The translations under genes and the position numbers were made by a program. 64,000 bases of DNA from Candidatus Heimdallarchaeota archaeon (lineage in GTDB: Archaea; Asgardarchaeota; Heimdallarchaeia; JABLTI01). How positions within the stretch are numbered: position 1 is the stretch's first letter; each line of letters starts with the position of its first letter. The stretch lies in contig JABCTZ010000046.1 in assembly GCA_018238155.1 (NCBI GenBank), positions 128,001 through 192,000 of the forward strand, in the 5' to 3' direction. The notes beneath the pieces were generated by a model. It had not been told where the DNA came from, ran no database searches, and worked only from the letters and a program-made list of their open reading frames with translations. Below are positions 1 to 64,000 of the stretch, piece after piece.

Positions 1-1067
1 ACAAGACCAAAACCTGTACCAAATAAACCAATTTTGAAATCTACATTACGTGCATTTTTGAAAATTGAAACCCACCAATAATCAACTTGGTCAAAGAATT
101 TCCTTTCAGCACCAAACCAATTGATAGCAACCATATCTGAAGAGCTTGCAATCAGTTTACTAAATCCCGGAATAAAACCAAACAGTAATATGACACCAGA
201 TACTATAGCAAAAATACCAAAGGTTTTACCAACAAATTGCCATTTGTCTTTGTTCAATTCTTTACTTGGATAAAAAAATATTTTTTCGATGTTTGATTTA
301 GTAACCTCACTTTGTTCTATTTCAGCAGAAACACTTTTCTCTGGATTAGAGTTATCAATAGATGATGTTATCGAATAAAATGATCGACCTTCAATTTTCC
401 ATGTTAAACGTTTTACTCCTTCACCTATTGCATCCATCCAAGCTCCAAATGTCGATACAATTTTGACACCTGTTCGTTCAATTACTAGAGTAAATATTAC
501 AATACCAATAAAACCAAACACTTTACTAAGCATATCATGTGCCCAGAAAAATGCAGTATGAGCTTCCATACCACCTTGATAGAGGTAATTAGTAAACCAG
601 AAGTGAAATGAGACTCTGAAAGTATTACCAATATGCATCATCAATAAATTGACAACTTGAGCAATTGTTTTTTTGTGCCACTTTGCAGGAGTAACTAAAA
701 TTAGAGCCATTAAGAGTGCACCTGCTTCCATTCCTGTACAAGCTCGAATAATTAGAAGAGTAATTGGATATCCATCTAATTTAATTCCTGGAAAATCTTC
801 GCCGAATTGGACTAGTCCATTATTTAAAATATCATCATCAATTCTTTCATAATATCCACGAACAAAATCATCATAGTTCATCCCAAAAATAACCTTCATT
901 AACCAAGCAGAATTTTCTCTTACTAATAATTCAAGGAATTCAAATGCGCCAAGCCAATCAAGTCCGAAATATAGGAACACTACCAAGCCAATAAAAATTG
1001 GAAAACTTCTCAAGAAAAAGTTCATTCTACTTCGGGGGTTAGAGGGATACCATGACACTTGTGACAT
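1..1067 (-). CDS. Archaeosortase/exosortase-family transpeptidase with a probable second, degenerate domain (3' end runs off the window)
   Basis: Not in the ORF track. Hand translation from ATG 1067: MSQVSWYPSNPRSRMNFFLRSFPIFIGLVVFLYFGLDWLG...LLIIRACTGMEAGALLMALILVTPAKWHKK...MMHIGNTFRVSFHFWF...AFFWAHDMLSKVFG. This has the Cys (CTG), Arg (NxxR) and His catalytic motifs in multi-TM context. The frame stays open to base 1. Confidence 0.88.
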   Translation of the reverse strand, partial: MSQVSWYPSNPRSRMNFFLRSFPIFIGLVVFLYFGLDWLGAFEFLELLVRENSAWLMKVIFGMNYDDFVRGYYERIDDDILNNGLVQFGEDFPGIKLDGYPITLLIIRACTGMEAGALLMALILVTPAKWHKKTIAQVVNLLMMHIGNTFRVSFHFWFTNYLYQGGMEAHTAFFWAHDMLSKVFGFIGIVIFTLVIERTGVKIVSTFGAWMDAIGEGVKRLTWKIEGRSFYSITSSIDNSNPEKSVSAEIEQSEVTKSNIEKIFFYPSKELNKDKWQFVGKTFGIFAIVSGVILLFGFIPGFSKLIASSSDMVAINWFGAERKFFDQVDYWWVSIFKNARNVDFKIGLFGTGFGL

Positions 1068-1351
1068 CTATTTTTCAACCATCTTTAGGTTTGCAATAGT
1101 TATTCAAAAATATTTGCTTTAATTTTTTTAGGCAATCTTTTATTTTCAACATCTCTCTGCAAATAATTTATGCTTGATATATTTTCAACTCATTTATCGT
1201 TTATTTATAAAATTTACTGGAGATGGCAACTCTCAGAATTCATTTTAATCATTTAATTTTTAAAAAATATTAATATTATTTTAATCAAGACTCAATGAAA
1301 TAGAAGATGGGATAATACTGAACATTGGAATACTATTTTTTGTTTAGTAGT

Positions 1352-1717
1352 TTATTGATTATTATTTTCTAACCATTTCTTAATTGTTTGTTGACCATAA
1401 CCAGTTATCTTCCAAAAAGATTTTCTTGCAATAAGGGATTTTACAACTACTTCTTCATCAAACATACTTTTGAGATGATAATTCACAATATGATAACTTA
1501 GACCTATACTTTCAGCTATTTGAATCGTTGATACACGTTCATTTGGTAGTTCGTATAAATATATGAGAATTTTATTTCTCATTTGAAGTCCTTTTTTAGT
1601 ATTTCTTTTTTTGCGAAGGATTGCTTCAGAACGATCAATCTTTTCTTTTGACAAAGATATTTCAACACCAAAAATGACTGTTGTGTAAAGTATCACACAA
1701 GGCATCAAATTTATCAT
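1352..1717 (-). CDS. Winged helix-turn-helix (ArsR-like) DNA-binding protein
   Basis: RNKILIYL...STIQIAESIGLSYHIVNYHLKSM wHTH pattern. The true start is probably downstream (LSKEKI). C-terminal QQTIKKWL. Confidence 0.75.
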   Translation of the reverse strand: MINLMPCVILYTTVIFGVEISLSKEKIDRSEAILRKKRNTKKGLQMRNKILIYLYELPNERVSTIQIAESIGLSYHIVNYHLKSMFDEEVVVKSLIARKSFWKITGYGQQTIKKWLENNNQ

Positions 1718-1816
1718 TCGATTTAATGTTTAAAAAGAAGTTGGTTCGGATAGTATACTTTTAAAGGAACTTCAATGAGATGAGATAATTATTTTACAAC
1801 CACTTTTGTGATGATA

Positions 1817-2929
1817 ATGACTCCAATAAACGGATCAAAAAAACAAATAGAAATAACAAATGGAAGTGGAGCAATTACATTCGAAAAGAAGTTCCGTTTT
1901 GCATCTATTAAGAGTCCCTTGGAGAATTTCGAAACTGTAGAACAAAAAATAGAATTTAGAAAAGATCCACTACTCAACCATTGATCTAGAATTAATACTC
2001 TTAGAGCAGAACGTATTAAACAAGCTGCAAGTTCAAATGAAAGCTTTCAAACAAATTTAGAAGATTTAATAATGAAATCTGGCCAAGAGTGCTTCTTTTG
2101 TCCTGAAAAAGTTTCAATATCTACTCCAAAATTCCCTGAAAAATTAGGTTTAGGAGATCGTGTTATTGTCGACAATTTCACTTTATTCCCTAATCTATTT
2201 GTTTTCTCTGAATTTCATGCGGTGGGAACATTGGGTGAACAACATTTCACTCAATTAAATGAAATTAATGGAACAACTTGGAAAAATGCTATTTTAGGTT
2301 CGATTAAATATTTTAAAGCAGTTTATAATTCAAACAAACAAGTAAAATATCCATCTTTTAATTTTAATTTTCTACCACCATCAGCATCCTCTATTCTGCA
2401 CCCCCATATTCAAATAATACAAGATATCAAACCAACTAAAATAATTGAAGAATTATTACTGAAATCAGAACAATATTACAAAGAAAATGGTAGCAACTAT
2501 TGGTTGGATCTAATCAATTCTGAAAAGTCGTTGAAAGATCGTTTTATTTCTGAAAATGATTTTATGTGTTGGATTGCAACATATTCTCCATTCGGTAAAA
2601 ATGAATTAACAGGTATAGTGAAATTAAATAAAACTGATTTAACTGAATTCACTGAAAAAGAAGCAGAGCTCTTCGGATTAGAAATTACAAAAGCATTATC
2701 AGCGCTATTTAATGGAAGAAATGCAAGATCAATTAACATGGCCGTTTTCTTAGGTCCTGTTGGAGAAAATCATTCAAATCATTATAAAATTAACGTGAAA
2801 ATTGTAACTAGACCAATATTAGTTCCCAATTATACTGCTGATGTTGGTTTTATGGAATTGCTTCACAATGAACCAATTACTGAAACCTCTCCTGAAGATA
2901 TTGCAAAATCTGTTAAAGAGTTCTTCTAA
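1817..2929 (+). pseudogene. galT: Galactose-1-phosphate uridylyltransferase (GalT/HIT-like) interrupted by an in-frame TGA at 1982-1984
   Basis: In frame from ATG 1817: ...IEFRKDPLLNH*SRINTLRAER...CFFCPE...FPNLF...SILHPHIQ. The Zn CxxC and HPHxQ motifs are intact. The ORF track starts only at 2072. Confidence 0.7.
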
Positions 2930-3374
2930 GAGTTCCCAGAAAATAATTGACGGTTTTATTATATTTGCTAGAAAAAAAACCTGATATGAGTGGATATCAC
3001 GAGCATTAAATCCAAAAGTCAAAATCAATTTTTTTCTATCTCCATTTCATTTACTCAAAATGTGGAGAGGTTATTCCCGTCTCTCGATTAAGGGCTTCCC
3101 AGGATGATAGAGAATAAGAGTAAAACAAAGTCTTCTAGCTAAATGAATTAAAAAGACTGTTTATTTTAGAAGGGGTGGGAGTGTAGGGGTCACACGCCAA
3201 AAAAATAGAAAGAAAAATGGAAACGAATAAGAAAAAGAAAAAAGAGGATAGCTAAAGACTTTTTAATCATAAAAAAAACAATAAACAATCAAAAGAAAGA
3301 AGAAATTCTTATTAAATGAAAAACGTAAAAGATAATAAGATAGACAGCGTAAAAAAAGAAGGAGATAAAAAGAA

Positions 3375-4334
3375 GTGAGTTTCCTAAGAAGATTAATCAG
3401 TGCCGATAAAAAGAAAAGCGGTGAGGATATAAGCTCAAAACAACACGTAGCAATAATAGGACTAGACGCAGCAGGGAAAACAACAATAGTAAAAAGAATA
3501 CTGCGGTCAGAATATACGCTGTCAAAACCAACGTTTGGAGTAAATATCGAAGTTTACAGATATAGAACATTGGAATTCATCGTTTGGGATTTAGGTGGTC
3601 ACGCCCCGATTCGCAAGACTCTTTGGAAGAAGTTTGTTACAAAAGCTCAGACTATTGTTTTTGTTGTTGATGCTTCTGATCAGAAGAGATTTCAGTTAGC
3701 CAAAGATGTTTTCTATGAAACTTTAGAAAACACTGATCCCAAAGCTCCTGTTCTTTTCTTGGCTAATAAATCTGATAAAGAAGATGCTGCCTCTTCTGTT
3801 GAGGTTATGGAAGCTTTAGATCTTCAACAAATGATTCGTCTTGATCGTCCTTTTAACATGTTTCGTTGCTCTGCTCTTACTGGCGAAGGTTTATTTCCCG
3901 CCTGGGATTGGTTAGTTGATATTGGAGCCAAGGATCAAGCTATTCCCACTTGGCATGTCAAAATCTTTTCAGCAGTTGTTTTTGATTCAAATGGTAAAGA
4001 ATTGGATCAATGCATTTTTGGCAATCCTACTCAACAAGCAAATGTTGCCACAGCTTATCGTGAATCTATAAGAGAAACTGAACGCTTTGCTAAACAAATG
4101 CGTGATTATAACGAAGCAGTTACTGTTCTTGAGATAATGAAAAATTATCAACTAGTGATTACTAAGAATAAGCTCTTTGTAATGGGTGTATTAATTGATG
4201 TCAATGACCCCGTTAGTAGAGTTTTAACAATTTCTAGCAGAATTTTCGAAGCAATTGAGATGGAATATCTTAAAGGTTTAAGTATTTCACTTCAAGAAGT
4301 TATCTCTAATTATTTTCCATTAGACTCTATTTAG
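3375..4334 (+). CDS. Arf-family small GTPase fused to a C-terminal longin/roadblock-like domain
   Basis: G1 GLDAAGKTT, G2 PTFG, G3 WDLGGH, G4 NKSD, G5 CSAL. N-terminal amphipathic MSFLRRLIS. C-terminal domain starts IFSAVVFDSNG. Confidence 0.88.
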   Translation: MSFLRRLISADKKKSGEDISSKQHVAIIGLDAAGKTTIVKRILRSEYTLSKPTFGVNIEVYRYRTLEFIVWDLGGHAPIRKTLWKKFVTKAQTIVFVVDASDQKRFQLAKDVFYETLENTDPKAPVLFLANKSDKEDAASSVEVMEALDLQQMIRLDRPFNMFRCSALTGEGLFPAWDWLVDIGAKDQAIPTWHVKIFSAVVFDSNGKELDQCIFGNPTQQANVATAYRESIRETERFAKQMRDYNEAVTVLEIMKNYQLVITKNKLFVMGVLIDVNDPVSRVLTISSRIFEAIEMEYLKGLSISLQEVISNYFPLDSI

Positions 4335-4483
4335 AGTCTTTTTTCATTTATCTCTTCTTCAAAATCTTTATTTTGTGTTATTGATAATATATACCGATAA
4401 GCATTTATTTGGTACTACAATTCATCAATATGAGAGCACTTTTTGTTTATTGAAAAATCAAGGATGAGAATGGACGTAGTAAT

Positions 4484-5449
4484 ATGAAGGCATCAAAAAA
4501 AGCGATTGAATCATTTGCAAAATACTTGAGCAAGGATAATCATAAAGTTCCTTGGGTGCTTCTTATTGGTGAGAAAGGTTCTGGAAAAACAACTGCACTT
4601 TATTATCTCCTTTCTTCAAACAGAGACAAAATCTTTCCTGACACAGTCCTTAATTGGATTGATATTTCTTATGGTCAAGAGTGGTTTAAGCTCATCGATA
4701 TTGGAAATGAGATTTTAAACGATGAGAGTGTAATTGATTATTTTCTTTCAATTGCAGATGGCATTGTCTACGTTTTGAATGGAGAATCCGATGAGTCTCT
4801 TAGAAAATCTGTTGAACCCTTCCATGCTATTGTGGAGAAGATACCTTCTAATGTTCCCTTACTAACATTAGTGAACAAAAAAAGCCCTGAAAATAAAGTT
4901 AATCTTAGCCGAGTTTTAAGTTATTTTAATTTAGCTAAAATTTCTTCTCCAACGGACCCTCGTTCCTTTCATTTCGAAATTTGCACTATTTTGACTGGAG
5001 AAGGCATTTATCGTGGATTTGATTGGTTTATTTCAAAACTAATGCACTACGAAGGTTATCATGAGTATGTCACTATCCACCGTGTGTTAATTTATGATGT
5101 TAATGGCTTACTTGACTTTGATGCCCAGTTCTCAAATATCATGGATGATACGCAAGATGCTGTTCTTATAACAGGTTTGCTTTCTGCATTAAATTCAATG
5201 ACCAGGACACTCTTCAAAGATTCAAGTTTCTTGGATGTTGTAACTGTAGGTGATTATTCTATGGTTCTTGTTTCTCGCAATCAAAAGATCTGTTGCCTTT
5301 TTGTTGAACGAGGTGGAGCTATTGGTAAAGCAAAACAAATTGCTGAAATGATATTAGATATTTTCCTCATTGAGGGCGAGGAAGGAAGACTTGCTATTGA
5401 GAACCTTATTGATGAAAGTAAAAATAGTGATGAAACAATATCCGTTTGA
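4484..5449 (+). CDS. Degenerate Arf-like GTPase fused to a C-terminal longin/roadblock-like domain
   Basis: G1 GEKGSGKTT intact; G3 DIGN and G4 NKKS degenerate; CTILTGEG matches the paralog's CSALTGEG. C-terminal IHRVLIYDVNG...LITGLLSALNSM is longin-like. Confidence 0.8.
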   Translation: MKASKKAIESFAKYLSKDNHKVPWVLLIGEKGSGKTTALYYLLSSNRDKIFPDTVLNWIDISYGQEWFKLIDIGNEILNDESVIDYFLSIADGIVYVLNGESDESLRKSVEPFHAIVEKIPSNVPLLTLVNKKSPENKVNLSRVLSYFNLAKISSPTDPRSFHFEICTILTGEGIYRGFDWFISKLMHYEGYHEYVTIHRVLIYDVNGLLDFDAQFSNIMDDTQDAVLITGLLSALNSMTRTLFKDSSFLDVVTVGDYSMVLVSRNQKICCLFVERGGAIGKAKQIAEMILDIFLIEGEEGRLAIENLIDESKNSDETISV

Positions 5450-5542
5450 GGAATTTTTATTAAGGACGAGTTATGTTTTAATTAAACTAGAAAGCAAGAG
5501 AAAGAAGATTAGAAACTAATAATTAATGGAAGAAGATTTGAT

Positions 5543-6346
5543 ATGGTAGGAATTGAATCACAGAAGGAGCATTTACTTGGGATTGTTTTTGTGACATTTG
5601 AAGATACAGGTCCAGCTGTCCCGTATAATGATACTCCACTTACTGATGAACAGACACTCACATTAGCAGTAGAAGGTATGACAATTGTAGGTCTTGATGA
5701 AGGTTCTTCAGGAAAGACTATGGAAGAAAAGAAAAACCAAATGTTTGATACTATGGATGATAAAAAGTCATTTGGTCCTCTCCCAGTTCCGGGCGAACCA
5801 ACTTTTCGAGCAATGGCAATTACCTTTGATGTTGAAGCAGAGGCTTCATCAGACAATAGAATTCAAGAATTCGGAAGAAAATGCATTCTCTTCTTACTCT
5901 TTAAGGAAGACTATACTCGAGAGATTCTTGATGCTTATGGACTTATTAAACCCTATTTCTCAGTAATTGTACGAGATATCACTTCTGAAAAAGATTTAAC
6001 ATTCGCGAACCTCCAAGAGCTTTCAAAGAAAATGGGTATGCTCTTTTCTGGAAAACTTCCACGAATCTTCACCCTCTTAGAAGATGGCTCACCTAAAGAA
6101 TTAATTGGTAAAAAGATACCTGCTGGCGACGTTTTCTTAGTTGCTGATAAAAATAAATGTACTCTTTCCATTCTCTTCTATCACCCTGACCCTACTGTTT
6201 GGCGGAGAAGGCAAATATACAAAAGTGCTTCAGAGCTGAACTCGAGTGTTTTTAGAAATAAACTTAAAGTTATTTCAGTAACTGAAATTGCAGAAATGTC
6301 AAAAATACTTGATAGATTAAATGTTTCAATAGAAAAGATCCACTAA
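5543..6346 (+). CDS. Longin/uDENN-like domain fused to a C-terminal gelsolin-like domain
   Basis: N-terminal GIVFVTFEDTGP...FGPLPVP...CILFLLF. C-terminal IPAGDVFLVADK...LSILFY...YKSASELN...KVISVTE resembles a gelsolin repeat (LnsgDvFilD...ifvW...A..l...i..v.E). Confidence 0.6.
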   Translation: MVGIESQKEHLLGIVFVTFEDTGPAVPYNDTPLTDEQTLTLAVEGMTIVGLDEGSSGKTMEEKKNQMFDTMDDKKSFGPLPVPGEPTFRAMAITFDVEAEASSDNRIQEFGRKCILFLLFKEDYTREILDAYGLIKPYFSVIVRDITSEKDLTFANLQELSKKMGMLFSGKLPRIFTLLEDGSPKELIGKKIPAGDVFLVADKNKCTLSILFYHPDPTVWRRRQIYKSASELNSSVFRNKLKVISVTEIAEMSKILDRLNVSIEKIH

Positions 6347-6511
6347 GTTTTTTTAGCCGATTTTTTCTTCTCTTTCTCTTTTATTGTTTTTTTACCTAAA
6401 CTTTTTTATTTATGATAAAAATGAAATGCTTGAACGAATAGCTTTATATTTTAATAAATTACATTAAAAAACATTATAATTTAAACTTGGTGGAAATCTG
6501 GTGGAAGATTA

Positions 6512-7033
6512 TTGAGCAAAATAATAGCTAAAGTTGTTTTTGGTGGAGACGGAGGAGTTGGAAAAACAACTCTCATTCAGAGATACCTTACTGGAGAATT
6601 CATTGATACAACGAAGCTAACCATTGGTGTAGGTTTTCATATTCACCAAATGAGCTATCAAGAAAGAGATATTTCACTTTCTGTTTGGGATTGCGGTGGG
6701 CAAGAACAATTCAAACAAATGGGCATTTTCGATAATTACTTTCGAGGAGCACTTGTAGCTATCTTAATGTTTGATTTAACAAGAGCACTTTCTGTTAAAG
6801 GATTAGATACATGGTATGATTTTGTTGATAAAAATTCTAAGACATCCATTATTCTTGTTGGTGGTAAAAGTGATCTTCCAAGAGATCCACTTCTAGATGA
6901 AGATGTAATTGCAGAAACAATAAAACAGTATGAAGCCATTCGTTATGTTGAGACTTCTGCATCAAATGGTTTAGGAGTAAACCTCGTTTTCAATGAAATC
7001 GCTCGTTTATCATTGGATAAAATTCCAAAATAG
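6512..7033 (+). CDS. Rab-like small GTPase
   Basis: GDGGVGKT, TIGVGF, WDCGGQEQF, GGKSD, ETSA. No C-terminal prenylation Cys. Confidence 0.92.
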   Translation: MSKIIAKVVFGGDGGVGKTTLIQRYLTGEFIDTTKLTIGVGFHIHQMSYQERDISLSVWDCGGQEQFKQMGIFDNYFRGALVAILMFDLTRALSVKGLDTWYDFVDKNSKTSIILVGGKSDLPRDPLLDEDVIAETIKQYEAIRYVETSASNGLGVNLVFNEIARLSLDKIPK

Positions 7034-7051
7034 GAACAAAAAACACTCCAT

Positions 7052-7555
7052 CTATAATTCAATTTTCAATAATTCTGATATTCGACGAATTACTTTGGGT
7101 ATTGCAGATTCAACCTCTGAAGATAAGTGTATTCCTAATCCTTCAATATCTTTAACTTGAACACCAATTATTCGTATTTCAGATGGTATATCATATTCTT
7201 GCAAAGAAAAAGCTAATTTTAATGCAGTTATCGCATCGAATCCGTGTGTTGAGCTTAGTCCTTTAATCTCAGGTATATCCTTATTCTTCACACAATATTC
7301 AACAATAGCACCTGGATGTAAATAATCTAAATCTACTGCATCAATAATTATACCCATCGACCATCCATCTAAAGCTAAAATGATATCAATACCTCCAGTT
7401 CCAAGATCTGTAATCTTCACATTAGCGGGGATATTCTTTTTTCTTAATTGCTCAATTATTCGTATTGCAACTCCATCATCAAGGCGTGTTAAATTTCCAA
7501 TGCCAATTATATGGGCATATTTCTCTTTTTGAAGTTTAGAAGATAATTTAGTCAA
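7052..7555 (-). CDS. Hydrogenase maturation protease (HycI/HyaD family)
   Basis: IGIGNLTRLDDGVA, IIDAV, SSTHG motifs. Confidence 0.9.
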   Translation of the reverse strand: MTKLSSKLQKEKYAHIIGIGNLTRLDDGVAIRIIEQLRKKNIPANVKITDLGTGGIDIILALDGWSMGIIIDAVDLDYLHPGAIVEYCVKNKDIPEIKGLSSTHGFDAITALKLAFSLQEYDIPSEIRIIGVQVKDIEGLGIHLSSEVESAIPKVIRRISELLKIEL

Positions 7556-7600
7556 TATTCTTTCAATCCAAGATAATTATAAAAAGAAGAAGAAGAAGAA

Positions 7601-9523
7601 TTAATATTTCAGATTCTTACTATCTTCTTTATAGTAATACATTTTCAGAGAGAAGTTTATTATAACGCTAATGATTTTAATAATTCCAATACCCCAAAAA
7701 CAAGCAATAATAAAGGCAGTGATACCCGCTATCCAACTTGCACCTGCTTCTTGAGATAGAGCCAATAAACCAATACAGACATTATTGCTTACATGAATAA
7801 ATATTGCCGATTCTATACCATATTTTACAAATGCATAGCTTAGAATTAAACCTGCTACTCCTGCTTGAAAGATTTTCCATGCACCCCAGCTTCCTGTCCA
7901 TTTCTCCCAATGTGCAAATCCAAATAAGGTTGATGAAATAATTATTAGTGTCCATTCTGGATAACTAATTTTTTTATATTTACCCCTAATTGCAAGTGGA
8001 ATATCCCATATTTTGATTTTGGCAGGAAAGCTTTTCTCAGTTTTCGTTAATACTTCCATCCGATCATCAGCTATTCGTGATTTAGGTTCTAAATTCTTAT
8101 TTTGTTGCATTAAATATCTGATTAGCATAATGAAGATCATTGGTATTCCAATAATAAATATACGGAAGCTTATTTCCTCTGAAATACCTGCCCAAGCCAA
8201 TAAGAGTACACTAATGAAAGGATTGATAGGTTCTCCTGATGCTGGAGTTCCATTATCTCCGCCGATAAATGGTGATAAAATAAAAATGATAATTACTGAT
8301 AGAACAAAGGAAAGCCCAAGTAGTTCTACAGAACCAACTACTGGATTATTTTTTAGAATATAGAATAAGCTATTTAATTGTCCTTTTCTCTTTTCAAACA
8401 CAGATAATTTAACACCTGATTCTTCAGGAAAATTTTTCTCTTGTTCTAATTCTATATCTATCGATTTTTCACTTGAATGAACATCAGGAGTTACTTCATC
8501 TGAAATTTTTCTCTTCTTTTGAAATTTCTTATATAATCTTATTGATGTTGGTAAAACCATTGATACAACACAAAGTAAAAATACTGTAGTAATAATAGAC
8601 ATCAACGCAACTATTTTGAAATCGACTATTGGTATTTTTATCATAACAAATAGCCAAAATGGTATTGAACCATTAATACGTGTAGAGGGATTATAAAAAA
8701 TCCATGAACCAATACTGAGTACGATTAATACTGCTAAAATAGACGAAAACCCAACGAATAGATATCTCAAAGTATAATAAAACCCTTTCCAAGCATTTCC
8801 TTCAGGTCGATATTTTATTAGCGATATACCTATAATAAATGTACCAATAATCGATGGGATAAATATTGCAATCAAGAACCCATAATAACTGGCTTTACTC
8901 TCGCTTGGTACCACATCATCAACACTCGCTACAATCATAAATAGAATCAAGCTTATAAATCCAGAAAAAATCAAAAGAGCTCCAATAACAGTTCCTATTG
9001 TGTTATATGTTTGATATTTTGATAATCTCTTTTGTTCTTGGAGTTTTTGGAAATTCACAGGAGGTGGTGCTACATAGTATCTTTGTGAATCAACAATCGG
9101 ATGTCCACTCGCAGGCAGAGATATAGAGGTATTACCTGATGTCTGTTGAATTCTTGGGATGTTTTGTTTCAAAACCCCACCACATTTTGAACAAAAGGAA
9201 TTATAAACAGGCATTTCAGCATTACATTGTTGACAAAAAACCTTCTGAACGAAAGGGGCACCACAGCTTTTGCAAAAAAGATTTGATTTAGGGTTTTCCT
9301 CTCCACAACTTGAACAAGTAATTTTTGGTGGTTTATCATTTTCTGTTTGAATCTCATCTTGAGATTTCTCTTGTACCTCTTCTTCCGTGTTCTCGTCCCC
9401 TAAAATTCCTTCATTATTTTGTTCCTTATCATTAGACACAAATGTACACTCCCAATTTTTGGATAACTCATTATTTAAAGATACAATAATCTCATTGGTA
9501 AACCATATATTAAACCATTTCAT
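7601..9523 (-). CDS. Double zinc-ribbon plus CPBP (Abi/CAAX protease) family intramembrane metalloprotease
   Basis: Four CxxC pairs at the N-terminus, multiple TMs, EEISFR, FGFAH, HVSNN. Likely start GTG 9439. Confidence 0.85.
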   Translation of the reverse strand: MKWFNIWFTNEIIVSLNNELSKNWECTFVSNDKEQNNEGILGDENTEEEVQEKSQDEIQTENDKPPKITCSSCGEENPKSNLFCKSCGAPFVQKVFCQQCNAEMPVYNSFCSKCGGVLKQNIPRIQQTSGNTSISLPASGHPIVDSQRYYVAPPPVNFQKLQEQKRLSKYQTYNTIGTVIGALLIFSGFISLILFMIVASVDDVVPSESKASYYGFLIAIFIPSIIGTFIIGISLIKYRPEGNAWKGFYYTLRYLFVGFSSILAVLIVLSIGSWIFYNPSTRINGSIPFWLFVMIKIPIVDFKIVALMSIITTVFLLCVVSMVLPTSIRLYKKFQKKRKISDEVTPDVHSSEKSIDIELEQEKNFPEESGVKLSVFEKRKGQLNSLFYILKNNPVVGSVELLGLSFVLSVIIIFILSPFIGGDNGTPASGEPINPFISVLLLAWAGISEEISFRIFIIGIPMIFIMLIRYLMQQNKNLEPKSRIADDRMEVLTKTEKSFPAKIKIWDIPLAIRGKYKKISYPEWTLIIISSTLFGFAHWEKWTGSWGAWKIFQAGVAGLILSYAFVKYGIESAIFIHVSNNVCIGLLALSQEAGASWIAGITAFIIACFWGIGIIKIISVIINFSLKMYYYKEDSKNLKY

Positions 9524-9590
9524 TCAAACTAAAATTTAGTAGAAAAAAGTAATATATGACCAACAATTAGCATTTATCAAAAAGATAACA

Positions 9591-11504
9591 TTAAGTATCA
9601 ATAGACATTGGTAATTCTACAGTAATTTTGATTCCCATACTAGGATTACTAGAATCTCTATCTTTTACAGAAATAAATCCATTATAACTTTCAACTATTT
9701 CTTTTACCAATGTTAATCCAAAACCAGAACCATGAACTGTTCCTTTGCTACGAGCATATCTATCGAATAAATTCTTCTTTAACTCATCATCTATACCCGA
9801 GCCGTTATCTGAAAAAACTATCTTCCAATAATCGATATTTTCTTCACTTTTTTGAATAGTTACTTCAACATTGGCTTCTGGGTTCTTATCATATCTTACC
9901 GCATTGTCAAGAATATTGAAAAAGATATCCTCCAACCAATCATTTGCAATAGTTAGGTATTTTCCTTGTTTCATATTATGTTCAATATTTATCGTGCGAG
10001 GTTCAAATTTTAAATTTATTTTTTCTATTGCTTTCATGTATGGATTATAAAGATCAATTGAATAAAGATCGTAATCCGTCCTTCTAGTTTTGAAAAATTT
10101 GTCAATATTTGAAATGAGTTCACCTATTCGCAGAATTTCCAAACGACCTCTATTTTGTTTTCGAATTGATTCTTCAGGAGAAGCTGATTCAACCATAGAT
10201 AAATCAATTTGCAGGACAGCGTTTTGGCATAAATTTCTAACGTCATGAAATAACAAATCACTATAGAATTCAAGCTGATTTTTTTCATCACGCAATTTAT
10301 TAATGAGCTTTCTCAAATCATCATTTGGTTCAAGAAAGAGAAGCATTCCTGATTTCTGACTGTAATTTTGAGAAAACGCTCTAATATTAAATCCAATTGG
10401 CATTCTGTCTTTACGAATACAAACGATTTCACTAACGAAATTTCTTTTTGCGATATTACAACGATTTATTTCACTAGTTAGTGATTTAACAGCACTTTTC
10501 GTTTGAAAGAGGATTCCAAGGTCCTTTCCAATTATTTCTTCTTTCTCATAATGCAAAATTTCTTTCACATAATCGTTTATCCAATTTATTTTATTATTCG
10601 TAACTTGAATGAGAATTATTTCTATGTTACTTAAAATTGAATCATAGAAATTTAGTTTTGTTTCATTTTTCACTTCTTTGGCAATGCTTTCAGTCACATC
10701 TGTGAAATAAATAAGCATCCCTTGAGAGAGATTATTTTTATTAATTGCACGAACATTGATTTTTGCTTGAAATTTGTTTTTTCTATTTCCTTGTAACGTA
10801 GAATAGAATTCGATAGTTCCTTTTTTCTTAAGTGATTTTTTGCATTTAAATAAAAATTTTGCAAAATCATTTTGATTTGAAAACAGAAAACCTATCGGTT
10901 TATTCACAACACTTTCTTCTGAATAATAAAAAAACTCACACCAATTTTTGGTGGCCCAAATGATTTGATGGTTCTTAGTATAAAGAAGAGGTTGAGCGTT
11001 TAGCTCTATTAATCCTTTTAAAAGAGATTCATCTGTGGATGAATCATCACCTTTATCTTGTTCCTTTGAAATATCGAATTCAATCAAAAAATAACCTATT
11101 TGTTCATCAGTTTTCGTGTTAACGAAATTGTGAGCTATTCCACACATCCATTTGAGTTCTCCATTTGGATTGAAAATGCGGTAATTATAAGTATCAGTAA
11201 AATCAGATTTCTTAAAAGTAGATAATTTCTTCTTCGCTTTTTCACGATCATCAGGGTGAATATATCCGAATGTATTAAGATATTTGAAATCATCAAATGT
11301 ATAACCGATTACTTTCTCAGAATTCTTTGAAGTATAAAGTAATTCATTTTTCATATCTATGAGAGAGATTCTTACATTGAAGATATTTAGAATGTTCTCT
11401 GTTAGGCGCATGATTTCAGAAACATCTGATAGTTTTGAATTAAGATTATTGACATCATTATGAGATCTAGAAGTCTCAGATTCATTATTATCCCCTAACG
11501 GCAT
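9591..11504 (-). CDS. Cytoplasmic multi-PAS sensor histidine kinase
   Basis: PAS motif IHPDD; H-box LFHDVRN; N-box NILDNAVRY; G boxes DNGSGI and GSGFGL. Confidence 0.92.
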   Translation of the reverse strand: MPLGDNNESETSRSHNDVNNLNSKLSDVSEIMRLTENILNIFNVRISLIDMKNELLYTSKNSEKVIGYTFDDFKYLNTFGYIHPDDREKAKKKLSTFKKSDFTDTYNYRIFNPNGELKWMCGIAHNFVNTKTDEQIGYFLIEFDISKEQDKGDDSSTDESLLKGLIELNAQPLLYTKNHQIIWATKNWCEFFYYSEESVVNKPIGFLFSNQNDFAKFLFKCKKSLKKKGTIEFYSTLQGNRKNKFQAKINVRAINKNNLSQGMLIYFTDVTESIAKEVKNETKLNFYDSILSNIEIILIQVTNNKINWINDYVKEILHYEKEEIIGKDLGILFQTKSAVKSLTSEINRCNIAKRNFVSEIVCIRKDRMPIGFNIRAFSQNYSQKSGMLLFLEPNDDLRKLINKLRDEKNQLEFYSDLLFHDVRNLCQNAVLQIDLSMVESASPEESIRKQNRGRLEILRIGELISNIDKFFKTRRTDYDLYSIDLYNPYMKAIEKINLKFEPRTINIEHNMKQGKYLTIANDWLEDIFFNILDNAVRYDKNPEANVEVTIQKSEENIDYWKIVFSDNGSGIDDELKKNLFDRYARSKGTVHGSGFGLTLVKEIVESYNGFISVKDRDSSNPSMGIKITVELPMSIDT

Positions 11505-11791
11505 TTAAATTTCATACCTCACTATTATTACTTAATCATATACATTCGCAATGTTTACATATTTTGTTAACTCTGATAATTATTTAACTTTTCTTTCACA
11601 TTTTACTGTGTAGTAATAAAGAGAAATTATTTTACTATGAAAATTTCAAATATTATTATTTAATAATAATCTATTTAAGGAGATTTGAATCATTTAGTTA
11701 TATTAAAAAACGAAGAAAGCATTAACAAACTAAGATAACTTTAGGTTTCTAGCTATAGCGAATTTAGCTGTCTATTACAGAGGTGTAACAG

Positions 11792-12778
11792 ATGAGTATA
11801 AAAAACGAATTGATTTACGTAGATGGTTTAACTAAAACTTTTGGTGTTTCGAATTCACAAAATGTTATCGCTTTAAACAATATCACTTTTAATTTGTCAC
11901 AAGGAGCTAATTCAATTCTTGGACCAAATGGTGCAGGTAAGAGTACCCTCATCAAAGTATTATTAGGATATATTAAAGCTGATTCTGGCGAAGCCCAAGT
12001 TCTAGGTTACGATATAAAATCAGAAGGAAGAAAAATAAAAGAGTTCATTGGGTACATGCCAGAACATTATACTCTTATACCAGGTGTAAACGCTGTTAAG
12101 CAAGTTTCTCTTCTAGGGAAAATCGCAGGTTTACCAGCTGCTGAAGCAATGCAAAGAGCGCATGAAACGTTACAATATGTAGGATTAGATGAAGCAAGAT
12201 ATCGAAAAGTAAATGAATTTTCTACTGGAATGCTTCAAAGATTGAAACTAGCTCAAGCTTTAGTTAACGACCCTGAATTACTAATTTTAGACGAGCCTAC
12301 AAATGGCTTAGATCCTAGAGGACGAATTGAAATGATCGATCTTATTCGTGAAATTAGTCAAGACCATTCAATCAATCTACTTGTATCTTCACATCTTTTA
12401 CCAGATATAGAAGCAACTTGTGAGTTTGCAACTATCTTGGATAAAGGACATCTTATAACACAAGGAAGAATTGAAGACTTAACAGGTCAAGAAGCAGGAT
12501 ATTCTGATAGTCGAAAGATGAATGTCCAAATAAAAGGTTCATTAAATGATTTCCTAGTTGGTCTTAAAAAACACGGACTATCATTTGAAATAATTGATAA
12601 AATAGTCCAGATTCCATATAAAGAAAAATCACCTGCAGAAATCATTTTACAAGTAGCTTATGAAGCTAACATACAAATTCGTTCAATGACGCCTAGAAAA
12701 GCAATTTTGGAAGATGTATTTGTACATCAGATTGAAGGAGCTGAAAATATGCAAGCAACAGGAGGAAAAACTAAATGA
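11792..12778 (+). CDS. ABC-2 type transporter ATP-binding protein
   Basis: GPNGAGKS, FSTGM, LDEPTNGLD, SSH. Confidence 0.95.
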   Translation: MSIKNELIYVDGLTKTFGVSNSQNVIALNNITFNLSQGANSILGPNGAGKSTLIKVLLGYIKADSGEAQVLGYDIKSEGRKIKEFIGYMPEHYTLIPGVNAVKQVSLLGKIAGLPAAEAMQRAHETLQYVGLDEARYRKVNEFSTGMLQRLKLAQALVNDPELLILDEPTNGLDPRGRIEMIDLIREISQDHSINLLVSSHLLPDIEATCEFATILDKGHLITQGRIEDLTGQEAGYSDSRKMNVQIKGSLNDFLVGLKKHGLSFEIIDKIVQIPYKEKSPAEIILQVAYEANIQIRSMTPRKAILEDVFVHQIEGAENMQATGGKTK

Positions 12779-13692
12779 GTGTCTTCGACCGTAGCTATAG
12801 ATCGTATGAAGGTGAATTAAAAGGAAGATGGTATAAAATTTGGGCAATAGCAAAAAGTACTTTTCGAGTGCAATTTTCCGGGAAAAAAGCTATTTTCCTC
12901 ATGATCTTTTGCAATTTACCTGTTCTTGCATTTACTCTAATGCTGGTTTTTATGGCGATTTTTATTCCGGCAGGAGTAGGAAATATGGTTTTAGGCGGTC
13001 TCTTTGAATCTCTTGATCTAGCACTCTATCTGATAATTATGTTTTCATTTAATGCCGGTTCAATCTTTATGCCAACAGTTTTTATTGCAGCATTAAATTC
13101 TGGTACGATTGCTAATGATAAGAAACATAATGCTTTAGCTTTGTATATGGCTAAACCAATAGACAGACTTGATTATGGTTTAGGAAAGTTCATTTCAGTT
13201 CTTATGGTATCTTCATTTGTTACCTATATACCTTGGTTTATGTTTATGGTTTCTTTCACACTTCTTGCAGGAGTTTCTGGAGCTGAATTCATTCAAACAA
13301 TCTGGGTATATTTTGCAGCATTTGGAGCAGCAATGGTTATAAATTTCTTCTTCGGATCAATCACACTTTTATTTTCTTCAATGACAAAACAAAGCATTCT
13401 CGGTGGAATTTTGATGATTTTGATTATTTTTCTACCATCGATTATTTTAAGTTCAGTAAATATGGTCTTTGAACAAAACTGGTTGAATTATTTCTCAGTT
13501 TCATCGCTTATTGCGTCAACTGTCTATGTTATATTTGGAAAACCATCCGCAGGGGCGTTTTTGGGTGAAGCATCAAATTTCTTTGGTTTCAATATCAATG
13601 GTTGGATTTCATTAACCATACTCCTAGTGATATCAATTATCGCTTTACTACTAACACTTAGAAATTTGTACAAGGAGGATATCAGTGGATGA
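12775..13692 (+). CDS. ABC-2 type transporter permease
   Basis: About 6 TMs; LALYMAKPIDRLDYGLGK motif; ATGA overlap with the upstream ATPase. Confidence 0.9.
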   Translation: MSVFDRSYRSYEGELKGRWYKIWAIAKSTFRVQFSGKKAIFLMIFCNLPVLAFTLMLVFMAIFIPAGVGNMVLGGLFESLDLALYLIIMFSFNAGSIFMPTVFIAALNSGTIANDKKHNALALYMAKPIDRLDYGLGKFISVLMVSSFVTYIPWFMFMVSFTLLAGVSGAEFIQTIWVYFAAFGAAMVINFFFGSITLLFSSMTKQSILGGILMILIIFLPSIILSSVNMVFEQNWLNYFSVSSLIASTVYVIFGKPSAGAFLGEASNFFGFNINGWISLTILLVISIIALLLTLRNLYKEDISG

Positions 13693-14627
13693 AAAGTTAC
13701 TTTATTGAGACCTATGATTTAAACAAATGGTACAAAGAAGTTATGGCTTTGAATAAATTAACCATCAAAATTGATCGTGGCATTGTTGGATTGCTTGGAC
13801 CAAATGGTGCAGGAAAATCAACTTTCTTGAATATTGCCACAGCTCAACTCCGTCAAAGCTCTGGTGAAATTTACATAGAGGGACAAGAAGTCTGGAATAA
13901 CCCTGACATACTCAAAAATATCGGTTTCTGTCCGGAACAAGAAAAACTCTTTGAATGGATGACAGGTAGAAAATTTGTTCGTGAACTTGCTCAAATAAGT
14001 GGTATTCCTCGTGAAGTTGCTAATCAAGCAGCAATTGAAGTGATTCAACTTGTTGGCTTAAAAGATGCTATGGATAGACCAATTTCAGGCTATTCAAAAG
14101 GGATGAGACAAAGAATAAAGATTGCCCAAGCAATTGTTCATGACCCACAAATTTTGTTTCTTGATGAACCTTTGCAATCAACGGATCCAATTGTTCGAAG
14201 AGAACTAGTTACTTTGATTCAAAAACTTGGCAGAGAATACGGAAAGGATATCTTAATTTCAAGCCATATTCTCCACGAAGTTGAACGAGTAACATCCAAT
14301 ATTTTACTAGTTTATGCTGGACGAGCTATCGCTCAAGGCAACCTTAGTGAAATAAGGGATTTAATGGATAAATTTCCTCACACTATTCGAATTAAAACCA
14401 AAAAACGAAAAGAATTAGCCCAGATATTATTTGATTATGATTATATTATAAGTATAGAATTGGACCATCTATCTGATGATTACATGAAAGTTCGGACAAA
14501 GAAACCAGACGATTTTTATCAAATGATAACAAAAATCGCTATTGAATCAAAAATAGATATTACAGAAATAGATAGTCCAGATGCTAATCTTGAGTCAGTT
14601 TTCTCGTATCTGACTAGAAAATGGTAA
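13689..14627 (+). CDS. ABC-2 type transporter ATP-binding protein
   Basis: GPNGAGKS, YSKGM, LDEP, SSH. Confidence 0.95.
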   Translation: MKSYFIETYDLNKWYKEVMALNKLTIKIDRGIVGLLGPNGAGKSTFLNIATAQLRQSSGEIYIEGQEVWNNPDILKNIGFCPEQEKLFEWMTGRKFVRELAQISGIPREVANQAAIEVIQLVGLKDAMDRPISGYSKGMRQRIKIAQAIVHDPQILFLDEPLQSTDPIVRRELVTLIQKLGREYGKDILISSHILHEVERVTSNILLVYAGRAIAQGNLSEIRDLMDKFPHTIRIKTKKRKELAQILFDYDYIISIELDHLSDDYMKVRTKKPDDFYQMITKIAIESKIDITEIDSPDANLESVFSYLTRKW

Positions 14628-14645
14628 AATCAAGGAGGACAAAAA

Positions 14646-16376
14646 ATGGAAGAAATATATTCAAAACTAACACAATATGAGAAAAAAAGTAATTGGTCAT
14701 CAAGGTTTAGTTCTATTTATCGTTTATATTTAGCCAAGCTTTGGGCTGTGCTCGTAAAAGACAAAAAAACATGGATATTCAATACTCTTATGATCTTACC
14801 GGTCATAACAGGACCAATTATAGCACTATTCACTAGAGATTCCATCCCCTATTATGATTTCTTTTCAATCTATTCAGACATCATGTTTGTTGGATATTTT
14901 GGTTTGATAATACCATTATTTACTATGTATATTGCTTCTATGATGTTCAATGATGAACTAAATGATAGAACGCTTACATATCTCACTACGCGACCGATTC
15001 ATAGATTTGAATTGATTGTAGTAAAATATTTATCATTTCTAACTATTGTTCCAATATTTACTGCTTTAACAACAGGGTTAGTTTATCTTTCCTTTGGGAT
15101 TTTTGGTGGTTTCCGATATTGGCAGGCAGCACTCTGGTATTTCCTAGCAGCAATAATCGCTTCAATAGTTTATGGGGCATTCTTTATGTTTATTGGATTA
15201 TTATTCAAAAACCCACTCTGGTTTGGTTTATTCTTTGTCTTTATTTGGGAATTCGTTCTTGCTAGTTTTTCCCAAACACTGAATAGTATTACTATTGCAT
15301 ATTATATTAAATCGCTAATTGTTTATGATATCCACCCCGATGTTCCGTTTGAAGAATCACCGGTAATATTTACAGGAAATCAAGCTGACACTTTTTCATT
15401 TTTAGGTAATCCTGCAAATGCACTAACTTTTTCCTTAGTTCTTACTGTAATTGTTATCGTATCTCTTACACTAGCTTGGTCACGACTTCAAGGAGATAAA
15501 TTCAAAGTTCCATATAAAGCCGGACGAAGACCTGGTGGCTGGAAATATTATCTCAAAGAAATTAGATCGTTCCTAATAACCTTTGGAATTATGTTTATCA
15601 CCATTGGCTTAATTATTGGACCTGTTAATGGAATAACAAAATCTGTTCGAAAAAACATTAACACCTCATTAAGTGTTTCTGATTATCCAGATTGGGATCG
15701 AGGAGTATCCCCAAATTTAAATGATATGGGTTTTGCTAGTAAAAATTCCTTTACCTTTTCAAAAGGAGATACGTTATCCGTTCGATCGACGAAAAATCAT
15801 GCATCAATCTTGACCCATCAAATTTATTCTATTTTTATTGAGAAAGAAATCTTTGATGATTTTGTTATAGAAACTCAAGAACTTTGGTCGGATTATCAAA
15901 AAAATTATTTTAATGCTGGTGGATATGAGGGCTCGTATTTTCCAAATCTTATAATGAATTTTTCCATTTTAGCTAATAATATTGTTAATAAAGCAGAAAG
16001 AAATGTTCTATTAAATAATATAAGTACACCACAAACGTTTGACTTTACAAGTACACAACGTGGAACATACTATATTGTTGCAATTGTAACAGATTTTAAC
16101 ACAACAGCATCTTTCAATTTCAATGCACAAGTTAATTTTGATATTAGTGGAGAAGCTCATCGAACAACAGGATATACTTTTGGATGGATATTATTTGGTT
16201 CTGGTTTAGTAATCGGTGGTATTTCCATTTATTCATTAGCTACTTATTCAAGTGCAGATGAAATAAAAAGATATGAAGAACAGCTAAAGATAGTTTCTTC
16301 TAAAGTAGAAGAATCTCAGAATTTTGCTGAAGATAACGAAGAGCAATTGGAAAAAGAAGCACCTCCAATAAAATAA
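14646..16376 (+). CDS. ABC-2 type permease with an extra TM / extracellular / TM C-terminal module
   Basis: RTLTYLTTRPIHRFELIVVKY permease motif, followed by an extra ~280 aa including a beta-rich segment between two TMs. Confidence 0.85.
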   Translation: MEEIYSKLTQYEKKSNWSSRFSSIYRLYLAKLWAVLVKDKKTWIFNTLMILPVITGPIIALFTRDSIPYYDFFSIYSDIMFVGYFGLIIPLFTMYIASMMFNDELNDRTLTYLTTRPIHRFELIVVKYLSFLTIVPIFTALTTGLVYLSFGIFGGFRYWQAALWYFLAAIIASIVYGAFFMFIGLLFKNPLWFGLFFVFIWEFVLASFSQTLNSITIAYYIKSLIVYDIHPDVPFEESPVIFTGNQADTFSFLGNPANALTFSLVLTVIVIVSLTLAWSRLQGDKFKVPYKAGRRPGGWKYYLKEIRSFLITFGIMFITIGLIIGPVNGITKSVRKNINTSLSVSDYPDWDRGVSPNLNDMGFASKNSFTFSKGDTLSVRSTKNHASILTHQIYSIFIEKEIFDDFVIETQELWSDYQKNYFNAGGYEGSYFPNLIMNFSILANNIVNKAERNVLLNNISTPQTFDFTSTQRGTYYIVAIVTDFNTTASFNFNAQVNFDISGEAHRTTGYTFGWILFGSGLVIGGISIYSLATYSSADEIKRYEEQLKIVSSKVEESQNFAEDNEEQLEKEAPPIK

Positions 16377-16395
16377 ATAACAAAATACAATAATA

Positions 16396-16431
16396 TATCA
16401 AGGTTGAATCCTTGATAATAATCTCTTTTTT
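16396..16431 (+). terminator. Hairpin plus T-tract after the ABC operon
   Basis: TATCAAGG/CCTTGATA stem followed by CTCTTTTTTT. Confidence 0.5.
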
Positions 16432-16573
16432 TGCAAATTGAACTTTGTTGCAATTTATTCATAGAAATATTGGTTATGAACCTCATTGATTTGAACAGTT
16501 TGTCTAATAGATGGAAAGATTTTTGATAAAGTGTTTAATATTATTAAGTAATTCTAACAAGAGGTAAATAATA

Positions 16574-17017
16574 ATGATTGATGAAAAAGATAGATTGATT
16601 TTAGAAGAATTGCATAAAGATGCTCGAACTCCTACAAAAAGAATAGCTCAAAATCTTGATATCCCTCGAGTTACGGTTCATACGCGTATTGAGAAAATGA
16701 AAAAAGAGGGTGTAATTCTTGGATTTACTGTTAGAACTGATTATATAAAAATTGGTTTGCCTGTTACTGCTTTTGTATTTGTGTCTTTTTCATCACAGGA
16801 AAATTTCACTCAGCGAGAAGTAGCAGAACTAATAGCTAAAATAAACAATGTTTTTGAAGTCCATCTCATTTCTGGTGAGTGGGATATTTTAGTGAAAATA
16901 CGAGGAGAATCATTGGATGGAATAGGTAAAACTGTTATAAATGAAATCCGACCTCTTGAAGGAGTATCAAAAACAATCACCTGTCCCTCTTTCGCAAATG
17001 TTAAAAATGGTGTCTAA
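16574..17017 (+). CDS. Lrp/AsnC family transcriptional regulator
   Basis: DEKDRLILEELHKDART HTH; VHLISGEWDILVKI RAM domain. Confidence 0.95.
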   Translation: MIDEKDRLILEELHKDARTPTKRIAQNLDIPRVTVHTRIEKMKKEGVILGFTVRTDYIKIGLPVTAFVFVSFSSQENFTQREVAELIAKINNVFEVHLISGEWDILVKIRGESLDGIGKTVINEIRPLEGVSKTITCPSFANVKNGV

Positions 17018-17040
17018 GAAGAAGAGTTAGAGAAAGCATC

Positions 17041-18279
17041 CTAATTCTTTTGGAAATTAATGAAAAGTTGGGCAAAAACAGTAGCAGCTGGAACCAAACT
17101 ATCTATTTCAACGAATTCACCTGCTGCGTGGAGATTCCCACCACGAGGACCAAATATTACTGTTGGAATATTACCTTCTCCCATGAAGGTATTAGCATCA
17201 GTTATCATTTTGGAATATGTAGTATAGGGTTCTTTTTTGAAAATGCTAATAAATGATTCTTCTAAAGATTTGAAAAGCGGATGATCCTTAGCAATTTTGT
17301 AAGGGAGATAGAAAGGTGGAATGACCTCAATTGAAACATTTGATTTAAGTTGCATTTGCTTGATAAACTGGTTAAAGTCTTCTTTAACTGACTCTTTTGT
17401 TTCTCCTGGAACCGTCAAGCGATTTAATTCAAAGTTGCAATGTTCAGGAACAACAACAGAATAGGTTTTGTAACCACCTTCGATTTTCAAAACACAAAAT
17501 GATCCTTGCCCAAAATCCTCCTCTATTGGTAATGGAAATTTCTTAATTGAGGGGTTCTCACCTATGATATCCATTGCAGCTAGAATTCGAGATGCATCCG
17601 TTACAGCATTTACTCCTTTTTCTGGAGTAAAAGCATGAGCAGATTTACCAATAACAGTGATTTTATACAGAACTTTCCCAGTCATTCCTAAAGGTAGGCC
17701 ATTATCAGGCGAATGTCCAAAACAAGGTTCTGAGATAACAATCCCCTCTGTAGCCCCCTTGCCGAAATTAGAATTGCCAAGCATTTTCTTTGCACCTGTG
17801 CCATATCCTTCTTCATCTACAACTGCAGTAAAATGAATGGTACCTTGCAAATTCAAATCGGATTCAATTAACGCCTTAACTGCAGCAAGTTGACAAGCTA
17901 AACCGCCTTTCATATCAACAGAACCTAATCCATAGAGCTTGCCTGATTTTTCTGTTGGTTGAAATGGATCTGTGCTCCACCCTGTACAAATATCTACAGT
18001 ATCTAAATGACCATTTAGAGTCAGTGTTTTTCCTTTTGAATGAAAATTATATTCAGCATAAATATTTTCTCTATTTTGAGATACCTCTTCAAGTTCAACA
18101 TGCATACCTAATTTCTTTATTTCATCAAATAGAAAATGAGCTAAATTTGATTCTTGTCCAAGTATTGAATTAATCTTTATCATTTCTTTTAGAAGTGAAA
18201 AGAGATATTGTTTGTCAATTACTATTGATTCAAATTCAGTCAAGTCAAAATCCTCTAAATAAGAGAATAATATGAACAT
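17041..18279 (-). CDS. M20 family metallopeptidase/deacylase (ArgE/DapE-like)
   Basis: NGHLDTV, GLGSVDMKGG, DEE, SEP, GKSAHA, LHAAGE. Likely start TTG 18243. Confidence 0.92.
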   Translation of the reverse strand: MFILFSYLEDFDLTEFESIVIDKQYLFSLLKEMIKINSILGQESNLAHFLFDEIKKLGMHVELEEVSQNRENIYAEYNFHSKGKTLTLNGHLDTVDICTGWSTDPFQPTEKSGKLYGLGSVDMKGGLACQLAAVKALIESDLNLQGTIHFTAVVDEEGYGTGAKKMLGNSNFGKGATEGIVISEPCFGHSPDNGLPLGMTGKVLYKITVIGKSAHAFTPEKGVNAVTDASRILAAMDIIGENPSIKKFPLPIEEDFGQGSFCVLKIEGGYKTYSVVVPEHCNFELNRLTVPGETKESVKEDFNQFIKQMQLKSNVSIEVIPPFYLPYKIAKDHPLFKSLEESFISIFKKEPYTTYSKMITDANTFMGEGNIPTVIFGPRGGNLHAAGEFVEIDSLVPAATVFAQLFINFQKN

Positions 18280-18303
18280 CAGTTAAAAAAATTGTTGAAA
18301 CTT

Positions 18304-18340
18304 GAAATTAAAAAGAGGCTGGTAAAGAGAAATTACCAGC
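18304..18340 (-). terminator. Hairpin plus T-tract after the MFS gene
   Basis: GCTGGTAA/TTACCAGC stem at 18318-18340, followed on the minus strand by CTCTTTTTAATTTC. Confidence 0.5.
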
Positions 18341-18369
18341 TAATCACTATTCAATTGAGTAGTACTAAA

Positions 18370-19881
18370 TCATTCAATTTGATCGAGTTTTTCTGATGTT
18401 TTAACATTCTTATCGTATAATCCTTCATATGGAGCTCGTTCTCCAGTATTGTAACGCTTGTAAGGGTCTTTGATAAAGGAAACAAACAACATTCCAATTA
18501 TGAAGAACAGTACGAGTGATCCTAGCGCAATTCTAAAAGAATCATTCTCATCTAAGAGAAATGTCTTGGTTCCAAGAAGCATCATCCCAGCAAATATTAA
18601 TGGAGAAACTATTGCACTTACTCTTCCAGCGATTTTTTGGAAACCATTGTATTGAGCTAGTTTGTCAGGGGGAGCAAGAACCATGATAAATTGTCTACCG
18701 ATAATCCAAATGCTTCCAAAACCAATTCCAATACATACTGCACCAAAGAACATTATCCACCAAGGAGTGGTAATACCAAAAAGCTGCCACCCTGCAGCCA
18801 TGGTGAAACCTACACCACCAATCCATGCTAATCCACTTATCAGGAAAGTCTTCTTAGGACCAACGCGCTTCAAAACATGACCCGTTATGAAACCAAATAC
18901 TACTGAGAGTAAAATAGCTACTATAATAATAATGTAGGTTAAACCTGTATCAACTCCAACAGCACCTTCTATTACCGGCACCATAAAGAGAATAGTTGTA
19001 TTTGCAGCATCTACTAAGAAAAACCAACCAATAATAAATAGAATAGAATTACGATCTTTAAAAACGGTTTTAAAAGAATCAATTAGAGCCCTACGAGATT
19101 GCTTAAGATTTTCTCTGGGTTTTAGACCACTTGGAGTTTCTTGTTCCTTGTGGAAAAGATAAGGAATAGACATTAGAATGATAAGAATACCTGCTACTAG
19201 AAAGAGCCAACGCAAGTTTCCTAATTCAATATCAGGAATTGATGTCGAACCAATTCTCCAAATACTTGGTTCAGTTTTAGACCATTTAGGTGAGCCTCCA
19301 ATACCATTAACAACCATTCCCAGAACAACTCCTACTATAGAACCAATTGCTGCAAGGGCTCCACCAATTGATTGAACAATACTCCGATCCTCTGTTTCAG
19401 CTATAAATGGAATTTGAGAATCATATAACATTCTTCCAGTTTGATACATAAAATTGGCTATCACGAAAAGAATGCATGCCCACCAAAAGTTTTCCCAGAT
19501 GGTTATGAGCATCGTTACTGTTACCATTATTGATGCAACGATAATAACAACAGGTTTTCTCTTTCCAAGAGTATCAGAAATTGCTCCGATATATGGACTA
19601 ATAATTGCAACCAACAAATTTGAACCAGCCATAAAAGCTGAAACAATGACGAAAGTTGTTACATAATCCCAACCTTTCAGTGCTCCTAAAAGCAATGCGA
19701 ATGGTGTGAATGCCAAGCTAATAACAGTTTGAGAGAAAAACGTATCAGCCATATCATAGCTGTACCATAGAAAAGCATTTCTTCTATCGGTTTTCTTTGA
19801 CTCTATTGAAGTTGCTTCATCTTCTTCTATAACCAATTTTGAATTTGACATTTTTATCTTACCTCGTATACATCTAATCAA
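18370..19881 (-). CDS. MFS transporter (UMF1/BtlA-like)
   Basis: About 12 TMs; WYSYDMA; GAISDTLGKRK motif A. Confidence 0.9.
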   Translation of the reverse strand: MIRCIRGKIKMSNSKLVIEEDEATSIESKKTDRRNAFLWYSYDMADTFFSQTVISLAFTPFALLLGALKGWDYVTTFVIVSAFMAGSNLLVAIISPYIGAISDTLGKRKPVVIIVASIMVTVTMLITIWENFWWACILFVIANFMYQTGRMLYDSQIPFIAETEDRSIVQSIGGALAAIGSIVGVVLGMVVNGIGGSPKWSKTEPSIWRIGSTSIPDIELGNLRWLFLVAGILIILMSIPYLFHKEQETPSGLKPRENLKQSRRALIDSFKTVFKDRNSILFIIGWFFLVDAANTTILFMVPVIEGAVGVDTGLTYIIIIVAILLSVVFGFITGHVLKRVGPKKTFLISGLAWIGGVGFTMAAGWQLFGITTPWWIMFFGAVCIGIGFGSIWIIGRQFIMVLAPPDKLAQYNGFQKIAGRVSAIVSPLIFAGMMLLGTKTFLLDENDSFRIALGSLVLFFIIGMLFVSFIKDPYKRYNTGERAPYEGLYDKNVKTSEKLDQIE

Positions 19882-19918
19882 TTAATTTGTAAGTTAATAC
19901 TCTTGATTTCTCTCTCTG

Positions 19919-20953
19919 TTAAATCCTAGTCAATTTCTTTTCAAACTCGCGCAAAGATTGTGGAATATTTGTTTTCCCATCAACTAGAGCAAATTCCCGA
20001 AGAACAGCAGTTACCATTCGTTCTCTTTTGGATTCATCAGTATTCAAATAGAAGAATCGTCCATTTGGGAGTTCTTTTGCTATTTTAGGATATTCAATTT
20101 GTTCGTGAACTTTATCTGTTGTTCCATTAAAAACAAGAATCTCTTTTTGTATTTCATTTAGTCTACCATACAGATTCAATTTTCTTGCTTGATAAGCTGC
20201 TTTTTTCCATTTTCTAGCATCTGCATTATCAAGAAAATCTTCTGATCTTTTTTTCTGAGTTTTCTCTTTCATATTACCAAATAGAACCCACTTGAAAAGT
20301 GGTTTCAACCAATTAACAAGAAATGCTGGAACAATTGGCGCTATATCTAAAAGAAATCTATTAAACCATAATTTATGCATTGGATCAAAAGTAATCATTG
20401 TTGGGGCATGGAGTGTTTTTTCCAACAATCCGAGAAGCTGTATCGTTGCACCCCAACATGGACCTGCGATAATAAAATCAGTATTTTGTAACTCTAAGAA
20501 ATTAATTGTGGATTGAATATCTTTTGCATTTTGTGAAATAGACATATCAGCTTTTCGGATGGGGTTGATTCTGCTTGAACCTTTCTCTCGAGTTTCAACA
20601 TAATAAAATTCTATAGAATCAAATAATCCTTCATACAAGTCTTGAAATCCATCAGCAATAACTCCCCAACCAGGAATAAATAAAATGATTCTTTTGTTTT
20701 TAGGTTTCTTAGGAGTAACATGAAGAACGCGAATTTTCCCACCGTCTACTGGAACAAATATTTCTTCTGTTATTTCCTTATCCCAGTATTTTACCCCTTC
20801 TTTACGTGTTGAATCTATTAATTGGTCTATTTTCATCTGTTGTTCTTCAGTTACCTGTAGCTCTTGTGATTTCTCTTGAATATCATCTGAATCTATTTTC
20901 TTCTTCTTTTTCATACCTTGAGCCCCAAAGTATTTTTGCTGATAAGTTGCCAA
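19919..20953 (-). CDS. Alpha/beta-hydrolase fold protein with a GxCxG elbow
   Basis: ILFIPGW oxyanion motif, ETREKGSS, IIAGPCWG, VFNGTTDKVH. Confidence 0.75.
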   Translation of the reverse strand: MATYQQKYFGAQGMKKKKKIDSDDIQEKSQELQVTEEQQMKIDQLIDSTRKEGVKYWDKEITEEIFVPVDGGKIRVLHVTPKKPKNKRIILFIPGWGVIADGFQDLYEGLFDSIEFYYVETREKGSSRINPIRKADMSISQNAKDIQSTINFLELQNTDFIIAGPCWGATIQLLGLLEKTLHAPTMITFDPMHKLWFNRFLLDIAPIVPAFLVNWLKPLFKWVLFGNMKEKTQKKRSEDFLDNADARKWKKAAYQARKLNLYGRLNEIQKEILVFNGTTDKVHEQIEYPKIAKELPNGRFFYLNTDESKRERMVTAVLREFALVDGKTNIPQSLREFEKKLTRI

Positions 20954-21082
20954 ACTTAAGATTATAAAACTATATGAGATTAAAATGATTTTCCCTAAAT
21001 TGACCCTTTTTTCTACTTATTTTTGTCATTAAAACAAGAAGAAGTCTTAAATCCTACTTCAATAATTTTAGAGCTGGTTAAT

Positions 21083-22735
21083 ATGACAAGCACTCTAAAA
21101 ACTCGAAAGGAAAATTTAGCTCTTTTAGCGAAAGAGCACTATGATGTTTTAATTATTGGTGCAGGTATTACTGGAGCAGGAATTGCTTGGGATGCTGCTC
21201 TTCGGGGTTTGAAGGTTGCAATAGTTGATAAAGAGGATTTTGGAGCAGGTACAAGTAGTGGTTCTTCTAAACTTGCCCATGCAGGTATTCGTTATCTCGC
21301 TTATGGTGAATTCAGCTTAGTACGACATGCATCTCGAGAGCGCATATGGATGTTTACACATATTCCACATCAAACGGCTCCTCTTCCATTCCTTATTCCC
21401 ATTTACAAAAAAGGAAAAAATAGTATGATAAAGATGATCTTTGCCGGTGCAATGTATGATATCTTGTCTTTTTTCAAGAATACTAAAACACACAGATTTC
21501 TTTCGAAAAAGAAAACTCTCGAAAAAGTTCCGAATCTTAAAAGCGGGACATTGAAACGCTCACTCTTCTATTACGATGGGACGATGGATGACGCTCGGGT
21601 AACCCTTGAAACTATCCTTTCTGCTCGAGAGTGTGGTGCTCTGTGTTTAAATCATGTCAAAGTTGAAGAATTAAACAAGAAACAAGGACCAGATGGTTTA
21701 AATCAAATCTCAACAATTCTCGCAAGGGATTTGCTTTCTGGGGAAGAAATTAAGATACAAGCAAAAATAATAGTAAATGCAACAGGTCCTTGGACAGATG
21801 AGCTCATTAGCAAAGCTATGGACAGAAAAAGTAAAATTTTACGTACTACAAAAGGAATTCATATAATAACAAAACGAATCATAAAAGAAGATGTTATCAC
21901 AGTCATTACAGCAGATGATGATCGTGGAATGTTTATTATTCCATTTAGAAAAGATTATTCATTAACAGGCACTACAGATACTTTTTATGATGGTGATTTT
22001 AATCATGTTGATGTAGTACAATCAGATATTGACTATGTTATTTCTGCAATCAATAATGACTTTCCTGGAAGCGTTACGAAGGATGATGTTATTAGTGCTT
22101 ATTCTGGCATTCGTCCCTTATTGATTTCTCCAAAAGCTAAAGCTGAAACAGACACCTCTCGAGGATTTGAAATCATAAAAATGCTACCTAATTTTTTCAC
22201 CATTACAGGTGGTAAGTACACCATTTTCAGATATATGGCAGAAAAAATGGTTGATCGTTTAGTTAAAGAGCTTCAATATAAGAAAAAAGATTTCAAATGC
22301 ACAACCAAAAATTCTTTTGTTCATGGTGGCGAAGGAATTGAAGATATAAAGGATTATATAGCTAATAATGTTCCAAAAATAAGCAAAAAATACAAGTTAG
22401 AAGAAGATATTGCTGAGCACATTATCAACACTTATGGAACAATGCATACTGAAGTCTTGAAATTCATTGAAGTGAAAAAAACTTTAGGAAAAAGAATAGC
22501 AAAAGGTAGACCACATATTTTTGCTGAAGTGCACTACTCTGTAGCTAATGAAATATGCTTAACTTTGAGTGATTTTATGCTTCGTCGGTCACAATTACAA
22601 TTACTTGATCATCAAGGTCTTGATTGTGCAGAAAAAATTGCTAAGGAAATGGGTAAAATTCTTGCTTGGGATGAAGCTGAAATTAAGCAGCAATATTCTA
22701 ATTACAAGAAGGAATTGGTTTGGAATCCAAAATAG
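21083..22735 (+). CDS. glpD: FAD-dependent glycerol-3-phosphate dehydrogenase/oxidase
   Basis: GAGITGAGIAWDAALRGL, GTSSGSSKLAHAGIRYL, DDAR, VNATGPW, GGKYT, SDFMLRR. Confidence 0.9.
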   Translation: MTSTLKTRKENLALLAKEHYDVLIIGAGITGAGIAWDAALRGLKVAIVDKEDFGAGTSSGSSKLAHAGIRYLAYGEFSLVRHASRERIWMFTHIPHQTAPLPFLIPIYKKGKNSMIKMIFAGAMYDILSFFKNTKTHRFLSKKKTLEKVPNLKSGTLKRSLFYYDGTMDDARVTLETILSARECGALCLNHVKVEELNKKQGPDGLNQISTILARDLLSGEEIKIQAKIIVNATGPWTDELISKAMDRKSKILRTTKGIHIITKRIIKEDVITVITADDDRGMFIIPFRKDYSLTGTTDTFYDGDFNHVDVVQSDIDYVISAINNDFPGSVTKDDVISAYSGIRPLLISPKAKAETDTSRGFEIIKMLPNFFTITGGKYTIFRYMAEKMVDRLVKELQYKKKDFKCTTKNSFVHGGEGIEDIKDYIANNVPKISKKYKLEEDIAEHIINTYGTMHTEVLKFIEVKKTLGKRIAKGRPHIFAEVHYSVANEICLTLSDFMLRRSQLQLLDHQGLDCAEKIAKEMGKILAWDEAEIKQQYSNYKKELVWNPK

Positions 22736-22792
22736 TTTTCTAAACCATCCAAAATTCTTTTTATTATAAACTAGTTCTATTAATTGATTATC

Positions 22793-24055
22793 ATGAAAGC
22801 AATTATTTGTGGAGAAATAATTCCCGTTACAAGTGAACCAATTAAAAATGGTCATATTCTCATTGATGATAAAGGGAAAATAAAAGATATACGAGAAGGA
22901 TTAGCTGTACCAAAAGGTGTAGAAATTATAAATGCTAGAGCTATGGTTGCTTTTCCTGGATTAGTAGACCCCCATTGTCACGCCTCAGTTTTTGAGGAAA
23001 GTATTGGAATGGGAATGCAAGATGGAAACGAAGGAACAAATCCTCTTACACCTCAAATTAGAGTTATTGATGCTATCAACCCTGCAGATAAAGGATTAAG
23101 ACGTGCTCTTGCCGGAGGGATGACTACTATCTGTGTTTCCCCTGGAAGTGGCAATGTTGTTGGAGGACAGATGACAACTATCAAAACTCATGGAAAGATA
23201 GCTGATGAAATGATTATCCAAGAACTATCTGGAATGAAATGTGCCTTTGGAGAGAATCCAAAAAGGAGCTACGGTAGTAGAAATATCACTCCCTCAACTA
23301 GAATGGGAAGTCTTGGTTTATTCCGCCAGTTACTAATTGAAACACAAAATTACATGAATAAATGGAAGGAATACAAAAAGAAATTGAAACAGTACAAAGA
23401 TGATTTAAAGGAATTTGATTCGAAGAAAAAAACTGGTATTGATACTAATCTGAAGAAACCTGAAGAACCTTCTCTTCCAGAGAAGAATATCAAATATGAA
23501 GCAATGATACCTGTTTTTGAACGAAAAATACCTTTACGAGCACATGCTCATCAAGCTAACGATATTATTTCTGCAATCCGGTTAGCAAAAGAGTTTGAAC
23601 TTAAAGTTTACATTGATCATTGTAGTGAAGGTCACTACATCCTTGATTATTTAGTTGAAAACAAAATTCCAGCAATTGTTGGTCCTACTTTGAGTTACAA
23701 ATCAAAGATTGAAACTAGAAATAAAACATGGAAGACTTTAGGTATATTGTATAATGCCGGTATATTAGTCGCTTTAACTTCTGATCACCCAGTAACTCAT
23801 TGTCAATATCAAATGATTTATGCGATTTTGGCTCACAGAGAAGGCTTATCAAGACAAGGAACCTTTGAAGTTATCACCATCAATGGTGCAAAAATCTTAG
23901 GGTTACAAGACCGCATTGGTTCACTTGAAAAAGGAAAGGATGCTGATATTATACTATTTACGGGTGACCCACTTGATGCTCGTTCTAAAGTAGCTAAAGT
24001 GTTCATTGATGGTCAACAGGTATTTGATATCCAAGATGAAGAAGAATTATTTTAA
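22793..24055 (+). CDS. Metal-dependent amidohydrolase (paralog 1)
   Basis: PGLVDPHCH, KCAFGENPK, RAHAH, DHC, TSDHP, GSLEKGKDAD. Confidence 0.92.
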   Translation: MKAIICGEIIPVTSEPIKNGHILIDDKGKIKDIREGLAVPKGVEIINARAMVAFPGLVDPHCHASVFEESIGMGMQDGNEGTNPLTPQIRVIDAINPADKGLRRALAGGMTTICVSPGSGNVVGGQMTTIKTHGKIADEMIIQELSGMKCAFGENPKRSYGSRNITPSTRMGSLGLFRQLLIETQNYMNKWKEYKKKLKQYKDDLKEFDSKKKTGIDTNLKKPEEPSLPEKNIKYEAMIPVFERKIPLRAHAHQANDIISAIRLAKEFELKVYIDHCSEGHYILDYLVENKIPAIVGPTLSYKSKIETRNKTWKTLGILYNAGILVALTSDHPVTHCQYQMIYAILAHREGLSRQGTFEVITINGAKILGLQDRIGSLEKGKDADIILFTGDPLDARSKVAKVFIDGQQVFDIQDEEELF

Positions 24056-24196
24056 GCTTCTTCACATCACTCTTTTTTTATTAATAGATGATTAAAGTAG
24101 AGTCTATTTTGAACGTTCCAACAAAAATTGGACTACAAAAGATTTATTTTTCATAATTTCAACCTATGGAGTGTAATATTTGATTAATTAAATAGG

Positions 24197-25567
24197 TTGA
24201 TTATAATGAGCGAAAAAACTCCAAATGTAAAAGAACCTCTAGCAACTTTTAAACAAAGAGCTTTGGCAGGACTTGTTCCAGATTTTTTGGTTCCAGTTCT
24301 TTTAATGATTTGTGGTGGTATTCTTATAGGAATAGCCTCTGATGCCTTTACAATTGTGGGCGGTGTTATTTGTCAATTAGCAGCATTGATGACATTTATT
24401 GGAACCTTCATTTTCCTCCCTTACAAAAGAAGAGGGCAATCAAATGGCAAAATTAGGCAAAAGATTACTGTAAAGAAAATTGTTGATAAAGACAAGTGGA
24501 TATTAGCTGATTTAGGTGAAGGAGATGTTGGATTAATTGTTGGCAGAGCAATTGTCAATTGGATTGAAGTTTTCTTCATCATACCTTCATTAGTTTCATA
24601 TTTTATGATTAGTAGCAGTAATAATAACCAAACATTGACTGATCGTCTTTTTGGTACAGTTGTTATACAAATCGATCCAGAAGAGTACGATATGAAAAAG
24701 GAAGGAGAAGAAAAGGAAAGCAATAATTGTAGTAATTGTGGAACGCCATTTAAGAAAGGAAAACAATTCTGCTCAAAATGTGGTTCTGAAGCATCAAGCA
24801 GTAAAAAAACAATTGCAACAAAGAAAACAGCTCCAACCCAAGAAGGTGAAACAAATACTCCTGCTTTGATAAGCAAATTTATTCTATTGGGTGGTTCAAT
24901 ATTACCAATAATTACTCTCTTTCTGAGTGTTATATTAAGTCTACTAGTAACAATAAGTTTCAGTATTAATGCATGGGGTGGTTTTTGGCCTTTTAGTGGA
25001 TACTTGTTTTGGAGAGCAACTAAAGGTTTTCTGGTAGTAAGTTATATTTGTTTCTTCATAATGACAGGTGCAATAATTGTGTTAGCCTTTCAATATTCAG
25101 ATAAAGAAAGTATAAATTTGTTAGTTTCCAGTGGTTTATTTGGTGGATTTACTATTTTTTGGATCATATTTTATGAAGCCGGATGGAATTTTGCGCCTTT
25201 CTTGTTTCTTAATGGTAATCTAGTTAGTATTACTATTGGAGGTGTTATATTCTGGATATTAGCTTTAATTTTATTGATTCTGTCTTTATCTTTCTTCAAT
25301 AAATACATCAAACAAATAAATGAAGAACACAATCAAAACATACCAAAATTTTTTGGTCAATTCGTTTTGATACCTGTGATAGTTTTAAGATTAGTTTTCT
25401 TAATCATTGGTGTTGCTGCTATACCAGATCTTGCATTTGGAGCAATAATATACTACTTTAACAAAATATTTGTTTGGGTTGCATTGTTTACTATGATGGG
25501 AATATTTATCGGATTCATTTTTAGAGCGTTAAAATTCAACGCTAAACTAGTACCTACTAAAAGTTAA
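24197..25567 (+). CDS. RDD-family membrane protein with a central zinc ribbon and C-terminal TM domain
   Basis: ATFKQRALAGLVPD...GQSNGK...QTLTDRLFGTVVI (RDD); CSNCG/CSKCG; about 6 further TMs. Confidence 0.8.
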   Translation: MIIMSEKTPNVKEPLATFKQRALAGLVPDFLVPVLLMICGGILIGIASDAFTIVGGVICQLAALMTFIGTFIFLPYKRRGQSNGKIRQKITVKKIVDKDKWILADLGEGDVGLIVGRAIVNWIEVFFIIPSLVSYFMISSSNNNQTLTDRLFGTVVIQIDPEEYDMKKEGEEKESNNCSNCGTPFKKGKQFCSKCGSEASSSKKTIATKKTAPTQEGETNTPALISKFILLGGSILPIITLFLSVILSLLVTISFSINAWGGFWPFSGYLFWRATKGFLVVSYICFFIMTGAIIVLAFQYSDKESINLLVSSGLFGGFTIFWIIFYEAGWNFAPFLFLNGNLVSITIGGVIFWILALILLILSLSFFNKYIKQINEEHNQNIPKFFGQFVLIPVIVLRLVFLIIGVAAIPDLAFGAIIYYFNKIFVWVALFTMMGIFIGFIFRALKFNAKLVPTKS

Positions 25568-25782
25568 TAAAAATTCGAAAGAAGGTAATTCTTCTTTCCT
25601 TTTTCTTTTTATAGCTTTGATAATCCATTTCTTTTGTTTTTCTTTTTATGAGAACCAAAAATAAACGAGCAATATAATCTATAATAAATCAAAGCTATCA
25701 GTTTATTTTGAAGGTTCAATAGAATTTGAAGTTTCCAAAATCCTTAATAATTCTGAAGTAAAAAGAAAATTGTGATTTTTAT

Positions 25783-27039
25783 ATGAAAGCAATACTATGT
25801 GGAAAAATTATTCCAGTTACAAAAGAAGTCATCGAAAATGGTCATATTCTTATTGATGATAAGGGGAAAATCAAAAAAATCGGCAAAGGTTTTGATGTTC
25901 CCAAAGATGCAGAAATAATTGATGGGAAAGATTTAGTTGCTTTTCCAGGTATTATCGACGTTCATTGCCACGCTACAGTTTGGGAAGAAGAAATTGGTAA
26001 TAATCTTCAAGATGGTAACGAAATGACTGATCCAATTACTCCTCAAATCAGAGTGCTTGATGCAATCAATCCAATGGAAAGAGGTCTGCGAAGAGCTATC
26101 AGTGGAGGTGTTACTTGTATCTGTGTTTCTCCAGGTAGTGCTAATGTCGTAGGTGGTCAAATGACAACCATCAAAACACATGGCAAAATTGTTGATGATA
26201 TGGTCATCCAAGAAACAGCCGGAATGAAATGTGCCTTTGGTGAGAATCCAAAAAGAGTTTATGGTAGTCGCAATGTCATGCCCCAAACTCGAATGGGAAA
26301 CTTGGGTCTTTTTAGACAGCTAATGATCGAAACCCAGAATTATATGAACAAATGGGATGACTATACAAAGAAACTAAAACAATACAAAGAGGACTTGAAG
26401 GAATACAAAGCAAAAGAGGCAAAAAAGGAAAAGGATCTTAAGAAACCTCAAGAACCAACCAAACCAGATAAAAATATCAAATTTGAAGCAATGGTTCCCG
26501 TTTTTAAGAAAAAAATCCCATTGCGTGCTCATGCCCACCAAGCTAATGATATCATTTCTGCAGTTCGTTTAGCAAAAGAATTTGATGTTGATGTCTGCAT
26601 CGAACATTGTACTCATGGTCACCAAATAATTGACTTTCTAGTAGAAAATAAAGTGCCAGCAATTGTTGGTCCGACTTTTGGTTTTAGAACAAAAATCGAA
26701 TTGAATGACATGACTTGGAAAACCTTAGGTGAATTGTACAAAGCAGGAATTCTCGTTTCTCTTACAGCAGATCATCCAGTAGTTCCACTTCAATATCAAA
26801 CAATTTATGCAGCTTTGGCACATCGCGAAGGTTTACCACTTCAAGGTGCTTATGAAGTCCTCACTATCAACGGAGCAAAAATCTTAGGAATTGAGGATAG
26901 AGTTGGTTCCTTAGAAGAAGGCAAAGATGCTGACTTCTCACTCTTTACTGGCGATCCTTTAGACATTCAATCTAAACCTGCTAAAGTGTTCATTGATGGT
27001 GAATTAGTCTACGATATGAATGAAGAATACTTATTCTAA
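25783..27039 (+). CDS. Metal-dependent amidohydrolase (paralog 2)
   Basis: PGIIDVHCH, KCAFGENPK, RAHAH, EHC, TADHP. Highly similar to 22793-24055. Confidence 0.92.
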   Translation: MKAILCGKIIPVTKEVIENGHILIDDKGKIKKIGKGFDVPKDAEIIDGKDLVAFPGIIDVHCHATVWEEEIGNNLQDGNEMTDPITPQIRVLDAINPMERGLRRAISGGVTCICVSPGSANVVGGQMTTIKTHGKIVDDMVIQETAGMKCAFGENPKRVYGSRNVMPQTRMGNLGLFRQLMIETQNYMNKWDDYTKKLKQYKEDLKEYKAKEAKKEKDLKKPQEPTKPDKNIKFEAMVPVFKKKIPLRAHAHQANDIISAVRLAKEFDVDVCIEHCTHGHQIIDFLVENKVPAIVGPTFGFRTKIELNDMTWKTLGELYKAGILVSLTADHPVVPLQYQTIYAALAHREGLPLQGAYEVLTINGAKILGIEDRVGSLEEGKDADFSLFTGDPLDIQSKPAKVFIDGELVYDMNEEYLF

Positions 27040-27050
27040 AAAATAATGTT

Positions 27051-27082
27051 AGCCACATTGTGTGGCTTTTAATTTTCTTTTT
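27051..27082 (+). terminator. Hairpin plus T-tract between convergent genes
   Basis: AGCCACA-TTG-TGTGGCT followed by TTTAATTTTCTTTTT. Confidence 0.55.
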
Positions 27083-27086
27083 CAGC

Positions 27087-28664
27087 TTACCAATTACTAC
27101 CTATGAGTGCTAAAAAGAGCAAACTTACTACTGACATGACTGTTACAACCACGCCTTCAAGCAAATCAAATTTATTATCATCCATTATCATTGAGTGAAC
27201 AATTAAAGACATTACAAAAATACCTCCCGTTACAAGAGTTATTTCTAATGTTATTGGTATACCAATTGCAAATAATCCACTCAGTAGAAATGGCACTCCA
27301 AAGAGTATGTAAAATGTTTGATTTATTGCAGAAACTTGGTGTACTAGTCCAACCTCTTGTAGTTCTTTATCTTTACTCAACAATCCTCTGAAAGTTACTA
27401 CTAGTTCAGGAGAAGAGGATACAATTCCAACTAGTACAGCGTAAACTAATACAGGTACTTCATCTAAGATTAATTCGATTGTGTCAAAACCTTGTTCGAT
27501 AGATCTAGCTAGAATAAAACCACCCAGGATGATTCCTCCTAAACCGAAGAGAAATAGTGCAATAATAATAATCCATGGCCATCTTCTCAATGTATCAAAT
27601 GCGTGTTCTTCTCCACGACTTTTTCTATTATTCTTATTTGAAGAATCAAGTTCTTTTGTAGAATTATCACCATTACCATTTTCGTGATTTGTTTCAATTA
27701 ATCGTAATTGTAGTGGAGGTGATTCAGAATCAACTAGTATTACATCATCTTCATCAGGAAAGAATTCAGATATCAAAGTTTGTGGTGTAGATGTTTTCTT
27801 GCCTAATTGTCTTATTAAAAAGAAAATAAAGAAGAAGTAAACCAAGATAAGGGCTATTCCAATGACAATTTCAAATGGAGTTTGATATGTTATTGATTCT
27901 GATGGTGTGTCACCCTGCAGATTTTTAAACTCAAAATAAAATCCGTAGATCATTACCACAAAAGAGAACACAACCATCCCTTGTATTAGGTTTGTTTCAT
28001 AAAATGTTAATTCTTTTGGCAAATCGAAAGGTTCATTTTTTGATACATAAATCATTGATATACCAAGAAAGAAGATATTGATTATTACGGTAGTAAGAAT
28101 TAATACTATTGCAGCTGTTGCTAAATCCTCATTATTATGAGTTTTTGAGTTTACTAACAAGATAATAACTACTACAAGTTCTGCTAATGCTGCTCCAATT
28201 GCTTGAATAATGCCTGCAAGATATGGGTTCCAATTCATTTTATCTTGTATTCCTTTTACACCCATAATAATCAATTCTGCTGCTCCAAAAACAATTAGAA
28301 CACCGGCTATAAAGCCAATAATCATATAAATTAAACCCCAGACAATGGAATGTTCTATTTCAACCTTCATCACTCCACCAATTATGAAGAATGCAATCAT
28401 AAAAACTATACCAAGTATTAGAGAGATGATTGTGGATAAATGTAAATTTGAAAATAAAGTTTCTATTGCTTCTTCGGCTTCCACATCTTCCAAAATATCT
28501 GGAGAGTCATCTTCTTCAAAAATTGTTGTTGGCATATCCCAATCTTCGGGTTCTTGATAATCATCTATCTCTTTAACCTGTGTAGGCGGGGGTTTGCTTC
28601 CCTCGTCGTTCTTGTTCATCTGTTTTTGATTACCTCTGTAGGGAACTAATAATGAATAGTTCAA
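27087..28664 (-). CDS. Ca2+/cation antiporter (CaCA) superfamily-like membrane protein (paralog 1)
   Basis: Two TM repeats with alpha-repeat-like AIGAALAELVV and VSSSPELVV around an acidic loop. Confidence 0.75.
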   Translation of the reverse strand: MNYSLLVPYRGNQKQMNKNDEGSKPPPTQVKEIDDYQEPEDWDMPTTIFEEDDSPDILEDVEAEEAIETLFSNLHLSTIISLILGIVFMIAFFIIGGVMKVEIEHSIVWGLIYMIIGFIAGVLIVFGAAELIIMGVKGIQDKMNWNPYLAGIIQAIGAALAELVVVIILLVNSKTHNNEDLATAAIVLILTTVIINIFFLGISMIYVSKNEPFDLPKELTFYETNLIQGMVVFSFVVMIYGFYFEFKNLQGDTPSESITYQTPFEIVIGIALILVYFFFIFFLIRQLGKKTSTPQTLISEFFPDEDDVILVDSESPPLQLRLIETNHENGNGDNSTKELDSSNKNNRKSRGEEHAFDTLRRWPWIIIIALFLFGLGGIILGGFILARSIEQGFDTIELILDEVPVLVYAVLVGIVSSSPELVVTFRGLLSKDKELQEVGLVHQVSAINQTFYILFGVPFLLSGLFAIGIPITLEITLVTGGIFVMSLIVHSMIMDDNKFDLLEGVVVTVMSVVSLLFLALIGSNW

Positions 28665-28795
28665 ATCCGAGTATCTAATGTGAAAAAGGTAGCGCTTGTT
28701 TTTAAATGATTTGTAATCGCTTTCTTTTTATTACTTTGATACTAATTTCTACGGAAAAAGCAAGTAAAAATGACAAAAATGAGCTATTTTTTGAT

Positions 28796-30559
28796 CTATT
28801 GTAACAACTCAAAATATTTGGAGAATTTCAAGAGGTATTTAATACCACGAACCTTCAATTTACTCGTAATAATTGCTTTTACTGGATTAATTTTGCCTAA
28901 TCCAAATCCTAAGAACGTTGATTTTGTGGTTATAATAGAGCCATTACAATTTTTTTTCTCAACATTAATTTTTGCATGAGAATTTTCAATTTGAGTGAAA
29001 TGCACTCTTCCTTCAGCAAAAGATACTTTCATTGCATATGGGTCATCCTTTGCAACTAGTAATAAAGAATAATTATCATCTTTGAATTTAGTTGCAAATT
29101 CTTTATTGAGATTTAGAGACTTTAGCATAACATAAATTATTGCAGCAAATCCCTCATATTGTTTTACATCCTCATAAATTGGTATAACCATTTCCATTGA
29201 TTTCTTAAATCGTACAACAATTTCATCAATAATTTTTTCATCCATTGGTGTTGATAGAATAAAAGCTGTAACACCTCGAGATACAGTATACAGACCGTTT
29301 ATTGCCATCGCAACTTGCAAATATTTACCTAGTTCTAGGTATGGAATTGTATCAAATGACAACTTCTTTGCATTCACAGGTGATTCTTCTGTTAAGTGAA
29401 CATACACTAAAGATTGCATACAACCTACAGAACATTTAACGCCCAATGAATCCATTGCTTCTTTTAGTCCCTTTTGTAATCTTGTCCCTAATTCAGATAA
29501 TCTTTTTACCTCAGTTTCATCATATAACTCGAGAGCTATTTTGCCTGCGACCATTGTCATTGCATTTCCACTGAATGTTCCAGAATGAGTTATGAAATTT
29601 TTATTAATTGGATTAAATTGCTCTATTAATTCTCTTTTTCCACCAAAAGCTCCAACAGGGAATCCTCCACCAATGGTTTTTCCAAAAGCAGTAAGATCCG
29701 GAGTAACACCAACTAATTTTTGCATGCCACCTGTGGATAAACGATATGTAATTACTTCATCAAAAATCAATAAAATATCATATTTTGTGGTTAGTTTTCG
29801 CAGACCTTTGAGGTATTCTGTAGAAGCAACTATACCTCCTGCAGAACCCATTAAAGGTTCTAAAATCATAGCTGCAATTTCCTTGTTATGCTTTTTCATT
29901 ACCATTTCTGCTGCTGATAAATCATTGTAAGGGACAACAAAAACATCTTTGAGTAGCGTTTCGGGAACTCCTTTTTCAACTGTTGGTATTGGATTACCTT
30001 CTGAAAATAAATCTGAATTAATATTTACTTCAACATAATCATGAGAGCCATGATATCCCCCATCAATTTTTATTATTTTGTTCTTTTTTGTATAATAACG
30101 TGCGGCTCGTATAGCAAACATTGTTGCTTCTGTTCCTGAATTGCAAAATCTTATCTCTTCCACAGAGGGTGTTCTTTCACAAATAATTCTAGCAAGTTCA
30201 TATTGAACTTCCATTGGTGCAGCATGAGCGGTACCTTTTCTAGCTTGCTCTTCAATCTTCTCCACTATTTTTGGATGTGCATGTCCATGAATTAGAACAG
30301 TCATATTATTAAGGATGTCAATATAGCGATTGCCATCGACATCTTCTAAGTAACACCCTTCTCCTTTTGATATATAGAAAGGATATGGATAAAAATAAGC
30401 AATATTCCTTGTTCCTCCTCCAGGCAACCATTTTTGAGCCTTATTAAAATGTCTTTTCGATGAAGGTGTTTTTGCTTCATATTTTGCTATTATTTCATTT
30501 TTCACTTGTATTAAGTCCTTAGATGCCACTTGAGACCAATTCCCATAAATAAAAATCAA
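28796..30559 (-). CDS. Class III PLP aminotransferase (GSA-aminomutase-like) fused to a C-terminal SCP2 lipid-binding domain
   Basis: DVDGNRYID, FCNSGTEAT, GGYHG, FDEVITYR, FGKTIGGGFPVGA, HSGTFSGN. C-terminal GKINPVKAIITSKLKVRG is SCP2-like. Confidence 0.88.
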   Translation of the reverse strand: MIFIYGNWSQVASKDLIQVKNEIIAKYEAKTPSSKRHFNKAQKWLPGGGTRNIAYFYPYPFYISKGEGCYLEDVDGNRYIDILNNMTVLIHGHAHPKIVEKIEEQARKGTAHAAPMEVQYELARIICERTPSVEEIRFCNSGTEATMFAIRAARYYTKKNKIIKIDGGYHGSHDYVEVNINSDLFSEGNPIPTVEKGVPETLLKDVFVVPYNDLSAAEMVMKKHNKEIAAMILEPLMGSAGGIVASTEYLKGLRKLTTKYDILLIFDEVITYRLSTGGMQKLVGVTPDLTAFGKTIGGGFPVGAFGGKRELIEQFNPINKNFITHSGTFSGNAMTMVAGKIALELYDETEVKRLSELGTRLQKGLKEAMDSLGVKCSVGCMQSLVYVHLTEESPVNAKKLSFDTIPYLELGKYLQVAMAINGLYTVSRGVTAFILSTPMDEKIIDEIVVRFKKSMEMVIPIYEDVKQYEGFAAIIYVMLKSLNLNKEFATKFKDDNYSLLLVAKDDPYAMKVSFAEGRVHFTQIENSHAKINVEKKNCNGSIITTKSTFLGFGLGKINPVKAIITSKLKVRGIKYLLKFSKYFELLQ

Positions 30560-30651
30560 CTAAGATTTATGAAATAAGAGTATTAATATTAAACATACTT
30601 AAAAAAAGTTCTTGTTTTAACTTTGTAACTCAAACTATTTTGTACATCTTC

Positions 30652-32139
30652 TTAGTTAAGCAGAGTCCCCATTATACCTAAGGCAATTAAACTTGTTATT
30701 GAAGTAATTACTATTAAAGCCCCTTCAACACGATCGAAATGGTTGTCATCAATAATCGTTAGATGGAGAGATAACGAAAGAGCAAATATTCCTGCAAATA
30801 CTAGTGTCGTATCAAAAGCAACTGGAATTGCAACATTAATTATTGAAGCTAGTAGAAATGGAAAACCAAAGAGTAAAAAGAACGTTTGATTAATTGAGGA
30901 CACTTGATGAACTAATCCTATTTGTGTGTCTTCTTTATCAGAATCGAATAATGCTCTCATTGTAATGGTAGTTTCAGGTGCAGATGAGACGAACCCGACA
31001 ATGACACAATAAACCAGAATAGGCACATCAAAAGTTTCAATACTGGTTTCAATTGAATTGGATATGAGATTTCCACCGAGATAAATTCCCACTAAACCAA
31101 TTAAAAAGGCAATTATAAGTAAATATAAAGGAAATCTTCTAAGAGCTATAAATTGCTCTTTGTCTTCATCTTCATCATCATTTTTCTTAAAGATAGATTC
31201 TCTTATTTTTCTGAACGTGCTCTTCTCTTTCATAACATAGTCATTTTTAACTGAATCAAATACGGCTATTTCATCATTTTCATCTTCTGGGAAAAATTCT
31301 GTTATAAGTGTTTGTGGACCAACTCTTTCGGTTCGTTTTTGTTTGGTATCACCAATTAAAAACAAAATGAACATCAAATAGAATAACAAAAGAGCTACTC
31401 CAATAACGCCTTCAAATAAACGGTCAAATTGAGCTATTTCAATGGCATCATGTGTAAAACCAAAAGACATCATTATAAAAGAAAAGATTGTCATAGCTAG
31501 TACTAAGTTTGCTTCTGTTTGAGTTAATTCATTGGGTAATTTGAATGGTTTCTTTTTTGAAACAATAATCATTGTTACTCCAAGAACTAAAATATTAATT
31601 AGCACAGTGGTTAAGATGAATGTAATACTGGTTAGCGCCAATCTATTTGCTAACTCAACATTTCCCCCATCAGTGAGTTTTTTTGCTCTCATAAGTAGAA
31701 TTGATACGACAATAATATCACTTGAATCTGCACCTATTGCAGCAATTATTCCCATAAAATAATCTGACCAATCAAATTTCTTCCCAATACTCTTCACACC
31801 AAAAATAATTAGCTCTGAACAACCAAAGATAAATGCTAAACCGCCGGCAAAACCAACCAAAATAACCCATACAGGATAACTTGCTAAAACATTTGAATAA
31901 CTGATTATTAATAGAATAATGCCAATTATAACAGAGGGAATTGTTAATGGACTTATTTTTTCAAACAATTCACCTAAAGCTTCTTCTGCTTCTAATTGAT
32001 CTAAGTCAACCTCTTGAAATTCGATATTTGGTTTCGCCTTTTCAGCTTCAAAAACAATTTCTTTCAAATCAGAATTATCTTTTCCATCCTCAATCATAGA
32101 ATCTGAACCATTTTCTTCGGCAGTATAATTTTTATTCAA
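30652..32139 (-). CDS. Ca2+/cation antiporter (CaCA) superfamily-like membrane protein (paralog 2)
   Basis: AIGADSSDIIV and VSSAPETTI repeats; colinear with paralog 1. Confidence 0.75.
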   Translation of the reverse strand: MNKNYTAEENGSDSMIEDGKDNSDLKEIVFEAEKAKPNIEFQEVDLDQLEAEEALGELFEKISPLTIPSVIIGIILLIISYSNVLASYPVWVILVGFAGGLAFIFGCSELIIFGVKSIGKKFDWSDYFMGIIAAIGADSSDIIVVSILLMRAKKLTDGGNVELANRLALTSITFILTTVLINILVLGVTMIIVSKKKPFKLPNELTQTEANLVLAMTIFSFIMMSFGFTHDAIEIAQFDRLFEGVIGVALLLFYLMFILFLIGDTKQKRTERVGPQTLITEFFPEDENDEIAVFDSVKNDYVMKEKSTFRKIRESIFKKNDDEDEDKEQFIALRRFPLYLLIIAFLIGLVGIYLGGNLISNSIETSIETFDVPILVYCVIVGFVSSAPETTITMRALFDSDKEDTQIGLVHQVSSINQTFFLLFGFPFLLASIINVAIPVAFDTTLVFAGIFALSLSLHLTIIDDNHFDRVEGALIVITSITSLIALGIMGTLLN

Positions 32140-32311
32140 GTTCGAGTCAATGCCTCATTAAAACAATTTAACCTATTTTGTATTTATTAGGCTTAGCTCT
32201 TAAAGATTATTATATAGAAGAGTAAAAAAATTTCGTTTTATATTTTAGATTATTATCTCAATTCAATAAAAGACAAAAAACTGATATTAATTAAAGCTTT
32301 TAGTACTAATC

Positions 32312-33073
32312 ATGGTACCAAATACTAATCTTTCAAAATATGTTCCCTATGAATTACTCTTAGATATTAATTCAAAGAAACTTAGTAAAGCAGGCGATAT
32401 TGAATTAGATTTCGCTGTAAGAAAATTATTCGATATGAAAGAAGTTATTTACGATCAAAAATGGGTGAACCGACAAGAGAAAAATTTTGATTTATATTAT
32501 ATGTATCGAGATTTAACACGAACACAAGACAAGGAAATCTTCCAAGAAAACAATGTTCGATTTGATGTTACGGTCATACCTCCTCAAACTTTAGGAAGTG
32601 AATTTGTTAAAACCGCAGGTCATTTTCATCCCGATGCTAAAGAAGGAGTTGGTTTTCCTGAAGTGTATGAATTAATGTTTGGCGAAGGTATTTACCTTTT
32701 ACAAAAAGATTCCATTGAAAATAATATCATTGAAATCATGATTGTAAAAGCAAAAGCAGGTGACCAAATATTAATCCCTCCGGGATATGGACACATAACA
32801 ATAAACCCGTCAAAGACTGAAACGTTAGTTATGAATAATCTAGTAAGCTCTGCATTTAGCTCTATATACGGTTCAATAAAAGAAAAGCAAGGAGCAGCTT
32901 ATCTCTTATTGAATAATGGCAGTTGGATAAAAAACGATCAATATACTGAAGAAATAAATATTCTGAAGAGAGAACCGGAAAAAATAGTGAACAAGCCCTT
33001 TTACTTATCTTTTATAGAAAGCCCAGATAAGTGGATATATCTAAATGAACCTTGGACTAAAAAGAATTGGTAG
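32312..33073 (+). CDS. pgi: Cupin-type (archaeal) glucose-6-phosphate isomerase
   Basis: LYYMYRD, RFDVTVIPP, KTAGHFH, PEVYE, PPGYGHITIN. Confidence 0.88.
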   Translation: MVPNTNLSKYVPYELLLDINSKKLSKAGDIELDFAVRKLFDMKEVIYDQKWVNRQEKNFDLYYMYRDLTRTQDKEIFQENNVRFDVTVIPPQTLGSEFVKTAGHFHPDAKEGVGFPEVYELMFGEGIYLLQKDSIENNIIEIMIVKAKAGDQILIPPGYGHITINPSKTETLVMNNLVSSAFSSIYGSIKEKQGAAYLLLNNGSWIKNDQYTEEINILKREPEKIVNKPFYLSFIESPDKWIYLNEPWTKKNW

Positions 33074-33092
33074 ATGGTAGGGAAGGATTTCT

Positions 33093-34112
33093 TTGGTGAA
33101 TGAGTCAAAAGTAGAAAAAGAACTAATACTTGAAGTAAAAGATCTTCGAACTTATTTCTATGGTAGTGATGACGTTGTGTGGAAAATATTAGATGGAATC
33201 AATTTCAAATTGCACAGAGGTGAGACTTTAGGTATAATGGGTCCATCCGGAGTTGGCAAATCCGTTCTTGCTCATTCTATTTTAAAACTAATAAAATGGC
33301 CCGGAAAAATAGAAGGAGGGGAGATATTCTTCAAAGGCAAGAACCTCTTCAATTTGGAAGAAGAAGATTTTGATGATTTACGTGGCAGAGAGATTTGTTT
33401 AGTAATGCAAAATTCCAGTAACAGTTTGGATCCACTAAGAGATATGACTTATGCAACAAGCCAACCATATAAGGTTCATACTGAAGATGAACATGAGAAT
33501 ATTGAAATTAAGACTCTAGTTATAAGTCAATTAGGTAAAGTTTCTCTACCAGAACCTTCTCAAACATCTGATAAATTTACTCATCAGATGAGTGGAGGAG
33601 AAAACCAGAGAGTAAAAATCGCTACCGCTTTGATTAATAATCCGACACTATTAATTGCTGATGAACCAGTATCAAATTTGGATGCTACCGTTGCTGGAAT
33701 GATCATAGAGTTACTTTATGAAATGAAGGTAAAATTCAAACTAACAATGATTCTCATTACGCATAATCTTGGAGTAATTGCCCAACTTTCAGACAAAGTA
33801 GCGATGATGTATGCAGGTAAGATTATTGAAATAAGTGATGTTGAAACATTCTATCAGAATCCTAAGCATCCTTTTACTCAAGGATTGCTCTATGCTTCAC
33901 CTAGTATGGCTCCTCGAGGAAAATTGAAACCTATTCCAGGAGAAGAACCCGATCCTAGAAAATATCCAACTGGTTGTCATTTTCATCCTCGTTGTAAATA
34001 TGCTATTGTGAAATGTTCAATAGATGAACCAAGCTTAGAGGAATATGACAAAAATCACTTTGTAGCTTGTTGGCGAACAAAAGATATACCAAAATTTGAA
34101 GCTGATTTTTGA
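33093..34112 (+). CDS. Oligopeptide/dipeptide ABC transporter ATP-binding protein (OppD/DppD-like)
   Basis: GPSGVGKS, MSGGE, IADEP, NPKHPFTQGLL, GCHFHPRC...C...C tail. Confidence 0.92.
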   Translation: MVNESKVEKELILEVKDLRTYFYGSDDVVWKILDGINFKLHRGETLGIMGPSGVGKSVLAHSILKLIKWPGKIEGGEIFFKGKNLFNLEEEDFDDLRGREICLVMQNSSNSLDPLRDMTYATSQPYKVHTEDEHENIEIKTLVISQLGKVSLPEPSQTSDKFTHQMSGGENQRVKIATALINNPTLLIADEPVSNLDATVAGMIIELLYEMKVKFKLTMILITHNLGVIAQLSDKVAMMYAGKIIEISDVETFYQNPKHPFTQGLLYASPSMAPRGKLKPIPGEEPDPRKYPTGCHFHPRCKYAIVKCSIDEPSLEEYDKNHFVACWRTKDIPKFEADF

Positions 34113-34163
34113 ATTATTACATCAATTTTATAGTAATATAGATACTTATAGTCGCTGATGTAA

Positions 34164-34880
34164 ATGAAAGTATTCAAAAATGCTATAGAAAATTTTCTTT
34201 CGAAAGAAAAAATAGGTAGATGTGATTTCCACACACATTCTTTTTTCAGTGATGGTGTACTTCTTCCAATGGAGCTATTACGTCGAGCATTTATTTTTGG
34301 ACATGAAGCATATGCTATCACGGATCATGTAAGTGCATCAAATTTAGATATTATACCAAAATTAACCAAAGATTGTGAACTTGCAATAAAACATTGGGGA
34401 ATACTTGCATTACCTGGAGTGGAATTAACTCATGTCCCTGCAAATGCTATTGAAGAAGTGGCAGAACAAGCGAGAGAGATGGGTGCATTTGTAATCGTTG
34501 TTCATGGAGAAACAATCTCTGAACCAGTCGAACCAGGAACAAATTTGAATGCAGCAAAATTATCAAATGTTGATATTCTCGCCCATCCAGGATTACTCTC
34601 TAAAGAAGAAGCGAGACTATGTAAACAGAACAATGTCTTTGTTGAAATTACTACGAATCCTTCACACTCTATTACAAATGGACATATCGCAAAAGTAGGT
34701 CTAAAAGAGAAAGTAAGTTTCATCCAAAATACTGATACACACAAACCAACTAGCATGTTATCCTATTCTCAAGGAGAAGATGTACTTTTAGGAACAGGAT
34801 TTCATTCAGACATTGTTTCTAAGATACTACAAGATAATGTTCGATCTTTAATTACAAAAATAGAAGATAAAATGTTCTGA
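34164..34880 (+). CDS. PHP-domain phosphoesterase (archaeal histidinol-phosphatase-like family)
   Basis: DFHTHSFFSDG, ITDH, HGET, AHPG, NTDTH. Confidence 0.9.
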   Translation: MKVFKNAIENFLSKEKIGRCDFHTHSFFSDGVLLPMELLRRAFIFGHEAYAITDHVSASNLDIIPKLTKDCELAIKHWGILALPGVELTHVPANAIEEVAEQAREMGAFVIVVHGETISEPVEPGTNLNAAKLSNVDILAHPGLLSKEEARLCKQNNVFVEITTNPSHSITNGHIAKVGLKEKVSFIQNTDTHKPTSMLSYSQGEDVLLGTGFHSDIVSKILQDNVRSLITKIEDKMF

Positions 34881-34904
34881 AATTTGGAAGAGAAGAAGAA
34901 TTAG

Positions 34905-35188
34905 GGACGAGGAATTTAATCCCCGTCCGTTTAACGAGTGGGTGCCTTTGAAAAAAGTGTGACGAAGTTTTCCCCCCGCCTTGATATTATATTTCACTCG
35001 TTTCTTGGGAAACTCAAGATTTTTTTTATTGTGGAAGGGTTTTAAAGACATTCCTGCAAAAGGAATGTCCGCGTTTTTAAGATTCCCTTGTTTAATACCG
35101 AGGGATGAGGTATTTACAAGTATAACTATGTTGTGAATATTAAAAGGCGTTCTGGAAAATCGCACCCTACTATCTAGTAAAACCTTCC
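34905..35188 (+). ncRNA. Candidate structured non-coding RNA of unknown class
   Basis: Eight stems identifiable by eye, G-U pairs favouring the + strand, locally higher GC, no credible ORF. Details in findings. Confidence 0.55.
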
Positions 35189-35220
35189 GTATATTTATTA
35201 GCATTTGAAAAAAAATAGAT

Positions 35221-35258
35221 GAAAAGAAAGAGAGGTTGGATTTCTAGCTAGAAATCCA
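35221..35258 (-). terminator. Perfect 22-bp palindrome plus pyrimidine tract after 35267-36148
   Basis: TGGATTTCTAGCTAGAAATCCA (35237-35258), followed on the minus strand by ACCTCTCTTTCTTTTC. Confidence 0.55.
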
Positions 35259-35266
35259 TAAACTAT

Positions 35267-36148
35267 CTAATTTTGAGACGTTTTCTCAATTTGAGATGCT
35301 GTAGGATCTATCTCTTCTTTAGGTGACGTACCCAATAGAGTTAATTTCCAGAGCATTAATAGCAAACTAAACAGAATGAACCCACCAGCGAGAAGTGCCG
35401 AGAAAGTCCAAATATCGCCAGTTTTTTCGAAGAATGCTTTTTCAGTTACTTGTTTAATTAATGTACTCCATATTATTGGATAAATTACAAGTGGAAGTAT
35501 AAGTGAAACTATTGAAGCAGTAATCTTCGTCCTTTGTATGTATCTTAAAGCTAGATAATGTGCTCCAAGAAGGATTATAGCTGCTAAAATAAGGAAGAGT
35601 ATATTTACAGCAAAACTATTGAATGTTTCTGCACTACCATATTGAGGTAAATTGACAGGAGGAACCATTACATCATCAACTTCTATACCTGTTCCTGGTT
35701 TTAGATAAGTATGTCTATGTATGGGAATATCGTGAATTGCCGGATAGACTAGCAGATAGTTAACAATACCACTTACAACTGATACTGCACCAGCTGAACC
35801 CAACATTATTCCAAATCTTGCAAATGATTTCTTCTTTGGGTCTAGACCCATTGATGTACCAAAAATAACTTCAGCAATAAATATCAAAGTAATTTCGGTT
35901 GGTAATAAAAGAGCTATCATGGAAAACATCGCACCTATTCCAGGCTTAGTAGCATTTCCTAATGGTGGATCGATTACTTCATCAGCATTCGTATCAAGAT
36001 TGGCGTCTCCTTGTACATTGTTCAAGGTAGGTGAAATGAAATCAAGACCATTATTTGCTACAACATGAGAACATCCGACATTCCAAACAACTAAAAATGC
36101 TATTGCTACCACAAAAAAGATCGTTTTAGAGATTGTACTTTTTCGCAA
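35267..36148 (-). CDS. Hypothetical multi-pass membrane protein with a signal peptide
   Basis: N-terminal hydrophobic signal and about 5 TMs; no recognised motif. Confidence 0.7.
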   Translation of the reverse strand: MRKSTISKTIFFVVAIAFLVVWNVGCSHVVANNGLDFISPTLNNVQGDANLDTNADEVIDPPLGNATKPGIGAMFSMIALLLPTEITLIFIAEVIFGTSMGLDPKKKSFARFGIMLGSAGAVSVVSGIVNYLLVYPAIHDIPIHRHTYLKPGTGIEVDDVMVPPVNLPQYGSAETFNSFAVNILFLILAAIILLGAHYLALRYIQRTKITASIVSLILPLVIYPIIWSTLIKQVTEKAFFEKTGDIWTFSALLAGGFILFSLLLMLWKLTLLGTSPKEEIDPTASQIEKTSQN

Positions 36149-36438
36149 CTTACTGTCCTTCCTATCTTTATTGATTATTTACTTTTACTAACTTATTTAG
36201 AGTTTACGATAATAATGCTGATTTATACCTTTTTCAAAGATTATAAGGTTATTTAATTAACTAATAATTAAAGTTATTTCAAATTATGGTTCATAGGTCT
36301 TTTGTAAGAGTGGAAAATTAATTGTTATCTAAAATGATAACTCTGGTCCTCTTATTCTCAACCAATCTCTTCTTTTTTGAAAGTCTGGACAAAAAACAGC
36401 TACTTCTTTCCAAAAGTTCTCTGAATGATTAGGATATT

Positions 36439-37005
36439 TTAGCATTGCAAATAATTCAGCAATTGCTTCACTAATTGTGCTGTTGCACCCCAAATTGTTC
36501 TTTCATTGTAATAGAAATACCACGTTTCAACTTCTTCATCATCGTCTATTAAGACTATTTTCTTCTCCCATTTCGAAGATTTACAAAGTTCGCTTAAAGG
36601 TACTTCAATAATTTCATCTACTTCCTCTTCATTTCTGATTATGGTAAACGGATAGTCTAACTTAGCAACAAAAGTAGAAAGAAGAATATTTGAGCTAGTT
36701 GTTTTTGTTTGATTCAATTCACCAATAATTTCAAACTTTGATGGTAAAATGCCTATTTCTTCTTCTGCTTCACGGAGAGCACATTGCAATAAGGAATCAT
36801 CGTCTTCATCTTTTTTTCCTCCAGGAAATGAAATTTGTCCTTTGTGTGTTCTCAATCCTTCTGTTCTTTTAGTAAAAAGCATATACAACCAGTTGTCTTT
36901 TTCAAAGATTGGCATAATAACTGCACCTCTTTTAGATCCATCATCAGCTAATTTTAATGGTTTTCTTTCTGAAAGAGAAGTAATTATATCACTGAAAGTA
37001 ATCAT
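36439..37005 (-). CDS. Nudix CoA pyrophosphatase (NudL/PCD1-like)
   Basis: LFTKRTEGLRTHKGQISFPGG, ALREAEEEIG, IWGATA. Confidence 0.92.
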   Translation of the reverse strand: MITFSDIITSLSERKPLKLADDGSKRGAVIMPIFEKDNWLYMLFTKRTEGLRTHKGQISFPGGKKDEDDDSLLQCALREAEEEIGILPSKFEIIGELNQTKTTSSNILLSTFVAKLDYPFTIIRNEEEVDEIIEVPLSELCKSSKWEKKIVLIDDDEEVETWYFYYNERTIWGATAQLVKQLLNYLQC

Positions 37006-37214
37006 TTCAATTCATCTTTAATGCAGAATAATAAGTTTCTAAACAGTAGTGATATTTATGTGAACTAATTTTTAAACTTTACAACACAAACAATTATTTT
37101 CCGCTTTAAAAAGAATAATTAAAACTACATACAAGCATTAATTAGAGAAACAACTTCAGACAATTACCAGCAAAGAGACTAGTTTGAAAAAATATCGGAG
37201 ATATCGATTTCATA

Positions 37215-38228
37215 ATGCAAAGTAATTCTACCAATTTCTATGATTTACTGCAAGATGGAATAAAAGCTCTTAATGACGAGAAATATGAACAAGCTCAAAA
37301 GTTTCTCGAAAAAGCGATTGACCTAGATCCCCTTTCAGTAAGTTGTTTGTACAATTTAGCGGTAGTATACTCAAATTTGGAACAATTTGAACGAGCGATT
37401 CAGAGTTACAAAAAGATCGTTGATTTAGAAGAAACGCCTACAAATCTATACAATCTTGCTTGCGAATATTATAATAACGATGCTTTTGAGAAAGCAATTC
37501 ACTACTATCAGCTAACAATAAATTTGGACCCCGAATACGTTCAAGCATTTGATGGGTTAGGAAGTAGTTACGGATGTATTGAAGAATTCGATAAAGCGAT
37601 TGAAAGTTATCGTAAAGCAATTGAAATGGAAGGAAACAATGCAGGATATCATAATAATTTAGGATGGGCATATGAACTTGCAGGAGAATATGAAATTGCC
37701 ATTATGTATTTTAAAAAAGCACTAGAAATTGATATTATGTTTGTAGATGCGTTACATAATCTTGGCTATGCATACTATTTTCTCAGAGAATATGAAAAAG
37801 CAGTTGATACTTTAGAAAAAGCAATAGAACTTGGAACGTTAAATACTGATACCTATATTAGTTTAGCATATGCATTTGAAGAATTAAAAGAAAACGAAAA
37901 AGCATGTGAAAGCTACCAACAAGCAGTAGAAGTAGACCCGAAAAATAATGAGACAAGATTTCTTTATGCAGAAGCATTACATCAAATTGGAAATTTAGAG
38001 AAAGCAATAGAACAATTAGAAATTATAACCAAAGAAGAACCGGAAAATCTTGATGCATGGAGAGAATTGGGTATTTGTTTTGATTCTATTAAGGAATATG
38101 AAAAAGCAAGTAGCTGCTTCAAAAAAGTGATAAATATAACAAATGGCTCTAGTAAAAAAACGCAAATACATATCAGAAAGAGCCAGATAAAAAAGAAAAA
38201 AAATAAGGATGAAAATCTCACAGAGTGA
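37215..38228 (+). CDS. Tetratricopeptide repeat protein
   Basis: About 9 tandem 34-aa TPRs (NLG..Y...YEKAI..Y.KAIEL). Confidence 0.92.
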   Translation: MQSNSTNFYDLLQDGIKALNDEKYEQAQKFLEKAIDLDPLSVSCLYNLAVVYSNLEQFERAIQSYKKIVDLEETPTNLYNLACEYYNNDAFEKAIHYYQLTINLDPEYVQAFDGLGSSYGCIEEFDKAIESYRKAIEMEGNNAGYHNNLGWAYELAGEYEIAIMYFKKALEIDIMFVDALHNLGYAYYFLREYEKAVDTLEKAIELGTLNTDTYISLAYAFEELKENEKACESYQQAVEVDPKNNETRFLYAEALHQIGNLEKAIEQLEIITKEEPENLDAWRELGICFDSIKEYEKASSCFKKVINITNGSSKKTQIHIRKSQIKKKKNKDENLTE

Positions 38229-38248
38229 GACATTCAATTATTTATTGT

Positions 38249-41200
38249 TTATTTTCTACGAGTAAATCGTCTATAGATAACCATTGAAGCACCAGCTAGA
38301 CCAAGTAATGAAAGCATTACAGAAATACCTATTCCAGTTGGTCCTGTTGTTGTTGGAGTGCTTGGAAAATCTTCAGGGTTCAATGGATCAGTACCATGTT
38401 CTACTTCGTAGAAATCATTGAAACCGTCATTGTCTGTATCGGGATCATTTGGTTTAGTTCCAAGTGCATATTCTTCTTCATTAGTTAAACCATCTTGATC
38501 TAAATCTAAAGCAGCATCATTATCATCATTTGGATCTAATCCGTAAAGAACTTCCCAATTATCAGGAAGACCATCCGTATCCGTGTCTGCAAGAAATGGA
38601 TCTGTGCCCCAGAAGTACTCTTCATAATTAGACAAGCCATCTCCATCACTATCAATTGCTCCATCTGTACTGTTAAGAGGATCTAATCCTTCATCAATTT
38701 CCCATTTATCAGGAATAAAGTCATCATCTGTATCCTCTTTAGTAGGATCTGTGAAATGAATATAAACTTCATCACCATCGGTCAAACCATCGTTGTCAGT
38801 ATCATCATCGAATGGGTCAGTTCCAGCAATGAATTCTTCTGCTGTTGTTAAACCATCGGTATCGTTATCTCCGCCTGAATCAAAAACTAACGGATTAAAG
38901 TTATAAAATATTTCCCAACCGTCCCAAGGAATATCATCATCTGTATCATTATCTGTAGGATCTAAACCAACGATATAACCTGTGTTATTAGCTCCAGGGT
39001 TGTTTGGAGAATAGTAACCGAGTGTTTCATTGCCATCTATTACATCATCACCGTCTGTATCAGCTTTTGCCGGGTGAGTAATGAAACCATCATTTCCAAT
39101 AATTACTTCTTCCTCATCAGGAATGAAATCATTATCAGAATCCAAATTGATTGGATCAGATCCATAAACATTAACTTCATCTCCATCTATGATAGTGTCA
39201 TCGTCAGAATCGATATCTAATAGATTACAGAATGTATCATTATCAAAATCAGATAATGGACTAATACCTCGTTCTAACCAATAAGCAATTTCTGGACCGT
39301 CTAGTAATCCATCGGCATCTGTATCATCACTATTTGGGTCTGTACCCCAGATATTCGTTTCACTGTAATCAGCTACAGCATCGAGATCCGAATCCTTACC
39401 AATAATTTCGAATGAATCCAGTGAATCAGCCACAAACACCAATGTATTTGATATAGTTAATTCGAGAGCTTCTCCACCATCATCAAAGTAAGCTGTTTTA
39501 GTGATATTACTTGCGGTTGTAATATTAATCAAAATGACTCCAGCATCTTTAGCTGCAACAAAAAGATCATTTCCATCTAATTTTAGTTTTGATAAATCAT
39601 AACCTGTAGTAAGTTCTGTGTCTGCAAGAACTATAGCTAGTAAATTAGAAATATTGTATAATTTCAAACCTGCAGTTCCATCCGCAATTGCTACTAAATC
39701 GCCAGAAGCATCTATTCCATTTGCAGCTACTGTTACTTGAGTTGCATCAATTGTTGGACTTGTTGGATCGGAAATATCAATAACTTGGAATCCCGAAGCA
39801 CCAACTGCAACATAAGCAAATGTTCCGTCGATAGCTATATCGTTTGGTTTTTCTGCAGTATCTAATGTTGTTTCCTCAAAAGCAGTTGAGGGTGTTGAAA
39901 TATCAACAATGCAAAGATCCTTACCTGTTACAGACATGTAAACGTAATTACCATCTATAACTATATTATCTGCTGCACCTACCGCTACAGTAAGTAATAG
40001 TGTTGGATTTTTTAAATCGGTAATATCAATTATCTTCAATCCACCACTCGTTGCACAGTAAACATTATCATCTTTTATATCAACATCAATGTATTGGTTT
40101 ACTTCATCTTCAAACTTCGAGAGCAGGACTGGGTTCAATGGATTAGTTATATTAATAATATCTATTCCAGTTAAACCTGCAGCCAAAACTGCAGTATTTC
40201 CTGACACAACAGTTGCACTAGGTTCTCCTGCGTATGTAATTTCGCTCAACACAATTGGATCAGATTTATCTGTTAAATCTATCACTTTGAAATCGAAATC
40301 ATTACATAAATAAATGACACTTGTTGCGGATACTATTCCATAAGCTTCCCCAGGAGAATATTGTTCCCTCCAAATATAATTTATATCAGAAATATTTGTA
40401 ATGTTCAATTGATACAAATGTCCACCTGCTCCTGTAGTCAGATAGGATCTCTTTGCAACATCCCATTCAAAAAACTCTGCATAACCGGAACTGATAGTCA
40501 TTTGACTTACATAAGTGATATTTGTTGTATCTGAATAATTGTAAACTTTTAGACCATTTGCCCCATCTGCAACATATAGAATATAGGCACTTGAATCAGC
40601 TGTCCTGGAATCTGTTGAACCATCTTTTAGAACATCAATAAGAATTGGACTTGTTGGTCTAGAAGTATCTAATACTAAAACACCATCTGCTCCGCACATA
40701 AGGAAACAAATATTATTCAAAGGCTCTGCTCTAATTGAGAAAACATTGAGTCCAGAGATACCAAATTTATCTGCTTTTATTTTTGTTAAATTGGATGCTC
40801 CACCTTTTATTGAGAAAATTTCTAAACCGTCCGAACCATCAGCCACATATAAGGTGTAAAAACCGATAAATGTTAAGTCTCTTGCTTCACCACCATCGTA
40901 AAATCCACCTACTTTTTCTATATTGTTCAAATTACTATAATCTATTACCTCTACACCTGTGCCAACATTTGCAGTATAACATAAATAATTCTCTGCAACA
41001 CCAGTATTAACAATTGCATTATTTGTTTCACCACCATCCCAGTAGTTTCCTACAACGAGAGGATCAGACTTGTTTGAAACATCTACAATGGACATTCCGC
41101 CACTTAATCCTGAAGTAAATAGAAGATCTGTTGTTACTCTTCCTTTTGTTACACGATAAGCATTCCCAAAATCTACATCGATTTGACCAATTTTTGTGAG

Positions 41201-41395
41201 ACCATCAGAAAGTGAATTTATTGAATATGTCGGTGGTAATTCGTCGTAAGCACTTTCTCTGATTTCATCTATTATTGGGAGATTAGCGTCAAATTTCCCT
41301 TTAGTACTTTGTAATAAGTAGGTAGAGGATAGAAATATTAAAGCAAGAACTCCTAAAGTAAATATCACATTTATTTTTTTCTTCATAATTTTCAC
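38249..41395 (-). CDS. Cell-surface protein with LVIVD beta-propeller repeats, Ca-binding DxDxDG repeats and a C-terminal membrane anchor
   Basis: Signal peptide; repeated YVADG..GL.I.DISDP; many DTDxDGLxDxxE...GTDP units; TPTTTGPTG-TM-RRFTRRK tail. Confidence 0.88.
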   Translation of the reverse strand: MKIMKKKINVIFTLGVLALIFLSSTYLLQSTKGKFDANLPIIDEIRESAYDELPPTYSINSLSDGLTKIGQIDVDFGNAYRVTKGRVTTDLLFTSGLSGGMSIVDVSNKSDPLVVGNYWDGGETNNAIVNTGVAENYLCYTANVGTGVEVIDYSNLNNIEKVGGFYDGGEARDLTFIGFYTLYVADGSDGLEIFSIKGGASNLTKIKADKFGISGLNVFSIRAEPLNNICFLMCGADGVLVLDTSRPTSPILIDVLKDGSTDSRTADSSAYILYVADGANGLKVYNYSDTTNITYVSQMTISSGYAEFFEWDVAKRSYLTTGAGGHLYQLNITNISDINYIWREQYSPGEAYGIVSATSVIYLCNDFDFKVIDLTDKSDPIVLSEITYAGEPSATVVSGNTAVLAAGLTGIDIINITNPLNPVLLSKFEDEVNQYIDVDIKDDNVYCATSGGLKIIDITDLKNPTLLLTVAVGAADNIVIDGNYVYMSVTGKDLCIVDISTPSTAFEETTLDTAEKPNDIAIDGTFAYVAVGASGFQVIDISDPTSPTIDATQVTVAANGIDASGDLVAIADGTAGLKLYNISNLLAIVLADTELTTGYDLSKLKLDGNDLFVAAKDAGVILINITTASNITKTAYFDDGGEALELTISNTLVFVADSLDSFEIIGKDSDLDAVADYSETNIWGTDPNSDDTDADGLLDGPEIAYWLERGISPLSDFDNDTFCNLLDIDSDDDTIIDGDEVNVYGSDPINLDSDNDFIPDEEEVIIGNDGFITHPAKADTDGDDVIDGNETLGYYSPNNPGANNTGYIVGLDPTDNDTDDDIPWDGWEIFYNFNPLVFDSGGDNDTDGLTTAEEFIAGTDPFDDDTDNDGLTDGDEVYIHFTDPTKEDTDDDFIPDKWEIDEGLDPLNSTDGAIDSDGDGLSNYEEYFWGTDPFLADTDTDGLPDNWEVLYGLDPNDDNDAALDLDQDGLTNEEEYALGTKPNDPDTDNDGFNDFYEVEHGTDPLNPEDFPSTPTTTGPTGIGISVMLSLLGLAGASMVIYRRFTRRK

Positions 41396-41916
41396 ACCGT
41401 TTTTTGCTCAATTTCGGTTCGAATTATTTGTTATTACTTTTCACTACTATATTTTAATTTGTTAAGAGTTGATAAATTTTTTTATAATCTAATTCAACTC
41501 TTTTTCTTTTTAAGTATTTATTAGATTCAGATAAAAAGAAATTCTTTCAATTACTTAAGACTTTTTTCTAAAATGACCTATTGGGAAAACTACTTTGATA
41601 TGAGTTTCAATATTTGAGAGGAACGGTGGGCAACTGTTATCACACCCTATGGACAAATACTTTCGTCAAACTCTTAACAAAGAGGTTTTATAGTGAGTAA
41701 TTGTATAGCTCTTTCTGACAGCAAAAGTCAAAAACCTACTCAAAATACTCCTGCTCCGTACCTCACATAGATTCAAAAAATCATTCTCACAGCTATTCTC
41801 TGTTGAAGTGTCAGAGATGAATTGCATCAACAAACTGATTGTAGTGACTGACAGTTTTGGATAAAGTATTTCAATATATATTGGAATAAGGAAATTATAA
41901 TAAGGAAAGGCATTAA

Positions 41917-42711
41917 ATGACAAATGAAACTCTACAACGAAAAATTATTTTTGAACTATATTATAAGGATTTAATTACTCCCAATGATAATCTAAATCAT
42001 TCTGTTAAATTGCTTGATGAAATAAAATCGAAAAAAGGGTTTGATTACAAAATTATCAATGAGCTAACCACAGAGCAAGAGGACGATTTGAAAGATGAAA
42101 TCCGTATTGCTGCCGGAAGATGGAAATATAAAGTAGTAACAAAAGGTGGGGGGGCTTTAGTAATCTCGGGGAAAAAAAAATTAAATTACCAACATGGGCC
42201 GATTTTAGTTATTAGAAAAAACAATAAGATAATCGAAGTTTTTCCACGGGGCGATCCAGGTTCCAAAGAAAGTAGATGGACTACAATTGATTTCTTACTC
42301 ACTTTTCTAAAAGAAAAAATTTCAGTAACTGAAGTATTTCGAGGTCAAATATTTTCAGAAGATGATCTGCGAAATTTGATAAAGAGCACCCCTGGAATTA
42401 TTGAGAAGGGATTAACGTATTTTGATATTGAAGTTGAAATTGATTCTTCACGAATAGACTTGGTTCTAATTGACAAAAAGAATCGTCATTTATTATTAGA
42501 ATGCAAATTAAATGCAACAGACAAGACAATTGGGCAAGTAACAAGATACAGCCTTGACCGTTATTCAGAAAAATTTACTCTTCCTAAAGAGAAAATTCGA
42601 CGGGGAATTGTTACTTTGAGTGTTACGGGGCAAATTGCAGATGCTTGTAAAGAGCAAAACATTGAATTGTATATTGTTCGCCTAAAAAATCTAGGCTTTA
42701 AAAATAAGTGA
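41917..42711 (+). CDS. PD-(D/E)XK endonuclease with a NucS/DUF91-like C-terminal domain
   Basis: SEDDLRNLI...EKGL...RIDLVLID...LLECK...IGQVTRY. The N-terminal half does not resemble canonical NucS. Confidence 0.8.
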   Translation: MTNETLQRKIIFELYYKDLITPNDNLNHSVKLLDEIKSKKGFDYKIINELTTEQEDDLKDEIRIAAGRWKYKVVTKGGGALVISGKKKLNYQHGPILVIRKNNKIIEVFPRGDPGSKESRWTTIDFLLTFLKEKISVTEVFRGQIFSEDDLRNLIKSTPGIIEKGLTYFDIEVEIDSSRIDLVLIDKKNRHLLLECKLNATDKTIGQVTRYSLDRYSEKFTLPKEKIRRGIVTLSVTGQIADACKEQNIELYIVRLKNLGFKNK

Positions 42712-42843
42712 TCTTTTTAGTTTATAAAGAATAATTAGACTTGTGCTATATCTTAATACAACAATACTATATATGAATTAATATAGGATATAAAACAAAT
42801 CTAAACTCATACTGAGATATAAAATTCTTTTCAGGTAAAGGTA

Positions 42844-43662
42844 ATGGACAAATCTGTATATAATTCTTTCAAATCGGCTCTTGAAAAAGTCAAAATTAGT
42901 GAATATGACGAAGCATTAGCTATTTGTGACAAGATTATCTCTGAAAATTGTCCCGTTTATAGTATTACTCACACTAATTCATTTAAGATAAGTGAATGGG
43001 AATTTTTTGATGACATCTCTTCTTGTGAGAAAAGTATATACAAAGATGTCAAATGTTACAAAGGATATCTAGCACTCAGCATGCTCTATAAAATTGCCGG
43101 AAACACAGACCGAAGAAAAATATTTCTTCAAAAAGCACTAGAGAGATCTATTACCGTCAACAGAATTTGGCGAGATTTTGGAGAAACTTCATTTCAATTA
43201 GGAAATGTTCGTGAAGCTTTACAAAAATTTCAAGAGGCAATTGCTTTGGATCAATACGATTCTGTTTCTTTTGAGGGAGTTGGTCTTTGTTATTATTATT
43301 TGGACGAACCTTTCAAGTCTTTAACACCTTTAAAGAGAGCATTAACATTAAGTCCAAAAAACCATGCTATAATGAATAATCTATCTTTCATTTTATCTGA
43401 AATTGGCGATCTAGATGATGCTTTGAACTTAATAAAAGAAGCTCTTGAACTTCATAACAAAAGTAATGTTTATTGGGACACTTATGCTTCAATCTTATTT
43501 CTTCAAGAAAAACATGAAGAATCATTAAAAATATTCGAGAAAATTCTTGAAAATGATCCTAAAGATTGGGAAATCTCTTGGGATATCCTAACTAGTATCT
43601 ATAATACATTAGGGTTGCATGTAAAGGCAAAGATAATAGAAGAGAAATTGCATCTCAAATAA
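42844..43662 (+). CDS. Tetratricopeptide repeat protein
   Basis: TPR consensus in the C-terminal half (NNLSFIL...YWDTYA). Confidence 0.85.
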   Translation: MDKSVYNSFKSALEKVKISEYDEALAICDKIISENCPVYSITHTNSFKISEWEFFDDISSCEKSIYKDVKCYKGYLALSMLYKIAGNTDRRKIFLQKALERSITVNRIWRDFGETSFQLGNVREALQKFQEAIALDQYDSVSFEGVGLCYYYLDEPFKSLTPLKRALTLSPKNHAIMNNLSFILSEIGDLDDALNLIKEALELHNKSNVYWDTYASILFLQEKHEESLKIFEKILENDPKDWEISWDILTSIYNTLGLHVKAKIIEEKLHLK

Positions 43663-43682
43663 CTCTTCTCTGTCTATCTATT

Positions 43683-44081
43683 CTAGAAAGTCAAAGTTTT
43701 ATCACATTCATCCATTTTTAATAAAGCAGAATGTAATGAAACTATTTCAACACCAGAAACTAAATCCTCTGGTTTCAATCCAACCATGGTTAGAGAGCTT
43801 TTACAGGACATTACATTTCCACCAAAAGAAATCAACCCATCAAGAAGTTCCTCTGTAGTAAAACTCTCACCCTCAGATTCCTCTTTTTCAGGAGCGTTTT
43901 CATCAGGTTTTCTTGCTATTGCAACAGATTCTTGTAATAACAAAATGGAAATATCAAACTCCTCCATTAATAGTGTTAGAGCAACTCTTAACCCACCAAT
44001 AATTTTGTTACGATGAATGGGTTCATCTGGAGAATCAGTAAAAATAATAAAATATTTCGATGGAAAATTTTTCTCTGTCAT
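43683..44081 (-). CDS. DsrE/DsrF-like sulfur relay protein
   Basis: GLRVAL, ILLLQESV, SCKSSL, LVSGVE, C-terminal KTLTF. Confidence 0.8.
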   Translation of the reverse strand: MTEKNFPSKYFIIFTDSPDEPIHRNKIIGGLRVALTLLMEEFDISILLLQESVAIARKPDENAPEKEESEGESFTTEELLDGLISFGGNVMSCKSSLTMVGLKPEDLVSGVEIVSLHSALLKMDECDKTLTF

Positions 44082-44361
44082 ACTTACACATCTCTGTTTT
44101 AATTGTAAACGGAAAGTGGTCTTTTTAAAAAATTCTGTTATTTCAGATATTTAGTTATTCTATTTCCTTAACGCAATTTTGTTATTTAATTGTAAAAACA
44201 CCCAATTTTAACCAATTCTCTATTATATATAGAGACATTTATTCAAGTAAGATAAATTTTTTCAAAGACGATATTATTGGAAAAAATATAAATTGATATA
44301 TTATAGTACAAAAGAACAATATATCTGTAACCAAAATCTATATTCAGCAGGAGTTAGAACC

Positions 44362-44634
44362 ATGAAAATAATAAAATCTGCACAGGCGGGTTCATTAGAA
44401 TCTTGTGATATAATGATTACTGTTGACCCCACCACAAAAGGCTTGGGAATCAAAATCATTCTCGAATCTCCGGCAAAAACACAATTTGGTGCTTTAATTC
44501 TTTCAGAGATAAAAGAAGTAGCAAACAAACTCGAAATTAATGATGTTAAAATCACTGCAATCGATAAAGGAGCTCTCGGTTATTGCATTAAAGCTAGAAC
44601 AGAAACAGCATTAAGAAGAGGAGCAGGAGAGTAA
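44362..44634 (+). CDS. citD: Citrate lyase acyl carrier protein (gamma subunit)
   Basis: MKIIKSAQAGSLESCD with Ser14; QFG; DKGAL..IKAR. SD AGGAG before ATG 44362. Confidence 0.93.
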   Translation: MKIIKSAQAGSLESCDIMITVDPTTKGLGIKIILESPAKTQFGALILSEIKEVANKLEINDVKITAIDKGALGYCIKARTETALRRGAGE

Positions 44635-44640
44635 AAGAAG

Positions 44641-45552
44641 ATGTCCAAGAGATCAACAAAAAGAAATGATTCTCCAGTTAATCGCTTAAGAAGAACGAGA
44701 TTATATATTCCTGGAAATAATCCGGCGATGATCCAAAATGCAGTTGTTTATGGTGCAGATTCACTTATTTTTGATTTAGAAGATTCAATTTCGCTTGATG
44801 AAAAAGATTCTGCTAGACATTTAGTTAGAAATGCTCTTCTCACTTTAGACTTTGAAGCTTGTGAGGTAACTGTGAGAGTAAATTCATTAGATACAGAATT
44901 TTTCATCAAAGATTTAGAAGCAATTGTTCCAACAAAACCAGATGGATTGCTCTTACCAAAAACACAATCACTTGATGAATTAATTCGAGTAGGTGATTTA
45001 ATTTCTGAAATCGAGGAGAAGAACGATATTTCCATCGGAACAATAAAATTAATGCCTATAATCGAATCTGCGAAAGGAGTACTGAATGTTGAAAAATTTG
45101 CTGAAGCACCTCGAGTTATCGCACTTGGTATGGGTGGAGAAGATTTAGTGGCAGACATTGGAGCGAAACGAACCAAATTTGGTAGAGAATTAGATTATAT
45201 TTCTTCTAAAATTATTTTAGCTTGTGCAGCCAATAAAATCCAAGCAATTGATACAGTATTTATTGATGTAAATGATACAGAAGGACTTTACGAAGCATCC
45301 TTACGAGCAATTGAAATAGGATTCCAAGGAAAGAGTGTAATCCATCCAAGTCAAATTCAACATGTTCATAGAGCCTTTTCTCCGTCTCAAGAAGAAATTG
45401 AAAGAGCGAGAAGAATTGTAAAAGCATACAAAGATGCGAAGAAAAAGAGCCTTGGTGTTATCTCAGTAGATGGTCGAATGGTAGACCTTCCAGTAGTTAG
45501 ACGTTCTGAGAAAATTCTCAAATGGGCAGAAGCAAGTCAACAGAAGATCTAA
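44641..45552 (+). CDS. citE: Citrate lyase beta subunit (citryl-ACP lyase)
   Basis: RRTRLYIPGNNP, FDLEDS, VRVN, IESAKG, GGED, GKSVIHPSQI, DGRMVDLP. Confidence 0.92.
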   Translation: MSKRSTKRNDSPVNRLRRTRLYIPGNNPAMIQNAVVYGADSLIFDLEDSISLDEKDSARHLVRNALLTLDFEACEVTVRVNSLDTEFFIKDLEAIVPTKPDGLLLPKTQSLDELIRVGDLISEIEEKNDISIGTIKLMPIIESAKGVLNVEKFAEAPRVIALGMGGEDLVADIGAKRTKFGRELDYISSKIILACAANKIQAIDTVFIDVNDTEGLYEASLRAIEIGFQGKSVIHPSQIQHVHRAFSPSQEEIERARRIVKAYKDAKKKSLGVISVDGRMVDLPVVRRSEKILKWAEASQQKI

Positions 45553-45571
45553 ACATTATGAGGAATTAGAA

Positions 45572-47134
45572 ATGAAATTTGTAACAAATATAATTGGAAG
45601 GTCTATTCCAGAGGAATTGTATGGCAAGAAATTAATACCATTTACTGGTAAAGGGAAAGGACCGTATAAAGAGAGAAAATATGCCCCGAAAATCAGAAGA
45701 ACATCACCTGGAGATTGTAAAGTACTAAAATCTTTACCAGAAGCAATTAAAAAAGGCGGGTTAGCAGATGGAGGTACAATTTCATTTCATCACCACTTTA
45801 GAAATGGCGATTTTTTATTAAACATGGTTTGTCATGAAATAGCAAAAATGGGTTTGAAGGATATTAGATTGGTTCCATCGTCAATTCAACCAATAAACAA
45901 CGAACTCTTACCATATCTCGAGAAAGGAATTATCACTCATATCAATTGTGGAACTTCGGGAAAAATAGCTGATGCAATATCTCGAGGGAAAATGAAGGGG
46001 TTATTAACAATAAGATCGCATGGAGGTCGTGCACGGTCAATTGAAAATGGTGACGTGGAAATTGACATTGCTTTTATTGCTTCACCAACAAGTGATGAGT
46101 ACGGAAATATCAATGGAGTCCATGGTAAAAATGCTTGCGGTTCTTTGGGATACGCGATGCCCGATGCCCAATTTGCAAACTACGTTGTAGCTGTTACCAA
46201 CACTCTTGTTCCATTCCCGAACAATCCGATAAGCATCAGTCAAGACCATGTAGATAGCGTTGTTTTACTGAAGAAGCCTATTGGAGATCCTGCAGGTATT
46301 GTTACAACTTCTTTACGTGTTACTCGTGACCCAAAAAACCTCAAAATTGCTCGAGATAGTATTGAAGTAATAAAAGCGTCAGGATTGCTTAAAGAAGGGT
46401 TATCATATCAAAGTGGCGCAGGAGGAACTGCACTTGCAGCTACTCAATATCTGAGTGAATATATGAAAGCAAAAGGAATAAAAGGTTCATTTGGAATGGG
46501 TGGAGCAACAGAAGCTCTTGTAAAAATGTTAGAAGATGGACTTTTTGATGCAGTATTAGATGTCCAAAGTTTTGATACATATGCTGTTCAATCATTATTA
46601 AATAATCCAAAACATATTGAGATGGGTGCAAGCCAATATGCAAATCCTTTGTCGTCAGGTTGTGCAGTAAATTTGCTTGACACAGTGATCTTAGGTTGTA
46701 CTGAAATTGATACAAAGTTCAATGTAAACACCTCCACAGAATCAGATGGCAGAATTATGCATGGTATGGGTGGGCATCAAGATACATCAGAAGGAGCAAA
46801 ATTAACAATTATTGCAGCTCCTTTACTTAGAGGAAGAATTCCAATAGTTGTTGATGATGTAATTTCAGTAAATTCTCCGGGAGAAAACATCGATGCCATT
46901 GTTACAGAACGAGGAATTGCAGTGAACCCAAAGTCTCAATTTTTCGAATTACTAACGAAAAACAAGAATCTCAATATCAAAAACATTGAAGATTTGAAGA
47001 AAGAAGCAGAAAAACTCGTTGGTGGAAAACCACTGAAACCAAAAGTGACTGATCGTATTGTTGCAATAATTGAATACCGAGATGGTTCTGTTTTAGATGT
47101 CATTTATCAAATTGAAAATTATACTAATAAATAA
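45572..47134 (+). CDS. citF: Citrate lyase alpha subunit (citrate:acetyl-ACP transferase)
   Basis: TISFHHHFRNGD, RSHGGRAR, ACGSLGYA, GGHQDT, VTERGIAVNP, IEYRDG. Confidence 0.95.
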   Translation: MKFVTNIIGRSIPEELYGKKLIPFTGKGKGPYKERKYAPKIRRTSPGDCKVLKSLPEAIKKGGLADGGTISFHHHFRNGDFLLNMVCHEIAKMGLKDIRLVPSSIQPINNELLPYLEKGIITHINCGTSGKIADAISRGKMKGLLTIRSHGGRARSIENGDVEIDIAFIASPTSDEYGNINGVHGKNACGSLGYAMPDAQFANYVVAVTNTLVPFPNNPISISQDHVDSVVLLKKPIGDPAGIVTTSLRVTRDPKNLKIARDSIEVIKASGLLKEGLSYQSGAGGTALAATQYLSEYMKAKGIKGSFGMGGATEALVKMLEDGLFDAVLDVQSFDTYAVQSLLNNPKHIEMGASQYANPLSSGCAVNLLDTVILGCTEIDTKFNVNTSTESDGRIMHGMGGHQDTSEGAKLTIIAAPLLRGRIPIVVDDVISVNSPGENIDAIVTERGIAVNPKSQFFELLTKNKNLNIKNIEDLKKEAEKLVGGKPLKPKVTDRIVAIIEYRDGSVLDVIYQIENYTNK

Positions 47135-47277
47135 TTATTGAGAAACTTTTTTCTCAATAAAGCAATTTTTTATTTTCACGGTGAAATCCTGGTTAAAAAA
47201 TTTAAGCATATAAAGACATGTTTATATTAGATTACAGTTATCTTTACCTTATATAAATAACGGGGAAATTTTTACTA

Positions 47278-47538
47278 ATGCCATTTATGACAAATAAAAA
47301 GAAACAATTATTGAAAGTGCTAATACTAGCAACTGCTCTCATACCAATTTATGTCATCTTTATGGCAATCTTTCAAGAAGGTCTTGCTGGACTTTCGATA
47401 TTTACATCGATTTATTCAACGATGATGATCGGCATTTGGACTTTGTATTATTTTGATGCTTTTGACAAAAATCCAACAATCAACAATACAAATGGCAAAT
47501 TAGCTTTAAATAATGAAGAAACTTTGAAACCAAATTAA
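47278..47538 (+). CDS. Small two-TM hypothetical protein
   Basis: 86-aa ORF with two hydrophobic segments filling an intergenic gap. Confidence 0.55.
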   Translation: MPFMTNKKKQLLKVLILATALIPIYVIFMAIFQEGLAGLSIFTSIYSTMMIGIWTLYYFDAFDKNPTINNTNGKLALNNEETLKPN

Positions 47539-47677
47539 GTTTCAAGCATTTTCAAAATTTTTTTCTCATTCTAAATCAGCTATTTTTGTACCTTTTCTTT
47601 GTTTTTTTATTGACTGTATCAAAACATTAAATATGTTCAATTGGAATTAAAGATTAAAAGTAAAATGAATCGATTTA

Positions 47678-49648
47678 TTGAGGTTGATTATTATCACAAT
47701 AACAGAAAGAAAAGCTTCAAAACGAGAAATAGCACTAACAAAACAGCAAAAAGAAATTAGAGACATCCCAAATTCACATGTTAAATGGTTAATTCAACGC
47801 ATATTCAAACAAAAATTCAGTGCTATTTTTGTCATTGTTGCATCTATTCTGTCCATTTGTCTTAACATGACTCGCCCAATAATTATGGGACTTCTCTTTG
47901 ACAAGTTAGAGTATTGGTATGAATATCATGCAGAATTTGGTATTGAACCTCCACTATCATTATACCTTTCCAAAATATGGTTGAATGGAGACATAGCCGT
48001 TTATATGTTATTAGTTTTGATTCTAGGATTAATCGCTTTTATAATTAATATTTCTCTTGGAATACTAAATGAGCGAGTTGCCCAAAGAACTGAAAGAGAT
48101 ATTCGCAATGATTTTTATGCCTCAGTGCAAAGCAAATCAATGGCATTTCATGATACTGCTAAAGTTGGAGAGCTTATGTCTCAAGCAACTTTTGATGTAA
48201 GAATGATTAATGTAACAATTTCTCCTGGTTTACGTATGATCACACAAGCAGTCTTAACTGCAAGTATTGCAATAAGTTTAACTTTTTATTACAGTTGGAA
48301 AATAGGTTTAATTCTAATTGGTATGTTACCATTCTATATTTGGACTGTAAGGAATTACTCAATCAATATTAAACCATTAACTGAAAAGGTTCAAACCCAA
48401 TTTGGTATTAGTAATGCATTATTACAAGAAAACGTTTCAGGTATAAGAGTTGTCAGAGCATTTACTGCAGAGAGACATGAATATAAACGATTTTCAAAAG
48501 AAATCGACACTCTCAGAGATGATATTATCAATAGAGGTAAACGACAAGCATTCTATCTTGCTCCTCTCGTTCTCTCAATAACTATTGCCATTTCTCTAGG
48601 TTTAAGTGTATTTTTTATTCGCCAAGGGCAAATGACCGTTGGAAATGCAATAGCAATCAATGGGTCTCTTATTCAATTATATGATCCCACATTTATGCTT
48701 TCTTGGGTAGTTTATTTAACAAATATGGGCATTGCAGGTGCTAAGAGAATATTAGGAACAATGAAAGAAGAAAGAATAATACTTGAAAATCCTGATGCGA
48801 AAGAATTAGAGAATGTAAAAGGTAAAATTGAATATCGCAATGTAAACTTTTGTTATCACACCCATCGAAAGAAAATTGATAGTACTGAAAATAAAGAAAA
48901 CACGAAAAAAGTTAGAAATACTTTGCAAGAAGTCACTTTCTCTGCAAAACCAGGAGATATAATAGCAATCTTAGGACCTACAGGATGTGGAAAATCAACC
49001 ATCACTAAATTGTTAGCAAGAATGTACGATCCAGATTCAGGTGAAATATTAATTGATGGACACAACATAAAAGATGTTACAATAGAATCTTTAAGAAAAA
49101 ATATTGGCGTTATTGAGCAAGATGTATTTCTTTTTTCGACTACTCTAAAAGAGAATATTGCCTATGGTCTTAATAGAGATGTCTCAGATGAAGAAGTAAT
49201 AGAATTTGCCAAAGCTGCTCAAGCACATGAATTCATTCTCTCATTTGATGAAGGCTATGATACTATTGTTGGAGAAAGAGGAGTTACACTCTCAGGCGGA
49301 CAAAAACAAAGGATTGCTATTGCACGAGCCTTTTTAGCTGATCCTAAAATACTTATTCTCGATGATTCTGCGTCAGCTATTGATGCTGAAACTGAAGAGA
49401 AAATTCAGAAAGCAATGAACAATCTTCTGCAAAATCGCACTGTGTTCATAATCACCCACCGTCTTTCTACAATTAAACGTGCAAACAAGATTATTGTTAT
49501 GAGAAAAGGAAAAATCGTTTCTCAAGGAAATCACGACCAACTCTTAAAAATGAGTGAAGATTACCGAAGAGTATTTGGTCGGCACATAAATTTGCCGCCA
49601 ATTGAGACAATTTCTACAGAAGAATTAGTTACGGGAGGAACAAAATAA
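47678..49648 (+). CDS. Heterodimeric ABC exporter subunit A (TMD+NBD, degenerate Walker B)
   Basis: GPTGCGKS, LSGGQ, ILDDSASAID (Asp in place of the catalytic Glu). Confidence 0.93.
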   Translation: MRLIIITITERKASKREIALTKQQKEIRDIPNSHVKWLIQRIFKQKFSAIFVIVASILSICLNMTRPIIMGLLFDKLEYWYEYHAEFGIEPPLSLYLSKIWLNGDIAVYMLLVLILGLIAFIINISLGILNERVAQRTERDIRNDFYASVQSKSMAFHDTAKVGELMSQATFDVRMINVTISPGLRMITQAVLTASIAISLTFYYSWKIGLILIGMLPFYIWTVRNYSINIKPLTEKVQTQFGISNALLQENVSGIRVVRAFTAERHEYKRFSKEIDTLRDDIINRGKRQAFYLAPLVLSITIAISLGLSVFFIRQGQMTVGNAIAINGSLIQLYDPTFMLSWVVYLTNMGIAGAKRILGTMKEERIILENPDAKELENVKGKIEYRNVNFCYHTHRKKIDSTENKENTKKVRNTLQEVTFSAKPGDIIAILGPTGCGKSTITKLLARMYDPDSGEILIDGHNIKDVTIESLRKNIGVIEQDVFLFSTTLKENIAYGLNRDVSDEEVIEFAKAAQAHEFILSFDEGYDTIVGERGVTLSGGQKQRIAIARAFLADPKILILDDSASAIDAETEEKIQKAMNNLLQNRTVFIITHRLSTIKRANKIIVMRKGKIVSQGNHDQLLKMSEDYRRVFGRHINLPPIETISTEELVTGGTK

Positions 49649-51453
49649 TGTCTTGGTTCGGTGTCGGAAGAAGCGAAGAAGAAGATGAAACAAAGTTCAC
49701 AGACAGAGAGCTGACTGTGAAAATGTTCAAATATATTTCCCCATACAAGAAAGCAATTATTGTTACAACATTGATTATCGTGATCAATACATTTCTAACT
49801 CTTTTACCTCCAATAATCATCAGTTCATTGCTTGATCGAGCAATTATGGAAGGAGTTAACCACGATACCTGGATAATAATTGGTTTAGTCGGGGCAAATA
49901 TTGGTATTAATATTCTAACTTGGTTGTTAGGAGATTATCTCAGAGTTGTTATTACAATAAAAACAGTTAGTAAATCAACAAGAAATTTACGTATGGATAT
50001 GTTTCAAAAACTACAAAATCATGATTTTAGATTCTTTGATACTCATATTACAGGTAAAATCATGTCTCGAGTAATGAATGACACAGATACACTTCGAGAT
50101 ACGCTATCATTTATTACACAGCTAATTGGAAATGTTCTCTTAATACTTGCATCCGCAGGAGTACTATTTTATCTTAATTGGAAGCTTGCTTTGGTCTCAT
50201 TAGCAATGACTCCTGTAGTATTCTTGGTAATGTATATTTATCGTAAAATAGTAAGAAGAACAATGCTCAACTGGAGAAAAACCGTTGCAGCAGTAAACGC
50301 TGCCATGGGTGAAAGTATTTCTGGAATCTCAGTCAGTAAATCATTCTCCCGGGAGAAGAAGAATCTCATAGATTTCAAGAAGATTAACAATGATAATTAC
50401 AAAGCATCCTTTAATCGTGCACTCACCTTTGCAACAATGTGGCCAATAATTGGATTTTTACAAGTAATAATTCTTGTAGCACTTTTAACATATGGTGGGC
50501 ACCTATCAATTATGGGATTAGAATTAACCTCAGGGCAACTTTATGCTTTCACGCTTTACCTTTGGCGATTTTTCTTCCCATTAACTCAAGTAGCAAACTT
50601 TTATTCTCAATTTCAAGCAGGATTAGCAGCTATGGGTAGGATATTTGGTTTAATGGAAGTTGAGTCAGAAGTAAAGCAAGTTGAAGAACCGATAATCATA
50701 CCAGAATTTAAAGGAGAAATTGAGTTCAAAAATATGGATTTCTGGTACAATGAAAAAGAACCAATATTCAAGAATTTCTCCCTAAAAATAAAGGCTGGGG
50801 AAAAAATTGCTATTGTTGGTCAAACAGGAGCAGGGAAAACGACTCTTGCATCCCTTATCGCAAGGTTTTATGAGATTAAAGGAGGACAGATACTAATTGA
50901 CGGAGTAGATATGCGCGAGTTGCACATTCAATGGTATCGTCAACAAGTTTCTCTTGTACTCCAAGATAGCTTTTTGTTTGCAGGGTCAATAAAAGAAAAT
51001 ATCAAGTTTGGTAGAATCTGGGATAGCCCCACTGAAAAAGAAATCTTTGCTGCAGCAGAAGCAGTGCAAGCAACTGAATTTATTGAGGACTTCCCTGAAG
51101 GGTTCGAAACAGACGTGCTTGAACGTGGAAAAAGATTGTCTACTGGACAAAGACAATTGGTTACCTTTGCTCGAGCTTTACTTGCCGATTCAAAGATTTT
51201 GATATTAGACGAAGCAACAGCTAGTGTTGATGCTTACACTGAAGCAATGATCCAAGATGCTCTTGATACCATAATGGAGAATCGAACTTCAATTGTTATC
51301 GCCCATCGATTATCAACAATAAAAAATGTAGACAAAATCATAATGATAGAAAAAGGTGAAATTGTTGAAATAGGTAATCATAATCAGCTCCTCAAAAAGA
51401 AAGGAAAATATGCCGAGCTCTTTGAAACCTACTTCAAACATCAATCACTTTAA
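49648..51453 (+). CDS. Heterodimeric ABC exporter subunit B (TMD+NBD)
   Basis: GQTGAGKT, LSTGQ, ILDEATASVD, AHR. TAATG overlap with subunit A. Confidence 0.93.
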   Translation: MSWFGVGRSEEEDETKFTDRELTVKMFKYISPYKKAIIVTTLIIVINTFLTLLPPIIISSLLDRAIMEGVNHDTWIIIGLVGANIGINILTWLLGDYLRVVITIKTVSKSTRNLRMDMFQKLQNHDFRFFDTHITGKIMSRVMNDTDTLRDTLSFITQLIGNVLLILASAGVLFYLNWKLALVSLAMTPVVFLVMYIYRKIVRRTMLNWRKTVAAVNAAMGESISGISVSKSFSREKKNLIDFKKINNDNYKASFNRALTFATMWPIIGFLQVIILVALLTYGGHLSIMGLELTSGQLYAFTLYLWRFFFPLTQVANFYSQFQAGLAAMGRIFGLMEVESEVKQVEEPIIIPEFKGEIEFKNMDFWYNEKEPIFKNFSLKIKAGEKIAIVGQTGAGKTTLASLIARFYEIKGGQILIDGVDMRELHIQWYRQQVSLVLQDSFLFAGSIKENIKFGRIWDSPTEKEIFAAAEAVQATEFIEDFPEGFETDVLERGKRLSTGQRQLVTFARALLADSKILILDEATASVDAYTEAMIQDALDTIMENRTSIVIAHRLSTIKNVDKIIMIEKGEIVEIGNHNQLLKKKGKYAELFETYFKHQSL

Positions 51454-51480
51454 TTTCTCTTTTTTTCCTGTTTAACTATG

Positions 51481-52431
51481 TTAAATCCAAAACATAATGA
51501 AAAAACCGATTACTTCAACACCAATGCAAGCAGTGACAATATTGAAAACTAGTAAATCGGTTTTCCAGTTTTTCTTCCACAGTAATATAAAAGCAACTAA
51601 ACCAATTAGCATTGATAAAACGATTGTTATCAAAAATGCCCAGATATTGAGATCATATAACAAGAAAACTATGAATAATATTCCTTCGATCAACAATATA
51701 CCTATCCAGTAAAATATTGTTGAAAGCTTCTTACCTAGAAAGACGGCAAAGTTTCTCTTTCCATGTTCAATATCATACTCTAAATCAGGCAATTCGTTTG
51801 CAATATGTGCTGGAAAACTTACAAAGACTATTATTGGCAGAATCCACAAATATTTCAAATCGAATCCTCCAAAAGTAATCCAAATATAAGTTGGAATTAA
51901 AGGAAACCCAAGCATAAAGGGAATAATACTTATCGGTTGATGTTTTGCATAGACATTATAAAAAATACCAACTAGATTTGCTCCTTGAACATAGAGAACA
52001 CCCCAAAAATTTGTTATCGACCAGAATCCCACTCCAATAGAAAATCCAGTAAACAATATAAAACATACTATCCCAAACCAAAATGCAAAAGTTGCACTTA
52101 CCCATTCATCACTAATAGCTTTACTTTTTTTATATAGTGAATCAATTTCTCTGTCAAGATAATCATTCTGTATCCCACAAAATGCTTGTTGGAAGAATAT
52201 AGTGAGTATTAAAAAAATCAAAGGAGTAATTGGAATTATTCCATTTGAGATATTTTGAAATAGTTCATCAAAAGTTCCATTGCCTTTCAATGTCAATATA
52301 GCTACACATGCTCCAATTGTGGTCCCGGTTATAACGGGGAGAAAATGCATTAATCTGAATGCACCAATAAAACCTTTTACAAATCTGAATCGATTATTTT
52401 GATAGGTAGTAATATCTGACATACTAGTCAC
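51481..52431 (-). CDS. UbiA family prenyltransferase
   Basis: NDYLDREID and NELPDLEYD Asp-rich motifs; multi-TM. Confidence 0.88.
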   Translation of the reverse strand: MTSMSDITTYQNNRFRFVKGFIGAFRLMHFLPVITGTTIGACVAILTLKGNGTFDELFQNISNGIIPITPLIFLILTIFFQQAFCGIQNDYLDREIDSLYKKSKAISDEWVSATFAFWFGIVCFILFTGFSIGVGFWSITNFWGVLYVQGANLVGIFYNVYAKHQPISIIPFMLGFPLIPTYIWITFGGFDLKYLWILPIIVFVSFPAHIANELPDLEYDIEHGKRNFAVFLGKKLSTIFYWIGILLIEGILFIVFLLYDLNIWAFLITIVLSMLIGLVAFILLWKKNWKTDLLVFNIVTACIGVEVIGFFIMFWI

Positions 52432-52502
52432 AAATTAGTTATTAAAATAACAGTATATTAATTTTTACTGTTAAAAATTAAACAGCAAAGTACATTACAT
52501 AC

Positions 52503-53483
52503 TTATAGCTTCATTTTTCTAATAATTATTGCGATAACAATTGTCACAACCAATATTGTGACCATAAATATCCAAAATGGAGCTGTTGTAAAGATCAACC
52601 CGGGATCTTGAGCAAATTCCTTAAAATTCACTCCACCAATTGATGCAATTAGATTTGGAATTGATATCACTGCTGTAAGTACAGCAATTAATCTCATAGT
52701 ATCATTCATTCGATTTGATGCAGATGAAAGATAAATTTCAACAATGCTACTCACACGATCTCGATAAGAAGAACTAAGATCATTCGCTTCCAAAATGTGG
52801 TCATAAACATCTGCGAAATATGTTTTTGCGGTCATACTGATTAATGGAGTATCATCAACAGCCAATTCCCTTAAGACTATTCTTTGAGGTCTTATTGCTT
52901 TTAAAATAATTAATATATTTGTTCGTAAGTCAAAAGTAGTATCTAGAACTTCTGTTTCAGGTTTATGAACAACAATTTCTTCAATATCTTCGATTAAATC
53001 TTCTATTTCCTCAAGTAAATCTAAATAGCTATCAATAAAAGTATCAATAACAACATAAGCTAAAAATGCCGCATGACGACCGATTATTCGAGTGTTTTTC
53101 AGCAAGATTTTATTATGAACAGATTTAAGGCTCATACCACCTCTTCGTTCTCGAATAGTAATTACAAAATTTTTCCCCAAATAAATAGCTATTTGATATT
53201 GATCTAATTCATTTTCTTCTTCTGGAAGTTTCCGAACACCAGCTAATATAATAAACAAATAATTGGGATATTCTTCCATTTTAGGGCGCTGATTAGCTTC
53301 TAAGCAATCCTCTATTGTTAATGAATGAAATTTGAATATTTTTTGAAGTGTGTTTAATTCATCTACTGATGGCTCAATGACATCAATCCAAATTACACCT
53401 AGATTCTCTTGAACAGCTTTTTCCATATCTAATTCGTGTAGAATTGAATCATTTTCGGAATAAGATAATATTCTTTTTATCAT
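52503..53483 (-). CDS. corA: CorA family Mg2+/Co2+ transporter
   Basis: WIDV, FHSLTIED, QRPKME, DVYDH, MNDTMR. GVNF in place of GMNF. Confidence 0.9.
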   Translation of the reverse strand: MIKRILSYSENDSILHELDMEKAVQENLGVIWIDVIEPSVDELNTLQKIFKFHSLTIEDCLEANQRPKMEEYPNYLFIILAGVRKLPEEENELDQYQIAIYLGKNFVITIRERRGGMSLKSVHNKILLKNTRIIGRHAAFLAYVVIDTFIDSYLDLLEEIEDLIEDIEEIVVHKPETEVLDTTFDLRTNILIILKAIRPQRIVLRELAVDDTPLISMTAKTYFADVYDHILEANDLSSSYRDRVSSIVEIYLSSASNRMNDTMRLIAVLTAVISIPNLIASIGGVNFKEFAQDPGLIFTTAPFWIFMVTILVVTIVIAIIIRKMKL

Positions 53484-53527
53484 TTTTGCACTTCATTATT
53501 ATTCAGTAATAAACTTGTATTTCAAGG

Positions 53528-53932
53528 TTAATCTTTTTGTTGTATTATTTCAAAGAGATTTTCATCAGGATCTTTTAACAAGAATGAAATAAACTGTTCT
53601 TGGACATAAATTTCAGTGTCTTGAGAAATTAATTCATTATCTTTACAATGTTGAAGAAAGCTAGCGATATCATCTACTTCTATTGCAAATACACCACCTT
53701 TTCTTATTGGAGCTCCATCATTGAGAGGTTCTGGATAAAGATAATAAGCGGTATTTGGTCCTCCATCTCGATAGCTGAAAATCAACAGCTTTTCATTTTC
53801 AACTAATGGAGATAGACCTAATTTAGTCATAAAAGATTTGGTTTGAGCTAAATCAGTTGAATGTAACCAAGTAGAAATGATTTTTGCTAATTTCATTGAC
53901 TTTTCCTCAAATTTTCTATCTACCTTACTCAA
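53528..53932 (-). CDS. VOC/glyoxalase family protein
   Basis: STDLAQTKSFMTKLG, FAIEVDD, LKDPDENLFEI. Confidence 0.8.
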   Translation of the reverse strand: MSKVDRKFEEKSMKLAKIISTWLHSTDLAQTKSFMTKLGLSPLVENEKLLIFSYRDGGPNTAYYLYPEPLNDGAPIRKGGVFAIEVDDIASFLQHCKDNELISQDTEIYVQEQFISFLLKDPDENLFEIIQQKD

Positions 53933-54287
53933 GACTTTTTTTACTTAAAAATAATTACCTTAAAGTTATTTTTTTTGTTAATAATTCTATATATTGATGT
54001 TAAAATCATGAGTGTTAATTGAAAAGATTAGTATAATCAAATTTTGATAAAAGCTCCGGAATATTATAAAAGAGAAGAAATAATAATCACTTCGTAAAAC
54101 ATCAAAAATAAAGGCTATGACATTTGCATACCATTAATTTTGAAGAAAAAGTTCAAATCAAAAGCTACTCTTTATTAAGATGACAACATAATCTTTTAAG
54201 GTAATCTTATCAATATTACTAAGTGTTAAATACCAATATTACTATAATAATTCAATATCTATGATTTACAAAACTGGACGTGAATAA

Positions 54288-54773
54288 CAAACGACAGAAA
54301 TACAATCAAATACGATAAAGAACAAAGATATTTCTGAAAATGTAGATCAAATATCTGCTGGTGGAGTTGTTTATCGTCAATGCGATGATAACAAAGTCAG
54401 AGTTGCTTTAATCAGAGATCAAAATACTCACAACTGGATTCTCCCAAAAGGTCGGATAGAGGACGGTGAAACTCTAGAAGATACATCAATTAGAGAAGTA
54501 AAGGAAGAAACAGGGCTCCAGGGTATTAAACTCGTTGAAAAAATTGGTAAAACAAACTATTGGTTTAGAACAAAAAGCAAAGATAAATTCACCAAAGAAG
54601 TTCATTTCTTCTTGTACGAAGATGAGACCTGCGAAGGTAAAATTCAGGTAGAAGCGGATCATTTTGACAAAGGTCAATGGTTTACCAAAGATGAAGCAAT
54701 TAAGAAAATAGGTTTCATTGCTCAACGGAAGATTCTTCATAAAGCCTTTAAATTAATTGAAGATGGAACATAA
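54288..54773 (+). CDS. Nudix hydrolase (Ap4A hydrolase-like); start codon unclear
   Basis: Not in the ORF track. Hand translation: ...QISAGGVVYR...WILPKGRIEDGETLEDTSIREVKEETGL...KEVHFFLY...*, with a complete Nudix box. Confidence 0.85.
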   Translation, partial: QTTEIQSNTIKNKDISENVDQISAGGVVYRQCDDNKVRVALIRDQNTHNWILPKGRIEDGETLEDTSIREVKEETGLQGIKLVEKIGKTNYWFRTKSKDKFTKEVHFFLYEDETCEGKIQVEADHFDKGQWFTKDEAIKKIGFIAQRKILHKAFKLIEDGT

Positions 54774-55009
54774 TAATCCCTCTTTCTCCCCTTTTTACTT
54801 GTTTTATTCCAGTTATTGATTTCTTCAACAAAATAAAAGCCTAACTTCAATAAATATAAAAAAGGTTTTTTCATTCTATTTTGCAAATAAAAACACAGTT
54901 TAAGTCAAAAAAAGCAAAATAATGTGAAAAACTATTTATAAAGCAAGCTTCAAATAACAATTAGCTTCGGTGAAAAAACCCGAGGTAAAAAATTTGAGGA
55001 TAAAATATC

Positions 55010-55315
55010 ATGGATGAAACCTGTTCAAAATGTGGACTTCCGAAAGAACTGTGCATGTGTCAAGCAATAGCAAAAGAAGAACAAAGAATTAAAGTTCGAA
55101 TTGAAACTCGAAAATGGGGAAGAGAAGTAACGATGATAAAAGGACTCAACCCGAAAGAGGTTGACGTTCAAGCGTTAACTACTAAGCTTAAAAATAAGTG
55201 TGCTTGTGGTGGCACTTCTAAAGAAGGAGTCATTGAGCTTCAAGGTGACCACAGACATCGAATTAAGAAACTGTTAACTGCTGAAGGATATGATGAATCA
55301 AATATCGATATTTAG
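55010..55315 (+). CDS. sui1: Translation initiation factor aIF1/SUI1 (YciH)
   Basis: [38 protein letters not shown]. Confidence 0.95.
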
Positions 55316-55445
55316 TTATCAATATTCAAATGATATTTCACAGAAAATTTAGCAAAAGCTTTGAGTATCAATACAAAAGATTCTTTGTCGGAAGCCATAA
55401 TTTGGTTGGAATTCTTCCGACCTATTATCTTATTTTTCAAAATTG

Positions 55446-57464
55446 TCAATCTATTTTCATATAGCTATCTCCAGGAAGAATGGTTATTAATTCATCTAGG
55501 GCAGTTGCTTTTATTTTAGTCTTTGAAGCAAAATCAATATTTTTTATGAATTTTGCAACTATTTGTTTTGACATTTTACTTTTGATTGTTCCACCTGGTA
55601 CGACCTTAATGATTTTAAGCTTGTCTATGTCCTTCCTAGAAACCAATGCAGAAAATGGTCCACTTAAAACAAAAGCATTTTTTTCTTGAATCATAGGATA
55701 AACAGCTAATTCCAATGGAACATTTTTCAGAATATTTTTTGAGCCTTTAATTATAAAAGACCCTTTTGCTAGATATTCACCCGATGGCGCAGAAAACGTT
55801 ACTTGATCGGGTGTAACCCAAAATGTATCCTCAGCACTAACTCCATCTTTCCATGCTCTTGAATAGCAAACTGAGAACACTGCAGCTTCATCTATAGTAG
55901 ATTGTGGGATTGTTTTACCTTCGCCTTTAATTATAACAACAGCAGCACCATGGATTTCTGCATGGAGAAAAAGATCATCTTGGTCTAAATATCTCTTCAC
56001 GAGATCAAGATTAGTTCTTTGATCCTTTCCAGCAATCACCAAATGACCATCAGATGATTTAAACCAGTGGTACTTTTCAAACCATTCTTTCTTTCGTTTC
56101 TCGATCATTACTTTCTCTCTTTGAACTAATTCTTCATATCCTTCTTCGAGTTTCTTAATTCTTTCAGTTAATTCATCTATTTTCTTTTGTGCACCCGGAA
56201 TTTTGCTTTCAGATTTTTTCGCTTGCTTGTACATTGCACTAGCGTTCTCTGAACCTGTTTTAAGAAAATCTAAAACAACCTCAACGCCATCTAATTTTAC
56301 AATTACCGTTTTCTGTTTTTCTTGCACTTTTTTAAGGAGCCTTGCACCTTTCATTTCTTTTTTCTTGGCTTCATCCAATTTTTCTTTTATTTCTTTCCAG
56401 GGAATATTCTTATGACGAGCAGTTGTAATAGTTGATAAGAGTTCATCAATTTCACCAAGATAAAGGTACATTAACGCACCCTTTGCTTTCTCTTTCTCAG
56501 CAATTTTATTCATTGACTTTAGATGCTCTTCTTGTTTACGTTTTACTTGTACTATCTGAGCAACCCTTCTCTTTTCTGCCGTTAGCTCTACGTTAGAATC
56601 TTTATTGGACTCCATTGTGCTGAAATGTTCATCCAATGCATCACTAAAAATGTCTTGTTCAATTACCGTATCGTCTTTATATTTTAGCATTGGAAATGGA
56701 GTGATGTCAACCAATTCATTTGTTTCAGACTTTCGATAAGTTGTGGGATTAAATTCTCCTTTTGAAAGGGTTTTTCGCATTTTCTTTATTTGTTTAGTAA
56801 TGCTCTCTAATTGCTCATCAGTCATTTCTGATGATTTAATTTTAGGATCAACTTTCCCACGTAAAATCAACTCGAGAGAATAGTCCTTATTGATATTCAC
56901 TGTTCTAGAAAGAGCACTAACTATATCAGTATCTTTCTTATCCTTTAGCTCAGTTTTAACCCAATCTAAATCAGCTTCAAGTAAGTTCCTTCCAGAGGAA
57001 GGTGGAAATGCAAAATTAACCCCAGGGTGAATATCTCTATCTCTCATTTTCTTATAATGCTTAGCAACCAAGATACGATTCTCAGGACTGAGTAAAATCA
57101 AATTACCTTTCCCAAAAAGTTCGATAATAAGTGTATAAACACGTTCATGTGCTTCAAATTCTAAAACACAGATACGATCAAAATCGTACTGAGCTACGCT
57201 TTTGAGCCATTTACCTTTAATATGGATTCTAAAAACTTTGCAGAGACCTGATGGTTCGGGTGGGAAATTACGTTTAAATTTGGTGATATGTATTCTTTTT
57301 CCAGGTTCAACAACCAGTACTAGTGTCCCTTCTTTTTTCGTTCTAAATCTAAAAAAGAATATATCGTTAAGTTCAAATATGTTTTTAAGTTCACTACCAC
57401 CTATTCGGTGTGTAAGTTCAGCTATTACAGCATGTATATCGAAATTGGTCATATATGCTTTCAT
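55446..57464 (-). CDS. rqcH: Ribosome quality-control protein RqcH/Rqc2 (NFACT family)
   Basis: MTNFD, QYDFDRI, IELFGKGNLIL, coiled coil, WFEKYHWF, AGKD, HAEIHGA, SGEYLAKGSFII. Confidence 0.93.
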   Translation of the reverse strand: MKAYMTNFDIHAVIAELTHRIGGSELKNIFELNDIFFFRFRTKKEGTLVLVVEPGKRIHITKFKRNFPPEPSGLCKVFRIHIKGKWLKSVAQYDFDRICVLEFEAHERVYTLIIELFGKGNLILLSPENRILVAKHYKKMRDRDIHPGVNFAFPPSSGRNLLEADLDWVKTELKDKKDTDIVSALSRTVNINKDYSLELILRGKVDPKIKSSEMTDEQLESITKQIKKMRKTLSKGEFNPTTYRKSETNELVDITPFPMLKYKDDTVIEQDIFSDALDEHFSTMESNKDSNVELTAEKRRVAQIVQVKRKQEEHLKSMNKIAEKEKAKGALMYLYLGEIDELLSTITTARHKNIPWKEIKEKLDEAKKKEMKGARLLKKVQEKQKTVIVKLDGVEVVLDFLKTGSENASAMYKQAKKSESKIPGAQKKIDELTERIKKLEEGYEELVQREKVMIEKRKKEWFEKYHWFKSSDGHLVIAGKDQRTNLDLVKRYLDQDDLFLHAEIHGAAVVIIKGEGKTIPQSTIDEAAVFSVCYSRAWKDGVSAEDTFWVTPDQVTFSAPSGEYLAKGSFIIKGSKNILKNVPLELAVYPMIQEKNAFVLSGPFSALVSRKDIDKLKIIKVVPGGTIKSKMSKQIVAKFIKNIDFASKTKIKATALDELITILPGDSYMKID

Positions 57465-57478
57465 CGAGGTCACCAACT

Positions 57479-58141
57479 ATGGATAAAAAATCAAAGAAAG
57501 AAAAAGGTTCCTCAAAATCTAATAAGGAAATGCCATTAGACGAAGAAGTAGATTTGAGTGAATATGAGGAAACCAAACCAACAGATAAAGTAAATTACGA
57601 CGAATACGAGATTCCAGAAGATTTTGTTCCACCTGAAGATGAGATTGAAGAAAATCTAAATTGGTTCCAACGAAGAAGAAAAGCTCTCGGTGAGATGGAT
57701 AATTACCAAAGGCTTTACTGGATTAAAATTCTGAGTGGTATTATTACGGGCATGATTTTAGGTATTGCAGGTGCTCAAACAGCTTGGTGGATTATCTTGT
57801 TGGTCGGACAATACGCGATTATTACAGGTGGAGGCTACTTATTATTCAAATTAGAATGGAATGCAAAAGAAGTTCTGCTAAGTGGATTTTTCCCATATCT
57901 TGCATTATTTGTACTTTTTTGGACGTTAATGTTTACTTCATTTTATACTCCAACAATGAGTGATTGGATGCAATTATTATATGTTACAACAACTGTTAAT
58001 GAAACTTCTACAACTTACGTTTCAACATTCATTGAGTCTACAACTGCAGCAGGATTTCCAATACTTGAGATTGCTTTTATCACAGCCATGTGTTTAGGAT
58101 TATTACAGCATCTCCTGCGACGAAGAAGAGAATTAAATTGA
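57479..58141 (+). CDS. EMC6/RAB5IF-like three-TM protein with a C-terminal Thr-rich linker and GF-TM-basic tail
   Basis: LYWIKILSGIITGMILG...LLSGFFPYLALFVLFWTLMFT matches the EMC6 pattern. Tail TTAAGFPILEIAF...LLRRRR. Confidence 0.65.
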   Translation: MDKKSKKEKGSSKSNKEMPLDEEVDLSEYEETKPTDKVNYDEYEIPEDFVPPEDEIEENLNWFQRRRKALGEMDNYQRLYWIKILSGIITGMILGIAGAQTAWWIILLVGQYAIITGGGYLLFKLEWNAKEVLLSGFFPYLALFVLFWTLMFTSFYTPTMSDWMQLLYVTTTVNETSTTYVSTFIESTTAAGFPILEIAFITAMCLGLLQHLLRRRRELN

Positions 58142-58203
58142 ATATGTGTTTGAAGCAAATTAAATGCTTCATACAATTTTTCTGTTTTTTTAACTAAGAA
58201 AAA

Positions 58204-59319
58204 TTACTTTTTGGATACTTTTGGTAAAGAAATTTCAAGGGTGTTATTTGAAGTACTTCCATCCGGTATAGAAACAAATCCATCATATGAACGTAGAATT
58301 TCATTTACAACAAAAGGACCTAAACCTTGGAATGATTTTTCAGTTGTTGAACCTTTCATTTCTGAAGAACGAATAACATCCTTTTGATCATAAACCAATT
58401 TTGCTTGAAATGAATTAAAAGTCATTTTCCAATATTCCTTTCCATCTAATTCGATTTCATCAAAAGCTATTTTCATTTTGATTTTAGGACTAGGACTATT
58501 AAATAATGCTAATAATAGGATTTCTGAAATGAGGTGCGCGAGATTATTGTCAGCGTAAACATATTTGGGCTGGGTTAAATCAATCAAACATTCAAAATTT
58601 TTGTTTCTATAATCTTCTTTTAGGCGATTGAGCACAGAATTAATCGTTTCATTCAAATCTTTACTTTCAAGTTGTTGGCCGTTTTTTATTATTTGGCATT
58701 TCCGGATATTACGAGTTAATCGAGCATTTCTTCTTATTGATTCTTGGAATAATTGCAGAACTTTTGTCTGCTCTGAACTAGGATTAAGTTTTTGAATTTG
58801 AACCATTGTTAACAGTAAAGATTGATTCAATTCATCAACATTGTTAATGAGTAGGTCATTGAGGAAGCGAATCTCATTGTTAGCAATTTCAATATCCTTG
58901 AGGAATTTTCTATTTTGCGATTTAAGAGAAATTTTGTGGATAACTTCATCAAGAGTACTCAGAAGTTTATTTGAACTAACAGGTTTTTCAAGATAACCTG
59001 CAACTTCAAATTGCATTGACTTTATTGCTGAATCAATTGTCCCAAAACCAGTTATAATGATAAATTCTATGTCAGGGTTTATTGTTCTAAATTGCGAAAC
59101 TAAATCCATACCGTAAATATCAGGTAGATTTAGATCAATCATAGCAATATTGAAAGCCTCATCAGCAATGATTTGCTTTGCTTCTTCTCCAGTACCCACA
59201 CCAAAAACATTGGTAAAATTGTTTCTTTTAAGAACCTCCTCAAAAACATCACGAATATCAGCATCATCATCAATAATCAATATTTTAACTTCGGACCTTA
59301 TGAAACCATTCGAGCTCAT
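58204..59319 (-). CDS. Response regulator receiver fused to a degenerate histidine-kinase module
   Basis: ILIIDDD, IDLNLPD, ITGFG, YLEKP. The kinase half lacks the H-box His and the N-box. Confidence 0.85.
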   Translation of the reverse strand: MSSNGFIRSEVKILIIDDDADIRDVFEEVLKRNNFTNVFGVGTGEEAKQIIADEAFNIAMIDLNLPDIYGMDLVSQFRTINPDIEFIIITGFGTIDSAIKSMQFEVAGYLEKPVSSNKLLSTLDEVIHKISLKSQNRKFLKDIEIANNEIRFLNDLLINNVDELNQSLLLTMVQIQKLNPSSEQTKVLQLFQESIRRNARLTRNIRKCQIIKNGQQLESKDLNETINSVLNRLKEDYRNKNFECLIDLTQPKYVYADNNLAHLISEILLLALFNSPSPKIKMKIAFDEIELDGKEYWKMTFNSFQAKLVYDQKDVIRSSEMKGSTTEKSFQGLGPFVVNEILRSYDGFVSIPDGSTSNNTLEISLPKVSKK

Positions 59320-59670
59320 TTATGAACATCCTTGAATCTAGATATGTGAGTATAATAGCTTTGCTAGATATTATCAATTTCCTCTTTCATTTCGGAGAAG
59401 AAACTAATATCTTTTAACGCTATCTATTATTGGTTTTTAAAACTTAGTTTTATAGCAATTCTATAAACTTTCATTGTATCAATCAATAAAGTAAGTAACA
59501 AAATAATAAAAATAACAAATAGAAGAAAAAGATAAACTACTCATTAGAAAGTAAAAAAATTGACTTTTACTTTAGAATTTAAATGTCATTCAGTAAAGTT
59601 ATTAAATGAAAAGTTCGATAGCTAAATCATCAATAAGCGATTTAATCGCTCATTTGAGGATGAATAAAAA

Positions 59671-60546
59671 ATGAAAAAATTAATGAAAATTACATTAGGA
59701 ATAGTAATTGCCAGTTTATTTATTGGAATGACCTTTGCTAAAGCAGATTTTTCTGTTACAACAGGTTTAGTAAATACTTACACAGTAAATGATTCTGAAT
59801 GGAATATTGTCTTTGATACAAATTCTAGTTCTGGAACAGGTTTTCAATTTGAAGACACACTTTTTGCAGAAGGAACTCAATTTACAGTCACTGTTGATGC
59901 ACAAACTAATACTACTGTAGATTATACAGTAAATGTTGGAGCTAAATCAGATACAAGTTCATATTCTGCCTTAGGCTTCGCTTTAGGTACAATATTGTTG
60001 TTAATCTTTCCAATATTAGTTTCAGCTGTAGTTCCAGATGGATCTTTTAATCAGACTGAAGCAGATATGGGATTAGGTTTAATGACATCAACATTTGTTG
60101 AACCTACCCTCGCAAATGAATTATTCTATCAATTTACTAATGAGACATTTGAAACAAGTATGTCAACCGGCATGTTAGGTACTGGATGGACTATTGATGA
60201 AATGGGTGGTACATTCGATAATGCTACGGATATAGCACTTTTCACATGGGTCTTTAATGGTAAATATGTAAATGCGACAACAAACACAGACGTTTCAGGC
60301 AAATATACCTACACCACAGCCTATGATCAAACAACAGGAGTAGTAATGGGAACCAGACTGGATTTCGATTACTCAGGGACAGTAGAAGGCTTAACATTTA
60401 AAATGGATTTCCTACAAGAAATTGAAATACTCGGTTATAATCTACCTGGTGGAGCTGGATTCATCAGTTTAGAGTGGTTCATTGTTCTTCCTGCTTTAAC
60501 CTTTGTTGGATTACTCGGTGCAGTAATTAAAAAAAGAAAACAATAA
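59671..60546 (+). CDS. Surface (S-layer-like) glycoprotein with signal peptide and C-terminal sorting signal (resembles the choice-of-anchor S family)
   Basis: Signal peptide ending AKA; many NxS/T sequons; LPGGAGFISLEW-TM-KKRKQ. Confidence 0.75.
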   Translation: MKKLMKITLGIVIASLFIGMTFAKADFSVTTGLVNTYTVNDSEWNIVFDTNSSSGTGFQFEDTLFAEGTQFTVTVDAQTNTTVDYTVNVGAKSDTSSYSALGFALGTILLLIFPILVSAVVPDGSFNQTEADMGLGLMTSTFVEPTLANELFYQFTNETFETSMSTGMLGTGWTIDEMGGTFDNATDIALFTWVFNGKYVNATTNTDVSGKYTYTTAYDQTTGVVMGTRLDFDYSGTVEGLTFKMDFLQEIEILGYNLPGGAGFISLEWFIVLPALTFVGLLGAVIKKRKQ

Positions 60547-60559
60547 AACAGTAAATAAT

Positions 60560-60594
60560 GCGTGAAAAAAATTCACGCTTATTTTAATTTTTTT
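60560..60594 (+). terminator. Hairpin plus T-tract
   Basis: GCGTGAA-AAAAA-TTCACGC followed by TTATTTTAATTTTTT. Confidence 0.5.
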
Positions 60595-60864
60595 GAATTT
60601 TTAAGAGATTAGCAAATTTTGAAATTATTCAAATTATCAATTTTATTATTTTCTCATGTTTATTTTTCGTTTTTGTTATAATTACTATCCTCCAAGAATA
60701 AATAATCCAAGCTAAATTAAATAAATTAACAGTAATTTATTCGAAAATTCTAACTAGTTAATCAGAATTCAATGTAAAAAAATACTTTTGAGTACCACAA
60801 AGTGACTTGTTTTGCTGTAGAAATATTTAATAAAAAAATAACCATTTATTAATTATCAAGCTAA

Positions 60865-61827
60865 ATGATATTTTGGGGAGCAAACAATTTGAAAAAATTA
60901 TTTAATATTTCATTAACAATATTATTTGTCAGTCTTTTTCTTGGAATGTCCTTTGTTAAAGGAGATTATGCAGTATTAGTAGGTACAGTAAATACTTATG
61001 ATGTAAATGATTCTGCATGGGACTTTGTAAGTGGACCAAATTCTAGTTCTGGAACAGGTTTTCAATTTGAAGGTCAAAAGTTTGCAGTTGGAACTCAGGT
61101 ATCAGTAACTGTTGATGCAGCAGCTGTAGACCAAATTGATTATACTGTCGATGTTGGGATAAAATCTGATACCAGCACAACTTCCTCATTTGTTTTTCTA
61201 GAACTTGGACTTATGTTATTCTATCCAATATTACTTTCCAGTGTACTTCCAGATACTTGGAATCAAACTGAAATTGATTTAGGAACAAATTTGATGGAAA
61301 TATTCTTTGTTGATCCCACACAAGCAAATGATTTCTTCTATGATTTTACAAATACAACATTTGTTTCAAGCGAAATCTCAGACCTTGAATGGACTTTTAC
61401 TGAAATAGGGGGGACATTTGAAATTGATAATAACATAGCAGTTTTCGATTGGACTCTCAATGCTCAAAATAAGAATGCAACTGCAAATACAAACTTCTCA
61501 GGCACATACTCATTCATTTTTGCTTATGATGAAACTACAGGAGAAGTTATGGGACACAAAATAGATCTTGATTACTCAGGAACAACAAAAGGTTCATTAT
61601 TAGACTTAGATTTTCTTCAAGAAATCGAAATGTTCGATTATGATTTACCTTATGAAATAATTTCACCAGAACCAAATACAACTGAAACATTTTCAAGTGT
61701 AATAGTAGGTTTCGAATGGTTAATTACTATTCCTGCTTTGGCTTTAATGGGATCACTTAGTGCAATACTCAAAAGAGAAAGTATTAAAATGTTAGATCTG
61801 TGTGAAAAAGATTCACACAAATTCTAA
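60865..61827 (+). CDS. Paralogous surface glycoprotein with a C-terminal sorting signal
   Basis: Colinear with 59671-60546; VGFEWLITIPAL-TM-KR tail. Likely start TTG near 60889. Confidence 0.75.
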   Translation: MIFWGANNLKKLFNISLTILFVSLFLGMSFVKGDYAVLVGTVNTYDVNDSAWDFVSGPNSSSGTGFQFEGQKFAVGTQVSVTVDAAAVDQIDYTVDVGIKSDTSTTSSFVFLELGLMLFYPILLSSVLPDTWNQTEIDLGTNLMEIFFVDPTQANDFFYDFTNTTFVSSEISDLEWTFTEIGGTFEIDNNIAVFDWTLNAQNKNATANTNFSGTYSFIFAYDETTGEVMGHKIDLDYSGTTKGSLLDLDFLQEIEMFDYDLPYEIISPEPNTTETFSSVIVGFEWLITIPALALMGSLSAILKRESIKMLDLCEKDSHKF

Positions 61828-61948
61828 TTTTTTTATTAGAAAAATGAGAATAGCTCATTCCAAATTCATTCATATTGAGTTTTTTTTTCAAAAGATTATC
61901 GAGTTTAACTTTAAAGATATAAAGATAAAAAATAATGATGTATCACTT

Positions 61949-62620
61949 ATGTCAGATAAGAATGAGTATCACTTTATATGGTATGAAGGAAATGATAAAG
62001 AGAATATCTTTGGTATGAAAATTCTCGATATACGATCTTTTACACAAAATATGGTTACAACAACCAAGGACTCTAAAATCGCAGAAAACTTTGCTATCTT
62101 AGCAAAATCTAATGGTGAACAATATAAAGATAAGCTTCCAGAAAATCATACTACTATCAATTGTAATCTAAAATACTCTTGTAGAGGAATTGATACGGGT
62201 TCAATTTTTATTGCACCAGAAATGGAAACCAAATGGCATATATTCTATCATGATGATTTTTTCTTCTTTGTTCGAAGTTGGACTGGAGAGCTTGTTCACA
62301 GAGCTCACATCTCTTTTGAAAGCAATTCATTGATTATCCTGTCGATTGACTCCACTACAAATGAATTGAGATTTACTGACAGCGAACTGATAATTCGTGA
62401 AGTAGATTTCTTACTAAAATCTCATCTTTTTAGAATACTTACTCCTCATCCTGTTTCAAATGAAATGATTAAGGAAGATCCTCTTCGTATCGCAATTTCT
62501 TCTTTTAGTTTGTATGGCAAAAAAGCTTGCTATGCGAGTGCGGAAGATACAACTATTTTTACTTTTAAGAAATATATAGATATTGTACGGAGAACTCAAA
62601 ATAAAAAGGAATTTCAATAA
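61949..62620 (+). CDS. Conserved hypothetical protein
   Basis: EMETKWHIFY...FFVRSWTG motif resembles an uncharacterised prokaryotic family. ATG 61949 is the preferred start. Confidence 0.65.
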   Translation: MSDKNEYHFIWYEGNDKENIFGMKILDIRSFTQNMVTTTKDSKIAENFAILAKSNGEQYKDKLPENHTTINCNLKYSCRGIDTGSIFIAPEMETKWHIFYHDDFFFFVRSWTGELVHRAHISFESNSLIILSIDSTTNELRFTDSELIIREVDFLLKSHLFRILTPHPVSNEMIKEDPLRIAISSFSLYGKKACYASAEDTTIFTFKKYIDIVRRTQNKKEFQ

Positions 62621-62764
62621 AGTTTTGAACACCTAACCAAAAGAAACAATTTCTTTAAAAATAAGAGATTCTATTACTAAATAGTATTAAATTCAGCAAT
62701 AAAATTATCAATAAAAGTTAGAAAGTTTATATAATAAACAAAGAAACAGCTTTGAGTGAGGGCT

Positions 62765-64000
62765 ATGAAGAAAAATAAAATCTATTGTTCCATTATTCTA
62801 TTTGTGTTTTTAACAACAGGGATTATTCCATTTATCTCGATAGAAAGTATAAATAAAACGAATGTGCATGATACAATAATATCAAGTAAATTTGTATTAG
62901 ACCAAAATAACGATAAAATCGATGATGAATTATCATCAAAATTAACGAATACTAATTATCAAACGGTAGATTTTGTATTGAAATATTACAAGACTATAAA
63001 TTCCATTGAAAAGCAAAAACTAACTAAAATGGGAGCACAAATTCTTGGTAACTCATGGGATTTGGGTAGAAGAATACATATTTCTGCCAACAGAAAGATA
63101 CTAAACGATTTAGCAAAAAGACCGGAAATATCGATTATTACAACTTCTGAACAAAGATTGATAATGATTGCTATAGATGGAAATGATTTCAGCGATTTAC
63201 ATTATTTGAAAAAATATCCTAATGTAGAAATTTTTTGGAATGTAGGATGCGCACTCATCCCTTACTACTCGGGTGTTGAAAACGATATTGCTAATCTCGG
63301 TTCATTCAATATGATTGTTGATGCAACGGATATTTACCTTCAAACTACTTCTCTACCCGACTCTTCAGATGATTTTTCAATATCTACTTTAACTAATGCA
63401 AATACGATTAATGCCTCAGATCTTTGGTCATTAGGTTATGATGGTTCAGGGATAAAAATTGGCAATATTGATACAGGTATAAATGCTGCCCATGTTGATT
63501 TCACTGGAAGAATTATTGCTGCTCAAAGTTTTATTTTGACGATTTACGGTTATACCGCTAATGATACTACAACAGCTGACCCTGACGGTCATGGTTCCCA
63601 CACTTCTGGAATTATTGCTGGAAATGGAACAGGCAACCCCAGTTATATTGGCATTGCTCCTGATTGTGACATTTACTTTGCTAAGGTTGGTACTTCAGCC
63701 ACTCTTCCTTCTGTAATTGCAGCCTTAGATTGGTTGCTCGAACAAGGAGTTGAGGTAATTAATTTTAGCTATGGAGGAACAGACTCAGCAGGATTAGATA
63801 TTGCTGAGATGGCCTTTAGAAATGCAGTGAGAAACAAAGAGGTTTTATGTTCAATATCAGCAGGCAATAAAGGAAATGACGGTTATTACACTGCTAGCTC
63901 TCCCGGAACAACTGATGATGTAATTACAGTTGGAAATGCAAATGAGGGGATACCTTCCCCAACTATTGTTTCATCTAGTTCAAAAGGACCTACTGCAGAT
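62765..64000 (+). CDS. Secreted S8 (subtilisin-like) serine protease, truncated by the window end
   Basis: Not in the ORF track. Signal peptide MKKNKIYCSIILFVFL; IDTGINAAH (Asp); DGHGSHTSGIIAG (His); SAGNKG (oxyanion Asn); SSSKGPT. Confidence 0.92.
   Translation, partial: MKKNKIYCSIILFVFLTTGIIPFISIESINKTNVHDTIISSKFVLDQNNDKIDDELSSKLTNTNYQTVDFVLKYYKTINSIEKQKLTKMGAQILGNSWDLGRRIHISANRKILNDLAKRPEISIITTSEQRLIMIAIDGNDFSDLHYLKKYPNVEIFWNVGCALIPYYSGVENDIANLGSFNMIVDATDIYLQTTSLPDSSDDFSISTLTNANTINASDLWSLGYDGSGIKIGNIDTGINAAHVDFTGRIIAAQSFILTIYGYTANDTTTADPDGHGSHTSGIIAGNGTGNPSYIGIAPDCDIYFAKVGTSATLPSVIAALDWLLEQGVEVINFSYGGTDSAGLDIAEMAFRNAVRNKEVLCSISAGNKGNDGYYTASSPGTTDDVITVGNANEGIPSPTIVSSSSKGPTAD

Follow-up and report, generated by a model that had tools for sequence, protein, structure and literature searches.

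Our analysis of the window (the whole stretch of 64,000 nucleotides) leads us to favour, with slightly better than even confidence, a three-protein core in which a Rag-like pair of Arf-family GTPases, one active and one a pseudo-GTPase (genes 1 and 2), is joined by a candidate GAP of the longin type (gene 3). The proteins of genes 1 and 2 would pair through their C-terminal longin-order domains into a Rag-like active/inactive heterodimer, and gene 3 would act as the GAP of gene 1, supplying an arginine that complements the histidine of its partner. The gelsolin domain of gene 3 could then either touch the G domain at a second site, as happens in Sec23-Sar1, or connect the module to actin.

The original prediction had described four co-oriented genes with nothing metabolic in between, and the four ORFs lie exactly at the predicted positions, 3375-7033 on the + strand, with no intervening gene. 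The module is flanked 5' by an unrelated 285-aa ORF and 3' by a convergent HycI hydrogenase-maturation protease. The domains originally assigned to the four proteins (Arf with a predicted longin-order C-terminus, a degenerate paralogue, longin-gelsolin and Rab-like) agree with Pfam, the alignments and the AF2 model. The features are as follows:

3375..4334, + strand: gene 1 (P0001, 319 aa), Arf-family GTPase with a predicted C-terminal longin-order domain
nt 3435-3926, + strand: gene 1 G domain, ~residues 21-184
nt 3600-3602, + strand: gene 1 His76 in WDLGGH, at the catalytic position
nt 3963-4313, + strand: gene 1 C-terminal domain, residues 197-313
4484..5449, + strand: gene 2 (P0002, 321 aa), predicted pseudo-GTPase, paralogous to gene 1 in both its G domain and its C-terminal domain
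5543..6346, + strand: gene 3 (P0003, 267 aa), putative GAP-type longin domain fused to a gelsolin-type domain
nt 5573-6046, + strand: gene 3 longin domain, residues 11-168
nt 5609-5614, + strand: gene 3 GP motif, G23-P24
nt 5858-5860, + strand: gene 3 R106
nt 5876-5878, + strand: gene 3 R112
nt 6056-6322, + strand: gene 3 gelsolin-type domain, residues 172-260
6347..6511, + strand: spacer between genes 3 and 4, read from the sequence as four runs of T6-T7 with TATA-like boxes after them
6512..7033, + strand: gene 4 (P0004, 173 aa), Rab-like small GTPase, a family-specific neighbour

Relatives were compared in two families, the window's own (JABLTI01-type MAGs) and a second Heimdallarchaeial family (AB_125-type MAGs).

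An Arf-family GTPase and its predicted pseudo-GTPase paralogue

The protein of gene 1 matches Pfam Arf (PF00025) at 6e-43 over residues 21-182 and continues for ~135 residues beyond; its G domain scores above the curated cut-off of the Arf model, its closest structures are those of Arf, Arl and ArfR, and all G motifs are present. The catalytic Gln of WDxGGQ is replaced in its WDLGGH, which we take to be the Sar1/SR-beta-type variant, and the His is near-invariant among orthologues, one paralogue having Q. Gene 1 is best read from these motifs as a functional Arf-family switch with a Sar1-type His at the position of Arf's catalytic Gln. At its N-terminus, where Arf proteins carry an amphipathic helix that binds membranes, a helix is modelled at residues 2-12 with a pLDDT of only ~40; the hydrophobic moment of SFLRRLISADK is 0.57, and that of the orthologue in the second family 0.34.

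Gene 2 also matches Pfam Arf (6e-15), again with ~135 residues beyond, and profile comparison by hhalign (99.9% for the G domain, 95.7% for the C-terminal domain) identifies genes 1 and 2 as full-length tandem paralogues. Neither protein matched Gtr1_RagA (PF04670) in the Pfam search at E up to 1. In the alignment of homologues the P-loop GxxxSGK[ST] and N131-K132 of gene 2 are invariant, and the DxxG position reads DIGN in the window; DIGN, DLGQ and DLGK occur across its family, and the other family has LEADEE. Gene 2 thus probably still holds a guanine nucleotide, since the P-loop and the NK motif are kept, and can neither switch nor hydrolyse, since DxxG is lost.

The C-terminal domain of gene 1 appears, in the model, to follow the longin order of elements as defined by Levine 2013 (PMC3747258), the choice between longin and roadblock having been made by element order alone in a model of the whole protein. 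The domain profile of genes 1 and 2 retrieved only chance-level rows from the PDB sequences, and a Pfam search of 18 C-terminal domains yielded no hit at or below 0.01 except a one-member, chance-level match to POL2_thumb (0.0028); Intu_longin_2 appeared in 2 of the 18 at 0.11. Language-model neighbours of the domain in the protein atlas pointed faintly to Robl_LC7/MAPKK1_Int, at only 0.81-0.84, and GTPases took up the result rows of the fold searches with the entire gene 1 model. By hhalign, neither the longin nor the gelsolin domain of gene 3 showed a relationship to the C-terminal domain of gene 1 or gene 2. Complex prediction for genes 1 and 2 with gene 3 as partner and GTP scored 0.64 and the partner-swap controls 0.00; an unrelated chain 2 also scored 0.64, so the prediction is non-discriminating and counts neither for nor against binding.

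A candidate second pair was considered on contig C39, where a 321-aa ORF lies 5' of a third Arf paralogue that also has a C-terminal domain; the ORF encodes an unrelated Pro-rich protein and the candidate was discarded.

A longin-gelsolin protein with motifs of GAP longins

Gene 3 has no match in Pfam or NCBIfam, and its AF2 model (pLDDT 80.9) shows a longin domain followed by one of the gelsolin type. After a Loki longin, the best structural matches are Lst4, C9orf72, NPRL2 and FLCN. In the Atlas, gene 3 comes closest in shape to C9orf72, to a Heimdall cluster of which 23% of members have Pfam Folliculin, and to NPRL3. G23-P24 stands at the start of the modelled strand 24-29, and D104, R106 and R112 sit in the loop before strand 5. 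Conservation at these sites is high among 48 homologues of 19-34% identity: G23 is kept in 48/48, P24, D104, R106 and G111 in 47/48 each, and R112 in 45/48. Judged by sequence, the longin domain of gene 3 carries the GP motif and the conserved loop arginines of the GAP longins FLCN, NPRL2 and SMCR8. R106 and R112 are candidates for the arginine finger, should there be one; when the longin profile is set against the Folliculin proteins of the same genome, the Arg of the FLCN-type 'ARGG' falls ~3 residues from R106, a register in which gene 3 differs from the longin GAP complexes. It differs from them as well in that neither Folliculin (PF11704) nor NPR2 (PF06218) was found by Pfam in gene 3 or in 25 relatives. 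A whole-genome search placed PF11704 at three other loci of the same genome, gene 3 not being among them, and PF06218 nowhere in it.

That the majority of longin proteins serve as GEFs or platforms, and not as GAPs, we count against the GAP reading. A eukaryotic GAP longin, in addition, works in a heterodimer whose other subunit is also a longin, and its C-terminal part is a DENN or other domain, not a gelsolin; gene 3, in contrast to these complexes, has a gelsolin-type C-terminus in place of a DENN or winged-helix part, and the cluster has no second longin subunit, containing no other longin-only gene. Gene 3 could therefore be thought of as a GEF, or as a passive platform or effector of the GTPase pair, its loop residues serving binding or exchange, in line with the usual behaviour of longin/roadblock proteins (DENN, Mon1-Ccz1, TRAPP, Ragulator). 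We consider this unlikely, while still giving it serious weight: the GP motif, absent from the non-GAP longins (adaptins, TRAPP, DENND) according to PMC12290439, is invariant in gene 3 and accompanied by the loop arginines, and the best structural matches that follow the Loki longin belong to GAP complexes.

The C-terminal part of gene 3 has a gelsolin fold, and a sequence relationship to a gelsolin domain was found. The protein might instead be chiefly an actin regulator, whose gelsolin domain caps or severs Asgard actin and whose longin domain does no more than recruit it to the GTP-bound Arf-like protein, in which case the module would couple a membrane switch to the cytoskeleton. This we hold to be improbable, as the strongest conservation of gene 3 lies in the longin motifs, only E186 and N233 being near-invariant in the gelsolin part, and as Pfam Gelsolin misses gene 3 yet detects the true 2DGel gene of the genome. 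It is highly improbable that the gelsolin domain, rather than the longin, gives the catalytic residue to the His-type GTPase in the manner of Sec23: the Sec23 finger (R722) presumably lies near the end of the Sec23 match, and the last 25 residues of the gene 3 gelsolin domain, where this match ends, contain no family-wide conserved arginine, R254 varying across the family (R/Q/I/K/E), whereas it is in the longin domain that arginines are conserved.

Conserved gene order and a natural fusion

The order gene 1-gene 2-gene 3 was found in 9/9 complete loci in the family of the window. The second family has it in 18 complete loci and in 4 more cut by contig ends; no locus of either family contradicts it. 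Protein identity between the families is 38%, 30% and 40% for genes 1, 2 and 3, respectively. The arrangement is not due to chance, as all loci long enough to show the order have it in both families, and the gaps of -10 to +12 nt between genes 1-3 in the second family indicate an operon there. In the tree, the cluster-linked longin-gelsolin genes of both families group together (84/76) within a 100/99 clade; elsewhere in the class, four further families have solitary longin-gelsolin genes, and a second paralogue in the window's family is likewise solitary. A metagenomic protein of 597 aa, P0099, combines in a single chain a longin, a gelsolin, a Gtr1/RagA-type G domain (PF04670, 4.6e-34) and ~140 C-terminal residues. 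Synteny of genes 1-3 in two families and the fusion in P0099 speak for the idea, put forward in the original prediction, of a longin-gelsolin regulator acting on two GTPases that pair like Rags and are built on an Arf scaffold.

We give very little credence to the view that only the shared descent of related genomes keeps genes 1-3 side by side, uncoupled both physically and functionally, even though the spacers among genes 1-4 of the window (94-165 nt) carry T-runs, found also 3' of genes 1 and 2 (4339, 5454), paralogues of genes 1 and 3 are solitary elsewhere in the same genome, and the GTPases of MK-D1 generally lie outside operons with longin/roadblock genes (Tran 2024, PMC10933270), for two families share the order at 30-40% protein identity, with the genes overlapping or abutting in one of them, and P0099 naturally fuses the two architectures.

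Relation to known GTPase systems

In Promethearchaeum syntrophicum MK-D1 an operonic GTPase pair has been modelled as a Gtr1/Gtr2-like dimer (PMC10933270). Compared with this Rag-like GTPase-roadblock/longin pair, one partner is here a predicted pseudo-GTPase devoid of DxxG and the unit includes a third conserved gene, the longin-gelsolin; the G domain, set against that pair and against the solved structures of the Loki Rag-like proteins LokiRagM (9m28) and LokiRagO (8yl2), is nearest to Arf/ArfR and not to Rag. As in the Rag heterodimers (Gtr1-Gtr2, RagA/B-RagC/D), two paralogous GTPases bear C-terminal domains of the longin/roadblock superfamily, a membership predicted from the model for genes 1 and 2; in the Rags these domains dimerise and longin GAPs regulate the pair, both of which we infer for genes 1-3. 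In the Rags, however, both partners are active, the domains have the roadblock order and the G domain is of the Gtr1_RagA type, whereas genes 1 and 2 have an Arf-type G domain, a predicted longin element order and one partner that is predicted to be catalytically dead.

Gene 3 shares with FLCN-FNIP, GATOR1 (NPRL2-NPRL3), C9orf72-SMCR8 and the Heimdallarchaeial FLCN/SMCR8-type longins (PMC12290439) the longin fold, a GP motif opening strand 2 and arginine(s) before strand 5, and the clients of the first three complexes are Rag or Arf GTPases. The combination of GP motif and arginine finger was described in 2025 as specific to GAP longins and was found in Heimdallarchaeial longins, for which the same study asks whether Arf-related or Rag-like GTPases are the clients (PMC12290439). 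A likeness to Sar1-Sec23 can be seen in the His that replaces the catalytic Gln of gene 1 (DLGGH) and in the Sec23 GAP, which includes a gelsolin-like domain (see PMC11914678 for the Sec23 arginine finger and gelsolin). Unlike Sec23, gene 3 has no trunk, barrel or zinc-finger domains and no conserved gelsolin arginine; a Sec23_trunk-like gene is found on another contig of the same genome. In comparison with the Asgard gelsolins (ProGel, 2DGel), the gelsolin of gene 3 is fused behind a longin and escapes the Pfam Gelsolin model.

It is tempting to speculate, although we find it doubtful at present, that genes 1-3 represent a pre-eukaryotic switch merging the logic of Rag-FLCN/GATOR1 with that of Sar1-Sec23. 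The former would contribute a dimeric GTPase pair switched off by a longin arginine finger, and the latter an Arf-family GTPase of the His type whose GAP bears a gelsolin domain. If this were true, the longin-gelsolin protein would give the first GAP-client pair identified for an Asgard small GTPase, and could be a possible source of the gelsolin module missing from Asgard Sec23-like proteins.

The origin of eukaryotic membrane-traffic switches is an open question, and matching an Asgard small GTPase to its regulator has been hard so far, since such genes mostly lie dispersed in the genome (Tran 2024). The cluster and the natural fusion nominate a client, an Arf-type GTPase that has a Sar1-like His and whose putative partner is a dead paralogue, as well as specific residues for mutation, and they therefore make the client question directly testable with three small soluble proteins. 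The claim of novelty has to be narrowed, the parts having been published (the MK-D1 Rag-like pairs in PMC10933270, the Heimdallarchaeial GP-motif longins in PMC12290439); it stands for the conserved linkage of a Rag-like pair with a GP-motif longin and for the gelsolin fusion, neither of which was found in the literature searched.

A Rab-like neighbour in the window's family

Gene 4 follows genes 1-3 in 11/11 loci of the window's family and in 0/22 of the second. The synteny expected across Heimdallarchaeia consequently holds for genes 1-3 in two families and for gene 4 in the window's family only, and the self-contained four-gene Arf-to-Rab cascade originally proposed finds no support. The spacer between genes 3 and 4 is, from its sequence elements, consistent with termination followed by separate initiation for gene 4. 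Because it is confined to one family, lies past the T-run spacer with TATA-like boxes and is missing from the tight second-family operon, gene 4 is probably a lineage-specific neighbour, separately transcribed and outside the module core. Its protein ends in ...SLDKIPK, with no C-terminal Cys prenylation motif, as is likewise the case for MK-D1 GTPases (Tran et al. 2024, PMC10933270). It matches Pfam Ras at 2.5e-35 (121.9 bits), and only Rabs stand among its best matches in the PDB, namely Rab11 (1.8e-23), Rab6, Rab7 and Sec4.

Gene order and its conservation

The window spans C7:128001-192000, C7 being its contig in a 4.08-Mb MAG with a GC content of ~32%, and carries the four genes of the small-GTPase cluster in the same orientation, with no further ORF separating them:

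3375-4334, gene 1, Arf-family GTPase with a C-terminal domain
4484-5449, gene 2, degenerate paralogue of gene 1
5543-6346, gene 3, longin-gelsolin protein
6512-7033, gene 4, Rab-like GTPase
7601-9523 (-), two genes downstream of gene 4, double zinc-ribbon and Rce1-like CAAX-protease-family membrane protein

The 285-aa ORF upstream of the cluster is without family match, and a HycI hydrogenase-maturation protease is encoded downstream on the opposite strand. Gene 4 specifies a plain Rab-like GTPase (Pfam Ras, 2.5e-35; best solved matches all Rabs) that lacks a C-terminal Cys; a link between the Rce1-like and Rab-like proteins is unlikely because the latter has no CAAX box. T5-T7 runs open each spacer of the cluster in the window, making co-transcription there uncertain, and gene 4 probably has a promoter of its own, since four T-runs followed by TATA-like boxes precede it.

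Nearly identical proteins in public records carry the label Candidatus Heimdallarchaeota. Whole-genome searches of the class, covering 83 species genomes, retrieved longin-gelsolin relatives in 79 of them; gene 2 relatives adjoin these in two families, and four further families have a longin-gelsolin gene that does not adjoin gene 1/2-type GTPases. Domain HMMs made for this analysis were used to annotate 44 public loci. Of these, 11 belong to the window's family, which has the JABLTI01 MAG among its members. Nine have sufficient flank, and all nine show the order gene 1, gene 2, gene 3, Rab-like gene with spacers of ~95-160 nt; the remaining two are cut upstream and retain gene 3 with the Rab-like gene behind it. 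The second family, which includes Heimdallarchaeota AB_125, contributes 22 loci, with genes 1-3 in order and gaps of -10 to +12 nt in 18 of them, where no Rab-like gene was found within 5 kb; the other four are end-truncated by the contig and consistent with the same order. Protein identity between the two families is about 38%, 30% and 40% for genes 1, 2 and 3, respectively. The last 11 loci hold a second longin-gelsolin paralogue of the window's family (43-46% identity), which stands alone. In a maximum-likelihood tree the cluster-linked longin-gelsolin groups of both families fall together (84/76), and a 100/99 clade unites them with the lone paralogue.

In one genus of another family a ~200-aa gene follows the longin-gelsolin gene (L014 5051-5644, L015 7565-8182, L016 5738-6340); the N-terminal 50 residues of its product weakly resemble the gene 2 C-terminal domain (E about 1e-4), and the product may represent a dimerisation domain in free-standing form.

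An Arf-type GTPase and its degenerate paralogue

Gene 1 matches Pfam Arf over residues 21-182 (6e-43), its nearest solved relatives by sequence being Arl1 (5e-30), Arf1 and the Asgard HodArfR1 (2e-27). In the orthologue alignment the P-loop, the switch-I Thr and the NKxD and SA motifs are all intact, and since WDLGGH is near-invariant in it, His stands in place of the catalytic Gln of Arf, as in Sar1 and SR-beta. The C-terminal domain, as modelled, matches the longin element order of Levine et al. Because sequence searches with this domain of genes 1 and 2 were blank, we name it, as far as the evidence goes, a longin-order domain of the longin/roadblock superfamily, with no finer class.

By hhalign, gene 2 is paralogous to gene 1 along its full length (G domains 99.9%; C-terminal domains 95.7%, E 1e-8). 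Its P-loop is invariant, as is the N-K of NKxD, whereas at the DxxG position the window's family has DIGN, DLGQ or DLGK, and LEADEE is found in the second family. Given this combination, gene 2 encodes a pseudo-GTPase, which may still bind nucleotide.

The same genome encodes another full-length gene 1 paralogue (C15:87215-88150 (-), 49-50% identical), alone beside an ABC transporter and with Q, not H, at the catalytic position (DLGGQ). A third one on C39, also with Arf and C-terminal domains, is 30% identical to gene 1; directly upstream of it lies a 321-aa Pro-rich low-complexity ORF without family match (L002 5692-6657 (+)).

A longin-gelsolin protein with GAP-type motifs

Gene 3 and 25 relatives have no match in Pfam or NCBIfam. 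The AF2 model, for which 26 diverse sequences were used, has two domains (pLDDT 80.9), and Foldseek and ESM Atlas agree in matches that include the SEA complex, C9orf72-SMCR8, GATOR1 and NPRL3, together with a Heimdall cluster, 23% of whose members carry Pfam Folliculin. The original prediction of a longin/uDENN-gelsolin protein is borne out. A search over all 1.84 billion representatives yielded 80 relatives, and motif conservation was scored in 48 of them, only 19-34% identical to gene 3. Three motifs emerged: D-x-G-P-x4-N, where the chain turns into strand 2 (G23 48/48, P24 47/48), G-P-x-P-V-P at strand 3, and S-x-D-x-R-x4-G-R, within the loop that precedes strand 5 (D104, R106 and G111 each 47/48, R112 45/48).

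The GP motif is specific to the GAP longins SMCR8, C9orf72, FLCN and NPRL2, other longins being without it; it adjoins the arginine finger, and Heimdallarchaeial longins possess both (PMC12290439). The authors also raise the question of ArfR or Rag-like GTPases as their partners. Gene 3 fits this class. It is not a member of Pfam Folliculin, whose model finds instead three other genes of the same genome above cut-off:

C7:65441-66721 (-), Folliculin match
C8:72694-73398 (-), Folliculin match
C6:75733-76917 (+), Folliculin match

Because their products also carry GP...N and 'ARGG.R' motifs, they are genuine longins of the FLCN type and differ from gene 3. Alignment with the gene 3 profile places the GP...N and G-R elements in common, with the 'ARGG' arginine ~3 residues off R106. 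Two of the three are about 390-430 aa long, and a DENN-like C-terminal part is possible in them.

In P0074 (345 aa), where a gene 3-family longin is fused to a V4R (TRAPPC3-like) domain, the D-x-R motif of the loop is gone (IWLPPKKRVYRK).

Interpretation

The best-supported reading is that of a pseudo/active GTPase pair with a longin-gelsolin GAP-type regulator and a Rab-like neighbour. Genes 1 and 2 would dimerise as a Rag-like pair on an Arf scaffold, gene 3 would act as a GAP-type longin also endowed with a gelsolin domain, and gene 4 is a family-specific neighbour. Alternatively, gene 3 could be a GEF or platform, or else an actin effector. That the genes are merely neighbours has to be set against the order kept in both families and against a natural fusion from an NCBI MAG:

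L070 4001-5794, P0099, 597 aa, longin (5-148), gelsolin (173-265) and G domain (285-473) in a single chain, with ~140 further residues

Its G domain matches Pfam Gtr1_RagA (4.6e-34); GT replaces the GP motif and the D-x-R...G-R loop is retained. Since P0099 joins both architectures, that of gene 3 is independently tied to that of gene 1. There is some appeal in a Sec23-style arrangement with the gelsolin domain supplying the finger, the catalytic residue coming from that domain in Sec23, and the Sec23-like proteins of Asgards being without it (PMC11914678), but the gelsolin part shows no conserved arginine in the family alignment.

Asgard ArfRs are already published, as are GTPase-longin/roadblock fusions with one operonic pair and its predicted Gtr-like dimer (PMC10933270), and GP-motif longins (PMC12290439). 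Searches of open-access papers and bioRxiv brought up neither the conserved linkage of the three genes nor the pseudo-GTPase as partner, nor a fusion of longin and gelsolin.

At C13:94650-96283 there is a weak Pfam Folliculin match (E 0.2, 359-aa frame) with the genome's only Sec23_trunk-like ORF (E 4.6e-9, 525-aa frame) immediately downstream. Small GTPase genes occur at C13:86310-86798 and C13:90789-91256, and this region may be a second longin/coat-like/GTPase neighbourhood.

Follow-up and report, generated by a model that had tools for sequence, protein, structure and literature searches.

P0001, a conserved longin-gelsolin protein of Heimdallarchaeia encoded together with two Arf-like GTPases: a candidate GTPase regulator

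P0001, located in a window of 64,000 nucleotides of a Candidatus Heimdallarchaeota genome (the whole stretch of DNA analysed here), is a real and strongly conserved gene. On the basis of a structural model, its product is composed of an N-terminal longin domain of the class found in FLCN, NPRL2, SMCR8, and C9orf72 and a C-terminal gelsolin-type domain, and the gene is strictly linked to those of two Arf-like GTPases, designated G1 and G2. It is probable that P0001 directly partners G1/G2. More specifically, we tentatively favour a role of P0001 as a GAP of the longin type, or as a regulator, for G1, in which the gelsolin domain would be an adaptor.

The features of the region are compiled in Table 1. 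The open reading frame of P0001 has 267 codons and is embedded in a window with a G+C content of about 32%. Thirty-three close homologues with a length of about 267 aa and identities of 77-92% were found in Heimdall-type Asgard MAGs, from which the nearest database proteins also originate; with the scan of the phylum included, orthologues range from 77 to 95% identity, and the start at position 5543 is supported by the fact that the N-terminus MxGxESKKEHLLGIVF is conserved among the homologues. Three paralogues with identities of 45, 32, and 24% are encoded in the same genome. When 301 genomes of the phylum were scanned, the longin-gelsolin family was matched in 79 of them, nearly all belonging to one class, and several copies per genome, typically 4-7, were present in one family. 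P0112, a protein of 1657 aa with SprB repeats which appeared among the family matches, was rejected as a spurious bacterial match. No family of Pfam or NCBIfam was found above threshold for P0001, and the longin, DENN, and gelsolin models of Pfam were all without match when applied to 51 family members.

Table 1 Features of the P0001 locus, with positions counted from the first nucleotide of the window
Feature	Residues	Positions	Strand	Basis
G1, Arf-family GTPase with C-terminal longin-type domain	longin-type domain ~197-313	3375..4334	+	Pfam Arf E=6e-43
G2, divergent G1 paralogue of the same architecture		4484..5449	+	Pfam Arf E=6e-15, alignment
P0001, longin-gelsolin protein	1-267	5543..6346	+	ORF and orthologues
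Longin domain, FLCN/NPRL2/SMCR8/C9orf72 class, ββ-α-βββ-αα plus linker helix (predicted)	1-171	5543..6055	+	Model, fold and profile searches
GP motif D21-T-G23-P24, β1-β2 hairpin	21-24	5603..5614	+	Conservation
Charged insertion of low confidence, helix α1/strand β3	53-74	5699..5764	+	Model
β4-β5 loop D104-N-R106-I-Q-E-F-G-R112, candidate arginine finger R106 and second arginine R112	104-112	5852..5878	+	Conservation
Gelsolin-type domain, ββββ-long helix-β-short helix (predicted)	172-267	6056..6343	+	Model, fold and profile searches
W220-R221-R222-R223, "Arg cluster", start of the long gelsolin helix	220-223	6200..6211	+	Variable in the family
T-rich tract straight after the P0001 stop codon, likely archaeal terminator		6347..6400	+	Sequence, inference
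Ras/Rab-like small GTPase		6512..7033	+	Pfam Ras E=2.5e-35

An AlphaFold2 model of P0001, calculated from an alignment of 30 rows with an identity range of 22-92%, reached a pLDDT of 79.6 and a pTM of 0.67. In this model, residues 11-143 are arranged as β-β-α-β-β-β-α-α, which is the order of longin domains, and an extra helix is formed by residues 154-168. The charged insertion (pLDDT 55-56 in the blocks covering residues 51-70) is long in the operon-linked clade only and corresponds to a gap in most other members of the family. The model was compared structurally with each of 48,161 PDB representatives (VIA), and the N-terminal domain (residues 5-171) matched the Lokiarchaeal longin 8yqg (Z 13.2), C9orf72 (7o2w; Z 11.6, TM 0.52 in the ESM Atlas), Lst4 (Z 11.5), chains of the FLCN-FNIP2 complex (6nzd_H, Z 10.4; 6ulg_N, Z 8.9), the GATOR1 chain 8fw5_B (Z 9.3), and the SEA complex chain 8adl_S (Z 8.7). 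Further structural neighbours at Z 7-8 were TRAPP, Mon1-Ccz1, BLOC-3, CPLANE, and adaptor sigma/mu subunits. For both domains of P0001, the results of VIA agreed with those of Foldseek and the ESM Atlas, and Pfam Folliculin is present in 23% of the members of the archaeal cluster matched in the ESM Atlas. Searches of PDB sequences with whole-family and N-domain profiles found no longin, and no sequence similarity between P0001 and the eukaryotic longin GAP proteins was detected in them. A second line of evidence links the N-terminal domain to the folliculin class, namely an alignment of the family profile with Folliculin-positive proteins. Three proteins of the same genome are above the Pfam Folliculin cut-off, and the N-domain family profile was aligned by hhalign with one of them, a protein of 232 aa, over 117 columns (probability 95%, E=3.9e-8) and with a second one at E=4.9e-5. 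As judged from the model and these searches, residues 1-171 constitute a longin domain that belongs with those of FLCN, NPRL2, SMCR8, and C9orf72, although the fold alone cannot distinguish a GAP from a scaffold or a GEF, since the non-catalytic partners C9orf72 and Lst4/FNIP and the simple Lokiarchaeal longin are among the best matches. The sequence-only reading of this DNA had noted a resemblance of the pattern F..F....GP to longins of the NPRL2/uDENN type, and the assignment of this hairpin to a longin of the FLCN/NPRL2/C9orf72 class is upheld by the model, by VIA, Foldseek, and the ESM Atlas, and by the profile alignment. Behind the longin domain, P0001 lacks a C-terminal DENN or NPRL2-type domain, and the gelsolin-type domain stands in its place.

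For an analysis of conservation, 110 full-length two-domain members of the family were reduced to 48 at <70% identity. Almost all positions that are invariant or near-invariant among these 48 are located in the longin domain. The GP motif forms the end of the segment GIVFVTFEDTGP (residues 13-24) and belongs to a hairpin between strands 11-20 and 23-29 of the model, in which G23 is conserved in 48/48, P24 in 47/48, and D21 in 45/48 members. Further conserved positions of the longin domain are N29 (43/48), G78 (48/48), and P81 (47/48). The second conserved element is the β4-β5 loop with D104 (47/48), R106 (46/48), G111 (44/48), and R112 (38/48). In the gapless hhalign alignment with the 232-aa FLCN-like protein, D104 and R112 pair with the aspartate and the second arginine of "DSKARGGFR", and it is exactly on this region that the Pfam Folliculin match of the latter protein falls. 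The β4-β5 loop is, according to this alignment, homologous to the FLCN-like loop with the conserved arginine shifted by two positions; R106 is found in the same loop and not at a strictly equivalent position, because the arginine of "ARG" is aligned to Q108, two residues past R106. In the human proteins, FLCN R164 sits within the sequence "DSLARGFQR" and NPRL2 R78 immediately before strand β5, and we take both positions to fit the β4-β5 loop. R106 appears as a better candidate for an arginine finger than the WRRR sequence of the gelsolin-type domain, its catalytic role being putative. Both arginines are absent from the paralogue P0036, which has E at position 106 and L at position 112. The GP motif is common to FLCN, NPRL2, SMCR8, and C9orf72, and its combination with an arginine finger was described as the hallmark of GAP longins, both elements being present in Heimdall longins (PMC12290439). 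In the case of SMCR8, Arg147 of the longin domain points at the BeF3 in ARF1 (PMC8213707).

The two genes upstream of P0001 encode GTPases of related architecture. G1 contains the motifs GLDAAGKT, DLGGH, and NKSD and a C-terminal extension of about 130 residues, within which residues 197-313 were modelled as a longin-type domain with the order β-β-α-β-β-β-α-α. The best structural match of its G domain was the Asgard protein HodArfR1 (8oul, 34% identity), and the domain is also close to Arl1/Arf1. The switch II sequence DLGGH, including H76, is invariant in G1 orthologues, and a switch-II histidine is likewise present in Sar1. An arginine at the finger position is absent from G1 itself; together with the invariant Sar1-like histidine, this makes an arginine supplied by a GAP plausible. 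G2 has kept the P-loop and has lost the G3 motif DxxG, which reads DIGN in the window and EADE in a second family.

The order and orientation of G1, G2, and P0001 are kept in all of the 23 loci compared, which comprise six from other genomes of the genus of the window and 17 from the second family, Heimdallarchaeaceae by source names. It is this strict gene order that favours a partnership of P0001 with G1/G2, and together with the invariant DLGGH sequence it bears out the earlier remark on a neighbouring His-type Arf. In the second family, the genes are separated by 0-15 nt or overlap, and the P0001 orthologues of the two families share only about 40% identity. G2 orthologues (E<=1e-33) were found in most of the 11 + 31 genomes of the two families, a few of which have weaker or contig-end-truncated matches only, and outside these families only generic Arf-longin paralogues were obtained. 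A Ras/Rab-like gene is located downstream in 6/6 of the other loci of the same genus and in 0/17 loci of the second family; it may represent a separate transcription unit, since the T-rich tract follows the stop codon of P0001. In a complex prediction with G1, G2, P0001, and 2 GTP, a score of 0.67 was obtained and both partner-replaced controls scored 0.00, the value of 0.67 not being specific since a control with G2 replaced reached 0.65.

In a maximum-likelihood tree, the operon-linked proteins form one clade with a support of 100/99. P0001 and the paralogue P0035 are sisters, which indicates that P0035 arose by a later duplication and moved out of the operon. The other major clade includes P0099, a protein of 597 aa in which a complete longin-gelsolin module (hhalign E=5.9e-30) is followed by a GTPase domain of the Gtr1/RagA type (Pfam E=4.6e-34). 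This natural fusion points to the same GTPase partnership. No longer (fused) relatives were found in a set of 5.8 billion, though this search also missed P0099. Outside the operon clade, a small GTPase was encoded within ~6 kb at 3/15 loci, which is near chance because the genomes are so rich in GTPases. The idea that the paralogues also adjoin GTPases was rejected for this genome, where their neighbours are pilin/SPFH, DUF, and RING-finger genes.

In eukaryotes, longin proteins form the catalytic cores of the GAPs SMCR8-C9orf72 acting on Arf1, FLCN-FNIP acting on RagC, and NPRL2-NPRL3 acting on RagA, and these longin GAPs are heterodimers. We propose that P0001 may function as a two-domain regulator of the co-encoded pair of Arf-like GTPases. 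Its longin domain would dock on G1, the partner with an intact DLGGH sequence, when the G domain of the latter holds GTP, and an arginine of the β4-β5 loop would be inserted into the active site of G1 in the way SMCR8 acts on ARF1, R106 being the likeliest and R112 an alternative residue. The pocket would owe its shape to the D-x-GP hairpin. G2, whose G3 motif is lost, would serve as a non-hydrolysing partner of G1; as in Rag heterodimers, the two GTPases would probably pair via their longin-type domains at the C-terminus. In P0001, the gelsolin-type domain would occupy the position that the DENN domain has in FLCN/SMCR8 and might act as an adaptor, with actin as one candidate partner. A GAP is favoured because the longin fold is that of the GAP class and profile homology to a Folliculin-positive protein of the same genome was detected, and because the GP hairpin and D104-x-R106 are family-wide invariants.

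The same longin domain could alternatively serve as a platform that holds G1-G2, or as a factor promoting nucleotide exchange, as in Ragulator, Mon1-Ccz1, TRAPP, and DENN proteins. GEFs and scaffolds make up the majority of longin/roadblock regulators (PMC3747258); the structural neighbours at Z 7-8 listed above (TRAPP, Mon1-Ccz1, BLOC-3, CPLANE, and adaptor sigma/mu subunits) are consistent with this role, and C9orf72 and Lst4, the top eukaryotic matches, are non-catalytic partners. We nevertheless regard a platform or exchange factor as unlikely in view of the GP motif, which is absent from non-GAP longins (PMC12290439), and of the near-invariant Asp-x-Arg located in the loop that carries the arginine of the FLCN type.

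The C-terminal domain was characterized by the same approaches. Residues 174-258 of the model are arranged as ββββ-long helix-β-short helix, which is the gelsolin order, and form a mixed sheet with a long helix on one side and a short one on the other. VIA aligned the domain with the Thorarchaeota protein ProGel (7c2f) at Z 9.9 with an rmsd of 2.6 Å over 86/88 residues and 17% identity; the TM by target was 0.73. The other matches were adseverin, two-domain gelsolins of Loki- and Heimdallarchaeota, the gelsolin domains G2/G4, villin, fragmin, and severin. The gelsolin-like domain of Sec23A was matched by VIA with Z 6.9, over Sec23A residues 619-723 only. When 177,635 PDB sequences were searched with a profile of the C-terminal domain, ProGel was recovered end to end (E=2.6e-5) and villin with E=0.008-0.01, and a profile of the whole protein retrieved ProGel from the PDB sequences at E=0.008. 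With the two-domain gelsolin of the same genome (2DGel), hhalign gave an alignment that kept the register, though with low significance (probability 6%, E=0.006). The longin and gelsolin parts of the sequence-only description can both be traced in the sequence, well beyond chance. Residues 172-267 are thus, as far as the model and the profiles tell, a gelsolin domain with ProGel as the closest relative, and the earlier suggestion of a gelsolin repeat at the C-terminus holds for the last ~96 residues, with the model, the ProGel match at Z 9.9, and the C-domain profile in agreement.

The actin-binding features of the domain bear on another reading, in which P0001 is an effector or adaptor: the longin domain would bind G1/G2, contacting either the G domain or, in a longin-longin pairing, the longin-type domains of these GTPases, and the gelsolin domain would recruit or modulate Asgard actin, thereby linking the GTPase state to the cytoskeleton. 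The homology to ProGel, which is actin-bound in 7c2f, is in line with this, as is the presence of a eukaryote-like actin in the genome (Pfam Actin E=1.5e-133). The gelsolin domain was also kept in 110/110 of the full-length members recovered and has conserved positions of its own, N233 (42/48) and E251 (35/48). It was, however, not reached by the Pfam model Gelsolin (PF00626), whereas the two-domain gelsolin of the same genome passes, and the position of the W-x-G ("DWG") motif reads L-F-Y-H-P-D in P0001. In the alignment with 2DGel, D202 is retained but R221 occupies the position of the glutamate of VDEKF, which is presumably the type-2 Ca2+ ligand. The binding of G-actin by ProGel is itself weak, a free copy of the gelsolin-type domain was not found in this genome, where the domain always occurs behind a longin domain, and an effector role would not explain why D-x-R and GP are near-invariant in the longin domain. 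A pure effector function is therefore considered rather improbable.

A combination of both functions, in which P0001 acts as a switch whose longin arginine finger turns off G1 and whose gelsolin domain binds actin or another filament, appears quite doubtful. If it were true, GTPase cycling would be physically coupled to cytoskeletal remodelling in an archaeon. We know of no eukaryote that uses a combination of longin and gelsolin domains. In a bolder variant, Arf-linked gelsolin modules might have been the source of the gelsolin-like domain, which is lacking in Asgard Sec23-like proteins (PMC11914678).

The sequence-only reading had also put forward the "Arg cluster" WRRR as a catalytic finger, and this proposal was not supported by the comparison of the family. 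Among the 48 members, arginine is present at position 221 in 13, at position 222 in 12, and at position 223 in 20, the last position being occupied by phenylalanine in 12. Position 202 is Asp in 33 and Asn in 12 of the 48, and positions 202 and 223 covary, Asp occurring with Arg and Asn with Phe. All operon-linked orthologues have W220 and R223, and nearly all of them R221. The covariation with D202 and the alignment to the Ca2+-binding glutamate suggest that WRRR is the charge partner of D202 in place of a Ca2+ site, and the cluster is probably better read as a structural D-R pair than as a catalytic finger. R258 lies roughly opposite the finger region of Sec23, a position that is approximate and estimated from alignment ranges, and in the second family the operon-linked orthologues have Leu/Ile instead. 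The Sec23-Sar1 interface is formed mostly by the trunk and helical domains. A Sec23-like mode of action, with the gelsolin-type domain contacting the Arf-like GTPase and WRRR giving the catalytic arginine, has in its favour that the gelsolin-like domain of Sec23 gives the catalytic residue for Sar1 (PMC11914678), that the domains match at Z 6.9, that the switch-II histidine of G1 resembles that of Sar1, and that the cluster is largely invariant in the operon-linked orthologues, but it is very unlikely, as WRRR is variable in the family, covaries with D202, and is located at the position of a gelsolin Ca2+ site, R258 is not kept in the second family, about a dozen true gelsolins match the domain better than Sec23, and P0001 is devoid of trunk and helical domains.

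GAP-type longins of Heimdallarchaeia, Rag-like GTPase pairs, and Asgard gelsolins have each been published already, and no description of a longin-gelsolin fusion was found in the literature searched. In a structure-based search, Zhu et al. (PMC11914678) stated that native Asgard GAPs and GEFs of the Arf family are still unknown. P0001 is a candidate regulator for the Asgard Arf-family GTPases, for which none had been identified. Because the gene order is strict in two families and a natural fusion exists in a third lineage, a candidate enzyme, a candidate substrate, and candidate point mutants can be named in advance. Should P0001 prove to be a GAP, the longin-GAP mechanism, which operates in nutrient and lysosome signalling by C9orf72, FLCN, and GATOR1, would predate eukaryogenesis, and it would become apparent which small GTPases were the first to be served by it. 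The gelsolin domain would possibly add a cytoskeletal or Sec23-like link.

Several known systems share individual properties with P0001. ProGel (7c2f), a single-domain prototype of Asgard gelsolin/cofilin proteins, has the same fold end to end as the C-terminal domain, and both lack the gelsolin Ca2+ sites; ProGel stands alone and binds actin, whereas the domain of P0001 is fused behind a longin domain, is devoid of W-x-G, and has its own N233. Sec23, the COPII GAP for Sar1, combines a gelsolin-type domain with an Arf/Sar-like GTPase carrying a switch-II histidine, as do P0001 and G1, but it contains zinc finger, trunk, β-barrel, and helical domains, all four of which are absent from P0001. 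In Prometheoarchaeum MK-D1, an operonic pair of Rag-like GTPase-roadblock proteins was predicted to form a heterodimer (Tran et al. 2024, PMC10933270). Like G1 and G2, this pair is encoded by two adjacent paralogous GTPase-longin/roadblock genes; the report includes no third gene, whereas here a longin-gelsolin gene is linked and the G3 motif of G2 is lost. "FLCN/SMCR8-type longin" proteins of Heimdallarchaeia were described previously (PMC12290439; Liu et al., bioRxiv 2020.10.19.343400). The Rag GAPs FLCN-FNIP and NPRL2-NPRL3 have the longin class in common with P0001 (Z 8.7-10.4), and Rag heterodimers are resembled by the paired GTPase-longin clients G1/G2, P0099 being fused to a RagA-type GTPase. 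They differ in the loop, which is D-x3-R-x3-R in the FLCN type and D-x-R-x5-R in P0001, in the C-terminal part, which is a DENN or NPRL2-specific domain in FLCN/NPRL2 and a gelsolin domain in P0001, and in their clients, which are Gtr1/Rag-like, whereas G1/G2 are Arf-like by sequence. C9orf72-SMCR8(-WDR41) (7mge, 7o2w) contains DENN domains, whereas P0001 is a single chain of 267 aa with a gelsolin-type domain and with neither a heterodimer partner nor a WDR41-like subunit known; the complex is like P0001 in the longin fold, the GP hairpin, and the arginine of the β4-β5 loop, and its client Arf1 has a counterpart in the likely Arf-family client of P0001.

The longin-gelsolin module of the target protein P0001 (267 aa) is naturally fused to a Gtr1/RagA-type GTPase domain in P0099, a relative in which the position of the GP motif is occupied by GT. 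P0074 (345 aa), another relative, combines the longin type of the target with a V4R small-molecule-binding domain, matched in Pfam at E=5.6e-16. Many relatives of about 340 aa have the N-domain alone in common with the target and carry C-terminal halves without an assigned domain.

Features in the window, the source genome (G000; C, contig; L, fetched locus) and the fusion protein
Feature	Location	Strand	Characteristics
P0099, 597 aa	Promethearchaeota MAG, NCBI MFX1533204.1		longin-gelsolin 4-259; Gtr1/RagA-type GTPase 286-473; then ~120 residues
G2, GTPase-longin	window 4484-5449	+	P-loop present, G3 absent
285-aa ORF	window 2072-2929		contains LHPHIQIIQ
HycI-type hydrogenase maturation protease	window 7052-7555	minus	Pfam E=2.7e-19
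P0036, same-genome paralogue of target	G000:C41:21989-22748 (L006:5990-6748)		GP hairpin present
Folliculin-positive protein, 232 aa	G000:C8 (L074:1180-1878)	minus	Pfam Folliculin
Canonical two-domain gelsolin, 217 aa	G000:C7:238755-239408 (L072:456-1109)		outside window; both domains pass Pfam Gelsolin

The GTPase-longin protein G2 has retained the P-loop and lost the DxxG motif (G3), which reads DIGN in the window's genus versus EADE in a second family (Heimdallarchaeaceae by source names), and its NKxD motif is retained in the second family and reads NKKS in the window's genome. G2 looks like a nucleotide-binding, non-hydrolysing partner of its paralogue G1. Further upstream, the 285-aa ORF had no match in Pfam; its LHPHIQIIQ motif is reminiscent of a HIT/GalT-type histidine triad. 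Between the target gene and a Rab-like gene (window 6347-6511) are a T-rich tract, just after the target's stop codon, and a TATA-like, A/T-rich stretch ahead of the Rab-like gene's TTG start. The Rab-like gene occupies this downstream place in the window's own genus alone and probably forms its own transcription unit. The HycI-type protease gene adjoins the GTPase cluster on its downstream side.

The two-domain gelsolin gene is located on the window's own contig, about 47 kb beyond the window's end, and genes for eukaryote-like actin are present on contigs C45 and C20. Three proteins of the source genome (loci L073, L074 and L075) pass the Pfam Folliculin cut-off; the 232-aa one contains DEKVGP and KDSKARGGFR, close copies of FLCN motifs, and its gene is immediately followed downstream by that for a 248-aa protein. 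Despite its intact GP hairpin, P0036 carries Glu and Leu at the positions of R106 and R112, the b4-b5 loop arginines of the target, a pattern also present in the relative P0052. By analogy, P0036 and P0052 recall FNIP, NPRL3 and C9orf72, the non-catalytic partners in eukaryotic longin GAP heterodimers.

Follow-up and report, generated by a model that had tools for sequence, protein, structure and literature searches.

Among the archaea, the closest described systems are the intergenic, trans-acting small RNAs sRNA154 and sRNA41 of Methanosarcina mazei, which carry anti-RBS sequences (PMC5867862). A comparable design is found in the RsaE/RoxS small RNAs of Firmicutes, whose C-rich motifs pair with Shine-Dalgarno (SD) regions (PMC6158497). 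The locus described here lies in a 64,000-nt stretch of a Heimdallarchaeota genome (the window). We consider it reasonably probable that it constitutes a stand-alone gene for a small non-coding RNA of about 210-250 nt, located on the minus strand, controlled by a regulator and carrying the promoter and hairpins listed in Table 1. It represents an ordinary type of intergenic archaeal sRNA, and its role is most likely ordinary gene regulation. To our knowledge, little is known of the regulatory RNAs of Asgard archaea. Full-text literature searches returned no description of an Asgard RNA of this type, and among the regulatory RNAs described for Asgard archaea in the searched literature, there is none for which promoter, strand, structure and phylogenetic range have all been defined. 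New here are the RNA family as such, its confinement to one Heimdall family, and a promoter layout held in common with an ultra-conserved small regulator.

Like sRNA154 and sRNA41, the Heimdall RNA is intergenic and predicted to be independently transcribed, and it combines stem-loops with pyrimidine-rich sequence left exposed, with which it could cover ribosome-binding sites. As in these systems, a dedicated transcription factor probably sets its expression. In contrast to the Methanosarcina RNAs, to which it has no sequence or Rfam relationship, it is longer, contains a 22-nt invariant block and belongs to the Heimdall-group Asgard lineage. With RsaE/RoxS it shares several unpaired C-rich motifs, a G-poor composition, a terminal hairpin and a host that uses SD sequences. 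This likeness is by analogy only, as the bacterial family shows no homology to the Heimdall RNA and SD targeting by the latter is putative. The RsaE/RoxS family (RF01820) has no Rfam match in the window, and the C-rich-motif design alone is held in common.

The element occupies the region between two convergent genes (34881-35266), namely a PHP-domain gene and a membrane-protein gene. The gene order is constant across two genera and consists of an ABC ATPase, PHP, the element, the membrane protein and Nudix, with PHP lost or decayed in some genomes. The element adjoins the membrane-protein and Nudix genes in every lineage compared, and the same-strand order of nudix, membrane protein and RNA is common to both genera, which favours the minus strand for the RNA. 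Some lineages of the family are losing the PHP gene: neither L012/L060 nor the second genus has it, L056 carries it as three frame-shifted pieces, and the L011 copy is only 46% identical. Just past the membrane-protein gene, a perfect palindrome, GGATTTCTAGCTAGAAATCC (35236-35256), is followed by a T8 run (35208-35215, minus strand), and the two probably form the terminator of that gene. The same palindrome gave spurious short BLAST matches elsewhere. Since the T8 run and the palindrome separate the membrane-protein gene from the promoter of the RNA, the RNA is probably an independent transcript.

Table 1 Features of the small RNA locus and its surroundings in the window.
Feature	Position	Strand	Remarks
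PHP-domain gene	34164-34880	+	
Pyrimidine-/U-rich tail	34860-34904	-	Overlaps the last codons of the convergent PHP gene
Small RNA body (predicted)	34893-35116	-	Predicted start to just past H1; 3' end perhaps ~34860
H1, 3' terminal hairpin	34905-34928	-	Covarying
Invariant 22-nt block CAAAGGCACCCACUCGUUAAAC	34929-34950	-	Contains the P3 3' strand; U4-U6 run 5' of the block
P3 5' strand AACGAGUG	34995-35002	-	Pairs with 34933-34940
Hairpin and A8 run (T8 on plus)	35003-35027	-	Window clade; part of the variable middle
CCUUCC motif, start of open linker	35033-35038	-	+69 to +80 in 15/16 homologs
P2, 9-bp hairpin	35046-35070	-	Stem almost invariant, loop free
Pc, 5' hairpin, C-run/G-run stem	35084-35105	-	Pairing kept, sequences differ
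Predicted initiator TGTAAA	35113-35118	-	TGTATA in one clade
Putative spacer, TATA to start, 17 nt	35119-35135	-	Sequence unconserved, length constant
Putative BRE/TATA, (AGAA)CGCC and TTTTAATATT	35136-35149	-	Similar to tRNA-Gly promoters in this genome, CGAAAGGGTTTTAAAATA
Proximal box ATTTTCCAGAA	35150-35160	-	Near-invariant; 23 bp downstream of box 1, adjoins BRE
Distal element CGG-N4-TTTTACTAGA (box 1)	35173-35189	-	16/16 homologs, fixed spacing
293-aa membrane protein	35267-36148	-	Without Pfam match

The element is single-copy in its own genome and conserved within the family. Within the genus, BLAST recovered it from 9 of 10 genomes, and the remaining one is 64% complete. A covariance model recovered it from 10 of 11 genomes of the family, in both genera, and from none of 71 searched in six other families of the class. 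An exact 19-mer scan added metagenome and MAG contigs, and after removal of duplicates the set comprises 18 distinct homologs, namely the window and 17 further sequences from genomes and metagenome contigs. Many of these are close relatives, and homolog counts are therefore not independent. Three loci that matched the 19-mer only (L048, L054 and L057) were discarded as chance matches, of which about 2-3 are expected by a rough estimate; one is a bacterial terminator and one lies inside a 534-codon frame. The pattern of the P2 hairpin is present in 10 of 11 family genomes, and a scan of 389 other Asgard genomes gave only five matches, which were rejected as coding-like sequence carrying none of the other motifs. 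As far as searched, with a model and a pattern built from the sequences of one family, the RNA is restricted to a single family of Heimdall-group Asgard archaea. The label of one MAG, 'Candidatus Bathyarchaeia', is probably wrong: its 447-kb contig (L063, DATKZI010000014.1) carries the element with Heimdall-type neighbours, identical to L007/L058.

The element corresponds to no described RNA class that we compared. The earlier note had called the locus an unannotated non-coding RNA and could not fit it to RNase P or SRP RNA, and this holds. Rfam yields no match at gathering score in the whole window, and at E <= 10 only noise with bit scores far below the cut-off. The genuine archaeal RNase P RNA (RF00373; C24:104036-104373, 125.5 bits) and archaeal SRP RNA (RF01857; C41:47065-47371, 115.4 bits) genes sit elsewhere in the genome; the former model has no match in the window at gathering score or at E <= 10, and the latter has none in the window. 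Box C/D RNAs carry C (RUGAUGA) and D (CUGA) boxes that form a K-turn, and H/ACA RNAs have a pseudouridylation pocket and an ACA box 3' of the stem. No such conserved boxes were seen on either strand when the alignments were inspected by eye, and Rfam snoRNA models gave no match above noise in the window.

Aligned homologs consist of conserved blocks that alternate with variable, indel-bearing stretches. As MAFFT alignments put the 3' arms of H1 out of register, pairs in H1 and P2 were tallied by script from the hairpin ends. Across the 11 distinct sequences of H1, all 88 cells pair on the minus strand (82 Watson-Crick and 6 G.U), and the same 6 cells read A.C on the plus strand. Positions 1 and 7 of this hairpin run through the series G-C, G.U and A-U, while position 5 swaps G-C for A-U. 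P2, with 10 distinct sequences, pairs in 90/90 cells on the minus strand (85 Watson-Crick and 5 G.U), the same 5 again being A.C on the plus strand. Taken together, the two hairpins pair on the minus strand in 178/178 cells. Every one of the 11 non-Watson-Crick cells is G.U there and A.C on the opposite strand; they trace to roughly 8-9 independent changes, each favouring minus. It is on account of this asymmetry that the RNA is placed on the minus strand. For the same reason, the argument that the G-U pairs of this locus work only on the plus strand is reversed for H1 and P2. We infer the strand, as well as the ends and the promoter of the RNA, from sequence comparison.

The predicted RNA would comprise, in 5' to 3' order, Pc, P2, an open C-rich linker, P3 with the invariant block, H1 and a U-rich tail. 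Its body folds with an MFE of -59.4 kcal/mol (z -4.14) in the window and with a z of -4.71 in homolog L011, and the distance from the predicted start to H1 ranges from 182 to 243 nt in 16 homologs. The stem of Pc is formed by different sequences among lineages (CCCUA/UAGGG, CUCUA/UAGAG, CCCUU/AAGGG, CCCC/GGGG and UCCCU/AGGGA), including a double change from CCCUA/UAGGG to CUCUA/UAGAG. Downstream of P2, the linker starts with AUUUAAA..CCUUCCACA. It is C-rich, and G amounts to only 3-6% in 11 homologs; in the composition of the RNA, C exceeds G. The CCUUCC motif at its beginning, which reads CCCUCC in L007, is fully unpaired in the MFE fold of 13 homologs, and one to four further CCUCC or CCCUC motifs in the linker are likewise predicted to be unpaired.

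The middle of the RNA is variable. In the window clade it has been replaced by a private hairpin (35003-35019), which is seen in the window and, imperfectly, in L006 only, together with an A8 run and a G-rich loop. P3 is formed by an upstream strand that pairs with the invariant block in 10/15 lineages (RNAduplex z -2.9 to -6.1), in a sequence and register specific to each lineage; the window clade gives a weaker signal, and L010 and the second genus give none. Within P3, a small hairpin has the stem CACAA/UUGUG or UUGAG/CUCAA, depending on the clade, and its loop often contains CCUCC. The 22-nt block is 90-94% identical across the genus, compared to 55-83% for the flanking proteins, and its portion CCCACUCGU is also present in the second genus. 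At the 3' side, the RNA has a predicted defined end of the kind expected of a trans-encoded sRNA, consisting of the covarying H1 followed by the pyrimidine-/U-rich tail. The first run of four or more T lies within 51 nt of H1 in 16/18 homologs, and the tail is likely the termination zone.

The element is non-coding by the pattern of its variation: indels are not multiples of three, and the possible peptides, of 8-70 aa, are unconserved. Open frames of 118 aa on the minus strand (34848-35204) and of 51 aa on the plus strand (34981-35136), as well as small plus-strand frames that open at a GGAGG-ATG and small minus-strand frames that open at the AUG in P2, were rejected, as all are shifted by indels and their peptides are not conserved. 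The AUG in P2 reads the conserved CCUUCCACA in different frames among homologs, as judged by eye. As a whole, conservation, strand-specific covariation, a putative regulated promoter of its own and the lack of a conserved frame together point to a functional non-coding RNA.

Upstream of the predicted RNA, positions 35119-35190 read CGG-N4-TTTTACTAGA-N12-ATTTTCCAGAA-CGCC-TTTTAATATT-N17-TGTAAA on the minus strand, an arrangement best read as a promoter and not as RNA. The sequence of the presumed TATA box drifts among homologs yet remains A/T-rich (TTATAATC, TTTTAATAAT and TAATTAAAT), and the 17-nt stretch that follows keeps its length. The distance to TGTAAA, counted from the first base of the extracted element, measures 86 nt in 13 homologs, and two homologs have 85 nt; a reading of 101 nt for L009 arose as the script picked a second TGTAAA, located 15 nt downstream. 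A drifting A/T box with a constant-length spacer fits a TATA box and its TATA-to-start spacer, not an RNA helix. The TATA-to-start distance is usually about 22-24 nt in archaea, which puts the predicted transcription start at about 35115-35117 and box 1 at about -72 to -58. At the level of sequence, the locus thus has the promoter expected of a trans-encoded sRNA, with BRE/TATA, a fixed spacer and a start motif. A search by nhmmer for paralogs of this promoter in the same genome gave none that was significant.

Weak matches of the promoter model elsewhere disclosed a second promoter of this layout, located upstream of a gene for a 73-aa winged-helix protein (HTH_24, E 7e-9). In the window's own genome this gene lies at C41:27902-28120 (L084:203-421:+), and its homologs are L102-L114. 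The protein is 96-100% identical in 12/12 family genomes, compared to 55-83% for the proteins that neighbour the RNA locus. In its promoter, GCGGA is followed by one or two TTTACTAGA boxes with a 22-bp spacing, by AATTNNTCAGAG as the proximal box and by a TATA box of sequence TTTTATAT. The distal element, GCGGA-N-TTTACTAGA, is equivalent to box 1 of the RNA, and the position of the proximal box is taken by AATTNNTCAGAG or ATTTCTCAGAT. In the window's genome, the TATA box precedes the ATG of the regulator by 39 nt and a GGAG stands before the ATG. This layout is found in 10/10 family genomes whose upstream region was read, and in the second genus the promoters of the regulator and the RNA match box for box. 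Because the promoter layouts match, the RNA probably belongs to the regulon of the winged-helix protein, and the GCGGA and TTTACTAGA boxes in the regulator's own promoter suggest autoregulation.

The CGG-N4-7-TTTACTAGA pattern has four sites in the window's genome, where chance alone would give about two for the bare pattern. They are located upstream of the RNA, the winged-helix regulator, a type IV pilin-like gene (C41:62732, L086; Pilin_N 21.4 bits, below the cut-off) and a CheY-like receiver gene (C7:64903, L085; 71 bits). The pilin-like and receiver genes may be part of the same regulon; given the two chance sites expected, membership beyond the RNA and the regulator is tentative. Two loci in other genomes of the genus, L045 (G010:C14:183466-183637) and L046 (G003:C24:15187-15352), show the layout GCGGAT..TTTACTAGA..TATA. 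No substantial open reading frame follows either promoter (39-41 aa at most), and L045 has a hairpin with a U-run. These may represent further small RNA genes under the same control.

With regard to mechanism, transcription would start at about 35115-35117 from the BRE/TATA under two upstream TTTTACTAGA-like boxes, through which the 73-aa winged-helix regulator would control expression of the RNA. We tentatively postulate that the RNA then acts in trans on mRNAs, whose G-rich ribosome-binding regions would pair with the C-rich motifs of the RNA, with its invariant block or with the two together; this is a possible mode of action, and we hold it with some doubt. The host does use Shine-Dalgarno sites, as GGAG, GAGG and GGTG peak at -16 to -9. 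Pairing in trans with ribosome-binding regions is preferred on the strength of the G-poor body, the exposed C-rich motifs, the terminal hairpin and this SD-using host. The genome of the window contains no long complement of the 22-nt block. A candidate target (C21:99076-100101) with a single 11-nt match at its start codon was dropped, as the match is not kept in orthologs. In a crude genome-wide duplex scan, translation-initiation regions were not enriched over internal controls. Pairing of the RNA with the regulator's own ribosome-binding site, scored in seven pairs, was not significant, with z values from -2.7 to +1.5 and no common site.

A serious rival to this mechanism, although we consider it unlikely, is that the same minus-strand RNA serves as a protein-binding scaffold, a sponge or an RNP component, with the invariant block, the P2 stem and the U-run as protein contacts. 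A base-pairing seed does not usually require as much as a 22-nt invariant block and an invariant stem sequence, a hint of protein binding. The near-identity of the block across the genus, the fixed stem sequence of P2 next to its varying loop, and the conserved U4-U6 run just 5' of the block, a possible site for an Sm-like protein, are all in line with such a role, as is the lack of an mRNA target in the limited tests described above. Against it, no gene for a partner protein is linked to the locus, whose neighbours encode a membrane protein and a Nudix hydrolase, and the long G-poor, C-rich open linker is better suited to pairing. Pairing in trans remains the mode of action that we prefer.

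The earlier note had proposed a different molecule altogether, namely a plus-strand RNA of about 290 nt (34905-35188) with two domains joined by a pseudoknot, which might be a ribozyme, a riboswitch-like RNA or the remnant of an omegaRNA. This is very improbable, even though several observations favour it. All stems that it listed are present in the window, and on either strand the fold of the 306-nt stretch is more stable than those of dinucleotide shuffles, with a z of -3.83 on plus and -3.29 on minus. RNAalifold proposes plus-sense pairings between conserved blocks. Two wobble pairs of Pc (window clade and L014) work on plus only, and the variable middle has a lower MFE in the plus sense, as expected for any G/U-rich strand; we regard both as minor counter-evidence to the minus strand. 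A U6 run inside the minus-sense RNA of the window, directly 5' of the invariant block, also counts against that strand and could end some minus-strand transcripts early.

Comparison with the 17 further homologs divides the stems of that proposal. H1 (34905-09/34924-28) and Pc (35084-90/35099-105) covary, P2 (35047-55/35061-69) is kept, and P3 (34933-40/34995-35002) survives as complementarity to the invariant block. On the other hand, the domain-closing helix (35033-44/35178-88) and the stems 35070-80/35140-49 and 35111-19/35131-39 are not kept in relatives, and the stem 35003-19 is confined to the window clade. The pseudoknot likewise fails, as its GCACC (35162-66) is missing already in the nearest relative and its TTTTCC (34968-73) falls in a variable stretch. 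The long-range plus-sense helices of RNAalifold, UGCCUU/AAGGCG and GUGGG/CCCGC, lie in invariant columns and are broken without compensation in L010, L043, L047 and L052, and they were rejected. Furthermore, the A.C reading of the non-Watson-Crick cells in H1 and P2 stands against this strand. T runs of five or more, which act as archaeal termination signals (PMC8716108), break the plus-sense core in 10/18 homologs (a T8 in the window) and the minus-sense core in 4/16. On minus, the T runs come after H1; on plus, no T run lies within about 45-100 nt past the proposed 3' end. The plus strand, the 290-nt extent and the two-domain architecture are thus not supported, and about 70 nt of the supposed second domain are better explained as the promoter of the minus-strand RNA.

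The functional classes suggested for the plus-strand molecule fare no better. An omegaRNA lies at the end of an insertion sequence or beside tnpB or iscB, and as a rule occurs in several copies, at sites that differ from genome to genome. The element is single-copy, has fixed synteny and no TnpB, and no transposase gene lies beside it, which leaves a remnant of an IS200/IS605 omegaRNA unsupported. A riboswitch or cis-regulatory leader, in turn, is located in the 5' UTR of the regulated gene on the same strand. Since no gene follows the element on either strand, the RNA is not a leader of this type.

That the locus is a cis-antisense RNA or a bidirectional terminator for the convergent PHP and membrane-protein genes, with the RNA mattering only through its overlap with the PHP 3' end, is hardly credible. 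H1 does lie 25 nt past the PHP stop codon, and the minus-strand tail reaches the last PHP codons; however, the RNA is kept where PHP is absent (L012/L060 and the second genus) or broken or diverged (L011/L056), and a terminator would need neither a 22-nt invariant block nor a regulated promoter of its own. Equally slight are the chances that the locus holds no functional RNA and only DNA-level signals, such as protein-binding palindromes and promoter or operator sites: although 35119-35190 is best read as a DNA signal, a consistent G.U and never A.C asymmetry in two helices is unexpected for DNA palindromes, and the minus strand has no gene downstream of the promoter.

For the stand-alone, regulator-controlled small RNA gene that we favour, a wider reading can be envisaged, in which the RNA and the 73-aa winged-helix protein form a conserved circuit of one Heimdall family. 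The regulator would drive itself, the RNA and a few other genes via TTTTACTAGA boxes, and the RNA would relay the signal post-transcriptionally through its block or its C-rich motifs. In its entirety this is speculative and rather improbable; if true, it would count among the earliest transcription factor-sRNA circuits to be defined in those archaea that stand closest to eukaryotes.

The locus also carries a warning on method, as stems drawn from a single sequence pointed to the wrong strand and to a pseudoknot unsupported by comparison. Because the RNA is lineage-restricted, it changes no general picture by itself. It offers a clean and testable case, with a single-copy RNA gene, covarying hairpins and an operator layout held in common with an ultra-conserved regulator. 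If confirmed, it would provide an entry point to circuits of transcription factors and sRNAs in Heimdall archaea and add a family of the Rfam type.
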